Source: Antedon mediterranea
Taxonomy: Eukaryota > Animalia > Echinodermata
Reading direction: 5' to 3'
Length of the DNA: 64,000 nucleotides
Assembly (NCBI RefSeq): GCF_964355755.1
Contig: NC_092679.1
Span: 7,904,201 to 7,968,200, forward strand
Below, one piece after another: positions 1 through 64,000 of the stretch (positions within the stretch are counted from its first letter, which is position 1; the number at the start of each line of letters is the position of its first letter). The notes below the pieces were generated by a model. The model had not been told where the DNA came from and did not search any database. It worked only from the letters and a program-made list of their open reading frames with translations. A program made the position numbers and the translations under genes.

Positions 1-1610
1 TGACAACTTTAAAGGAGTAGGCCTACTCCGTCCGGTCCGAAACGCCTTGCCATAATCTATTGTTACAGGTATAAATTAATTTTACCATCAATCATGAAGC
101 ACGTACCACGTTATTACCTGTAAGAGAAAAGACAATTGGGAAAATGAGAAAATAATTGTAAAATAATCACTGAATTGTGTATAATATAATTGAATTTAAT
201 GTATGATAATGAAAAATTAGTGGCTTAATTTAAAAAAATTACGCATAGGCCTATAACAGATTCTTATTATTGATATCATTATGGACATAATCCTGAGTTG
301 TGGAAATTAGGATATTTTATACGAATATATATTAGGCCTACTGATATACTGTAAATAAGACCTCTTTAGTCCTACTTCACACGTTTACGTAGATCTATCT
401 GATAAGAATTTGTTAATTATTTTATTTTTATCGGCACGTTGATTTCTACCTACCATGCAAACGCATGCAGCAAGTCAGATTTTCCTCCACAATGAATCTT
501 CCGAGAAAGATCTTTTATTTATTTTCGATGCGCTTCCATTCAATTTTAAAATCGCTTTGATGCCTGCCGCCTCAATCCATCAAGAGGAATGGCGGGGGAT
601 ATTTGAACTCCGTGGTATATCTGGCTTAGGCCTAACCCTTTTGCGATTAATTCTTTCTAATAGTTCTGTTGTAGGCTACATTTTCTTTCACGGGCTCGTC
701 GTTTATATTATCAAGTAGACGGTCATTGATGACCGAGTCTACGCATTTATCTCGTATAAAATCGCGTAGAGTTATCAAATTTAAATTGTGTTTATTTGTA
801 TCAATTATGTATGTTTGTTGCTGCTGTACATTGTCTACAAGATGTCCACCACCCAACAACAGGGGAATAAAACATGAAACACTAATATGCTTTCGTGATA
901 CATTAGCACTGTTCGGAAGTACTCATGATTGACTATCAATCCATTTTGTTCCCAAAAATGTGAAAGATATATGCTTTCCCATTAAATTTAATAAATTGAA
1001 TATCACATGGCCATCCCAATTCCCTAACAAAACTATTGTTCATGTTTAAAAGTATTTATTTAATGTGTCTGTAGTTCTAGTTAAATTGCTTTGCATAAAG
1101 CAGCATTGAGAAATATTTAGATTATTATTATAAACAACCACTAAAGTATTTATTCCTGTACAAGGTCAGAAATCAAATTTCCCGCAAACTATTTTATAAA
1201 ATCAGTGACCTATCTAATAGTACATTGATTGGTTAATACCCAGTCAGTGAGGACCTGATTGACAAGCAGTGCCTGTTTGCTATTGGTCATTGGTAAGAGG
1301 AAGTTGAAAATGGACAGCAAGTTATTATTAACACTTGCAGTCTTAAATAAACACGCTGGCATTTTTATTACACCACAGAGTATTATTCCTGTCAACTTAT
1401 ACCACAATTGACATGTTGAGGGGATAGGTCATCCACTGATTCAGTGGATGCCAAACGTAACGCTAAAGTAGCCTGGTCCGTGTAATGAGCATGAATTAAG
1501 GAATAGATACATGGTTCCAGTTAACTATTTTATTAAAAATGTAATAATAGGCTTTCACTGCAAATTTAATTTAATTATTTACTTTATATATAATTATAAT
1601 AATAAACAAA

Positions 1611-2384
1611 TTATGTTGGCGGTGGTGAGTTGTGTTGGAACTTGAACAATGTACTAAATCTAAATCGAATGTCCCTTTCAATAGGTTCACAATCACCAAA
1701 CCTTATAAAATTATAAAATTGTAAAGTTATCTTTAAAACCATTAATGATATGATGATTATTAAAAATTGAAAGAACTTAGTTTGGCTTAACAATCGTTTT
1801 ATAAGACGGTAAATTCTTGATTTTTTTAAAATACTATCGTCAACTGTGAGAGCTGGTTTCATCAAAGAGTCTTTATTTTCACAGTGCGGCGATGTATCAT
1901 CTCTGCAGATGTTCATTTTTGAATCGTTTGTTATGTTATATTCGGATGATTCCGACTTTGTCCGACGGCATAATCCGATACTGTTAACACATGATTGTTT
2001 TTTTGTACGAATATCGTTTTTATCTTTGATATTTAGCTGTTGAGGTTGTTGAGACGACTGTGAAACATCATCTTTTATATATTCATCATCTTTTATTTTT
2101 CGTCTACATTCAAAAACTTCGAAAGAACTTTTATTTGATTGCCGTTTATGTTTCTGATTTATCCTCTCAGTAGTCGTTTGATTTGATGACGTATGTATGG
2201 TCAGTGATGAACCAAACTGATGAGACATGGTTGGAGGAGGTGATTTCTTTACTCTGACACTTCCAAGAGCCGACTTAATCTCGGTTATCAGTTGCTTCAT
2301 TTCGTTGAATTCTTTGTCAATGTATTTTGCACAATTTTGTATTTTATGTACCGCAACAAACCCTGCACCATTTTCTGACTTCAT
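1611..2384 (-). CDS. Small KASH-like tail-anchored protein (257 aa), putative outer-nuclear-membrane LINC component
   Basis: Single coding exon. C-terminus is a basic stretch (KKSRIYRLIKRLL), a hydrophobic segment (FFQFLIIIISLMVLKITLQFYNFI), then 30 aa containing a Cys and ending HNSPPPT-stop. Acceptor tctttatttcaag lies 3 nt before the ATG. Probable non-coding first exon ends at 3162 (donor GAA|gtaagt) in a CpG-richer region near 3160-3260. Confidence 0.75.
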   Translation of the reverse strand: MKSENGAGFVAVHKIQNCAKYIDKEFNEMKQLITEIKSALGSVRVKKSPPPTMSHQFGSSLTIHTSSNQTTTERINQKHKRQSNKSSFEVFECRRKIKDDEYIKDDVSQSSQQPQQLNIKDKNDIRTKKQSCVNSIGLCRRTKSESSEYNITNDSKMNICRDDTSPHCENKDSLMKPALTVDDSILKKSRIYRLIKRLLSQTKFFQFLIIIISLMVLKITLQFYNFIRFGDCEPIERDIRFRFSTLFKFQHNSPPPT

Positions 2385-2689
2385 CGCCTTGAAATAAAGA
2401 CAACCAATAAATCATAATTATAAAAAAAAATGTGCTTAGGCCTACGTGTAGGCCTATTATATTGACCAAATAGACTAGGCCTAGAAGTAGTGCACAACTA
2501 TAGGCCTATACGAAAGAGTAGGCCGTATTGCAAGTCAGTAGTGAGTAGGCCTGGCCCTCAATTATCCGATTGAATCAAAGTCTATGGATATTTAAACGTA
2601 ACGTCAAGAACCACTATTTCAACATTTTAAAAGCTGCAGATCAATCTTTATAATTTAATTCACAGACTTATCAATCATGTTTTAACATG

Positions 2690-2941
2690 TTTCCAATTTG
2701 TAATGTTTATTTTTATATATATTTTGTAATTTTGTGTGTTTGGTAGTAGTTTCCACAATGGAAATAAGTTTAATTAATTTTAAACCTTTTGTGTTATCCT
2801 TGTTATATCCATTTCTTTTGTCTATTATGTAAGTTTATTTGTAACTTGCCGTCTCTTGTTTCATAAAAATTGTATTATATATTTATATATATTATATATG
2901 GATATTTCGAAATAAATAAATCAATCAATCAATCAATCAAT
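2690..2941 (+). mobile_element. Probable 3' end remnant of a CR1/L2-type LINE with (TCAA)n tail
   Basis: T-rich stretch with ggaaataagt...tgtgttatcc, then aataaataaa and a (tcaa)5 microsatellite tail. Boundaries approximate. Confidence 0.4.
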
Positions 2942-3349
2942 ACTAGGCTAGCTTAAGCCTGGTTTTTTAGAGGCCTACAGTACTAAAATTAATAAGCCTA
3001 GGGCCTAGGCCTATAGGGCCTAGGCCTATTATTATTATTTTTCCGTCTGCAGTATGTCCGTTTATTGGCCCTACCAAGCCCTAACATACTCATTGGTCTT
3101 CTGACTACTATACATGAGCACGTTTTTTAAAATTATATGGTGAAAGTAATTATTTACTTACTTCATCAATAAGCACGTGCTGTTTAAAATAGAAAGCCGA
3201 AAAGAGTTTGTAAAACGCCTCGATTTTCTGCGCGCGCGTCTTATTCGAACGAATAGCCCCCTACACGTGCCGCAACAATATCAACCGTACCTATTGACAG
3301 ATTCAACGATTTGACAGGAAAAGGGGTAAAAATAAACGCAAGAAATTGT

Positions 3350-3883
3350 TATAAATCGGTAGAAACGATTACGTTAATCGTTAACGATTTACGCGATCGT
3401 TCATAGTTTCTTGGTTCTCTGCTGGGACACGTGGACGTGAAGTACTACAAAACCAATGCCGGCCGGCCACGCGCAGCCGAGCCCGCGTGTAAATTAAACA
3501 TTATAATATTTAATTGGCTTAATATTATAATTTAATTTGACTTAGGCTTGTTGTTTTGAAATATCAGACCTTAAAAGTGTACAAAAAAAGGTACAAAACA
3601 TCGTCGCGTTGTAAAAATTCAAGAATTGTCGCGTACCTATTTTTTCACAAACTGCAATGATGTAATTTGTGGACCATTTAATTGGTCAGTTTTAACGATC
3701 GTAATCGTTAAAGTTGAACCCAGTTCGATTGAAGATTTTAACGATTTTAACTTTTCAATTTCAACTTAACGATAGTCACATTTTGTCATCAACTTTTTTT
3801 ACTATTTGCTAATAAACGATAATCATCCTTTTTTTTAAACTGTGTTTAAATCGTGGTAAACTGTTTTGTTCAGGTGCCCACTA
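3350..3883. mobile_element. Truncated hAT-like DNA transposon fragment
   Basis: Many dispersed aacgat/atcgtt subterminal-type motifs and a right end ...caggtgcccacta (reverse TAGTGGGCACCTG). The matching left end was not found. Confidence 0.3.
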
Positions 3884-4146
3884 TACATACAAAATAGGTA
3901 TTCCGAAATAGAGAAGAATGCATTTAGTTCATCCTCAAAGTCAGTAGTATGGACGTTATTTTAACTTCATAGTGTCAACTGGTTGTACACAGTTGTGAAA
4001 GAACAATCTCTTGCCAGGGATTGCTAATGCTGTTGATGTGAATCCATACTACTTTAAGATTTCGTTATTATTCAAATCAAACTATAGATAAATAGATAGA
4101 CCTCGTTACATTTTCACTGTAAACACAACCTTCAAATTAACATCTT

Positions 4147-5985
4147 CTATAATGTTGTTGAATTTGATTCATCAAAATGTCTAATGAGTTCTCTGTTTTT
4201 GGTTAACTGTCGGCGAAGGTCCTTTCTTCCTTCCAAAGAAAGGTACCGTACCTCACAGTTTGGCAGCGCTGTCCTTAAAGTGTTCAACACACTTTCAATA
4301 TCCCTGACAGCTGGCAGATCACACAGGAAAATGTATTGCAGTTTGCTGTGTGAAAATGACATATAACATTATTCAAAGAGCATAATAATAATATATCAAT
4401 ATTATCAACTATCATGAAGCAAAAATGGATTAAGTTCGATCCATCGATAGAAGAACTCACCATAGCTTACAGAGTGATGCAATGCCCTTGTCCGATACAT
4501 CTCCACAACTGGTCACTTGAATATCTTCCAAACTATCTTTTAATATTTCTAGTTTGTCCATACTTTCATCTGTGATGTACGTTGCATGGTGCAGTTTCAG
4601 AGATCTCATCTTCTCCAGTCCTCCTGTAAAAATAACAATAACCAATTAGGACTAACTAATACTAATTTTGTAAGTTATAAAGGAAATTGAAAATTATAAA
4701 GACAAAAGACAAAACCATTATGCCAATGAAAAACCATTAATTATCAAACTCTATGTGACAAAAAAATGTTTTGAAAAAGAATTTTTTTCTTACTGAAATG
4801 GTCAAAGCCAATATGCATGATGCTGGAGTCAGTGGCATCAACAGCCTCAATCCGATAGCGATCCTTTGCTCCAGTTGGCAATGAGTTATAATCATCATTC
4901 CATTTCTCATAACCACTGAATTTGACTGCTGCACCACAACGCAGCAACCACTCAGCTGCAGCCCTGTCTGGTCCTACTTCATTTACTCTGTTCTGATCGA
5001 ACCTAGGAAGAAAGAAAAGTTTCAAGTGAGTTTGTCAGCTTTGCTTATCTTTAAAGGAACTGGAAATTAAGTTCTGAACTTAATTAAATCCAATCTTTTG
5101 CATTGTAATGTTTTTTAATTTAAGGGGAAGGCTGCACCCTCCTCCATCATTGTTTCCACCAATGGGAATTCTTATCAAAAGCTCTCTTTGTCAATAGACA
5201 CAAATTTAATTTTAGTTTATCCTTCTATTCCTTAATCCATGCACTAACTCATTTAAAATACAATCTCACTTGTTAAATATGGAGTTGAGCATTCCCCATA
5301 AACACCGTTGTGATGACAACCTAAACAACCCATTACATGATGACAATATTACGTTTGCACCATATTTTGTTGTCATCTATGAAATAAGTAAAACATTATA
5401 TTAGTAGCTATACTAACTGTTGAACAAAATTACAATAGCATGATTACAGTGTATTACTATCTAGGCCTACATTAGTATTTACTAATCTATCCTAAAAAAA
5501 AAATAAATATAGGCATATCATCAACATTTCGCTTTAATAAAAAAACACTTTATTTAAGTATTCAAACTTAAGTTAAACTGATAGTAGTAGTATGTCTAAA
5601 TGATTAGCCTCTACAGCAGCCATTCCATACTACTGAATAAAGTTGTACTACAGTACTAACTAAATATCCAGGCAGGTCAGAAGAGGAAAGAGCATACTAG
5701 CGGATGCTACAGTAGTCAAGCTAGTCGACTTTGATTGGGGGGACTTGACTCGATCCCAGCCAGGCTGACCAGGCGCGCCGAGCCGAGGCCTAGCTAGCCT
5801 AGCCTGGCTAAGGCCTACATACAACATAAATAGGTAACCATACAAGTTAAATTTCATTGCATATAACTAAGTTACCAATTAGGTAATGAATGCAATAATG
5901 CAAACAAATTTCCTACCATAGGCCTAGATACATATTAAATTTAACAAAATAATTCCCTTACAAAAAATCTACTGGATAGCGCCAT
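4147..5985 (-). CDS. DMAC2L: ATP synthase subunit s / factor B (DMAC2L, ATP5S), mitochondrial; 233 aa
   Basis: Exons (minus) 5962-5985, 5270-5376, 4794-5002, 4461-4623, 4147-4345; all GT-AG, 702 nt, in frame. Protein: MALSSRFF-MTTKYG...LWGMLNSIFNKFDQNRVNEVGPDRAAAEWLLRCGA...IEAVDATDSSIMHIGFDHF...SCGDVSDKGI...LCDLPAV, matching factor B motifs including the LRR-like C-half. Confidence 0.95.
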
Positions 5986-6374
5986 GTTTGTTTATAAATA
6001 ATTGTAGGCCTAATTTATTTTTGAAAAGGGGAATTAAACGTAACATTTACTTAAATAATGTTCCATAGTCATTACAAAATAAAATACAATTTTTTAACCT
6101 ATCTCTCTATGTTAAATTCTTGATTTATCTTATAAGTAATTTGCTAACCAAAATAGCTACACAGATGTGTGAAAAACATAAAACTCTACCTTCCTCTGTG
6201 GTGAAAATGGTATAATCCTAAATGATAAACAACAAAATTAAACTCGACTTGTATAAATCAGGTGACTGGGCTGCTCTCTCTGATTGCCGAGTGCTCTCGA
6301 TCTCATGACTGTTATTTTATCAAAAATGATTGATTTATTATCGAAGTTACTTAATGTACAATATCAAGTAAATC
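5986..6374. promoter_or_regulatory. Bidirectional promoter region between DMAC2L and the Rab gene
   Basis: Divergent ATGs at 5985 (-) and 6375 (+), 390 bp apart. Confidence 0.7.
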
Positions 6375-9300
6375 ATGTCGCATGAACAAATGAATATCGA
6401 AGAGCATTTGTACAAGATTCTTGTAATTGGAGAATTTGGCGTTGGTAAGTTGAACGAGACCTCTCCAGTGTCTCAGTCTCATCAATCAATCATCATGATG
6501 GGGAGTGGAGGAAGGTCAAACAAGCATGTTTAATCGCGGTACACACATTTGGACTCGGTATCAAACTGTAAGATAAAGGAAGGCTAACCCTGCACTTTTA
6601 TTTCCGGTATTCATTTACAGAATGCTGTTAGTCTTAGCAAATAATACTAGGCCTGTTAAGGCCCATTTACACTAGGACGATGACAAAATAAACAAATAAT
6701 ATGCATTGTTCATACATAAAATAAAATTAATTTAGGCCTGTATTTTGAATAATGTTGCAAAGCCAGAGAAAATCTCTGTACATAATATTTAAATCCAATT
6801 TCTACCTTGATTTTGCTGGTACAGTATTTAGCTTAGCTTAAATTAACTCAAATGAATGGTATGATCATGAAATGTCTAATTTTTTGTGTATAAGTCTAAG
6901 AATTTTGATTACTTACTTTGTTCTCTTTTCTTGCAGGAAAGGTAGGAGTCTAAAAAATAATATTGATTGGTTTGTTAAAATGAAATTCAGGAAATGGCAG
7001 AACTGGAGTTTGGTAACAAGAAGATAATGATGGAAAAATAACACTTTATAAATAATAATGCAAATAATCATTGTTTGTTAGTTTAAAACATTCTCTAGAA
7101 AATGGCAAAATCATTATTAATAATGATTAATTAACAGTTTGTTAAATTATGGCAATCGTGAAATAAAAAATATATTCACATTAAAATTAAGTATTGATAC
7201 TGATAGCGTTACATATTTGTCCATAGACACTCAGTATTCTACATTAGAGTTACATGTTTGTCTATAGACACTTATACAACTATATAGACAGATTTTCTAA
7301 ATACTAGAGCAATTGTCACCAACATGGAACATGTTAATGTTTAATTAATATTTTCTTTTAACTATACAGACATCAATTATAAAACGATACACTGAAGGTA
7401 AGTTTCATGTTGGTTTTTCCAATTAATAACAAAACTACATGTGTTTTTATGCACTTAATGTACACAGATTGAACTTTCATATGATCTATATTATTTCCTT
7501 ATTTACCAGTTAAGCCGGAAATGATGACCAAACACTGGAAGCAATGTGTTTTTTAATATCATCAAAACAAAAACTTCCTAATAATAAAAAATATTGATTT
7601 CCCAATCCATGAATCTTTCCATTTGCTTTTATTTAGGTACATTTTCTCCAAATTATAAACTTACTATTGGAGTTGATTTTGCTTTGAAATCTATTAATTG
7701 GAATGATGCAACCAAAATTAACTTACAGTTATGGTAAGTGTATTAATTGAGTAGTAAGTACAGTATACTCAAGTAGATCATAAAGATGATGATGTTATTC
7801 AGGTTATAATAACCTTTGATCTTTACTATTTCTAGGGACATAGCTGGACATGAAAGATTTGGTCACATGACCAGAGTTTATTATAAATATGCGTAAGTAA
7901 AAATAACAAAGTTCTTTAATTAAATAAATCATATTTTGTTGTCTATTCTACTGCCACGATCATACAGGTATATAAATCTCTTTTTTATCCAAAAATAAAG
8001 TATTCTAGAATATGTGACATAATTATACATTTCCTTATAAATTTTGATAATTTTCTTGCAGAATTGCAGCAATTATAGTCTATGATTTATCAAGGTAAGT
8101 GTGTTTAATATGTAAAGAATATTTGTCTAAAAATATAAGACCCTGGCAGACTTTCAATTAAAATAAAACAGATGGTATACTGTATGTAGCATTTCATAAC
8201 ATATATTAGATACTTTAATGTAAGCTGTTATAACTACCTGCTACAGTATTCTATTTGTATAACCTCTGAATGTTTACTGATCACCCCCTCCCCACACCCA
8301 ACAACAAAAATAATGTTTCCTTTTATTACAGACCGGCCACATTTGAGTCTGTCTTAAAAGTGAGTTAATTTTTTTTAAATAAAGTTGAAAGAAGTTCTAA
8401 AAATATATTGTACAGTACCTGGTGTCACAATATAATGTTGATGATATGATGTAATTGTTGTTTTTACTACAGTGGTATACAGATGTTAACCAAAAGGTGA
8501 TGTTAGCAAATGAACAACCAGTACCTATACTACTAATAGCAAATAAGGTATATTTACAATTATCCATTCAATATTAATATGCCATGAACAACTATGTACA
8601 AGTTTAAATAGACTATCATGTATGATTTTATATAGACAGTTTAAAACCATTAATTGTATTATGTCTACTTCTATGTTTAAATAGAGGCGCTATCATGTAT
8701 GAGTTTAAATAGACAGTTTAAAACCATTGATACATAGTATAGGCTGCCTCCTCTCATAGACTTTATGTGTGTTGTCTGTTTACCAATTATATTATTACTG
8801 TATTTACTGATGTGTTTCAATATCGTAGAGTGACCTTCACACAAGTCCTTTGGATGAAGCATCTTTAGATGAGTTTTGTAAGCAGCATAAGTTTGTTGGC
8901 TGGTTCAGCACTTCTGCCAAAGATGACAAGAATATAGGTAACTACATAAACAAATATAAACTGCATAAGCATATCTTTTTTGTATATTTACCAGTTAAAG
9001 GTCAAAGTTCACCCATAAATCCCTATGGGCAATAACTATTGTACCTGTAAAAATGTGCCTATGCATATATTAATAGTAAGATAGTTGCTTACCATACTGA
9101 ATAAATAATGGCTTATATCCATATGGATTTACCTCAGTCAAACTGTATGCAGTTATTTTAAATAATCAGCAAAGCCCCTACTTTAATGGGGGCGCTGGTG
9201 ATTGTTAAAACATACTGTTTCCCAATTTTTTGCATTTTATGGTTAAGTGTCCCTTGATGCTTGAGGCTTTTGTTGATACATATCTTTTTTTATTTCATTA

Positions 9301-9608
9301 AAATTTATGTGTTTATATGTAGTGGTTAAAACCCTATGTAATAAATGTTCATGGGAAAAATTCCATCCCTAAATGACTCATATCACAAATATCAAACATT
9401 TCACCCAAATTAGTTGATTTATTTCTGTCTTCTCAATACGTTGTTTTCAGATAAAGCAATGCACTTCCTAGTAGAAACAATATTATCTTTAACTAGCGAT
9501 GGACAAAAACCAGAGGAACATATTTCATTACAGCAGCCAGATACAAACTATCTACAAACAATAGATGAAGAGGAATTTAAAGAAACTAGTTGCTGTGGAA
9601 AAAATTGA
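6375..9608 (+). CDS. Rab32/Rab38/Rab29-family small GTPase, 219 aa
   Basis: Exons 6375-6444, 6937-6941, 7370-7397, 7637-7733, 7836-7892, 8062-8094, 8332-8359, 8473-8547, 8829-8937, 9451-9608; 660 nt in frame, all GT-AG. Motifs: EHLYKILVIGEFGVGKTS, YKLTIGVDFALK, LQLWDIAGHERFGHMTRVYYK, ANKSD, TSAK, C-terminal CCGKN prenylation signal. Confidence 0.93.
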
Positions 9609-10217
9609 ATGTCATAACATTCTCAACATTTTACTGATTTGAATATATATCTACCAAACAGAAGTAAACTTAGCCAAAGGGTTTTGCCTTTAGCTATGTG
9701 GAATTGAAAAAAAAAGTCTGCCTATACCTACATGAAAGTGTTAATTTTTTTTTAAAGCATTCATGATTTGGTAAAATGTTATTATTTTAATCAATCCCAC
9801 TGTGACTAAGTTTTCTAACTTTTTTGTCAATGTTCTCCCTGGTTAAAATTACCATTAAAGTAAGTTACCTTCTCTAATAAAATACAATTAAAACCATTAT
9901 CAATGACACAGCAAAGAAAGTAATTCAATTAAAACAGTTTAAAATGTGTTAAGGATTTTCAAACACAAAATTCAGATATATATAGAACAGTTATTATGTA
10001 GTGTGTGTTATTTAAACTATTTAAGCAGTTACTCAGTTTAATGTTCTCGAATAAATTATACTGCAGGACTAAAGTTTAATTATGTAAATTAAGTTGCAAT
10101 ATGATATTTTAAAAGACTTTATTTCATGTTTTATGTGACATTTTATCATAATCAAAGAAAGTTCTATTACCTAGCCTTCTGCTCATGAATGAATGATAAA
10201 TGAATCTTCTGTGAAGC

Positions 10218-10348
10218 TGCTCTGTCTACATTATCAAACTTTATGTGACAAAAATGTACCCAAATATGGTAGTGACATGACATCATCATGTCTATATATG
10301 GGCACATCACATTTTTTCAAATAAAGTTTGATAGTGTAGACAGAGCTT
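10218..10348. mobile_element. Small MITE (about 130 bp)
   Basis: TIR gctctgtctacattatcaaacttt ... aaagtttgatagtgtagacagagc. Second copy near 26000-26147 and a fragment at about 4741-4768. Confidence 0.7.
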
Positions 10349-10633
10349 TAGTCTATGTACAGACATGCTTACTCACATAAAATACTGATTTTTATGCCTA
10401 AAAAATATATAACTTATGATAATTTGATTATTTATGTGCAGGAAAATGCAATGCTTATCTTTAATTGTGAAAATTTAGATTTTAAAAATAGTGTCCTGAT
10501 TATGGGCATAATATATTGTAAATTAGAACTGTATTAAATTGGAAAGTACAACAGTATTTTCATAGAAACTTCCTGTTATCCTTCCTCAATTAAATGGGTT
10601 TTTAAACTTCACACTAACACATGACTGACAACA

Positions 10634-13600
10634 TAGTCCAGGAGTATTAGACTTTGAGGTAGAAATAAATATGCTAAAGCTGAATTTTTCAGGATAGGTC
10701 CCTAATGTTGTCTGAAACAACATACTAAAAGTCCCCGGGTTTTCCCGTTGTGCTTCAACCCGATTGGGCCATTTTTCAAAATGGCGGCCATCTTAAAATT
10801 ATTTACCATATGCTGACAACCAGTAGGTGTAAGTAAACAATCTTGGTGTCAAAATACTCAGAAGACCCATATTTATATTCACTGTAATGAAAAAGTTTAA
10901 CAAAAAATGGTCAGAAATGCCTGTTTTGACCTTTGACCATAAATTTGGATTATCTCAATATCTCAACGACTGGCCGTAGAGACTTCAAAGTTGTCCCAAA
11001 TTATTCAGAATGCCCAACTTTCTATTCACTTTAATGAAAGGAAAATAACAAATTCCTTTAGAAACCTTCTATTTTGACCTTTGAACTATTGACCTTTGAA
11101 CTATTGACCTAGACATTATAGACATCTTGGTGATCGATAGGAGTACACAAGCGAAATTGGTGTCAAAATACTCAGAAGACCCATATTTATATTCATTATA
11201 ATGGAAAAGTTTTTTAAAAAATGACCGGAAATGCATGTTTTGAACTTTGACCCTAAATTTGGATTATCTCAATATCTCATCAACGACTGGCCGTAGAGAC
11301 TTCAAAGTTGTCCCAAATTATTCGGAATGCCCAACTTTCTATTCATTTTAATGAAAGAAAAATATCAAATTCCTTTAGAAACCTTCTATTTTGACCTTTG
11401 AACCCTTGATCTGGTCATATTTTATACCAAAATTGTATAGAAATCTTGGTGATCGATAGGAATACATAAGGGAATTTGGTGTCAAAATACTCCAAAACAC
11501 CCATGTTTCTGTTTACTCTTATAGAAATAATGTACTAAATGCGATTGTAAGTGTTTTGACCTTTGACCTTAATCATTACATTTTAATGAGAATTAGTCTA
11601 TTTCGTGCCTAGCTTACCTGTATAAACCGACAATAGCCTGTGTTCTCCAGAGGGAGGGCTTAGATGCAAAAAGTTAAATTTAAGTTGACATAAAGATAGA
11701 CAGAATCTAAAAATTCATCAGTATGGCCATTGCCATGAGAGGTAAAATTCATTCCAAATTGTTCAGATGCTAAACAGACAAACCAAGCCCTAATTTAAAA
11801 CTATATATATATATGATACATTTTACTGTCTGTTTGGGCTTTAGCCTATTTTCACTTCTTTTATTCATTAGTAACCAAACAAATTTTATTATTTATTTAT
11901 TCTTGAAATATTAGGTTAGAAATTAGTCCTCCAAAAAATGCCACGCCTTCTCTATATGGCTAATGTCCATGTTTAAACTTTAGAGCTACACCAATTCTGA
12001 AATGTTTCCTCTTCGGCAGTGCCATTTAATATAGCAGAGACCACTAATGGTTGATTTGACACACACTTATTGATAAAATTGTGTTTTTTTTTCAATTGAG
12101 CTGCACTATTACATTTCTTTGTGTATATAGGTCTGGAGTACATAATTCATCTTATAACATTTTTTAAATTGTCTAAAACTGCACACTGTACATAGTCACC
12201 CACCCAACCATTTATCAAGGTCTCAGTCTAAGTCTCATTTTAGGCTCTAGTCATACCTCCGATTCTTATCTGATATGATGCAATTTAATTTTAAAAGAAT
12301 TACTGTATTGCATTTATCTTTAAGATGTGAACATTTTTTTCTGTTTTTTTTCTAATCAAATTCTCTAAAAATCGAAAATACTTCAGGACTATATGATGGT
12401 TAATAAAATAAGGGCATGGAAACCCCCTGTTGAAGACCATAACAACTTTACAGTGACAATTTCTTTATAATCCATCTTGATAGATAGATAGTTTCATATT
12501 GTATTTTATTATTTAGGTGATTTGTCAAATGACACTGTCATTGTGACCCTTTGATACCTGAAATTATGGCCTCATATCTATATTGATGAATATTATTATT
12601 CGTCCATCGGACCTTTTTTCTAGGCTGTTTCGGATAAATTTGACATCTCATGGCATGATGAATGGTATGATATGTCCATCATGCTATTTGGGACTTAAAT
12701 TATTAAATTATAATGTAGTGATTAAAGTCAAAGGTAAAAAAACATGGGTGTTTTGGAATATTTTGACAACAAATTCGCTTATGTATTCCTATCGATCACC
12801 AAGATTTCTATATAATTATGATATAAAATACTGTATTGGCCAGATCAATAGTTCAAATGGCAAAATAGGTGGTTTCTAAAGGCTTTTAGTATTTTTCTTT
12901 AACTACAGTGAATAGAGTTGGGCACACTGCTTAATTTAGGACAATTTTGAAGTCTCTACGGCCAGCAGTTGATGCGGTATTGAGATAACCCAAATTTAGG
13001 GTCAAAGTTATAAATTTTGAAACCAATTTCGTATCCTATCGATCACCAAGATGTCTATAAAAATAAATATGCCTACATCAATAGTTCAAAGGTCAAAATA
13101 GAAGGTTTCTAAAGGTTTTTGGTATTTTTCTTTCATTAAAGTAAATAGAAAGTTGGGCATTCCGAATAATTTGGGACAACTTTGAAGTCTCTACGGCCAG
13201 TCGTTGATGAGATATTGAGATACTTCAAATTTAGGGTCAAAGTTAAAAACATGCATTTCCGGTCATTTTTTTAAAAACTTTTCCATTATAATGAATATAA
13301 ATATGGGTCTTCTGAGTATTTTGACACCAATTTCGCTTATGTACTCCTGTCGATCACCAAGATGTCTATAAAATTAAAATATGCTTAGGTCAATAGTTCA
13401 AAGGTCAGAATAGAAGGTTTCTAGGGCATTCTGAATAATTTGGGACAATTTTGAACTCTCTACGGCCAGTCGTTGATGAGATATTGAGATAATCCAAATT
13501 TATGGTCTAAGGTCAAAACAGGCATTTCCGGTCATTTTTTTAAAAACTTCTCCATTACAGTGAATATAAATATTGGTCTTCTGAGTATTTTGACACCAAA

Positions 13601-13798
13601 ATTGTTTACTTACACCTACTGGTTGTCAAAATATGGTAAATAATGTTAAGATGGCCGCCATTTTGAAAAATGGCCCAATCAGGTTGAAGCACAACGGGGA
13701 AACCCGGGGACTTTTAGTATGTTGTTCCAGACAACATTGGGGACCTATCCTGAAAAATTCAGCTTTAGCATATTTATTTCTACCTTTGGCCCTTACTA
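10634..13798. mobile_element. Non-autonomous Academ-like DNA transposon with about 1-kb inverted arms
   Basis: Termini TAGT...ACTA flanked by 3-bp TSD ACA (10631-10633, 13799-13801). Inverted arms 10657-~11590 and ~12720-13785 contain tandem subunits of about 270-320 bp (ttggtgtcaaaatactc at about 10842, 11157, 11476). No transposase ORF. Confidence 0.85.
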
Positions 13799-14139
13799 AC
13801 AGTAATAACCTTGAATATGTAATCCCATTGCCACATGGCAAGTTAGACATCGCCCTCTGGAGGCATTTTTTTTTACAACCAACACCAGATCATTCTTGTC
13901 TAACTAAATACTGTATAACTGAACCAAGGCAATTTAAAGTAAAGGTAGGTTATGCATAAGTACCAAAACAACTTCTTCATGAATTGTCATGCAATGGATT
14001 TGATAACAAAATAAAAGCATAAAATATAAATCTGCAGACCAATTATACTATACACAGACAGCTTATGAAATTGTCCTAATCATAATGTCTCAGGTATTAT
14101 GAAAATAATATTTGTGATTCTTGTTTTATAGGATTCAAC

Positions 14140-15616
14140 ATGAGTTGGACACTCAGCCAGTCATTTTTATCATATTCATCACCTGTGATCAAAACTATTG
14201 AAATGCATACAGGCGGGGAACCCCTGCGTGTTATAATTTCAGGATATCCTAAAATCCATGGAGATACAATTCTACAAAAAAGACGGTATGCGAAAAACAA
14301 TCTGGATCATTTGCGAAAGATGCTTATGTTTGAGCCTCGAGGTCACAATGATATGTATGGTGCAGTACTTGTAGATACTGATCTTCCAGGAGCCGACATA
14401 GCAGTGCTATTCATGCATAATGGGGGATACAGTACTATGTGTGGACATGCTATAATAGCACTTGGCCGCTTAGTTGTAGATAAAAAGTATGTAACAGCAA
14501 CAGAGCCTGAAACTGAAGTCAACATTCAATGTCCTTGCGGACTGGTCAAAACCGTAGTTGAGTACAAGGATGGCAAGTCAGGATATGTCCGATTTCATAG
14601 TGTTCCAGCATTTCTATTTGCTTCAAGTAAGCTATCTCAGGACTATAGGTCTTCATGATTCATCTGGTCCCTCCATGAAAAGATCTTTCTCGCAATGCTG
14701 GTTGAATAGAAACTGAGGAATTAAGTACCTAGATCTGTCCAATAAGCCTACATTATGCAAACTCTCCACAAAGTAGCTTAACATATTAAAGATCATACTC
14801 TATTATGAAAATAATGTACATCGTTATATTTTTCAAAATATTTCCATTTTTAGATGTCGAGATAAAAGTTAAAGGCTACGGAATGATGACGGTAGACATC
14901 AGTTATGGTGGCGCTTTCTATGCCTTCATAAGTGCTGACGTTTTAGGATTAGATGTCAGAAGGTCAAGTACGAGTGACCTAAAAAAAACAGCTACTGCAG
15001 TATCTGATGCTGTTAAAGAGCAAGTGAAGATTCTCCATCCTGGAGATGATGACTTAAGTTTTCTCTATGGTACTATTCTAACAGATGGTCAAGACAATTG
15101 GTCAGCGGACCCAACAGCCAATGTCTGTGTGTTTGCAGATGCTCAGGTAACCATACTTAGTACTCGTAGGAGGTACTTAAACTGAAGTTTTCCCTTTTTT
15201 GTTGTTCTGCTTAAAAGTCTACTTCTAGACTTATTGTGACCACCATCCACATTTATAAATATTAAATAATAATTAAAAATTATTTGTGGAAATTAATAAG
15301 CAACAAGTAATTAATATGGTTGAAATATTTAAAACCATATTTTTAATTTCAGGTTGATAGATCTCCAACAGGGTCTGGTGTTACTGCAAGAATTGCACTA
15401 CAACATGCTAAAGGCTTTATACAAATCGGCCAGAAACGAATATTTGAAAGTGGCGTAACTAAAAGTTTGTTTTCAGGAACTGCTATCAAGCAAGTAAAAT
15501 GTAATGATTTTGATGCCGTTGTTGTGGAGGTGTCAGGTCAGGGACATTATACCGGAGAGGCGAGTTTTATTCTTGAGGAAGGGGACATTGTTGGTGAAGG
15601 ATTTCTACCAAACTAA
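14140..15616 (+). CDS. L3HYPDH: Trans-L-3-hydroxyproline dehydratase (proline racemase family), 347 aa
   Basis: Exons 14140-14626, 14854-15146, 15353-15616; 1044 nt in frame. Motifs: EMHTGGEPLR, LMFEPRGHNDMYGA, STMCGH (catalytic Cys), DISYGGAFY, VDRSPTGSG. Thr in place of the second Cys is diagnostic of the dehydratase rather than the racemase. Confidence 0.96.
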
Positions 15617-15756
15617 AGTGTACAGTACAGTAGTACAGTAAATAAAATATTTAAAAAAATGTAAATTTACAAATGGTCAATGATAACAACTCTGAAGCAG
15701 CATCAATAAAGTGGTCTATTGGAATAAGGAAAATATTTTAATAGCAATTTTTTGTT

Positions 15757-16080
15757 TTGAATTGAATTGAATTGAAATTTATATTTATACTGGGTAACCT
15801 CTTCAGTCAAAGACTGGTCTCCCAGAAGGCCCAGTTGGTGATCAGTGGCTGTGATGTACTAATACACCGGGGTAACCCCCTACTCGTCTCGAAAGATGTA
15901 CTAGGTTCTTTAAAGTGCACACGAGCTAGATGTGTACACTGGACCTACGGTTTATAGTCCTTATCCGAGAAGACTCGTTCTACCACCAGAACCATGGAGT
16001 GAGTGAGCCTCGAACCCCTGCCGATGTTATGGCTACGTAATTACGGTTCCACTGTCATAACCGCTCGGCCACTCACTCAC
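15757..16080 (-). mobile_element. tRNA-derived SINE with Deu/Nin-type central domain
   Basis: Minus strand: A box TGGCCGAGCGG, B box GGTTCGAGGC, core ggataaggactataaaccgtaggtcc...gtgcactttaaagaacc...gagtagggggttaccccgg, and (TTCAA)n tail. Confidence 0.85.
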
Positions 16081-16628
16081 TTGTTTGACCCCAGTCTGAC
16101 CATTTTGAGACCCGTCACAAATGCAAAAAAAAAAATATCTAGAAAAACTTTTATTCTAAAAAGTGAATGATATTTTTGTATTCAATTTAAAAAAAAAATG
16201 CAATTTATTAGCTAAGAAATGTACATCTGTGTGAGATAATAATAAAAGTGATACTGTATATGCATTTTATTTGTTCAGATATTTTTCTGGAATAATTGCA
16301 CTGTATGAAATTATAGGCCTCGAATGTATAGAGTAATACGTTTTATTATTTGACTCTGATTTGCAAACACAAAATTGAAAAACGATTGTTTCATGAATTA
16401 AAATTGTTTTGTTCGAGAAACTTTGATAGAAACTTATTTTTTTAGCCGAGCGCCACCAACATAATGATCGCGTTTAATCCGTCGATAGCCAATCAATTTC
16501 AAGGACCTTGAGCAAATGTGCTCAGCGGTGTATTTTGATTTTTTTAAACATACTGCTGGTGTAGGAAACAGGCTAGGCCTACTAGGTTATTTATACATTT
16601 GTACGTTTCTAAATGTTATATAATAAAC

Positions 16629-19600
16629 ATGAAACATATATTAGAAATAAATGACCGTGAAGCATTGAGGTATGTTATTTCCAGAGAGCTGAAGAATTAT
16701 GGATTGAAAGTTCCTAAAGAAAAGAAATCGAGCAGCAATAATTGCGTGTGTAAAGTTCACACGCAAGAGGTAAGGCCAACCAATATTTGTCGCTCGACGC
16801 TGATAAAAATAAGTCGGATGTTGCTGGGCTAGAGCCTAGCCTAGCTAAGTTGATAAATTGTCTTGCGCTTGGGAGAGAGCCACCATCTAGCCTTATGCAA
16901 CATTTTATCAGTCTGATTATTATCACAAGGAATGTAATCCTTGTTTTGTCCCTTGCTTGAAGAACTAACATTAACAAAACTAACTTAACTGCTCAAGTTG
17001 AGTGGGACTGAACTGAGAGTGTTCATCGAGGCTAGGCTGTTATGCGCGATTTGAACGATTTGCGCAATTTGAAATTGCGCAAAAAAAATCCTTGCGCAAT
17101 TTGAATTGAAACATGTGTTTCAAATTGCGCAAGCAACGTATTAAATTGCGCAAGTAATCTGCAAATTGCGCAAGGTTTTTCGACAGATTGTGAAATCATG
17201 CACATCCATATTTTTATAGTAATTTCTAAGAATGATTCAAAATTAAAGATAAATATCGCATTTCCTTATTTTAGTAGTGCAAATATTGTTATAAGTTAGC
17301 ATACCGTCGAAGAACCGACGAAGGAAAACGAAGCGGTGGTGTTCCACCAGGCGGGCGCGGGCGGCCGGCTATACTACTCTAGCCTAGCTAGGGTCTGGAC
17401 TACTGATACTGACTAGGTTACATGGCCTAGCTTAAACTAATATTAAAAACTTAATTTTTACATTTATTTTGATTTATTTCAAGTTACAGTGATAATATTA
17501 TTTAATTGTAATAATAAATGTTATGTATTTATTATACACATGTTATCTTCGCATTTATTATGTTTTATTTTGAGTTATTTAGTTTCCAATAAATTATTAT
17601 AATACCGATTGTCTGGTAGAATTTTGTTGCGCAATTTGAAAATTTACAGGTTGTTTTCAAATTGCGCAAAGGTGTCATATTGCGCAAGAACTATCTTGCG
17701 CAATTTACAAATTGTGCAGCGCAATTTAAAATTGCGCAAAGATTTTCTTGCGCAATTTGAAATTGCGCAAGTTGATTGCGCAATTTCAAATTGCGCAAAA
17801 AAATCCTTGCGCAATTTTAAATTGCGCAAGAATTCTTTGCGCAATTTCAAATTGCGCAAGGATTTTTTTGCGCAATTTCAAATTGCGCAAATCGTTCAAA
17901 TCGCGCATAACATAGGCTACTCTTCTTGTAAATTAATTTAATTCTTATTTACAGGAGTTGTGCACATTTGGTTGCCCATTGGGCTGTCTTCCATCAATTT
18001 CAGTTGATGATGCATCTGCTCACACCGTCCCAAGGTAATGCACTTGTCAATTGTATGACCCACTATATGACCCCTGGGAGAGGTGCGTCATGGGTGCGTC
18101 ATTTACAAATAATTACTGACGCAGGTGTGCGTCAAAAAACCTAGATGGTACGTCACATCAATGAACAAGGTGTGTCAATGTCCGTCACTTTACCACCCAC
18201 CATATCATAAACAACATGGTCACAGTGCGTCAAAATGGGTGCGTCATGGTCACCTAAAGGTAAGTCACCTTTTTGACGCACGGGTGCGTCATGGTATTCA
18301 AAAGTATGACGCACATCGGAAAAATGACGCACCTCTCCCGGGGGTCGTATACTGGGTCATACAATTGACAAGTGCATAAGAACATGATGATATGTATTAA
18401 GTGAGATTATTGGTGTTATGGTTCAGTGATTTTGTTTGATTTTTTGATAATGGAATAGCCCATGGGGGATGGGAACCCTGCTGGACACCCAAGCCTAGAG
18501 AGCTGTATCCAAGGAGACATCTTTCTCTTTGGCCTGCGTGACTGGCAGGGAGAGGTGTGTTCTCCTTGCTAATAAAGCAAATAATAAATGCTAGAATTTG
18601 TAATTAAAACTGCTATAAACTGAGCCTGTTTTGCTTGCCTGTTTTGCTTGCCTGTTTATATTCCAATAAATGTTTGTTGTGAGATCAAATCAAGACGATT
18701 TACCTGGTACAGTATCATTATTGTTGCACGTGTCAACCGCAATCCCACACAAGTTAGGGAGGCCGGAGCCTTTTACATTGGAAAACATTTTAACGTTTAT
18801 ATTCTTGCGTGTTGGAGATTATTTTTAATGTTATCTTAAAATAATATGATAGTGTCATTGTATTATTTTTCTCTTTTAGATACTTAGTTGAATGTGTTGA
18901 GTTTCTTAAATTACATTTGAATTTAGAGGGTTTATTTCGTAAACCAGGATCAAGAGTAAGGCAAAAGGAACTAAAGGTAGGTTTTAAAAATGAGAAGAAA
19001 AAATTTAAAATATAAACCTGTCGTACTTAAAACTTGATGGCATGGTCATCTTGTCCGTGACTGTAAAGGCTCAATGTTTACTAGTGGAAGTACAGTTGGC
19101 CTAGGAGTGAGTGTAGTTATAAACTGAATTTAAAGAGATTGCACCTTTTCTACCTCTTGAATTCTTCAAATATCATAATTTCCACTTAACAGTTCAATTA
19201 TTTTCAGAATAATAATACATAAAAATGTGTTTACCATTAATCGCGGAGTTGAATCGTGGCAATAACAAGGTCAGAGTCAACTCTCGGTAACCCTAGTTTA
19301 AGACAATGTCATGAACACTGACCTGCATTATACTTTGTTTTTGTAGAAGCATATCAAATTAACCAATTGATTTAATTCAATATTTCTTTGTAGCAAATTA
19401 TCCTTAATACTGGGTCAGTTCCTCAAGATTCACATTGTGCTGATGTTGCAAGTCTTCTGAAGGAGTTCTTTAGAGAACTTCCAGATCCTCTCTTTACCCA
19501 CAAGCTCCAGGAAACCTTCCTGAAATGTGGCCAGCTGGAAGAGGAATGGAAGCAGAAGAATGCCATCCTTCTGTTGGTGACTATTCTACCAGAAAGTCAT

Positions 19601-22600
19601 TTCCATACTTTACTTTATCTTATGAGCTTCTTAAACGACGTAGCAGCACATTCTGAAAATAACAAGATGAATGTTAGAAATATTGCGTTAGTTCTTACTC
19701 CAAATTTAATCGGTCTTAATGAGAAGCAAGAGAAGAGCTCAACATTGTCGGAGAAGATCTTAAGAATCTTTATGTCTGTGATCGCCCTTCTCATTCAGCA
19801 AGCTAATCGGATTGGCTTTGTTTCTGAGACTCTTGCAGAGAAAATTAATAACTGTGCTAATAAATCGTGGAGCGCAGTTGATGGTGGGTTGACGTCTGAA
19901 GATGATTTGGATTGCAGTGCAGAGGCAATTCTTGATGCAGAGAAAGTAATAAAAAAGAAAAGGAGAAGAAGTGGCTCACTACAAGGTATTCATATTATTT
20001 CACTCTATTTATTATTTTATTCACAACATAGAATCAACTTTGCACATTTCTATTTGGTATTCTTAAACCGACGCCGAGAGAGGTGCAATTGCAATTGAAA
20101 AAAATAATTATGCACTTGTCAATTGTATGACCAACTATACGACCCCCGGGAGAGGTGCGTCATTTGTCCTATGTCTGTCGTACCTTATGAATACCATGAC
20201 GCACCCGTGCATAAAAAATGTGACTTGCCTTTAGGTCACCATGATACACCTATTTTTACGCATTGTGACCATGTTGTTTATGATATGGTGTGTGGTAAAG
20301 TGTGGGACACACCATTGTTCATTGATGTGACGTACCATCTAGGTTTTTTTACGCATCTCTGCATCAGTAATTATTTGTAAATGTAATTACTTTATAAATG
20401 ATGTTTATTTTCATTTTATAATTTGTTTCATGTTTTCATTTATTATATTTAGCACCATAAGAATTGTTGCTGGTACACTAAAACAGTATGTTCAGACCAA
20501 CAGTGTGAAGCATGTTAATCTATTGTGGAAAATACACCCATGTTTATATGGGGAGGGGTCCTCAATTTTCCCCCAGAATAAATGATGATACTAGGTCAAG
20601 ATATGATCCTTTTGCTTTGCAAATAAACGTTTTCACCTCAGAACCACATCCAGAGCAGAATGTATGCATAAAGCTGTTGGTCTGAATATCCTATTTGCAC
20701 TTGTTGTCACAATTCATATTGCAGAAGCTGTGAACAGTCTTGGAACACTTCTAGCATCTCCATTTGTCACTAGTAATCATTATAACATAGGTATGACATC
20801 ACACATTGTCACTAACCATTATCCATATACCCTGCATCACTAATGTTTAATCATATCAGGTATTAGATGATCAGTAGAATTTTTACTACTAGACTACAGA
20901 ATAAATGTATATTTCATAAGAACTTTATACTGTATGTGTTATGTATGGAACAGCCTTACAATTACACACACAAAAAAAAATACTATTTAAAAGTTAATAT
21001 CCAGTTTTGTGTAACAGTAAAATCATCTAATATTTTGGCATTATGGCTGGGCAGTTCCAGTATTAATTTCTTTCCATTATATTAAACTGAATTCATATTA
21101 ATTATAAACATGAATCTCTACTATTGTAGTTCTTACTCCTTCACGTAATCATCAAGGAGTTTATGAAACACCCAAGATAATGAGATCAAAGCGTAAGGCA
21201 AGTGAAGATAGTGGTGCATTTACTTCTGCTAAAAGGTGGGCTCTTGTTTCTTTTGAATTCTGAAATATTTTAGCTTTTAACAAATAATTTGATCTATGAA
21301 GAGTCTAGTATAAATGAGTTCTATTTTCAACAGGAAAGCTTTATTAAAGCAATTGCCAGCTGATCAGAGGTTTAGTAAGCATAGAGCTTGTGTTGACACG
21401 ATTCAAACCACACCAGGAGGATATGAAGGACCCCCTCTAGGTGAAGTTGGTAAGTAAACTGAACACTACAGCATATTATCCGTAATTGCACATGTTTAAA
21501 TATAGATCCAAACAAGTTGGCGCCCTCTATAATCACAATGATATTCCCTAAAAACAGACAGACATTTAATTAAAGAAAGTGTTTTTTTGGGCACCAAATT
21601 TATTTGGAAAATGTTCAATTGCATCTTAAGCACCTGCTAAGATACATCAATGATATTTTCCAGATATTGTCATTTTTCTTTTGATGCTTAGATGACATCT
21701 CTAGATTTGTGAGAGATTACTGTACCAGGCAGTGGTTGTCCATAAACTGCACAAAAAAAATGTGTAGGATTTGCCATACTTAAATAAAGACTAACTAGAT
21801 TTGAATTTAACTACATAGAAGGAATGATTATTAATTATAATTAATTCAATTGATTGTTTTAATTAAACAATATCTTCAACAACGTCTTTTATACAGTAAC
21901 CATATATGCATTTAAGCTTGTCTGTATATTTAGCATGAGTGAAAATAGCTTTCACTGTGTCACAATTGGCATTCTCCTTCATTTGCAAAATCCATAAAAT
22001 CTAACAAAACAATTCCTCTTCAGACTTATGAACTTTTTTTTTAATTTGAAAAGGTCAACATATTTAAACAATTAAATAAATGTTGTGTAAAATAAAAAAT
22101 AACAGTCAACTAAACCGTTTACAATGCCAATACCGTCAACTTAGCTTATTGAACGATTTTGATCAATGCTATGCTGTTTGTACAATTGTTGTGTAATGCA
22201 GTCTACTGTAGACTAACGCCCGTATTCTTAAACCGGACTTTAGTCGTAGTTCGAGCTAAAACTAAAAAAATGACGTCATTTTAATTCATAAACCAAACTT
22301 CAACTAAATCACCGACTAAATCAGGCCAACCTCGACTAAATCGAGACGGATTTTGATCGATTTTTTTAGTCCTGGAGGGGGCAGGCTAAATGGTCGACTA
22401 AATGGTTTTTAAACGATGTTTATAAAAAACGTAACAGTCATTGAGTTGTTATATTGGCCAGATATTGAAGAATGAAATATCTATATTTATATTACCGTAG
22501 CTTAATTAAATATACATTAGTATAAGTTATAATAATGAAAATCAACTTTATTTACAACTGTATACAAATTACATTATTTTCTTCGCGCAAGTCCGACTTG

Positions 22601-25600
22601 AGCTACGTCACGCCATAGCGACAATGGGAGATGCGGCAATTCACCACGCGATGGAATGTTTAGGGGGCCTAGCGCTTTCTTGTCAAGCTATGAAGTGCGT
22701 GGTTCGTCGCGATCATACTTTGTTGGGGGCCTAGAAAATATAAAAGTTACCGTACCGCCATGGTTCCTAAATATATTTTGAAGATTTTATTTGTTGTTAA
22801 TCAAATATACTTCACTGTTAAATTAATACTGATATTGTTCTAATAATTAACGATTAAAATTATTTTTCATGTATATAGTCCTGATGCGTAAAAAGTGTTG
22901 TAAGAAATGGAAAGTGATATCAATGCGCAAAATTTTGTCTGCTCCTCAAATACTCTCTTGTCATTGGCCAATGTATAGCCTTTGTTACCCAGACGTGTGC
23001 AACTCGACTAAAAGCTCGACTTCATTTAGTCGAACTGCAAACTTCGACTACTTCGTTTTTTAATCGAATTTGAAGTAATAGCTCGAACTACGACTTTTTC
23101 AAGTCGAACTTCGAACTACACCTAAAGTCCGGTTTAAGAATACGGGCGTAAGCCTAATAAATAGCATTTTCATGTTACGATGCGTTGCGCGATAGCCTTA
23201 CTCGTCACAGTGACAAGTTAAAATCTAGTATAGTCTTATTTTGCAATTGTTCAAATTTGTTTGGAATTGGAACACAGGGTACTGTATGTAAAACTGCAAT
23301 TTAAATATGAATTTATTTTTTATTTGACATATTCTTCTTTTTAGTTTCACAATTTTATGTAGTGCTAGAATAGTAGGCCAAATACTAACCCATTCTTTAG
23401 TTCAATAGGTTGTGTCGTCGCGATGTAATATACAGTTTTTGATTAGGATAGCATTTGTCAAGACAAGAGTGCTGTTATTTGTAACGCAGACTCATTATAA
23501 TCAACAGGTTTCCATTGTTTAACACACAGTCCTTCAGAGTATTTCCACAAGGCTTTTATGTCTCTTGTGGACTCTAGTTAGATATTATTTACGCCATCAT
23601 AATCACATCTTCAATTACATAGGCCCTGAGATATGAAAGCATCTCTTTGTTTTAAAGAGTGAACTACTTATTACAGTAAGTGTGCCTCTTACCTTTTAAA
23701 ATTTACCATAAATTTGTTCTTGGGTTTCTATTTCTGTGCTTAGTGTCAATATAAGGTCAACACTAAATGTTGGAGTCATTTTCATGTAAAATATTTAATA
23801 TGCACACACCACTACTACATTTGTTTGTCTTGTGTGGGATCGTCCCCCTTTTTATTTTATTTTATTTTTAAAACTTTTATTATAATACTCTGTTAAAAAT
23901 ATATACACCACTACTACTCGGGTAAATGTTAAAGGGAGATCCTCATAGTCTACTCAGAACAGTATTCTGGTCGTTGGAAAGTCAACCATCGTAACCACCA
24001 AACTAAATCCTATTAATTTCCAAGGTTTATGAATCATATTTGTAAACAATATATTGGTTGGTGAGATAGCCTTGGCAAAATATACTTTCACTTTATATAG
24101 AACAGATAATGATAATCTTGTCTCTTTTTGTCTGAATATAATATTTATTATTTGAATAAACTGTCTTAGGGCCTGTTTCTGCTGCAACTGCTCAAAATAC
24201 GTTATAAAATACGGTATTTTTTATACCGTATTTTTTAGTACCCCGTTTCTGCTAACAATACTTCTTGGGTGGTCGTGTTAAATTTCATCCTTTTTACCCA
24301 AATTTCCAATCATTTATTATTCCTTTATTAAAGTCGTAATAAAGGAAGTTTAAGTTCAAAGCCTAGCCCTAGTGATAGAGATGTTGTGAGAGCACAGAAA
24401 ACATCGTAATGGGGACAAGTAATTCGTTGCCTCCCCGAGTTATTGTCTTTTGCAATGTTGTACTGCTTTCGCAGGCTCTTCAGCTTTGAATTTCCTTGCT
24501 TTGGAGACAAGTCTTTTCCGTACTCCTGCTTTACTTTTTTAGAAATGTCTTTATAAATGTGGTTGTCCCTTTTATTACCTTTTAGTTTGCCGGACATTTT
24601 AGCTCACCCCCTCCTTCCCCACCCCTGCTTCCCCACACAGATTTAAATAGTAAATACTGTGACGTCTTTGCTCCACATTTTTGCCAAATATATCTATACA
24701 CGTGTGTAAAACAGCTGACAGCGACAGAAAATAAAAACACGATGTTGACCTCATGTCGCAGGTTAAAAAAAATACGGTATTTTTTATTGGCAGCAGAAAA
24801 GGGTACAAAAAATACGGTATAAATTTGTAAATGCCGTATTTTATCCACAAATTTTGTGGGAAAAATACGGTATACAAAATACAATATTTTTTTATGAGCG
24901 CAGTTTCTGCTGCCAAAAAAATACGGTATATATACGGTATTCAAAAAATACCGTATAAAATACGGTATTTTCTTGGCAGCAGAAACAGGGCCTTACAGTA
25001 TTTAATTTATCTTGCAATACAGTAGCAACATTCTCTGTTATCCTTATCAAGTCAATAATAATCATTTTACAAAATGTTACTATTTATTGCAGCATTTGAG
25101 TCAGTTCCTCTACAGAGAATGTTGAACTGTTTCACACGGTGTCCACATATACACTCATGAATAGACTATACAATAGCTATGTTTGTTGAATGTCATCAAA
25201 GTTGTACAGGCATTTGAAAACATTTTCAGAATTAATAATGTTGTTTTCTATTTGGATGTTGTGTCATCTTAATAGAAACTTAAGTATCGTACTGTATGAC
25301 TTTATGAGTGAATCTTAAATATGTAAATCTACTTAAGAACATGGGATTAAAGTCAATAAAACTTAATAGCACATTTGCGCAGGTGTAGAGAGCTTGAGTA
25401 AATTCACCGTTAATCATGTGTTGAAGACTATATCTTTTAGAGTAAAAATGACTTTCTTCTTCAGGGGTCTTTATGCCACAGGAAGTCTATAATCTACTCT
25501 TTCGTTGAGTACCGTATGCTTCGCAGTCTGTCTAGCAAATGAGCTTACCATCTTTGAGTTCAAGACCCTTAAAGATGTATTGTCCCTTGAAACACAAAAA

Positions 25601-28600
25601 CTGAAAAAACAAATATTCTAAATTTAAATTGGCCATATCAAAGTAATATTAAAGTTATTCACTTTAAGTCGAAAATTCGAGCCAAAAACAACAAGTTTAC
25701 GTAATTAACAGATAAATTAATTTGATAACATTTCGTCTGGAAAATCGTCACGAGTGAAAGTAAACAAAGATTTCAAACCATTAGTATGCATTATGCATGA
25801 TGCTAATTGGGATTTTTTTTAATTAGTCAAAGGAGGGACAATGCATCTTTTTTTAAGTCCACTAAAATAAGATAAAGTAATTATAAATTTTCATTGACTG
25901 TTATTTAAAAGTATATTTTAAAGTGTTTGGAGTATAGGGTTTAATTACGGAATTCCCTATTGCAAACTAGCCAAGCCTTAGATTAAATGCATTTATAATG
26001 CTCTGTCTACACTATCAAACTTTGTGATGTGCTCATATATGGACATAATGATGTCATAGCACTACCATATTTGGGCATATCCTTTTCATATTTGGGCATA
26101 TCACATTTTTTGTCACATAAAATTTGATAGACTGTGTAGACAGAGCTTTAGAAACAATGACCTAGTTATCCCATAGGAGAGTAGCAAGAAGTTGTGGAAG
26201 GAAACAAAGTTGAATTGGTTAACTAAACTTATATCCCATGTGTCACTCACAGGTTTCATGTTAATATTCAACACAGTGAATGTTGCCTATGGTATAAAAG
26301 GAAAATGACTAGATTCAGAGTGTATTGATACACCAACTTTATTCACATCATCATCATACATAAATAGTACAATACAATATGTATGTGTGAAAAGGAGCCA
26401 AAAAATAGCTTTCGCTATAAAATACAAGATTACTACATTCTTAAATACTGCTCCAGGCTTGGCATTTGTGCAGGTCAAAATAGTAACAACAGGCTGTTTT
26501 TACATCTGCCAAATGGATATTTTCATTGACTTGAATTGAAAATGAATAAACCGTTATCTTTTGATACTTTAAATTCCAAAAAGTTTTTTTTTTTACTATA
26601 GTATAATCAGGGAAGAGGGTAATTCTTCCCCTATGATAAATAAATAATAAACTAATTAATTGGTATACCACAATATGATTACAATATTATTATTTAGGCC
26701 TTTTGATTAACCACTAAACAATTAATAAATCACTATAATTTATTGTTATCGAGATACTGTGTATAATAATAATAATCCAAAATTCATATATTGATTTGTT
26801 TTATTAATTTTTTTTCATTCTCATCATCCAAGTAGAAGTGATATATACATGGTTCAGATCCATGTCTACCTACATACAACATGTTATTTATTAAGGATAT
26901 TGTAACAAAGAGCTATAAACTTTCATTTACCATGAAGTTAGCTTGTAACTGACTTGCAAAGTGTTCACTTTGATCTTAAGCCGGCTGCCACACTTGGATG
27001 TGGATAGTTAACTTCTATAGGCATGAAGAATCTTCCCATGATGTCGGCAAGAAGCACAGAGATTGAGAATGAAACAAAACAATGCCTTATTCATACCATC
27101 AGTTATGCAAAACAGACACCCAATAAATCTTACTGGATTGTATTTAACCAAACTTATCAGAGTAGTTACTGTTAGTTTAATCTCAATTAATCATGAGGAA
27201 TATCTGTTCAATATGCTGATTTTATCATCACTTCATTGTTTTTATGGGTATATTATGTGGTTTATTAGGTTTGCAATCAAAGGTCATTCACCTCTACTCA
27301 TTAAAGTAATATTATTCATCTAATGTGAAAGAAATTTAACATAGGTTTCTTAACAAATGGTTACCAATTGAAATTGCTGTGTTTATGTAATTTCTAATAA
27401 ATGCCAGTCGTCACACATTAATTATATAATTTGTAACTTTATTAAAACCAGATTTTGTGAAAATTTCTGATACTTTGAAAGAAATGAGTTTCTTCTTGTC
27501 GGTAAAAAATGTTAATAAATGAATTTTAAAGTTGATTATTTGAATGGTAAAGCAATAAGGTGGTAAATTCACATTAATAGGTCAGGAAGCATGCTTACCT
27601 TTTGGATGGGGTCAATATTTTATGAGCACACCCGCTGTTAATTAAGGATAATTAGATCAAAAAAGTGAAAGTACATAATCTTAAACTACTTATTTATTGG
27701 CGTCTTCAATGTATCCTCTATTGAATCATTGTTCAACTCACAAAAACCACTATTATGTACAGTTATTTACTTTATTTATTTGGTCTACCAAATGAAGATG
27801 TTTATATTTATTAGCTGTTGATTGTATGTTAATTTTAGGTTTACATAATCAGGTCATTCATGTATGTTTTATTTATCATTATGCATTAGAATATACTGTA
27901 TTAATGTGTTTCTAGATGATGGTTGTCGTATGTTTTATCTATCAGTATCATTAAGGGCTAGCTAGATTGTGTTTGATTGCATCACCATTAATTACAGACC
28001 ACTCATACAGTCTCATCATGTCAGACAAGATAATTAATAATAAAACAATTCTATGATTCCTATCATAAATCCATACATTAAATTACACCACAGAATCTTT
28101 CCTCAACTGATCAAGGAGGTATCTAGACCTACACCACAGAATCTTGTCTTTGAAGGAAGTATAATTCTGGTCTAGACCTACACCTGCCTGATTTCTCTTT
28201 AACATATGTGGTCTTGTCTAAAGGAGTCATTGAATGTTGATGGTTAAATCATAAACCATGGTAGTAACAATCAAATTCAATAATGCATAGAGAATAGATC
28301 TCAGCTATTACAGTATTTTGTTTGAGTAAACTTGTATCAAAATTACATATAGTAGACATGTTAATCCAACACAATAAAGAGCATTCATTTACTATCCACC
28401 TCTTCCATCCAGTTAGGTTACTACTACTAATTATGTATTTTACTACTACTGTGTAAATGAGATGCTTCCCTTTCAATCCCAAGGTCCAGGGTTCAATCCC
28501 TAACATGGTTCCAGGGTTCAATCCTGACATAGTGTAGTGCCATGGTTTCTACTCCCTAAAGCCTCAACTTAAATGAGATTTTATAATATTAAAATTATAT

Positions 28601-31600
28601 ATAGTTTATAAGCATTTCTGTACATCCCATAATTGGTGACTTGCTGTTGGATGTGTATGATTCATGAAATAAAAATGTGTGAAAAACGCTTTGTATGCTT
28701 GATAAAATGTATCTTACTAGCCATACATTAGCAATACTGTAGGTTATTTCCTATGTTTTTTACATTCTGTCTTTAATCTGTGATGCCATACATTATCAAG
28801 GTTTCGTACAAACTATTCCTTCTTTAATCTCTTATACCCTTAGTGATCTTTAAGGGAGAGAGGCTTGTTTTGTTTCTTATTAATTAATTGTCAACTCTAC
28901 CTCAATTCTATGTTCCTGTAGGAATTTGTGATTCAGTTCCTCTCATTTTTTGCAGCATGAAAAATGGAGAGCTTTCGAAAAATAAGAAATATACTGAGAG
29001 AATGAAGCCCTATAATCAAATATGATACTACCTTACATACAAACTGTTCCAACAAGTTATACAGACTAGTCTTTAGTAGAAAAGTTCTTTGTAAGTTAGT
29101 TTAGTGGCGACAAATGGGTTTCTTTGAACGGTACAAATACAACTAAAACTTGTTTTTGGAATTTTTCTTTTGGTAAATTCATTGTTGGTAACAATAGTTA
29201 TTATAATAACAGTATAATAACATAGGCATTATATAAAGCCTTCAACAAAAATACTGTACTTATAACTATTAGTATAAACCAGAATCAAGAAAACACAATG
29301 GTTAATCTTGGGTTTTGTTGATTCTTTGAGTAATCACTTGGAAAGATAAGTTTGTGAAGCCTGCTGACTTAGGAGATTAATCTTGGTGTATTTTAATACT
29401 AACTAAATATGGGTTAATCAGTAATCACTACTTTGCCTTTTTAAAGCTTAATTAAGCAGTTTTTACTTTCATATGAAAAAAAGGGGATAAAAAAATAGTT
29501 GAACTCTTTTCAGCACTATTTTATAACATATTCAATGACCCTATCAAATACACTATGGACCCATTATTCTTGCAAATCAATTAAATGTGAATAAAGGGGC
29601 TAGGATTCAGTGTAAATATTCAATAAAATCAGCAATATTTGTTAAAATCCCTTGATACTTATAAATCAGTTATGTTGCTATAAAGCGGTTAGACTTGATA
29701 CTTCTGTCTCTGTTTAAATCCAGGAAACCTCAAATACTCAGAAAACATTGAATGGTTTGTTGTAATAAAAGTATAGTGTCCATTCAGATAATATTAATTA
29801 CGATCTTATAGAAAGAGAAAAAGCTCTCTGTGTACAATTAATTAAAGCTACTAACAATGATTAACTACTAACACTATACTAGCATTAACTACAGTAAATG
29901 CATGCATATAGGAATATTACAATTATGTATTGAATTAATTATTATTGAGTTAATGTATTGTCATTAAGTTCTATTTCATTATTTACCCTATTATTATGTT
30001 AACATATTCACAGGTAGTACATTACGTGTATAATTAAGTTACTATTGAGACTAGGACAAATCAAATACAGATGCTTGTTAATGTTAGAATCAAATACAGA
30101 TGTTCTTTATAACATCAGGCTATCCCATTAATGCAGGATGAGGATCATTTAATTGTAGTCTGTTCATGGTCATTTACTTGACCATTGGTCAATGATATGA
30201 TGAAGTACAGCAGAGTTTTGATAACCAAGGGCCTGTTCGTAGGGGTTGAAAATACCAGCTTATTCCCGATTTCCGTTCGCGTGATCCAATTAACTTTTGC
30301 CTCAGGCTACAAAAAATTCGAGGTAAAATGTTCACCAAACTTGCAGGTTATTTCAGCGATAATCCAATTATACTCGGCCTACCCTGCCTAGGCCCGTCAT
30401 TTCTCCTACGAAGCTCTTCCATACACGCTTCGAGAGCGATCGTCAGCTGGTGCTGTCCTTGTTGGTGTAGACCGCTTAGTAGGCCTAGCTGGTCGGGGAG
30501 CCGCTGGTCGGTGGTGTTTCCGTCGTGTAACATTGGGCTCAAATTCTTCGTCAATGAGTAAAATAATGGTCGTCAGGAGAAGGCATATTTCGGCAGGATT
30601 ATCGGCGTTAAGAGGCATAAGGTTTGTCGCAAGGATAAGCAGTGTAAAAGGTAGCAAGTAATTGTTATTGTAAAGAAAGATCGCGAGTAAAAAATATACA
30701 ACACGAAACTAGCGTGCGAAAATGGGGTCGTAGGTTGTAAAGACAACTGACCTTAAAACGTAATTTCCGGTTTGTGATTCGTCGATTAAGCATTTAAGCG
30801 GTTAAATATTTCAAGTACGAACAACGCTCAATTTATAACCCGAGGCATGGGTGAAATTAAGCGCTTATTTTAACCACCGTACGAACACGACCCAAGTCTA
30901 GTTTCAATACTAAAAAAAATGGAATTGGATCAACTCAGAACATTGATTTGATACACAGAGTGTAAAATGAATAATGCAATTAACTAATGTTGGCTTTCTT
31001 GCATACAGTATTATTTTAGTGATTTCCCTAATGATAAAGACAAACTTAAATTCTTCATAGTACCTATACTTGAGAGACTGTACTCAAATGTCTGATAATT
31101 TACTCAAGTCCAAACTTGAAACTGTACTCAGATGTATGTTGATTTTTCAATCATAGTAGTAAAGTCTGTATTCAAATGATGATTTTCCTATTTACTACCA
31201 AAAATGTTGTTTTTCATTCCAACTTTCAGTCAATTAATAGGTCTCCTTGTTTATAGTATTAATTGATGTATCAGCAATTTTGTCAGAATTTGACATTGAC
31301 CTTAAGAATTAAATAGTTGTCAGGACAGGTTATGTTATCCTTGACTTTAGTCTACCACCACACACATGTAAATTCTGATCATTTTTAAAAGGGAATCTTT
31401 ACTATAAATAGTTGAACCCCTATTTGAAACCAGACTGAAGGAAATTAAATTTTATATTTTATTTGAATCTGTCTTCATTGCATACTTACTTGGGATGCTT
31501 GGTAATTGACCCTTCAGTTCTTAAATAAAATAGCGTTCTCATCTTAACTGACAATATTTTGAAAGTTAATTTCTACAATTCATTATGTATCTTGTGTTAA

Positions 31601-34600
31601 TTTAGACAAAAAAAATATAATAACGTACATTGTTTCTAACTAATTTGATAAAATCCACATTGTACTTTTACTATACTTGTTAATTATTGTAATTTACAAT
31701 AATTACTGATATAAGAATAGCCTGCCTATAGGTGTTGTTTATAGAGGATTCACTCAATTAGCCACCTCATTAGGTGTGGGAAATGTAATTGAAGTTTTAA
31801 TTGAATTTTCCGTTTACTTTAAATTTAATTAAAAGTTAAGATGACGGGGTTGGGTTTCTTGATGTCGTCTCAAATTTATTTACTGTGATTATTAATCATA
31901 ATATAATTGAATTATAAAATACATTCATTTCCTATTTAATCACCTGTCATTTTTAACATATCAAGCGGTACAAAAACTACAGATATTAAATTAAAGAAGA
32001 GTTTTATTTTAGAAATGTAGTGAGCTAAGAACAGTACTAAATTTACCATCAGCTCTTCAATTAAGTTTTTGATATTATATAAGGTATAACTAACTTTTGA
32101 AGGTTATTATAATAAGTTTAAGAAGATTAAATGGTAACAACAACAATATATAAGGTTTTACTTTTTATTGAACCAAAAAAAATGGTAAATACCTTAGTTG
32201 ACTTTTCGTTGACTGTCAACTTTTTCATTCAAACTACTGTTTGGAATAATTTTCCACTTTATAATATTTGGAACCAGATGAATTTATTTAATAATATAGG
32301 GTTTAGCTTTTTTTAAAGATGTATTGTCCCTTGAAACACAAAAAATGAAGGTCAAAATATTATAAATTTAAATTGGCCATATCAAAGTAATAAAGTTATT
32401 CACTTTAAGCTGAAAATTCGAGCCAAAAACAACACGTTTACATAATTAACAGGTAAATTAGTTTGATTAAATTTTGTCTGGAAAATCGTCACGAGCGAAA
32501 GTAAACAAAGATTTCAAACCACCAGTATGCATTATGCATATGCTAATTAGGATTGTTTACAACTCGTCCTGGTTGAGAAGGTGTTTTCACACAGATCGCG
32601 AGGAAGTTTTATGATATGCATACAGAGTAGCCAAACAAGTGCATTGCATTATGGGATATGTTTTGATTGAAAACAAAAACGTCTGTATTTCAGTTGAATT
32701 ATTTTTTTTTCAACTAATTTTTGGTGAAAGTTAATAACTATTATGATACTTCAAAATAACCCACCTATTTTCGAAATCTTTTATTTTTTATTTTTTTTGG
32801 AATTCGTCAAAGGGACAATACATCTTTAAACATATTTATGTTAGCAATGTATTATGGATCACTCAACTTAAGTTTAATGTGCTTTTGAAACATGTTCATA
32901 AGCCTATCCCAAGGAAGGAAATAATGATTTATTTTATACTGACTGTAATAACATTAGTAAAATAGGTTTTTTATGGGTAAGGTAATATAATATCTATTTC
33001 AAAAATACATCCTACAATTTGTTGTAAAAGTTTCTAATTGATTCAATATGAAATGAATTATTAAAGGAAGACAACTTTAGCCAAAGAGTGAAATAAGAGG
33101 AAGGAAGCCCACACAAAGTTCATTTAACATTGATTGGATATTTATATAACAATGTAAATATATCAAAACAATTAATATACTCCTATTGGAGGAAACATGT
33201 AATTTGGTAAGATACAAACCAGTGAAACTCAAATTGGCCTTGGGGTTTGCAAACTCTTTCATATACCTTGTTTATTTTTACATGTGGATAGACATTCATT
33301 TGTTAGTTTACTTTTACACTTTATTAATCATCAACTTCCAGTTAATTTTTTTTTTAAGAACCTTGAAAAAGCTTTATTGGAAATGGTATAAAATATCTGA
33401 CTCAACTTTTCCACTAGTTTTCAAGAACATTTTGAACCCATTTTGTACTATATGAGAAGTTAGCATTTCTAATATACAGTATTTAAGAATCGTTGACATT
33501 GTCAAAATGTAATACTGTTTGGAGGAGGATATTAAATTTGTCGTCATTCTTTTATTAGCCATTTTCAATACTACTACAAGTTGGGAATACATTGCATTTT
33601 TGTTACAAGAGTGATACATAAATCTGTTACTGTCAGTAAAGAAATGATACATTTATTTGTTTGTTGATTTGTGGTCTATTTCATCCTTTGTCCGGAAATA
33701 ATTTATCATACCGTCACTACTAAAGACATAAATCTTAAAAAAGAAGGCTTTTGTTTTAATCTTTTAAATCGTACAAACACAGACACAAAGTTTCATTTTC
33801 TGATATAAATATGTGATAAAAAAATAACAATTTTTCTCTGTCTGATATTAAATTATGTTCTAAATAAACAAAATATATGGAGTATACATTGGCTTATTGT
33901 TTGGGAGTTAGTATTAAGTGACTATAGATCCTTCAATTATGCCTTTTTTATGCTATTTAAATAAAGAGCAATTATATCTAAGTAGCATTAACCCACCAAT
34001 GTCTTGGGAAAACAGAATGTGGGGTTACAGCAACAGTAATGTCTGTTTATTTGAGTATCACCACCAATGAAGATTTTAGAACTGAACTTATCTAAACATC
34101 TACAGGCAGTACAACAGATGGTACTGTATGAGATGTCTAAGTAGACCCCAAGGGTGTTAATTAGGGATTTCAAATTTCCTTTTTTGGTTCATTTGCTTGA
34201 AAAGAGACATTTTAATTTATTGAGCATAAATAAATATAAAATGTTGAAGAGAGTTAGGCACCTCTATGAATGTCTTCACTTCTTATTTAAAAACTTTAGT
34301 TACATTATTGAGGTTTAATTTAATATTAAACATTACATTCCAAATAAATATATTTATTAAAGTAATTTCATTTTATGTAGTACTAGTAATTTCATCTTAT
34401 AATTTTTTGAAGTATTTTTTATTTCTTTATTCTGATATAAAATCAATAGGATAAATACACAAAAAAGTACCGAGACGGCAAACTTATTTCCATTGTATAC
34501 TTTTTTTTAGATTTTAAATTAAAAGTTTAAATAAAATTGCATATGAAAACAATGAACAGTAGTACAGGTGTGAAGAGAGAGTAGGGTACTGGGTTAATTC

Positions 34601-37600
34601 TATTGTGGATGATCAAATGTTGTGGTGACGTCAATATGTCTGAATGTGAATAGGAAGTGGTGAGAACGCCTAAACAGATTTTAGATGATGGTTTATTACT
34701 GATGTTTGGTTATAATTTTATTCCATCAACGAACCAACCAATAGTATTTGGTTTTGAAATGGTTTTCTATTCTGTTACAACTTGGAGAAAACCACTTTAT
34801 ACCAGAAGAATTATAGTCTGATTGATGTCTCCTTGTATTAACGAATTGAAACTAAAATCTCAAATGATGTTTCATTCCAGCAGTTTTATGTTGATTACTA
34901 ATACAGACTACCATTACCTCCATGCTCTCTACCATACTGTACTTAATATAGCAACCCCACATTGTAATGGAACAGTCCAATCTGTAACTGCCAATGGTTG
35001 CTTATCTGTAGTTTGCTGAAATGAGATCTTATACCCTACTATCATTTGAGATTTGAGTTTCAGTTGGTTAATACATACAAGGAGATATATAACTGAACAT
35101 CAATTGGATTATAATTCTTCTAAATCAATTTGTTACTATCATTTGAATTATAAGGATAATATATAATTTCACAACAGGTAAGGTTTCATCTGCTTAATTT
35201 GTTTGATTCGCCACTTTCTTTTCACTACTTTTTAAAGCTTTTTTATTTAATGCTAGTTAATAATAAATATTCTTTTGAGATTTATTTTCACTACTGTATT
35301 TAGAATTACTGGTATTCATTAGAATTAAAAACGTAAATTTTCATCTTTGTGTGATAAATTAATTAATTGTGTTAATAAACATTTTTCTTTTTTTTGGTAA
35401 ACTCGATGAACTTATTTATCATGTTTTGCTCATTCACCCTAAAAGAGGAAAATGAAAGTTGTGTCTGGCTTTTATGAATCATGAGATCTTCCAGTTGGTT
35501 AGAAGGTTGTTGAATTTAGCACAGAATGTGTTTGTAATCAGTGATAATGTGGTTCAAATGTTACAGATTATGTATCAGGATGGATTGGATTTAAGTTTGG
35601 TTCATAGGACACTCTCTCAGATTAAGTAATGACTTACAGTACTACTAGCTTAAAAAGAGGTAATAAATAATTTGTCTGCAATCTCTATGGCAAAACAAAG
35701 CACATTGTTCAGTAGTCGTTTTTCAGAATTGCTGAATTTTGTGGCAGTTTAAGATTCTTCTAGAGAAATTAGCTGAACAAAACATATGATCTTTGTACAT
35801 TTTTAAAACATAGATTCATTAATTCATAACTAAAAAATTCTTTCATTCTTTGTAGAAATTCCTACATATATACACCAAGTATTAACTAAAAAAATTCAAC
35901 TTTAAAAATCTAACCAGTGCTTCCTGTTTTAAGTTACTTTCTTAAATTAGATTTGTTCCTTTTCTTTCTGGTTTCCTGTAATTCCAGTCACCCATTTATT
36001 TTGCTAATTACAATGTTTATTTTTAGACAATAGGGATGTTTATATGTATATTATTACTTGCGGTTTTTAAACCATACTGTACTGTATAAATTTAACCCAT
36101 CATTGTTTATAATTAAATATTTTAATTCTGCTATTTGTTTATGGAAAGTATGATGTAACTTTGAAATATGAAGTTCAACCAATCACCTATTTTAGGATTC
36201 ATATAGATAATATTAACAAAGATACTGTACAGTATTAAGATGTTCACAACAAACTCTTAACTATCAAAATATCCTCATTCATACAATGTAAAATATTTAT
36301 GTAATACATCTAAAAAAAAAAACATTTTACCCAGAAATTGAGAAAAATGCCATCCAATTATTGTTTTTAAAATTTGCAGCTAGACCTTGTTCAATGACCT
36401 CCCACCACCAGAACTATGCCAATTGCCAAATGTACACACTCAATACCTGGGTATATGAATGACATAGGCTAACAGGAATGCTTCAGAACACAAAAGAGCC
36501 ATTCAATCCAAGTAGTTCTCATCTCAACTTAGGGTTGATTAAGTTTCTTTAATTTGTAATAATATTATTGTTAATTAGTTTGTTCATTCAGCCGCCATGC
36601 GGGTTTTTTTAGCGTTTGTTGACACGAAGTAGGTGTATTCAATTGTTCCGGTACTCAACCACAGAACTACATTAAAACATTTTACATCCATGTAAATCAT
36701 GGACTGATATCATGTGGTTTATTTATTATTAAGAATAAGAGTTTCTGATGACCAGGACATATGATTGCTCACTTTAAAAAAAAAATTCCCTTTATTATGT
36801 TTTTAAGAAAATTCTTACCAATTTGTTGGTTACTCTCTTAAATAACAAAGAATCTCACAGCTCATTTCACATTCCATTGTAAAGGCTAAATTCCATGATC
36901 CTGGAAAATAACAATTCCATTATTATTATTTTAATAATCTGTTATATACCCTGGATATTTGTCTGATATGTTAACCAGATGCACCCTACATAAAGGAAAA
37001 GGTGTGAGTCATATTTGGGGTTCGTTTAGTAACTCATTCTTGTCGTATTGCTTTGCACTCAATATGATATTACTGTACTAAATTTTAAAACTTTGTTTAT
37101 ATTAAAAAAATCTGCATATTTTGTATGCATAATATTATTAAAAGATATCTTTCAAACATCTTTTATGCATATTTAATACTACAGTATTAATAGATCATTG
37201 TATTACTGCTGGTATTTTTACTGCAACTGTAATTTTCTTTTGTGACTTTGTTTCTAATCAATTTTTACAAAATTAATATCCATTGCAATCATTAAATTTA
37301 ACAGAATAACGGACATAAATTTTGTTTCTCCATTTCAAACAGATTTAACTCAAGATGGTGAAACTGTATTCAAATTTAGTTCACCGTCTTTGAAATTTGC
37401 AGATGAAAGTTTCTGTGGATTTAATGCCACACCTGTGAAAACTGAAAAGTTCCTAAATTTGACTACCCCCAAAACGGCAACGCCTGGAAAAGGACGTTTG
37501 AGAAAGCTCAATCCTTTGAACTCCAAAAAATTTAAAAGGTAAGTTCAATTTTTTCTTTGATTGACATGTATTTATACCAGAAGATCCACACTGAATAACA

Positions 37601-40600
37601 TAATACGAGTGCAACTCCAGATTCTTCAAAACGATCAAAATGTTGAATTCTCAAAATAAATGTGTTCTGCCTATTTATTTAGAGTTACATATGTAACCTA
37701 AATCATCTTAGTTGATTCCTTTATATAAAATGTATAATAATTTTGCATAATTAGCTGAATACAATGGTAAAGCAATAAATGATATTAAATTCTACATTGT
37801 TAATGTTAAGTGGGCTTAAAATCTGGGGTTGAAATAATTCTGATATTAATATTCAAATTGTGTATTCTTGTTAATCAAAGCAAAAAGGTTTCATAATGCA
37901 AACAATATGTGTCATGGTCAATTAGTGAATAGGTAATAATGGTTTGCATATCTACAGTACTACTAGTATCTACCAATATAGGCTGTTGATGAACCTAACA
38001 TATGGCTGCTGAACCAGTACAACACTTATGTTTATTACAGTATTGCTTTTTGTGTAGTTGTAAAAAGACTGGTGTTTTGTGTTAAAATATGCTATAATAT
38101 TTAAAGATATATCCAAACAGTTATCTAACAATAAAGTGACAGTTATTGCTTGCATCACAGTTGGATGACACCATTGTTCTATTCTTGCCATTTAGTCTTC
38201 ATGCTTAATTGACGGCGCCCTAATTTGCTTAAAAATTCCAGTGTTTAAATGGATTTGTAGACAATGTTCCACCAGCCGCACGACTTTGAACTTAACAACA
38301 ATGCGTGCACCCTCCGACAGACGCCCTTTATTCCTGTACAATACATCATATTTTGTTGTTGCTTAGTTTTAATAATAGGATATGCACAAACTGTGAAAAG
38401 TACATATTTTTAGGTGATAATATAATGTCCCATTAACTGTCATTATTTGGCGCCTCACGCTGTCACTGACGTTTGTTTGGTGGTGATTCCTTTCTGATTT
38501 GTTTAAACTTTTAAGGTCTTTATGATTTTTGCAAATTCTGAATAACAGAAAAGAATAGGAAATAATAAATACTAATGGAAGCATCAGCTGTTATTACTAT
38601 TACACACGCAACTGTCTAGGATAAGCCTTTGCACTGCAAAACACATTGTTACTCATTTTGGATTTTATTGCTGCTACCAACGATCCATTATCATACTCAA
38701 AATTAGCTATATTAAACCAATCAGAGATAACTACTATACACAGATTTACTGAGGTAATCATATTTTTTGTTTACTAACAATTTAATTCCAATTGACATAT
38801 TTATGTAAATTGCTGCAATATTTATTTACTAATGAAAGTAATTGGTTACATTTTTCTGCAGCCTCTTTATACAGTTCTTTAGTACAGCAAACTGTATTAC
38901 AATATGGATGACATTATGTTTACTGTATCTAAATTTCTGTAAATTGCTGCAGTATTATTTACTAATGAAAGTAATTGGTTACATTTTTCTGCAGCCTCTT
39001 TATACAGTTCTTTAACAGTAAACTGTATTACAATATTTCTATAAATGTCAATGACATTATGTTTATCTAAATTTCTGTGATATTAATGAAAGTAACTTTT
39101 CTTTTTCAATTGTATTGTAGTCTTCCTCCTAATTTGATTAATTTATTAATACCAGTCTCTAATCTTTTAAATTGTTAATTTATATTTATTTTGAATTTTG
39201 TGATTTGATTTATGAATCCCAGATGAACAGTAATCTGTCATTTGATTAAAGTAGTATCAGGATGTCTAAAAAATAACTACATTAAAATTGAAAAGAAGCT
39301 ATTTCATGCTTGTTTTGTCTAAAACCTATCTACTACCTACTCGATTCCTTTTCAAAGTAAATTCCAATTAAATTTAAAAAGTAGTAATATTTGATGATTC
39401 AATACTGAACATTTGAAATGTATGAAAACAAGTGCGATTTTCCTGTTTTTAAAAACTGGGAAGAGTAGAGCATAATCAGACTGACTGACAGGATATTACC
39501 AATTTTACTGATTCATCAATGACCTGGGGATTTTGGATTACCTTCCCTCCCTTCAACACAAATCCATTGATGCTTTACAAGTTGCAGAATCTTGCAGATT
39601 GCAAATGGTAATTTTAATATCTGCCAGAGTGTTTTAATAATGCGTGTTGACTTTCATCTTTTTTGCTGCACTCATCAGACAATGGAGAAATAGTTTAAAT
39701 TGTGTTACTAAATTTAAGGAATTCTTTTGTTGTAAATAGATTGATGCCTTCATGGAGGTGGTGATACAAAGAAAACATCGTTTCCTTGATCAATTTAAAT
39801 TTATGTGGGAATTAAACATATCCAAAGGCCTTCTGTGTTAAACTCAACCTTCCTAATTAAACTATTACAAATTGCTACTGTATATGATGCTTGTGGACTG
39901 ATGATGATCTCAATTAAAAACAATCATTAATTTTTGTGACCTACTAGTTGTGGTATTTTGATCACATATTTCACTAATCCAAATACTCTGTACTATATTA
40001 ATTATTACTGTACATTGTACAATACAGAATGCATTGCCAGGACACTTTTAACTGATCTCTTTGATGAATTTGAATAACAACTCCCTGTAAAGAATATTTA
40101 AAAAAACAGATGAATTCTTGCCCAATTGTAGTATAGCAAGATCTATTCACAGGGTCCCAGCCAGTATTTATCATTTGAGAGATTATAATATGAATAATTT
40201 GTATTCATTTCAACATATACCATTGGATTAATATGTACACTTATTTAACCCTGTTGGCATCAAAACCAGGTTTAATGGAACCCACTTTGACAGTTTTAAC
40301 TAGTTGATGACAAGGTTGATAAATTGCATATTAATTTCTGTCCTTGGATGGTATTTATTTACTTTATAATTCCCTGAAGTGTTACATATATTGTGAATCT
40401 TAGTAATCATTGTTATAAACATGATTATTTACAGTATTCATGTTATGGATTTCCACAAAACTTGGTTCGCTCCAGGGCACAACAAAATGCACATGCAGCA
40501 GATCAGTCATACTAATGCCGCTTGTGATTGGTCAAATTGCTTGTGTTGATGGGAAACACAATTCAAAATTGACATGCTAACTGTATGTCACTTCTCAGGG

Positions 40601-43600
40601 GCTGCTTTTATACACACACTTTATACTGTTTAGTAAAATATTATTTAGCCAGTGAGCCGCCAATATTCTATTGCGTTCTGATCACTGGTCTATGTAATTG
40701 TAAATGAAGGCTGTTTTCGGGTAGATCAAAAAATGATTCTTTAAATACTGTAAAGGAATATAATGCTTTTATTAGGAAAGTACACTGCACTCTTTTAAAC
40801 TGACAACGTAAAGTTTTTGGTTAATAAAAAAGGAATTTGCTACAGTACCTACTGTTATTACTGTCCACACATTGTCTACTGTTGAATAAATGCAAAATAC
40901 AAAATGTGTTTAAGAATGATTTATCTTGAATCAAAATGTTTAAGCTGAGCTACTGTATAGCACAGTGCAATTAACATTAATAGGTAACAAGGTTGTGTAA
41001 TTTGAAATTCTGTTTATTTTTAAGATGTAATTCGTTTCAAAAATCCTTTAACATTAACAAGGACAAATTAATACAAATTAATCCAGCGATCTGACAACCA
41101 CTTTCTAGGTGAAGATTTTTACTCTAGAAGCCTGTTACTTGCCAATCAATATTTCCGAAAGACATCAACGAACAAAGTCATTCTTAATTTGGATTTCCTT
41201 AAACATCACTAAAGGACAAAGGATACTACAAATTACAATTATATCCACCTAAGAAAATGTTGATAAAGTAAAGTAGGTAAGGGTGAATAAATCAGAAAAA
41301 ACAAAATATGAAACTTAAATTGAATATTAAAATTAAAGCTTTTATGTAATATGTAATAGTGTTCAATGATTATGCTATACAGGTTCTTGCTGTTATTTGT
41401 TGTATTGAATTCTAGCAATTTAAATTAGTTCAAAATCTCAGTTCTGGTCAGTTTTATTAGAATTTTCAAATTCTTGATGCAGTCTTCATGTAATGTATAG
41501 CATTTCATTATACATTACAGTGGAATTAGTAGTCTGTTTTTAATGAAATGACTTGGTTTGTGATGCTATGTAATGTTGTAAAGGTATGCATGACTTTGAC
41601 ATTTGCAGTAATTTATAATTGTGTCACATTCCAACATGTACATTAATAGTGAATTTTTAGCTTTTAGACAAAAATTTTCTATGGAAAATGTTGATTTAGT
41701 CTGTATAATTTTTTTACCAAATGGAAAAAGAGAATTTTGTACCATAATGGATATTTTAAACATCACTATTACTGTAGACATTGACTCTGTCTTACAGTGG
41801 TTCACAGGGATTTTTATATTGAGAATTTACCTGTAGTACGATTAAATTGTTCAGGTTGTTTTTTTTACCTTTGAAATTTCACGGCCATCTTCTACAGCAG
41901 TAGCATGTTTTTTTGTATTTCGCTGAATACTTAATTCATATAGATGTATTGAATTTAAATATATATTCAGCCAAGCTTAGATATTTAAAAATATAGAAAT
42001 GAGGATAGTACAGAGGATGACGTGCTAGTGGTTAGGTGTCGATGAACTCTGGAAGCTTTATGTGTTCTAACATTCCACCCTAGCTGTTTGTACTTGTTAA
42101 TTTGTGGTTGGAAGTGGTTTACTTCACTTGTGAAACACATCATATCACTTGATTCTGGAATCTTTCAACCACAGAATAAATTGAACACAGTGACTTCAGT
42201 AAACCATTAAAATCTGTTTGTATGTAAAACTCTGACCAGTAATTGACCACTCCTTTGGATATGTGCACTCTTACCAATGCTGTCCACTCCTTAATAAAAA
42301 ATAGCTATCTGTACCTATCTGCACCCTTTTATTATCAATTCAAGCCTACCTTGTAGATTAATATTATCTAGAACTGCAGTACTTGGAATTGATAATATCC
42401 CTTTGTTTCTATAACTTTTCCATACGTTATGAAATCAGTACAAATCCAGGAAGATAGCTATCAATGCATTTCTTCCTTTATTTTGATCTTTATCCGTTTC
42501 AATCCAACCATTGCACGCAATCATTTAAATTTTATTGTCAACCAATTTCCCTAATTTCCTGTTAAGTTTCAACATTCAATTTGAAAGCCAGTTTTATCCT
42601 GTTTGTATCTTATACAGTATGCTCTGTTAAAAAATTAACAATACAATCACTTGTTATGAAATTTTATGTAACATTATTTTGTACTGTATAGTTTCAAAAC
42701 TGTTATCACTTAAAATTCATCATGCATTACTGAATGTCTGTAGATTAGGCAATTTTAAAGACAAGATCGAACTGTCATATATCTCGGGTCTATACCGAGA
42801 GTTGTTGTTGATTTTATCGAGTTATCATATCCCGAGGGCAGCAAAAATGTAATAGCTCAATTGATTAACAAGCGTGACTGTCCACACAATCTATCTTTTA
42901 AAGCTTATGTTTGACAAAGTTACGAGTTCTGTACATGAACATAATGTGTACATACTGTACACTATTCATTATTCAATCCTCTGCATATATCAGATGAACC
43001 GTTACCACCTCAGAATCGTGAGCATGTTATTATAATTTCCATTTTGTACAATTTGTTTGATGAATTGTATGTGCTTTAAGATATTAATGCCAAAATACAT
43101 TTTTTTACTGTGGTTATTCTTCAATGGTTGCACAATACTGTATATTGAATAGCTTATCTTTCCAGTACACTGGTGGTGGTTAACCACGGATTATGCTTCA
43201 CAATTTATTAGCTTGTTTTTATGAATATTGTATTAAATTAATAATAATATTGTTTACATTGCTTTATTTGGTCTTTATGAATTCATAACCCAAAGTATAA
43301 TGCCATATACAGGTACTGTATATGGCATTAAAATTGCAAATTAAATATCATTAAAATGTTTGGTGCTATCTTTATGAGTCTTTATAGTATACCAGGGAGT
43401 TGAACAAGTATTATTTGACATTGACAACTCCCCGTATAATTAGGTTATATGCATTGTCATGCATATAATATAACCTCTTGATTCTGTCAAAATCTTTATT
43501 TTTTATTTATTTATTCTTTCCTTAGCACTATTTTGTTCGTGAATTATCTTGATATCAGTTTCATCTATCTAAGTCAATTTTTCAGAGTATATTCCTTATG

Positions 43601-46600
43601 GCCAGGAATCGATGTGGTTATGTTTTCAGGGTGCGCAATCAAACATTACGCGGTCTACGCGCGATTTAACGAAATCACGTTTGTAATCATATCTTCACAA
43701 GCATGAATCACTTTTAAACAAAATTTGGTACTCATAAATTTCAGGTCATATTTCATCATATGGCAATACAATTACGTGCGTAGCGCATATAACGCATGCG
43801 TACGCGCGCTTAAAATGTTGAAAATTGTCAGAATTTATTTTCGATGAAATTAGAGTACGTTTCAGGCAATTTTAAGCGTTTAAAAAATTGCCATGAGTGC
43901 GCAGATTTTTGCACGCGCAGTGCGCGTCAAACGTTATTGCGCACTGTTTTTGTCCGATTACTGTTGTATAACCTTTCTTTAATAATATCATCATATTTTA
44001 TTCTCTTTTCAACGCGAAACAGCGTTATACGAGCACGTCAAAAGTGACAGGCTACGCACGTGTAAGTTAACAAAATGGTGAAAATATGCTAAATTTTAAA
44101 ATTAATATATATCGTTAGAACCCTCGTTAGAACACCTATTTTTTATTTAATTTTCTTGAAGTGTATGTATCATATGTATGATTTATTATGAAATTAGAAG
44201 AACAAAAGTTGATTAAGTTATCATTAATGGCATATTAAATTTAACAAAATTAATTTCGACAATCAAACAAATTATAACATTTTCTTAGGCCAAAATAACA
44301 AACTTAACATTAACTTTCTTCCTTAAGAAGTTCATATATTAAAGTTAAAAAAGTATATAGTTTGACAGTGCATCATTTTTTTTAATTTTTAAAGATGTCA
44401 TCATAGTAAAACATTATAATTCATTGCGGTATGTAATAATCTATCTGCACCAAAGTGGTTACTGCATAGTAAATACACGGAGGAATCTTTCCATAACTTT
44501 TAGTCAGTTGTGTATGGCTCGGTGGTCTTTGCTCGTGTCTATAGCATTCAAGTACCGAGTTCGAGTCTCACCTTGGGAAACCAAACAAAATAAGATTTTT
44601 TTTATTATCCGTATTGATTGTTCAATTGTATTTCTTAGTGTATAGATTATACACATGATTTATAATGAAATCTAAATAAAAACACAAATGTGGTTTATGA
44701 CATTATATACGCAGAAAGATCTTTGATCGGATTATGATACCGGCTATTGTATTTGCGTTAGTAAGATCCTATCATATATTATAAATAACTAACGATTCTG
44801 AGAAAATCAATCAATCAATATATCTTAAATCAATCAATTATCTTTATTTAAATCAATTCATATAACCTATAATTCGTCATAGTGACGAATTAAATCTAGT
44901 TTGTACTTATTTTGGGTTTTTTTTATGGTTTGTAGTCAGATTGATTATTTTGTTATACAAAACATAAAACTCATAAATTAAATAATTAATTAAGTATTTA
45001 TTTTATTTATTGAAGTAATTTTAACAAAGATTCTGTCTATAAATAAAAATGTAAATAATTCTATAAGCAATGTCCTTGTATTTACACAATTAAGGAAGCT
45101 ATCTTTCGAACATCATCCGCTTTGGTACTTGCAGTACTAATGATCTGGCTATTTTACTATTCAATTACTTAATGTTACTTGAATGTTTTCATTGCCACCC
45201 TAGGCTACAAAATATTGCTAAAAAATTGACTGATTTGTCATGAGTTTCCCTTTAAATAACAAAATAAGACGTAAAAGATGTACAAATTATTAAATTTTCT
45301 ATTATCTCATTATTGACTTATATAATTTTAGACGATGTTTCCATTAAAAAATTTTTTTAATTATAATTTCATTTTAGGTCAAGTTGATAAAACTGGGTAT
45401 TGCTAAACTGCGCAAACACTGCGCAAAAAAAAAAAAAAGTAGACTTGCCCCAAGTCTGTATTGTTTTTTATTTCTATTTATTCGTTTTTATTTCGACCGC
45501 GATTTTTGTCTGAAAATACAGACTTGTGAAACACGTATAGAAATCGATTTGCAGACCGCAAACATCCAATAAGAATGACGTAGGTTATCATACCGTATTT
45601 GGCTATATGGGGCGGGCGGTATGTAAATATGGATTTCGAATCAACCAATGATCATTTTGTTTCAAAATGAAAAAGATCGAGTACGTACAGTGCTGAATGT
45701 ACGATCGAGACTGTTGAAATATGAAATCGTGTTGCCAAGTTGTTTTGTTTATTAATTGTTTAGTCCTTAGCCTAGGCCTCCTTCGTAGGTCCTACTCAAC
45801 TCGCACGTATGACCTGCCAAATAAAACACCAATAAGGTAGGTCTACACACCACCACCGGCACACAACAGGATTCACACACAACAGACAGGGCTACACCAG
45901 TCCAGGGAGTTGTACACCACTACACAGAACAGGACAGGGTCTGGGTGGGAATTAAATCAAATTATCTCCGCGTAATATTAAATGATCCATTCAATGTTTG
46001 ATTTGCGGAGAAGCAAGACGAGTTTTCTTGGGAAAAATCCCATCAAATGTTATAAAATCATTTCTAGCCTTCAGAAACTTTCATTAATGTACCCAAGTAC
46101 ACATTGTCTAAACGCAACATAGCGCATGCGTACCTTCTTAGTTGTTGAGTCTTTGAAATTCTGAAACATGAATATTAAAACAGTGTACGAGTGAGTAGCC
46201 AATCGCATGCAGCTGAAACTAGTCAACCGGATAATCTATGCACCAAGAATTCTTAGTGTCAAACCACGTGACTTTTGCGTGTTTCCCCAGACGGAGTATC
46301 CAAACTCAAGTAATACACGTATGAAACGCCATATGTGCAAAAATATTTATATTTTTACTAATATTAAGAAAAAACTCCGTCTGGAGCCCAGACTACAAAA
46401 AAAGCTGCGCAAACCTCCTTCAAAACAATTATTATTGATTAGAACACAACTAGAACTATATAGGGAGACAATTTATGAGGGAAAAAAAATTTGAAATTCC
46501 TTTAAGTTTGCCTTTTTTGGGTTAAAAACTTCAATTTTTGGGAAAATTACTGATTTCACAGCGCAAACAACAACAAAAAGCTGCGCAAACCTCCTTCAAA

Positions 46601-49600
46601 ACAATTATTATTGATTAGAACACAACTAGAACTATATAGGGAGACAATTTATGAGAAAAAAAATGTGAAATTCCTTTAAGTTTGCCTTTTTTTTTGGTGA
46701 AAAACTTCAATTTTTGGGAAAATTACTGATTTCACAGCGCAAACAACAAAAAAAGCTGCGCAAACCTCCTTTAAATCAATTAATATTGATTAAAACACAA
46801 CTAGACCTATATAGGGAGACAATTTATGGGAAAACAAATTTGAAATTCCTTTAAGTTTGCCTTTTTTTGGGTGAAAAACTTCAATTTTTGGGAAAATTAC
46901 TGATTTCACAGCGCAAACAACAAAAAAAGCTGCACAAACCTCCTTCAAAACAATTATTATTGATTAGAACACAACTAGAACTATATAGGGAGACAATTTA
47001 TGAGAAAAAAAATTTGAAATTCTTTTAAAGGAAAGGAACAACCTAATATTTTACCTAACTATTATAAAAGTAACCCTACCAACTTAATATTCAGAACAAT
47101 TTATGTTTAAATCGGATTTGTAGTTTTCTAGTAAACAGGATTTTAAAGCTGTTTTCAAGACATTTGAAAATCGCCATCTTGTGCTCATGGCAGCCTGTTT
47201 GTGACGTCAGATACGGCCGACGAAAATTTTAAGATTCGCGGTTGCATTCGGCGCTTCTATTGGATAAGCGAATCCGCTAATATGATTGGCTAATAACGCG
47301 ACATGCGGTCATGCAGGACGGCGATGACGCGGTATGAGCATGCGCTGGCTTGGTAAACAAACCTTCGCTCGATCTTTTCTTCTGCAAGCCAATTTGTAAA
47401 TCTTTCAGCTATTATTAATCTATTGTTACTTTTATTGCCTAGCTGTTTCAAACGGGATTTGGTAGGGGAATTAACTGGTAAACCTTCCAAACGAAGGCTG
47501 TTGGTTGACGATGCAGTGTCTACTTTATTTTCGTTCAACACGAGTTCTAGGCCTAGTAAGGCATACAGTACAGATACACTGGCCGCAAGTACACCATTCT
47601 TCGACGGCTTGTTATGCTCGAGAATGTTCTTCTTCTCTTCTTTTTTCCTCATCTGCACAACGCAAAACTAACTCTCTTTCTGTATATTCTGGTTCCAAAT
47701 TTTCTGAATTATAAAAACTCCAAGCCATATTCCGAATTATTAGGTATGTTAGGCTATTTAATTGATTTTATTTATGGTTATATCCCGCACTTCCATATTG
47801 AAATACTGTACTAAGACGATGGACGCTTGGATTTGCTTGAATGCGTCCACCTAATCTGACGTCACATATTTGCTCTTAACCTGTCAAAATGGCGCTGTTC
47901 AATTTCCGATATGTTGTCGTTTAAAAGTCTATTTTTTAACTAAATTGCTTACTATTGTACCTTGAACCATTGTAATCATGTTTTTATTACATTTATCTAT
48001 AAGCACAGTGGCACATTTAGCCCAGGGTGTTCCTTTCCTTTAAGTTAGCCTTTTTTGGGTTAAAAACTTCAATTTTTGGGAAAATTACTCATTTCACAGC
48101 GCAAACAACAAAAAAAGCTGCGCAAACCTCTTTTAAATCAATTAATATTGATTAAAACACAACTAGACCTATATAGGGAGACAATTTATGGGAAAACAAA
48201 TTTGAAATTCCTTTAAGTTTGCCTTTTTTTGGGTGAAAAACTTCAATTTTTGGGGAAAATTACTGATTTCACAGCGCAAACAACAAAAAAAGCTGCGCAA
48301 ACCTCCTTTAAATCAATTAATATTGATTAAAACACAACTAGACCTATATAGGGAGACAATTTATGGGGAAGACAAATTTGAAATATCTTTAAGTTTGCCT
48401 TTTTTTGGGTGAAAAACTTCAATTTTTGGGAAAATTACTGATTTCACAGCGCAAACAAAAAAAAAAGCTGCGCAAACCTCCTTCAAAACAATTATTATTG
48501 ATTAGAACACAACTAGAACTATATAGGGAGACAATTTATGAGAAATTTTTGTAATTTTCCCAAAAATTGTTTTACAAAGGCAAACTTTCAGGAATTTCAA
48601 TATTGTTTTTTCATAAATTGTCTTCCTATATAGTTCTAGTTGTGTTTTTTGCGCAGCTTTTTTTGGTGTTTGCGCAGTGTGCGCAAACCTTGATTGACAT
48701 CTGTGAAATCTGTAATTTAAATTTTTTAATTTAAAAAAAAAGGCAAACTTACAGCAATTTCAAATTGTTTTTCTAAATTGCCTCCTTATATTGTTCTAGT
48801 TGTTATCTAATCAATATTAATTGATTTGAAGGAGGTTTGCGCAGCTTTTTTGGGTGTTTGCGCTGTGAAATCAGTAATTTTCCCAAAAATTGAAGTTTTC
48901 ACCCAAAAAAAGGCAAGCTTAAAGGAATTTCAAATTTGTTTTCCCATAAATTGTCTCCCTATATAGTTCTAGTTGTTATCTAATCAATATTAATTGATTT
49001 GAAGGAGGTTTGCGCAGCTTTTTTTGGGGTTGCGCAAACCTTTACAGTAAATCTGTGAAATCTGTAATTTTCTGTTTTTCACCCAAAAAAAGGCAAACTT
49101 ACAGCAATTTCAATTTGTCTTCCCCATAAATTGTCTCCCTATATAGGTCCAGTTGTGTTTTAATCAATATTAATTGATTTAAAGGAGGTTTGCGCAGCTT
49201 TTTTTGTTGTTTGCGCTGTGAAATCAGTAATTTTCCCAAAAATTGGAGTTTTTCACCCAAAAAAGGCAAACTTAAAGGAATTTCAAATTTGTTTTTTCAA
49301 AAATTGTCTCCCTATATAGTTCTAGTTGTGTTCTAATAAATATTAATTGGTTTGAAGGAGGTTTGCGGAGTATTGCTAAACACCGCAAACCTCCAAAAAA
49401 ACATAGCAAACCCCACCGAACCAACATAAAAGTGATTGAATAATGTAGTGTACGACCCACTGGGTATATAAATTATTAAACTTCTACTGTTAACTACTTT
49501 TTTGGGGATAAAACATCATTTTTTGGTTAAAAATTAGCAATCATTTTTGACCAAAAAATGATGTTTCACCCCAAAAATAAGTAGTTAACAGTAGAAATTT

Positions 49601-52600
49601 AATATTTTTTTTACATGGATATACCCAGTGGGTTGTACACTACATGATTCAATCAGTTTTATGTTGGTTCGATGGGGTTTGCTATATTTTTTTTGGAGGT
49701 TTGCAGGGTTTAGCAATCATTTTTGACAAAAAAATGATGTTTTACCCCAAAAATAATTAGTTAACAGTAAAAATGTATTATTTTTTTTTACATGGATATA
49801 CCCAGTGGGTTGTACACTACATGATTCAATCACTTTTATGTTGGTTCGATGGGGTTTGCTATGTTTTTTTGGAGGTTTGCGGGGGTTTGCGGTGTTTAGC
49901 AATACCCGGTTTGCGCAGCTTTTTGTTGTTGAAGTTAAAATTGAAGTTTTTCACCCAAAAAAAAGAAAACTTAAAAGAATTTCAAATTTGTTTTCCCATA
50001 AATTGTCTCCCTATATATAGGTATCCCAATGAAAGCGCACAGAGGGGTATCACTTTTGAAATATTGACGAAATTCGAAAAAGTAGTATGACTTTGATGTT
50101 AAATAAATCGTATTCAATCTTAATTAATACTTACAAAATTTATATTGTTTGAAAGTACTTGTTTTAATCTATGTATAAGTGTGTTTATAATTAAAATTAA
50201 TGAATTAGTTGCCGAGAAAATGCGATTTTAAAACGGTTCTAAAATCCAGTCGAGCCGATTTCCGCGCGTTGAAAACCTCATCGGAAAATCCCCATCAGTT
50301 TTCAAAACACGATCGCACGATTACCATTGGAGCTAGCGGATTAATTTCTGTTGTATGTTATCAGGCTTTAAATAAACTTTAATTTGATACGAAAATCCAC
50401 TTCTATAAATAGGTTTTTCGTAACGAAAAATCAATTTTTGTGACAAAAATCCAATTTTGATTCACCGTTTATGGAAAAATATTATGGATTTTGGTATTAA
50501 ATTATAGCTAAATCTACATTGAAATCGATAAAACATAGTTTACAAACGTATTGTGCATGGTAATTGTGCGAACTACATTTTAAAATGGTGCATGAGGCGT
50601 AAATCCCGTTCAAAATTTTAAAGATCCAACCATTATAATCCGGTGAATATTGTAGTGAGTAAAATATTGTACTCTAAAATACGCGCGTGTTTGTTGTGGC
50701 GTTTTCCGTTAAATACATTAATGCACCCTATCAGCGAATGGTACGTTCCATATTTTGAACACGTTGTTTAGTTTTCCTCGCTCGAGTTCGACCGGCTCGA
50801 TGCGAGATGTGTGACAGCAGCGATGTCGGAGATTGACATGTCCTTTTCCGTCGTAGAATATCTGGTTTTACACATTAATTTAACAACTTAAAATTGATGT
50901 AATGTGCGGAAGATTTATTATGCAAGTATACAATGCAAATGCGTTAGGTTAAAATGTACCGAAGACATTTATTAAGCTAATTTACCAACGTTACATTTGA
51001 CTCTGTATACGGCGGTCGAAAGTCATTAACTGCGACCGAAATACTTTAACGGTCGCGACTACTGATCGCGAGTAAGCCGTGACTTGGCCTAAACTTTAGC
51101 TCCGTATTTCAATTTAATAACGTAATAATACGAAAAGAAAACAATTTTTATAATGTTATATATACTATTCAGGTAAACAATTAATTGTTTTAATTAACAT
51201 TGATTATTTTAAATGAGTTTATTTTGACCCATATTGTGCGTTTGCCTTAAAAGAGCATATCTTACTTAGCAGCCCGGCTTAGATTTGGTGTCATAATCAT
51301 ACGGGCCTAAAATCTTGTTTTACGTATTCAAAAGTTATATATAATAGTATTTATGATTGAAATTATAAATATAAAGTATATTAAAATATTCTAATAATTA
51401 TACTTACTGAAAATTAGTGTAAAAGAAAGAAAACAGTACACACCGTTTTTAACATACTTTTTCATTTTTTTTTTTTATAATTTTAAATTTCACCATTAAA
51501 AATTTTTTTTTTATATATTACACATCTAAAATATATTTATTAATGAAATATACACTACATTCTAACAAGTACAAAAAAAATTAAATGAATTAGTACAGTA
51601 GTTCAAAAGTTACAGATCATTGAAAAATTGCAGTTTTTTCATTTTTTAGGGAATTCCAGCAAAAATGGGTGCTAAATGCTTTCCTACCACTTTGCGGACC
51701 AATAATTTAAAAAATAGGTTTCGTTGAGGCTCCAAAAAAAATAGAGTTGTACAACTCTGTGATATCTATAGGTTTAACAAAATTCAAAACTTTTAACTAA
51801 TTATTGTAAAAGTTATAACCTTTTAAAAATGCTTCCAATTTCAACTGCAAAAAACACCATTTTTAGGCAAAAAATCGTATATTTTTTTACCACTTTAAAT
51901 AACCATAACTTTAGAACGGGTAATCGGATTTCAATCATTTAAATTGCAAAATGCTAATTACATTAAGTTCTTTATGGTTAACTGAAAGAAAAAGTAAAAA
52001 AATTAATTTGAATTTTTTCATTGGGATACCTACTATATAGGTCTAGTTGTTATCTAATCAATATTAATTGATTTAAAGGAGGTTTCCGCAGCTTTTTTGG
52101 GGGGTTTGCGCTGTGAAATCAGTAATTTTCCCAAAAATTGAAGTCTTTCACCCAAAAAAAGGCAAACTTAAAGGAATTTCAAATTTGTTTTTCCATAAAT
52201 TGTCTCCCTATATAGGTCTAGTTGTGCTTTAATCAATATTAATTGATTTAAAGGAGGTTTGCGCAGCTTTTTTTGTTGTTTACGCTGTGAAATCAGTAAT
52301 TTTCCCAAAAATTGAAGTTTTTAACCCAAAAAAGGCAAACTTAAAGGAATTTCAATTTTTTTTTTCTCATAAATTGTCTCTCTATATAGTTCTAGTTGTG
52401 TTCTAATCAATAATAATTGATTTAAAGGAGGTTTGCGCAGCTTTTTTGGGTGTTTGCGCTGTGAAATCAGTAATTTTCCCAAAAATTGAAGTTTTCACCC
52501 AAAAAAAGGCAAGCTTAAAGAAATTTCAAATTTGTTTTCCCATAAATTGTCTCCCTATATAGTTCTAGTTGTTATCTAATCAATATTAATTGATTTGAAG

Positions 52601-55600
52601 GAGGTTTGCGCAGCTTTTTTTTGGGTTGCGCAAACCTTTACAGTAAATCTGTGAAATCTGTAATTTTCTGTTTTTCACCCAAAAAAAGGCAAACTTACAG
52701 CAATTTCAATTTGTCTTCCCCATAAATTGTCTCCCTATATAGGTCCAGTTGTGTTTTAATCAATATTAATTGATTTAAAGGAGGTTTGCGCAGCTTTTTT
52801 TGTTGTTTGCGCTGTGAAATCAGTAATTTTCCCAAAAATTGGAGTTTTTCACCCAAAAAAGGCAAACTTAAAGGAATTTCAAATTTGTTTTTTCAAAAAT
52901 TGTCTCCCTATATAGTTCTAGTTGTGTTCTAATAAATATTAATTGGTTTGAAGGAGGTTTGCGGAGTATTGCTAAACACCGCAAACCTCCAAAAAAACAT
53001 AGCAAACCCCACCGAACCAACATAAAAGTGATTGAATAATGTAGTGTACGACCCACTGGGTATATAAATTATTAAATTTCTACTGTTAACTACTTTTTTG
53101 GGGATAAAACATCATTTTTTGGTTAAAAATTAGCAATCATTTTTGACCAAAAAATGATGTTTCACCCCAAAAATAAGTAGTTAACAGTAGAAATTTAATA
53201 TTTTTTTTACATGGATATACCCAGTGGGTTGTACACTACATGATTCAATCAGTTTTATGTTGGTTCGATGGGGTTTGCTATATTTTTTTGGAGGTTTGCA
53301 GGGTTTAGCAATCATTTTTGACAAAAAAATGATGTTTTACCCCAAAAATAATTAGTTAACAGTAAAAATGTATTATTTTTTTTTACATGGATATACCCAG
53401 TGGGTTGTACACTACATGATTCAATCACTTTTATGTTGGTTCGATGGGGTTTGCTATGTTTTTTTGGAGGTTTGCGGTATTTAGCAATACCCGGTTTGCG
53501 CAGCTTTTTGTTGTTGAAGTTAAAATTGAAGTTTTTCACCCAAAAAAAAGAAAACTTAAAAGAATTTCAAATTTGTTTTCCCATAAATTGTCTCCCTATA
53601 TAGGTCTAGTTGTTATCTAATCAATATTAATTGATTTAAAGGAGGTTTCCGCAGCTTTTTTGGGGGGTTTGCGCTGTGAAATCAGTAATTTTCCCAAAAA
53701 TTGAAGTCTTTCACCCAAAAAAAGGCAAACTTAAAGGAATTTCAAATTTGTTTTTCCATAAATTGTCTCCCTATATAGGTCTAGTTGTGCTTTAATCAAT
53801 ATTAATTGATTTAAAGGAGGTTTGCGCAGCTTTTTTTGTTGTTTACGCTGTGAAATCAGTAATTTTCCCAAAAATTGAAGTTTTTAACCCAAAAAAGGCA
53901 AACTTAAAGGAATTTCAATTTTTTTTTTCTCATAAATTGTCTCTCTATATAGTTCTAGTTGTGTTCTAATCAATACCGTATTTTCCGGAGTATAGGTCGA
54001 CCCCAAGTATAAGTCGACCCCCAACTTTGACCTAGAATATCGTTGATTTTGGTATGACCTGAATATAAGTCGACCCCCCAAAATCGGCTAATAACATAAC
54101 TTTAAAGTTCAAAGAAGGCTAGAACGTATGAAATGTGGTTGTTTGTTTATACGATTATTAAAGTGTAGGCCTAATCAATATCGGACGGACGTAATCACAA
54201 CGGCTTCGCCGCCGTCTTCGCCAGCCTATAATAAATGACAGCGATGTAGCGTTACAGTACTTGCCATCAGCGATGTTTTTTCGCGTCACTCAAATAAATT
54301 AAAACGAGTTTTTCGTTAGGAGGCTTATTAAATTGTACAGGCGAGTAGTTGTAAATCGCGTTATCTGTAAATGTACACGCGCCGGACTGAGGAGAATTTA
54401 TTTTATGAATAGACATGCGCAGTAATTGTAATTACGAACAAACAAACAAACTGCGCATGTGTATAGATGAAAATATTGCGCAATAACAAACATGCTGCAT
54501 GGACATTCCAACATCGTGTAGTTCGTTTGTGGTGTGTGTTACGATGTTTTCGCGAGTGAATACGAAGCATATGAAACACAAACGAAAGCTATTTATTCTT
54601 AATTATTTTAATAAAAGCGTAATATAAACATCAAAATTAATCTTTGTTATATATTAATAGTACTTGTACCAGTACTTGTTGGAGTTGTATTATTTTGTAC
54701 AATGTAGGTATTATTAAATTGAAAACTCCTGTGAGTGATTGATGATAGGCCACTGACCTTGCTAGGCCTTGACAGCTGACGGCTTTTGAACGAATTTTTT
54801 CGGCTTGATTTTTTTCAAAAATCGCATGGTCGGAGTATAAGTCGACCCCCCGATTTTGCAATTAAAATTTTCCCACAAAGTCTCGACCTATACTCCGGAA
54901 AATACGGTAATAATTGATTTAAAGGAGGTTTGCGCAGCTTTTTTTGTTGTTTGCGCTGTGAAATCAGTAATTTTCCCAAAAATTGAAGTTTTTCACCAAA
55001 AAAAAGGCAAACTTAAAGGAATTTCAAATTCTTTTTCCCATAAATTGTCTCCCTATATAGTTCTAGTTGTGTTCTAATAAATATTAATTGGTTTGAAGGA
55101 GGTTTGCGCAGCTTTTTGTTGTTGTTTGCGCAGTTTAGCAATACCCGATAAAACTTGGTTCCCACTAGGACGTAACACAATGATGTAAGCACAATGCAAG
55201 TGAATTAACCAATCACAGAAGACTGTTTGGATGATCCATTGTGTCATAATTGGTCAAATTAAAGTACTTGCTTGCGTTGTGCTTACATCCTTGAATTGTT
55301 TCCAAGTGTGAACCAAGCTTAAGTCGGTAATTGCAAGGTGGTGTTATAACCATCAATTTCAATCCATTAAGTCTGAACTTTGAATTAGTCCTATGCTACT
55401 GCAATGTTTGCTTGCACTAATACCTCATTAAATAGACTGGTGGTCAAAACTGTAATTAAGCATGGTCTAAATTTCTAATTTTCTTGTTTACGAGTCAAGT
55501 CTTACTCTGAATCAGGCTTAATTTGCATATTATTAACGTTCATTGTTTTTGAATTATCTCTTTAAAAGTAAACTTTGACAAGAATATTCTTATTTTTCTA

Positions 55601-58600
55601 CCTGGTTTAAATGTCATGTTTTATATCTTCACATGAAAATGATATGATGTTAATCTACAGTATACAGGTTTATCTTGAACATTTTGATAACACAGTGAAT
55701 GTTGAGAGTTGTCATCAATTCAAAACATTATCATGTGTTTTGAATAATAATGCACATTTTAAAAACATTTAAAACATATCTGTACTATCTTTAAATTTTC
55801 TTTTGTTTTGATATTTTATTGGACTTGTATTACTAAACATTTTTTATTGTTCTACTAACAACAATATTTATTGTTAACATCATTAAAACATGTATTCTTA
55901 CCATACTCATTGCATTTATAAGTATAATATACAATATAACTAATTGCTTTATTCTTGTTATAGGCGGTCTTTTGGTCCACTAACACACACCCTAGGTGGT
56001 GGAACCCCCTCATCTGACAAAGGTGCTGTATCTATCTCATCTATCAAGAAGAAACTTGGCCATCGCTCCATCAAACTACAGGTACTAACTCTGCTTCATT
56101 AAATACTCTATAACTTACACAGTTAATGTAGAATTAACATTTTATATGATGCTTTCTTTTATATTGCTTGGCCACATTTATGCAAAATATGTGGCCACTT
56201 TACATATGGCCGCTCGACTTTTTGACTAACAATTTTAATCATTGATGTTTTCTGGGTCCAGCAGCTTGGACCTATGAATTAGTCGAGTTTACAAAATACC
56301 GAAAATGTCAGCTGTAGATAATAAGCTTTCCGTTTGATTTAGCTTCTGAATGAGTTGTCCTCTGGAGATATACTGTAGCTGGCTAAAGCTGCAGCGCAAA
56401 AACCTAACCACCTATACTTAATATGAGGTGATGGTTACCTGTATGGTAATCAAAATAGCCCAAACCATAAGTTACACATGATGATCTGACCACATGACCA
56501 ATACTTTAGGATGTGTGAAAAATCTGCTGTGTATGTTTACAACATTCAGTCCTTTGTCTGATCAATATCCTGACATTAATAATAATAAAGAAGAGCAAAA
56601 AAGCACTTTGTTTATACGTACACTATCTTTTTAATTACTCTGTTCTCAGTTGTTATGGTCTTGCAGCATTATGTTGTACACGCTTTAACAATATTTCGAC
56701 ATGCTGGATAATTCCCATGAATTCCCAAACAACATATAAGTAATTGATTTAAATAAATATTCTGACTTTTATAGTCTTGAATGATTGAAGACTGTTTCGC
56801 TTTTCATTCATTTAAATATTTATATGATGATGTACATTGTAAAGCCACAGTACTTATATGAAATCGGATGTCAAGTACGGCAAGGCATGGCACCATCTCA
56901 TGTTCTATGGTATCCCAAACAGATTAATTTGTTATTAATAAATGACATAATATAGTACAATTTTTAGATTAAAGAACGTGAAAATATTTTTGAAAGTTGA
57001 CAGAAACTAACAGGCGGCTTTATTATGATTTTGATATAAAACAACTTAATTGTGCATTAGTCATGAAATTAATAACTAAAGAAGGAAGATGTTGTCTGTT
57101 GTTAAGTTAAAGACTTGCATGATAATTGATACATTATCATTTTTTTTTTTTATTTGAATAAAATATTCAGAAGATTGATGTAATGTTGGCACCCTTGAGT
57201 GTATGATAGGGTAGCAAAAGAATTGATTAAAAGGAAATCCCAAATCATTCTTTGGAGCCTAAAATCTTAAGCCTATAAATATTATTGCATATTTCTAGAG
57301 ATTTTCAGATGTCTGCACATTTAAAGGTGATGTGTTTAGAAACAGGTTTGACTGTATGTCAAACTTTCATGTTTTGCCGTAAACATTCATAGATAAAAGG
57401 AAACAAGTGATTATTCTCACATCAGAGTAAATAAAATTACCAATGACTAGCTTTCAAGTGAATCCTGTCGTTCATTAGATTCTTTTAGAGAAAGATTAAT
57501 TGAAGAAATGTGTAAGTAGGCGTATCTTGCGTACGACCTTAGGGTTTAATCTTGAAGATGTTGCTTAATTGAATTAACACAAGCTTAAGTCTGCAGTCTT
57601 GTTTTTGCAATCAATTTTTCTTGTGTTGCAATTCAATTCTCGGTATTAATTGTATGATCCTATAACTCGCTCAAAATCAAAATATTATTGGTATTTATTG
57701 AAATTCAACATCCAAATTATTAGAACATTGAGTTCTAATTTACGTTAAAAACATCAAACATTAAAAAGTAAGCCTACAATAAAACAAAACATGCAAAAAT
57801 GTAAGTTGCCTGCTAGGTGAGTAGTAGTCAACAAATGATTTATGACTCTCAGTCCTTATTATTGTAAAAATTTAACTGAAGATCACAATATTTAGGGCTG
57901 TTGAAACAGTAAATTGCTGGATACACACTAGACCATGACAACTGGTGTCCTTTTCATAACCCCAATATCATTAGTCGGTTCATTCAGTGCTGCATATCTT
58001 TTATTCACTTGTGAATTTAAATTGAATTCACTGGGACACACTAAATTGCGTTCAGTACCTAAAATTTGTATAATGTATTTATAAGCTATCTTTTTTACTA
58101 TGATTTATATTCAAGTGGTCTAGTGTCTTGAAAGGAAATGATAATAAGCATTCACTTAAGAATTGTAGCCTGGAGCTATTCTGTCTCGTTCAATATATAA
58201 TATCATGTATGTTATGTTGTGTAAAATATATTAAAGTTGTTTGGAAATGTGAAGGTTGGAAATGTCATGTCTGTTAATTGCAATCTGATATACCCTCCGA
58301 TATATTTTATTATTTTGTATTGAACATACAGTAATTTGTGTTATTAAAGCATGTACTGCTTAGTGATACAGTTGCTTTTTTGTATATAAAGGCAATGTTT
58401 TACACACGATATGAAAAGTTAAGGGTGGGTGACAATAACGTTCAGTACTAACAGATGGTTATTAAGTTTGTTCTTAGGGTGTGTACTTAATCAAAGAACT
58501 ATTTGCCAATATGTAAATTGTTAATAACTAATAGTAAGTATGACTTCTCACTGTGAAATAAGCAAATAACAAAGTCACCAGACCTTGGTAGTCATATATT

Positions 58601-61233
58601 TCCTGATGTGTAATTCTATTTTATTGTTTGAACTTAAATTTGGCCTTGTCCTCTTTACATTGAATATGATGTATAAATGCAATAATAATAATATGTTATA
58701 GGTTGATTTTCATTTCTGTTCAGAAATAGAACTGTTTACCGTACATTCATTTGTCCTTGTCGCCAAAAATAAATTTCACTTCATTTACAAATGTGTTTCT
58801 ATTCCCACAGTCATCTCCGTATCAATAGTTTCAATATCTTTGTATTTGTCATTGTATCTTGCCTTATGATATTGTTTCTTACTCATAATTCCGGTGTTAT
58901 TATTTTATACTGTGATTTAATATCATTGTATTTGTGTTTGTATCTTGCAGGCTACACCAGTCCCTGATCGATTAGCTCCTGGTGAATCGATTGGCTGGAG
59001 ACTTGCAAATCGACCCCCTAAAAAAGGGCTTGGTACTTTAAAAGTAGTTGATGATGCCCTAGCTGGGCAAACTAAGCGTTCACATCAGAAATCATCAAGT
59101 TCTCCTGCAAAGGTACTTACTAGTAACAAGATGTACACAAAAAGCTCTTTTGGATCTGGCCCTGCTGTCACCATACAAGATATACATTATGGGAAGGTTG
59201 CTACACCTCAAAAAGACAATACAAAATCACCAAAAGTAATGCTTGTCGATGTACAAATGTCTTGGAAAGGACCTGTTCGTAATGTTAACCAAGAGACTGT
59301 TGCAAATAATAACAATAATCAGGTCGATCAGCCGGCTCCGTCAATGCCAACTGCTGTTGTTCATGTTGGTAGGAAATATGATTCTAGCCTTAAGAGACAG
59401 GGACCTGTCACACCAAACACAGCCAACAAGTATAGAGGCAACAGCGTTAGAATGCATTGTAACCACTTAGCTTCACCGGAGAGTTCGCCGGAATTTGCTC
59501 CACCTAGTCCACCTAATCCAGTTGTACAGCATTCAGAACATGCTAATCCAGCACCAGTCATGCATCATTCAGCGAGTCAAAAATCTCTATCAAGTGTTTT
59601 ATCAAACATCAGTGTCACAAGCACTAAATCTGTATTCAGTGTAGAATGTAATTATAATAATGTAGATGAAGAACACAGACCTTCAAGTGTAATACCTCCA
59701 CCAATAATGTTTTCTAATGAAAATAATGCAACTACTACTGTTGGTTATTATAGAGGAGACTGTACCAACAAACAGGCTTCCATCAATCAGAATCACACTA
59801 ATGTACATAAAGCCTACAATGCCCAGATGTACAGTGGCACTAAGTCCATAACCAATTCAAATACCTATGGTAACACTCAAGATTACATTGATACACACAG
59901 TATTCAATATGGTGGTGAAGACAAAAAACTAGGTGATGGGACAACTAGTAAAACTTCAAGTCTTGATAGTTTAGACACTTTAGGAAGTGAAGAAGAATTA
60001 AAAGCACATCAGAAACTTAAAAAATCCACGTCAGTAGATAGCGGTCGAGGAGCATCATTGTACGATAGTGAAGGAATGTACAAGATCGAGGATATTGCAA
60101 TAATGATCAAAAATCTTGAGCAAACGAATGAGGAAAATGAGACCAGTAATAAAGTAAATTATGCACCAAGTTATGCAGTAAATATGAATACCAAGTCACA
60201 AACATTGAGTAAACATGTTGTACAACCGCCACACTCTTGTGAAGGATCAAAACTGGTTCAAGAAGGTAACTCTAAAAGTAAAGTACCCAGTGCATTTTAT
60301 AACTCGCTTCCCAGAGGAATGAATTCAACAAGAACAGAGGGGTTTAATAACAGATCTCAATGGCAGTATAGTTCATGTACTCTTCCGAGTAGACGTGTTA
60401 AAAGATCACAAACGTGTCCTGATGGTATCGGTTCACTTGATGCTAGACGACTTAGTAACAGTGTTGTTGAAGCTAATGTAGAGTTCAGTTCAACAGAGGA
60501 CAACAGTCCATTAAAGATGTTAAATAGGACACCACTTAGGTTTTCTTCTAGAGGACGTCGTCCATCATTACCATCCCAACCTTCTGAACCAATGGAACCA
60601 TTTCAGAGGTCAGAACGATTTTTACGGAAAAGTTTTTCAGCAGGTTCTGGAGTGCGATCACCAAAGTTTCCCTTGACTTCGCTAGTGAAGTCGATAAGCT
60701 CTGAAAGCGGTTTGTCAAGAGTGGACACACAAGAGCCATTTGATGATGACGACGATGAAGAAGACGATTCTGATGAGGAAGAAGACATCTTTAAATCAAG
60801 GATACCAAAGAACCACTTCAAGCAAAGACCACGCTTCAGCCAGACACACGAGCCGAGATTCCAAAAGCTAACACCATGCCAGGAAGCTGATGATGAAGAA
60901 GTAACTCGAAAGTATCATCGTCCAGCTCCACTGGTTGAAAACTGCTCTGATAATGTACTTGAAGAAGTACAAGTTATAAAACAAGTTTCCTTACCTCTTC
61001 ACCTCGCAAAGTCAACCAAAGTGCGTGGGCACGGTAAGAAAACGGTTACACACAAATATGGCACACCAACAAAGTCTAAGCGATTTGGCTTTCTAAGTAA
61101 ATCAAAAGAAGATGGGAACAGTACCCCCAAACATATTGGGAAATCCCCTAAAAGGTACCCACGGTCCCCAGTTAATCCTCTTAATAACCCTTCAGGTGAT
61201 CTAAGTAGTGCTGTTTTTACTGGAGAGTTCTAA
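16629..61233 (+). CDS. ARHGAP11A: Rho GTPase-activating protein 11A-like, about 1264 aa
   Basis: Exons 16629-16769, 17955-18034, 18880-18976, 19394-19985, 20725-20790, 21130-21235, 21334-21449, 37343-37538, 55964-56081, 58951-61233; 3795 nt in frame, GT-AG. RhoGAP domain (EGLFRKPG arginine finger, DVASLLKEFFRELPDP, NKMNVRNIALVLTPNL), KKKRRRSGS, later IGWRLA and MSWKGP motifs, long S/P-rich tail. Extra small exons in the large introns cannot be excluded. Confidence 0.88.
17038..17912. mobile_element. Non-autonomous TIR element, Ginger-like
   Basis: TGTTATGCGCGATTTGAACG...CGTTCAAATCGCGCATAACA, 5-bp TSD TAGGC on both sides, dense subterminal arrays of the palindrome ttgcgcaa. Confidence 0.8.
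18039..18376. mobile_element. MITE with TAA TSD (PIF/Harbinger-like)
   Basis: About 50-bp TIR tgcacttgtcaattgtatgaccc...; TAA at 18036-18038 and 18377-18379; internal tgcgtca repeats. Confidence 0.85.
20111..20383. mobile_element. Truncated, oppositely oriented copy of the 18039-18376 MITE
   Basis: Same TIR at 20111 and the reverse complement of the internal sequence; second TIR missing. Confidence 0.8.
22217..23148. mobile_element. Non-autonomous Harbinger-like element
   Basis: TIR cgcccgtattcttaaaccggactttag / ctaaagtccggtttaagaatacgggcg with TAA TSD on both sides. Confidence 0.88.
24169..24992 (-). mobile_element. Harbinger deletion derivative retaining a Myb/SANT-like ORF fragment
   Basis: TIR gggcctgtttctgctgc / gcagcagaaacagggcc, TTA TSD, subterminal aaatacggta repeats. 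ORF 24328-24597 (RDNHIYKDISKKVKQEYG...KQGNSKLKSLRKQYNIAKDNNSGRQRITCPHYD) resembles the trihelix Myb/SANT protein of Harbinger. Confidence 0.85.
25573..25848. mobile_element. Internally deleted Kolobok-like MITE
   Basis: ttaa|agatgtattgtccc ... gggacaatgcatct; homologous to 32317-32825. Confidence 0.75.
26000..26147. mobile_element. Small MITE, same family as 10218-10348
   Basis: gctctgtctacactatcaaac ... gtgtagacagagc, with the internal sequence inverted relative to the first copy. Confidence 0.7.
28450..28570 (+). mobile_element. Degenerate tRNA-SINE fragment
   Basis: Duplicated B-box-like ccagggttcaatcc; no complete cloverleaf. Confidence 0.3.
30229..30892. mobile_element. GC-rich non-autonomous TIR element (Harbinger-like)
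   Basis: Imperfect TIR gggcctgttcgtaggggttgaaaat / attttaaccaccgtacgaacacgacc, 3-bp TSD CAA, sharp GC/CpG contrast with the flanks. Confidence 0.65.
32317..32825. mobile_element. Kolobok-like MITE
   Basis: TTAA|AGATGTATTGTCCCTT ... AAGGGACAATACATCT|TTAA. Confidence 0.85.
38804..39097 (+). repeat. Local tandem duplication, unit about 134 bp, about 2.2 copies
   Basis: tgtaaattgctgca...actaatgaaagtaattggttacatttttctgcagcctctttatacagttcttta occurs at about 38804 and 38938. Confidence 0.85.
43480..44900 (+). mobile_element. Non-autonomous Helitron/Helentron-like element (HINE/DINE-like)
   Basis: 5' (ttta)n tract, CpG-rich core with acgcgcg/tgcgca motifs, 3' hairpin aattcgtca-tag-tgacgaatt followed by aaatCTAG|ttt. 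5' boundary approximate. Confidence 0.65.
45440..46396. mobile_element. Nested non-autonomous element, possibly Zisupton-like
   Basis: Interrupts the satellite unit at an A-run; AAAAAAAG on both sides; short imperfect ends tagacttgccccaagtctg / cgtctggagcccagactac. Confidence 0.55.
47029..48039 (+). mobile_element. Nested Kolobok-like element with decayed THAP-like coding remnant
   Basis: TTAA|AGGAAAGGAACA ... TGTTCCTTTCCT|TTAA. Peptide PSCFKRDLVGELTGKPSKRRLLVDDAVSTLF (about 47435-47530) resembles the THAP C-terminal AVPTIF box region. Confidence 0.8.
49368..49907. mobile_element. Nested short relative of the outer MULE-like element
   Basis: gagtattgctaaacaccgcaaacc ... ggtttgcggtgtttagcaataccc, flanked by GGTTTGCG on both sides; internally inverted and duplicated arms. 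Confidence 0.75.
50018..52032. mobile_element. Nested 2.0-kb non-autonomous TIR element with 7-bp TSD (hAT/hATw-like)
   Basis: CTATATA|TAGGTATCCCAATGAAA ... TTTCATTGGGATACCTA|CTATATA; the empty site is visible in the duplicate copy at about 53596-53610. Confidence 0.85.
52964..53492. mobile_element. Second copy of the 49368-49907 element, produced by segmental duplication
   Basis: Near-identical sequence and identical flanks, offset 3596 bp. Confidence 0.8.
53976..54907. mobile_element. Nested Tc1/mariner (pogo/Tigger-like) MITE
   Basis: TA|CCGTATTTTCCGGAGTATAGGTCGA ... TCGACCTATACTCCGGAAAATACGG|TA, with subterminal tataagtcgacccc repeats. Confidence 0.9.
55153..55320. mobile_element. Old small MITE overlapping the right TSD of the foldback element
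   Basis: cttggttcccacta ... agtgtgaaccaagc; a related decayed copy lies near 40460-40555. Confidence 0.45.
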
Positions 61234-64000
61234 AGTTAAACTTAAGTACAGTTCTTACAATCATACTTGGAAGTACTAAACCATCTTGATGTATAAAAAA
61301 AAAACTTTATGGTGTATCTTTAATTGGTGTAAATAGCTTAAAATGATATTAAAGAAAGGAACAATTGATGTAGATATATTATGCAGATAATTCTCTTATT
61401 TAAATAAAGACTTAAGAATCACAATATACTATATAATTTGTACATAAATATCCGATCCATACTGTGGTGCTGCTCTTTCTAATATCTTCAGCTTCTAATG
61501 TATATAATGTATTCACATAAGTCTTCTTGATTCTGTAAAAACTAGTATTTGTTCATCTTTGTGTGGTTTTATTTTTTTCAAGCATCTTTAATTCTTATTT
61601 TTAAATTTTAATTTCAATAGAGTGGCAGAAAAAATAAAATCATGTATTTTGAAAATGTATTGATGGGATAGTTTGTAATTTAAGATTGTGCATTCAAGTA
61701 ATGGTTTTACAAGAATGTGATATTGGAAAGCTTTCCTGGAAGCTTCTCCTTCTTACTAAAATATTGATTAAGTAAAGTATAAAAGAAACACTTTAATTCC
61801 ATCAAGGTATATTCACTTCTGATTGGTCAATTTCACTGTGTGTGTGTATTTTGTTCAAACACGAATAAATCTTATTTAAATTAATAAGAGTATATTTTAC
61901 AGATTCACTCTCTCAGGTTAAGAGACACTGGATTAACTATCTATGAGTGTGATTCAGGGTAGTAAACCACAAATTATTGATTTTATTTATGGCAGTCTAA
62001 TTTAAGTTACACAATTCAGAACATTTACATTGCTTATGTTTTATAACTGTATCTGAAGTAATGTCACTGGTTATTATATAGCAATCATGTTTTTTTTTAT
62101 ATTTCAAAATGTTGTCTCATTATATTTTTATTTACACACATACTTTATAAGTACTTTATTATTTCACTCTGCAACATTGTGGATTTGTCATACTTTGCCA
62201 TCATTTGTAATTTTAGTCTCTGGTAGATAATTACGAGGAATGAATCAATTAAACCAAGATAAAAGAATGTTTTGTATTGCGTTTCATTGATGACCCATTG
62301 CTAAAAGTAGTGGATGGATCAAGTGCAGTGTTACAATCTGAATCGCATTATTATTATTCGTATAATAATAAAACGTGTTTCTGCCGTGTTATATACGGTA
62401 ACTGCATGCGCGCGATGTCCACACGTCGTACGTGAAGTTAAACAAACACTGAGGGCGCTGTATATAAAATATCTCATTTTCTGAATGAATGAATGAATGA
62501 TTTGCTCGGCATTTAATAATTGGACTCTGCTCTGCAATGTTTAGATATGTTTATTTAAATAATATTTCGGCAGTTACCATAATTCGTCTAGACTTTCCCA
62601 CACCAAAGGAATTGGTCCGTCCATCGATCGCTGTGGTCTACCATAAATCGAGAATAAACAAAAAACCAAAAGTTCACCTCCTCCCAAACCAAAATATTGT
62701 AGCATTTCGATCTACCCCGACCTCACGTATTACCGGCCCATCCCATCCTTTTATTGTAAACATGAATTTATTAGAAAACATAGGTACAGTGGCTAACATT
62801 AGCCCCTTTTACACAGAGCTTGTGTTTCTTCATTTATGAGGTCCTCGTTCATGAATTTTTAAATTGAAACCAATCGGAAAATACTGCGATTGCTAACATA
62901 TGGTGATTTAACGAGACCTTCAATAAATGTTTGCTTTAACAAAGTCATCTTCTCTTATTACAATATAGCTCTGTTTTTATGGTAAATGAAAAGCGATACA
63001 TACCACACCCTCAATTCAAAATCCCGAATACGGTCATCGAATCGTGTGTAGGCCTAATTACAAACAGCCCAGAATAGGCGAAATACATAATATAGTAAGA
63101 CATTGAACATGACACTATAGATAATTTAACGTTACGTCGTAAACAACGTATAAAATAAACACATCAGACCATCTGTACCGTAACTATAATTATTTTCGGT
63201 TTATGTTTTCGTTTTCGGTATTCCGTATTGCACTTAACCTATGTTGTAATATTGCACATAGTCATGGCTTATGTTAAACCCTGACCGCATTGCGTGCCCT
63301 ACCAAAGCTTAGGGGATTAATTTATAACCTCCAGTTATACAATACCGTATATCGTACTACCATATCGTAATGCAGTTGAATTATGTATTATGTTACTAAT
63401 TTGTTTTCCCAATACTAACGCATTGAACTTCAAGAACAAGTGATGATTGTTTAATCGTCTTAAGTATCTGAAGCTGTTTTGATTTCTACAAAATGTGCGC
63501 AATTGCAAATCGTGACGTGTGCTGGAGGCGTTGCCCTGGTGAACAACCCGTGACATTCTATGTGAGGTCCTACTGTTTTAACTATAGGCCTAATAATAAC
63601 CATTTTCAATCAATCGATTTTTTTTCCTCAATCAGGAAAAAGATGTAAACAACAAGTATAAAAGACAAAAGACAAATAAAATGTATTTATTGATAAACAA
63701 AATAAAAAGAATAGACCTACCAATAACATAGGTCTACAACTATATGCATTTAAAAGTGATCAAACCAAATAATTCAACAAAAGCACCGTGGTACTCAGAG
63801 TACTACCTTTTTTTTTTCGTCTCATGCTACTTCTAAACTTTTGAGAAGAGAAAAGTCGGCGACTTGATTCGCGGTGTTACTTTATGAACAATCAAGTATA
63901 CTCTTGGAGACAAAAACAAATTGACGCGCACGACTGATTGTTGAAAAGTCATTAAAAGATGGTTATGTCATGGACCTATCTATATAGGCCCATGGTTATA

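What the first reader, a model, noticed from the sequence alone, without database searches (positions are those of the whole stretch)
1611..3260. Miniature, unassigned KASH-domain protein: a candidate new LINC-complex adaptor
Seen: basic patch, single TM segment, exactly 30 further residues with one Cys, ending HNSPPPT. Established: KASH proteins (nesprins, KASH5, LRMP/Jaw1) have a tail anchor, a luminal peptide of 30 aa or less and a terminal PPPX that binds SUN proteins; HNSPPPT recalls the HNGPPPV end of LRMP. Unusual: only 257 aa in one coding exon, with no spectrin repeat, calponin-homology or EF-hand domain. It has only a short amphipathic N-terminal helix (YIDKEFNEMKQLITEIKSAL) and a disordered basic/polar middle. 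The Cys is at -25 rather than the nesprin -23. The upstream exon has no in-frame ATG and DMAC2L ends 1.8 kb upstream, so this is unlikely to be the last exon of a giant nesprin. Inference: a lineage-specific, possibly germline or cell-type-specific, SUN-binding protein or natural dominant-negative LINC modulator.
Basis: partly seen in the sequence, partly recalled or inferred. Interest (0 to 1): 0.8.

Follow-up and report, generated by a model that had tools for sequence, protein, structure and literature searches.

The report
Orphan miniature nuclear-envelope hook protein
This animal DNA holds an intact 257-codon reading frame with no detectable relative, whose membrane anchor and tail are built like the hook (KASH) that ties outer nuclear-membrane proteins to their inner partners, so it likely encodes a small lineage-specific nuclear-envelope linker, though its expression, start point and binding are untested.

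Summary
The ORF is real: 2384-1611(-), 257 aa, far longer than chance, with a splice acceptor, a polyA signal and the only PPPx-stop ending among 6459 frames. It meets the published rule for candidate animal KASH proteins (TM, 9-40 aa tail, PPPT). The tail fits SUN-contact positions in a shifted nesprin register or in the KASH6 register. The N-terminal helix is a clean four-heptad coiled-coil pattern. No homologue or Pfam match was found, including the Pfam KASH model. A strong in-frame donor inside DMAC2L's last exon (4252) could splice onto this exon. No RNA evidence and no SUN-binding model were obtained. Best reading: a small lineage-specific KASH protein, a known kind (KDP-1 is a precedent). 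Unreviewed scan notes report KASH candidates in other genomes, but none like this sequence.

The parts
1611..2384 (-). 257-aa ORF plus stop, in one exon whose first base is 2387
2265..2351 (-). Residues 12-40: four-heptad coiled-coil pattern (V12 I15 A19 I22 F26 M29 I33 I36 L40)
   Evidence: 9 of 9 a/d positions hydrophobic, reached by 35 of 20000 shuffles; helix 5-41 in a single-sequence AF2 model
2229..2243 (-). Internal SPPPT (residues 48-52), the same five residues as the C terminus; the Pro run is length-polymorphic in frame
   Evidence: 6-nt insertion behind 2232 in one contig of run X3
1845..2234 (-). Polar, probably disordered stem (residues 51-180)
   Evidence: pLDDT below 50 with no secondary structure in a model built without an alignment; composition
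1779..1838 (-). Basic helix before the membrane (residues 183-202)
1704..1775 (-). Predicted single TM segment (residues 204 to 217-227), moderate hydrophobicity, with Lys218
   Evidence: Kyte-Doolittle maximum 2.09; GES sums 27-34
1611..1703 (-). KASH-like tail (residues 228-257): Cys-25, Ile-18, Phe-10, Phe-8, His-6, PPPT, stop
   Evidence: rules
1529..1534 (-). AATAAA polyadenylation signal about 80 nt after the stop
3162..3260 (-). Candidate upstream exon: strong donor, 33 stop-free codons in frame, no in-frame ATG; alternatively an 18-nt micro-exon 3179-3162
   Evidence: donor at the 99.2 percentile of minus-strand GT sites; acceptors 3260 and 3179 at 96-97; open by chance with p about 0.08
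3201..3800 (.). CpG-rich stretch, candidate promoter and 5' UTR
   Evidence: CpG o/e 2.5, 1.25 and 2.22 in three 200-nt bins, against 0-0.58 over 4001-5600
4147..5985 (-). DMAC2L/ATP5S (mitochondrial factor B), upstream neighbour on the same strand; strong phase-0 donor at 4252 inside its last coding exon
   Evidence: PDB 3dze matches E 8e-29 and 5e-4; exon chain; donor; the first exon at 5985 is inferred
1..1487 (.). Repetitive element that begins just past the polyA signal
   Evidence: contig depth about 14 times that over the ORF in X2 and X3, with loose ends at 1488-1490

Best explanation
The locus holds an intact 257-codon frame that likely encodes a small, fast-evolving KASH protein, predicted to be tail-anchored in the outer nuclear membrane/ER and to dock its terminal PPPT into the pocket of SUN trimers. 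Inferred steps: it is transcribed from the CpG-rich stretch at 3200-3800, with a non-coding first exon spliced to 2387. The protein is inserted after translation with a 30-40 aa tail in the perinuclear space. PPPT enters the SUN pocket, Phe-8/Phe-10 (or His-6/Phe-8) pair with the KASH lid, and Cys-25 may reach the SUN cysteine. On the cytoplasmic side a disordered stem of about 140 aa carries a four-heptad coiled coil that would oligomerise the protein and bind one partner. It would occupy SUN sites in a restricted cell type, as a minimal linker or as a competitor of the large KASH proteins. It likely arose by duplication of the 3' end of a nesprin- or LRMP-type gene followed by rapid divergence.
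For: Shown: ORF length beyond chance; unique PPPx end; acceptor, donor and polyA signal; frame-keeping allele in X3, and no differences over 2127-2567 in X1 from another study, at low depth; heptad pattern; DORY rule met; tail positions match published SUN contacts in two registers; layout coil-stem-TM-tail as in mouse Jaw1, whose stem is residues 334-469; no nesprin, KASH5 or LRMP domains upstream in the window. Rough inference: a PPP end has chance 4e-5 to 2e-4 per protein, and tail anchors are a small share of proteins, so well under one chance case is expected per genome.
Against: No homologue among 1.84 billion representatives or in two word searches, so conservation of PPPT, which the DORY authors used to reject false positives, cannot be checked. 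No Pfam KASH or MRVI1 match. No Tyr/Phe at -7 and no Pro at -11. TM GES sum 31.6-32.3 for 20-21 residues, close to the 31.7 of the KASH5 L535Q variant that goes to mitochondria and below wild-type 38.6 (that paper's window length was not seen and my scale is recalled, so this is rough). The same SPPPT occurs internally, where it cannot serve as a terminus. The acceptor at 2387 scores 2.0, weaker than an out-of-frame acceptor at 2505 (6.0). Codon statistics do not separate the ORF from non-coding DNA (6% of background windows score as high) and GC1 is low, 0.37 against 0.43-0.58.
Confidence: 0.47

Rival explanations
1. The exon is the last exon of a longer protein. The N terminus comes from the 33-codon exon or the 18-nt micro-exon plus unseen exons, or from DMAC2L through the donor at 4252. 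The tail is still KASH-like, but the protein is not 257 aa.
For: The donor at 3162, the acceptors at 3260, 3179 and 2387, and the DMAC2L donor at 4252 are all in phase 0 with the ORF, and all three DMAC2L joins stay open to the PPPT stop. The 4252 donor (99.6 percentile) lies where similarity to bovine factor B ends. No AATAAA between 4160 and 3200, only ATTAAA at 3682, 3536 and 3514.
Against: DMAC2L has its own complete frame and stop at 4147. A mitochondrial presequence and a KASH tail pull in opposite directions (general knowledge). A CpG-rich promoter-like stretch lies between the two genes. The 33-codon frame is open by chance with p about 0.08. No nesprin-type domains in 167 upstream frames, though shorter exons and exons beyond 64000 were not examined.
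Confidence: 0.2
2. An ordinary tail-anchored orphan protein of the ER, mitochondrial outer membrane or peroxisome, whose PPPT end is coincidence and does not bind SUN.
For: Moderate TM with Lys218 and a tail of net charge +1 to +2, which favour mitochondrial or peroxisomal targeting (PMC8115505). A second SPPPT internally, and a slippage allele in it. No profile match to KASH.
Against: TM, tail length, PPPT, alternating hydrophobics at -8/-10 and a single Cys at -25 all occur together. The joint chance is low (inference).
Confidence: 0.2
3. A detached duplicate of the 3' exon of a KASH gene that is weakly expressed or silent and is drifting.
For: Low GC1, no CpG depletion (o/e 1.17 against 0.39-0.62 in neighbouring exons) and no codon signal. 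It sits against a repeat.
Against: 266 codons without a stop or frameshift. No similar protein in the databases, so it is not a recent copy of a conserved gene, although the organism's own parent gene could not be searched because no genome is held.
Confidence: 0.1

Closest known systems
LRMP/Jaw1/IRAG2 (KASH6)
   Same: Order coiled coil, stem of about 135-160 aa, single TM, luminal tail. His at -6, where other human KASH peptides have Tyr (PMC10827754). The human end NGPPPV can be read from a primer in PMC3787381.
   Different: Coil pattern of 29 aa against 140 aa in mouse Jaw1; no N-terminal disordered region; has a luminal Cys, which LRMP lacks; no MRVI1 match.
Nesprin-1/2, ANC-1 long KASH domains
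   Same: Tail of about 30 aa with one Cys. Hydrophobic residues at -8, -10 and -18 match -7, -9 and -17 after a one-residue shift.
   Different: No spectrin repeats or CH domain; Cys at -25 rather than -23; no Pro at -11; no Pfam KASH match.
C. elegans KDP-1 and other lineage-specific KASH proteins (amphioxus and filarial DORY candidates)
   Same: Lineage-restricted KASH protein with no known cytoskeletal partner (PMC4050730, PMC4284225). That KDP-1 is small is recalled, not from a call.
   Different: No sequence relationship found. KDP-1 function is shown genetically (PMC3777164); nothing is shown here.
KASH5/CCDC155 and zebrafish Fue
   Same: Tail anchor with a degenerate KASH end.
   Different: No EF-hand and no coiled coil of about 190 aa, so it cannot be a dynein-activating adaptor of this type on its own.

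Membership tests
KASH proteins (class) | Single TM near the C terminus | tested here: met
   predicted only, moderate hydrophobicity with Lys218
KASH proteins (class) | Luminal tail of 9-40 aa | tested here: met
   30-40 aa depending on the TM end; rule
KASH proteins (class) | Terminal [PATHQL]PP[QTVFILM] directly before the stop | tested here: met
   PPPT-stop
KASH proteins (class) | Aromatic or His anchor at -7/-6 and a hydrophobic residue two places upstream | tested here: inconclusive
   Gln at -7; fits with His-6/Phe-8 (KASH6 register) or Phe-8/Phe-10 (four-residue loop, where 2-3 are described)
KASH proteins (class) | Motif conserved in homologues | not testable with these tools
   no homologue found; no genome held
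KASH proteins (class) | SUN binding and SUN-dependent outer-nuclear-membrane localisation | not tested
   needs the bench; no complex model was obtained
Nesprin family | Spectrin repeats / CH domain | tested here: not met
Nesprin family | Pfam KASH profile match; Cys at -23; Pro at -11 (nesprin-1/2) | tested here: not met
   no match (HMMER filters drop most weak hits); Cys-25 and Leu-11
LRMP/IRAG (MRVI1) family | MRVI1 coiled-coil domain of about 140 aa | tested here: not met
   no Pfam match for the ORF, its pieces or the upstream exon, each scanned alone; the two exons were not scanned joined
KASH5/Fue family | EF-hand plus long coiled coil | tested here: not met

The most novel reading that the evidence does not exclude
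Read-through splicing from the phase-0 donor at 4252 joins the mitochondrial factor-B (DMAC2L) protein, with its presequence, to the coiled coil, stem and KASH tail. This gives one protein with a mitochondrial targeting signal at one end and a SUN-binding nuclear-envelope anchor at the other: a candidate mitochondrion-to-nucleus tether made by alternative splicing of a housekeeping gene.
Probability: 0.05. Interest if true: 0.85.

Novelty: new member of a known kind. Interest (0 to 1): 0.44.

Why it matters
KASH proteins evolve fast, and new ones are usually missed by homology searches. My nine literature searches (listings only) showed no description of a KASH protein from an echinoderm. A KASH protein with almost no cytoplasmic domain would test whether animals use natural SUN-site competitors to loosen nucleus-cytoskeleton coupling. 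The kind is known, and nothing here is yet shown to be expressed or to bind SUN, which limits the present interest.

Tried and rejected
Homology: word search at similar lengths, 0 of 114 candidates at E<=10. Tail region against longer proteins, 0 of 7. phmmer over 1.84 billion representatives, 0 at E<=0.001. Exact look-up, 0 of 2. ESM Atlas, whole protein and tail, no usable hit. PDB sequences: one irrelevant designed-protein hit at E 7.9, then none. Foldseek on a low-confidence model, no match. Shorter proteins were not searched. Pfam: nothing relevant. Rfam over 1-2800: none. No paralogue in the window by tblastn. Expression: no RNA holder listed. Run X1, guessed to be RNA, has a contig that runs from the exon straight into the intron and so holds the stretch as DNA. 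Reads were laid on 1-2800 only, so junctions at 3162 and 4252 remain untested. SUN-KASH model: I gathered animal SUN domains, including a starfish protein (P0015), but the prediction queue was full and no job ran, so there is no verdict. Two scans for reference nesprin tails found nothing. The codon-usage test was uninformative, and one of its 7 training exons was out of frame. Rejected: in-frame splicing from DMAC2L's internal donors 4794 and 4461, which are phase 1 and 2 (read); a transposon ORF, since contig depth over the ORF equals that of the adjacent intron. The supplements of PMC4050730 gave no hit for the amphioxus candidate, and file 1 could not be searched, so that protein was not compared.

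Full report
Observation. The minus strand holds a stop-free frame at 1611-2411. From the ATG at 2384 it gives 257 aa ending HNSPPPT-stop. In 30 simulated 64-kb sequences with the window's trinucleotide statistics the longest frame was 110-156 codons, and this is the only one of 6459 frames of 4 codons or more that ends PPPx. An acceptor lies just before 2387, three bases ahead of the ATG, and AATAAA lies at 1534, about 80 nt after the stop. In DNA runs the contig depth over the ORF equals that of the adjacent intron (50.6 and 49.5 in X2), while contigs over 328-1487 are about 14 times deeper, so a repeat begins just past the gene's 3' end (depth is not a copy number). One contig of X3 has a 6-nt in-frame insertion in an internal proline run. 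X1, from another study, matches 2127-2567 without differences at depth 4.4.

Anatomy. A single-sequence AlphaFold model (mean pLDDT 49.5, low) gives a helix at 5-41, no structure at 51-180, and helices at 183-199, 202-229 and 233-248. Residues 12-40 have hydrophobic residues at 9 of 9 heptad a/d positions, reached by 35 of 20000 shuffles, so a short coiled coil is likely. The hydrophobic segment starts at 204. Its best GES windows end between 217 and 227, leaving 30-40 residues, and it contains Lys218 and two Gln. The 20-21 residue sums (31.6-32.3) are near the 31.7 of a KASH5 variant that is mistargeted to mitochondria, against 38.6 for wild type (PMC8115505, passages). The comparison is rough, but it counts against secure nuclear-envelope targeting.

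The tail against published rules. It meets the DORY definition: TM, 9-40 aa, terminal [PATHQL]PP[QTVFILM] (PMC4050730, passages). Those authors also required the motif in most homologues, which cannot be checked here. Nesprin structures use Tyr-7, Leu-9, a hydrophobic residue at -17 and Cys-23 (PMC6527376, passages). This tail has Phe-8, Phe-10, Ile-18 and Cys-25, a fit after a shift of one to two residues. Loops of two or three residues between the anchor and PPPX are described (10.1101/2020.06.19.161265, parts 1-2 of 4 read); this register needs four. The other register uses His-6 and Phe-8, like KASH6, whose H549 replaces the usual Tyr (PMC10827754, passages). Pfam gave no KASH or MRVI1 match for the whole protein or for any piece.

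Gene structure. The upstream neighbour is DMAC2L/ATP5S, with its own stop at 4147. All 167 minus-strand frames of 46 aa or more upstream of 2950 were scanned (149, 17, 1); none matched spectrin, CH, EF-hand or MRVI1 families. Shorter frames and DNA beyond the window were not examined. A CpG-rich stretch at 3201-3800 contrasts with the CpG-poor DMAC2L body and looks like a separate promoter (inference). The strong donor at 3162 can close either a 99-nt exon with 33 open codons and no in-frame ATG (chance about 0.08) or an 18-nt micro-exon. No AATAAA lies between 4160 and 3200. An out-of-frame acceptor at 2505 also scores higher than 2387 in my approximate splice model. The 5' end is therefore unsettled.

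Relatives. None were found by word search, phmmer, ESM Atlas, PDB sequence or fold search. I did not test how well close relatives of this organism are represented in those databases. The ORF has low GC1 (0.37) and no CpG depletion (1.17) compared with seven neighbouring exon frames (0.43-0.58; 0.39-0.62), as expected of a young, fast-evolving or tissue-restricted gene (inference).

Mechanism. Most likely (0.47) this is a stand-alone small KASH protein: tail-anchored in the outer nuclear membrane, PPPT in the SUN pocket, a flexible stem, and a short coil for self-association and one partner. The order of parts matches the C-terminal part of mouse Jaw1 (coil 194-333, stem 334-469, TM; oligomerises through the coil; PMC7804115, passages). 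Loss of 5' exons after duplication has been proposed for the origin of vertebrate Lrmp. Shown: the frame, the signals and the motif positions. Inferred: expression, start site, targeting, SUN binding, oligomerisation, role and origin. Rivals: last exon of a longer or chimeric protein (0.2), non-KASH tail-anchored orphan (0.2), drifting duplicate (0.1). No SUN-KASH model could be run because the queue was full.

Comparison and novelty. It works like a KASH protein by design and passes the sequence-level class tests, but fails the defining-domain tests for the nesprin, LRMP/IRAG and KASH5 families. Lineage-restricted KASH proteins are known: KDP-1 in nematodes, and amphioxus and filarial candidates (PMC4284225, PMC3777164 and PMC9140367, passages). 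Literature searches (listings only) showed no echinoderm KASH protein and no DMAC2L fusion; the library lacks most subscription papers. Verdict: a credible new member of a known kind, unproven; interest 0.44.

Noticed in passing
window 2229-2260 (-): The internal SPPPT is preceded by Val, Arg, Val at the -7, -8, -9 positions, a KASH-like register, but it is not terminal and has no TM before it. Possibly a relic of an internal duplication, or chance.
   Followed up: partly
window 4147-4252 (-): DMAC2L runs about 30 residues past the end of its match to bovine factor B, and the extension starts at a strong splice donor.
   Followed up: partly
window 2505 (-): Strong acceptor, out of frame with the ORF. 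Its use would put an overlapping upstream frame ahead of the ATG.
   Followed up: partly
window 1-1487: High-depth repeat with internal deletion variants (joints 740-1460 and 1007-1144) and no Pfam or Rfam match; probably a non-autonomous element.
   Followed up: partly
window 14086-15613 (+): Three exon frames matching proline racemase (PF05544), likely L3HYPDH.
   Followed up: no
window 18845-20095 (+): RhoGAP domain exons (PF00620).
   Followed up: no
window 24331-24603 (-): Myb/SANT-like DNA-binding fragment (PF13837, E 1e-10), probably transposon-derived.
   Followed up: no
window 58921-61233 (+): 770-codon, Ser/Pro-rich open exon with no Pfam match.
   Followed up: no
window 3364-3401: Imperfect palindrome inside the CpG-rich candidate promoter, with related AACGAT motifs at 3686-3765.
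   Followed up: no
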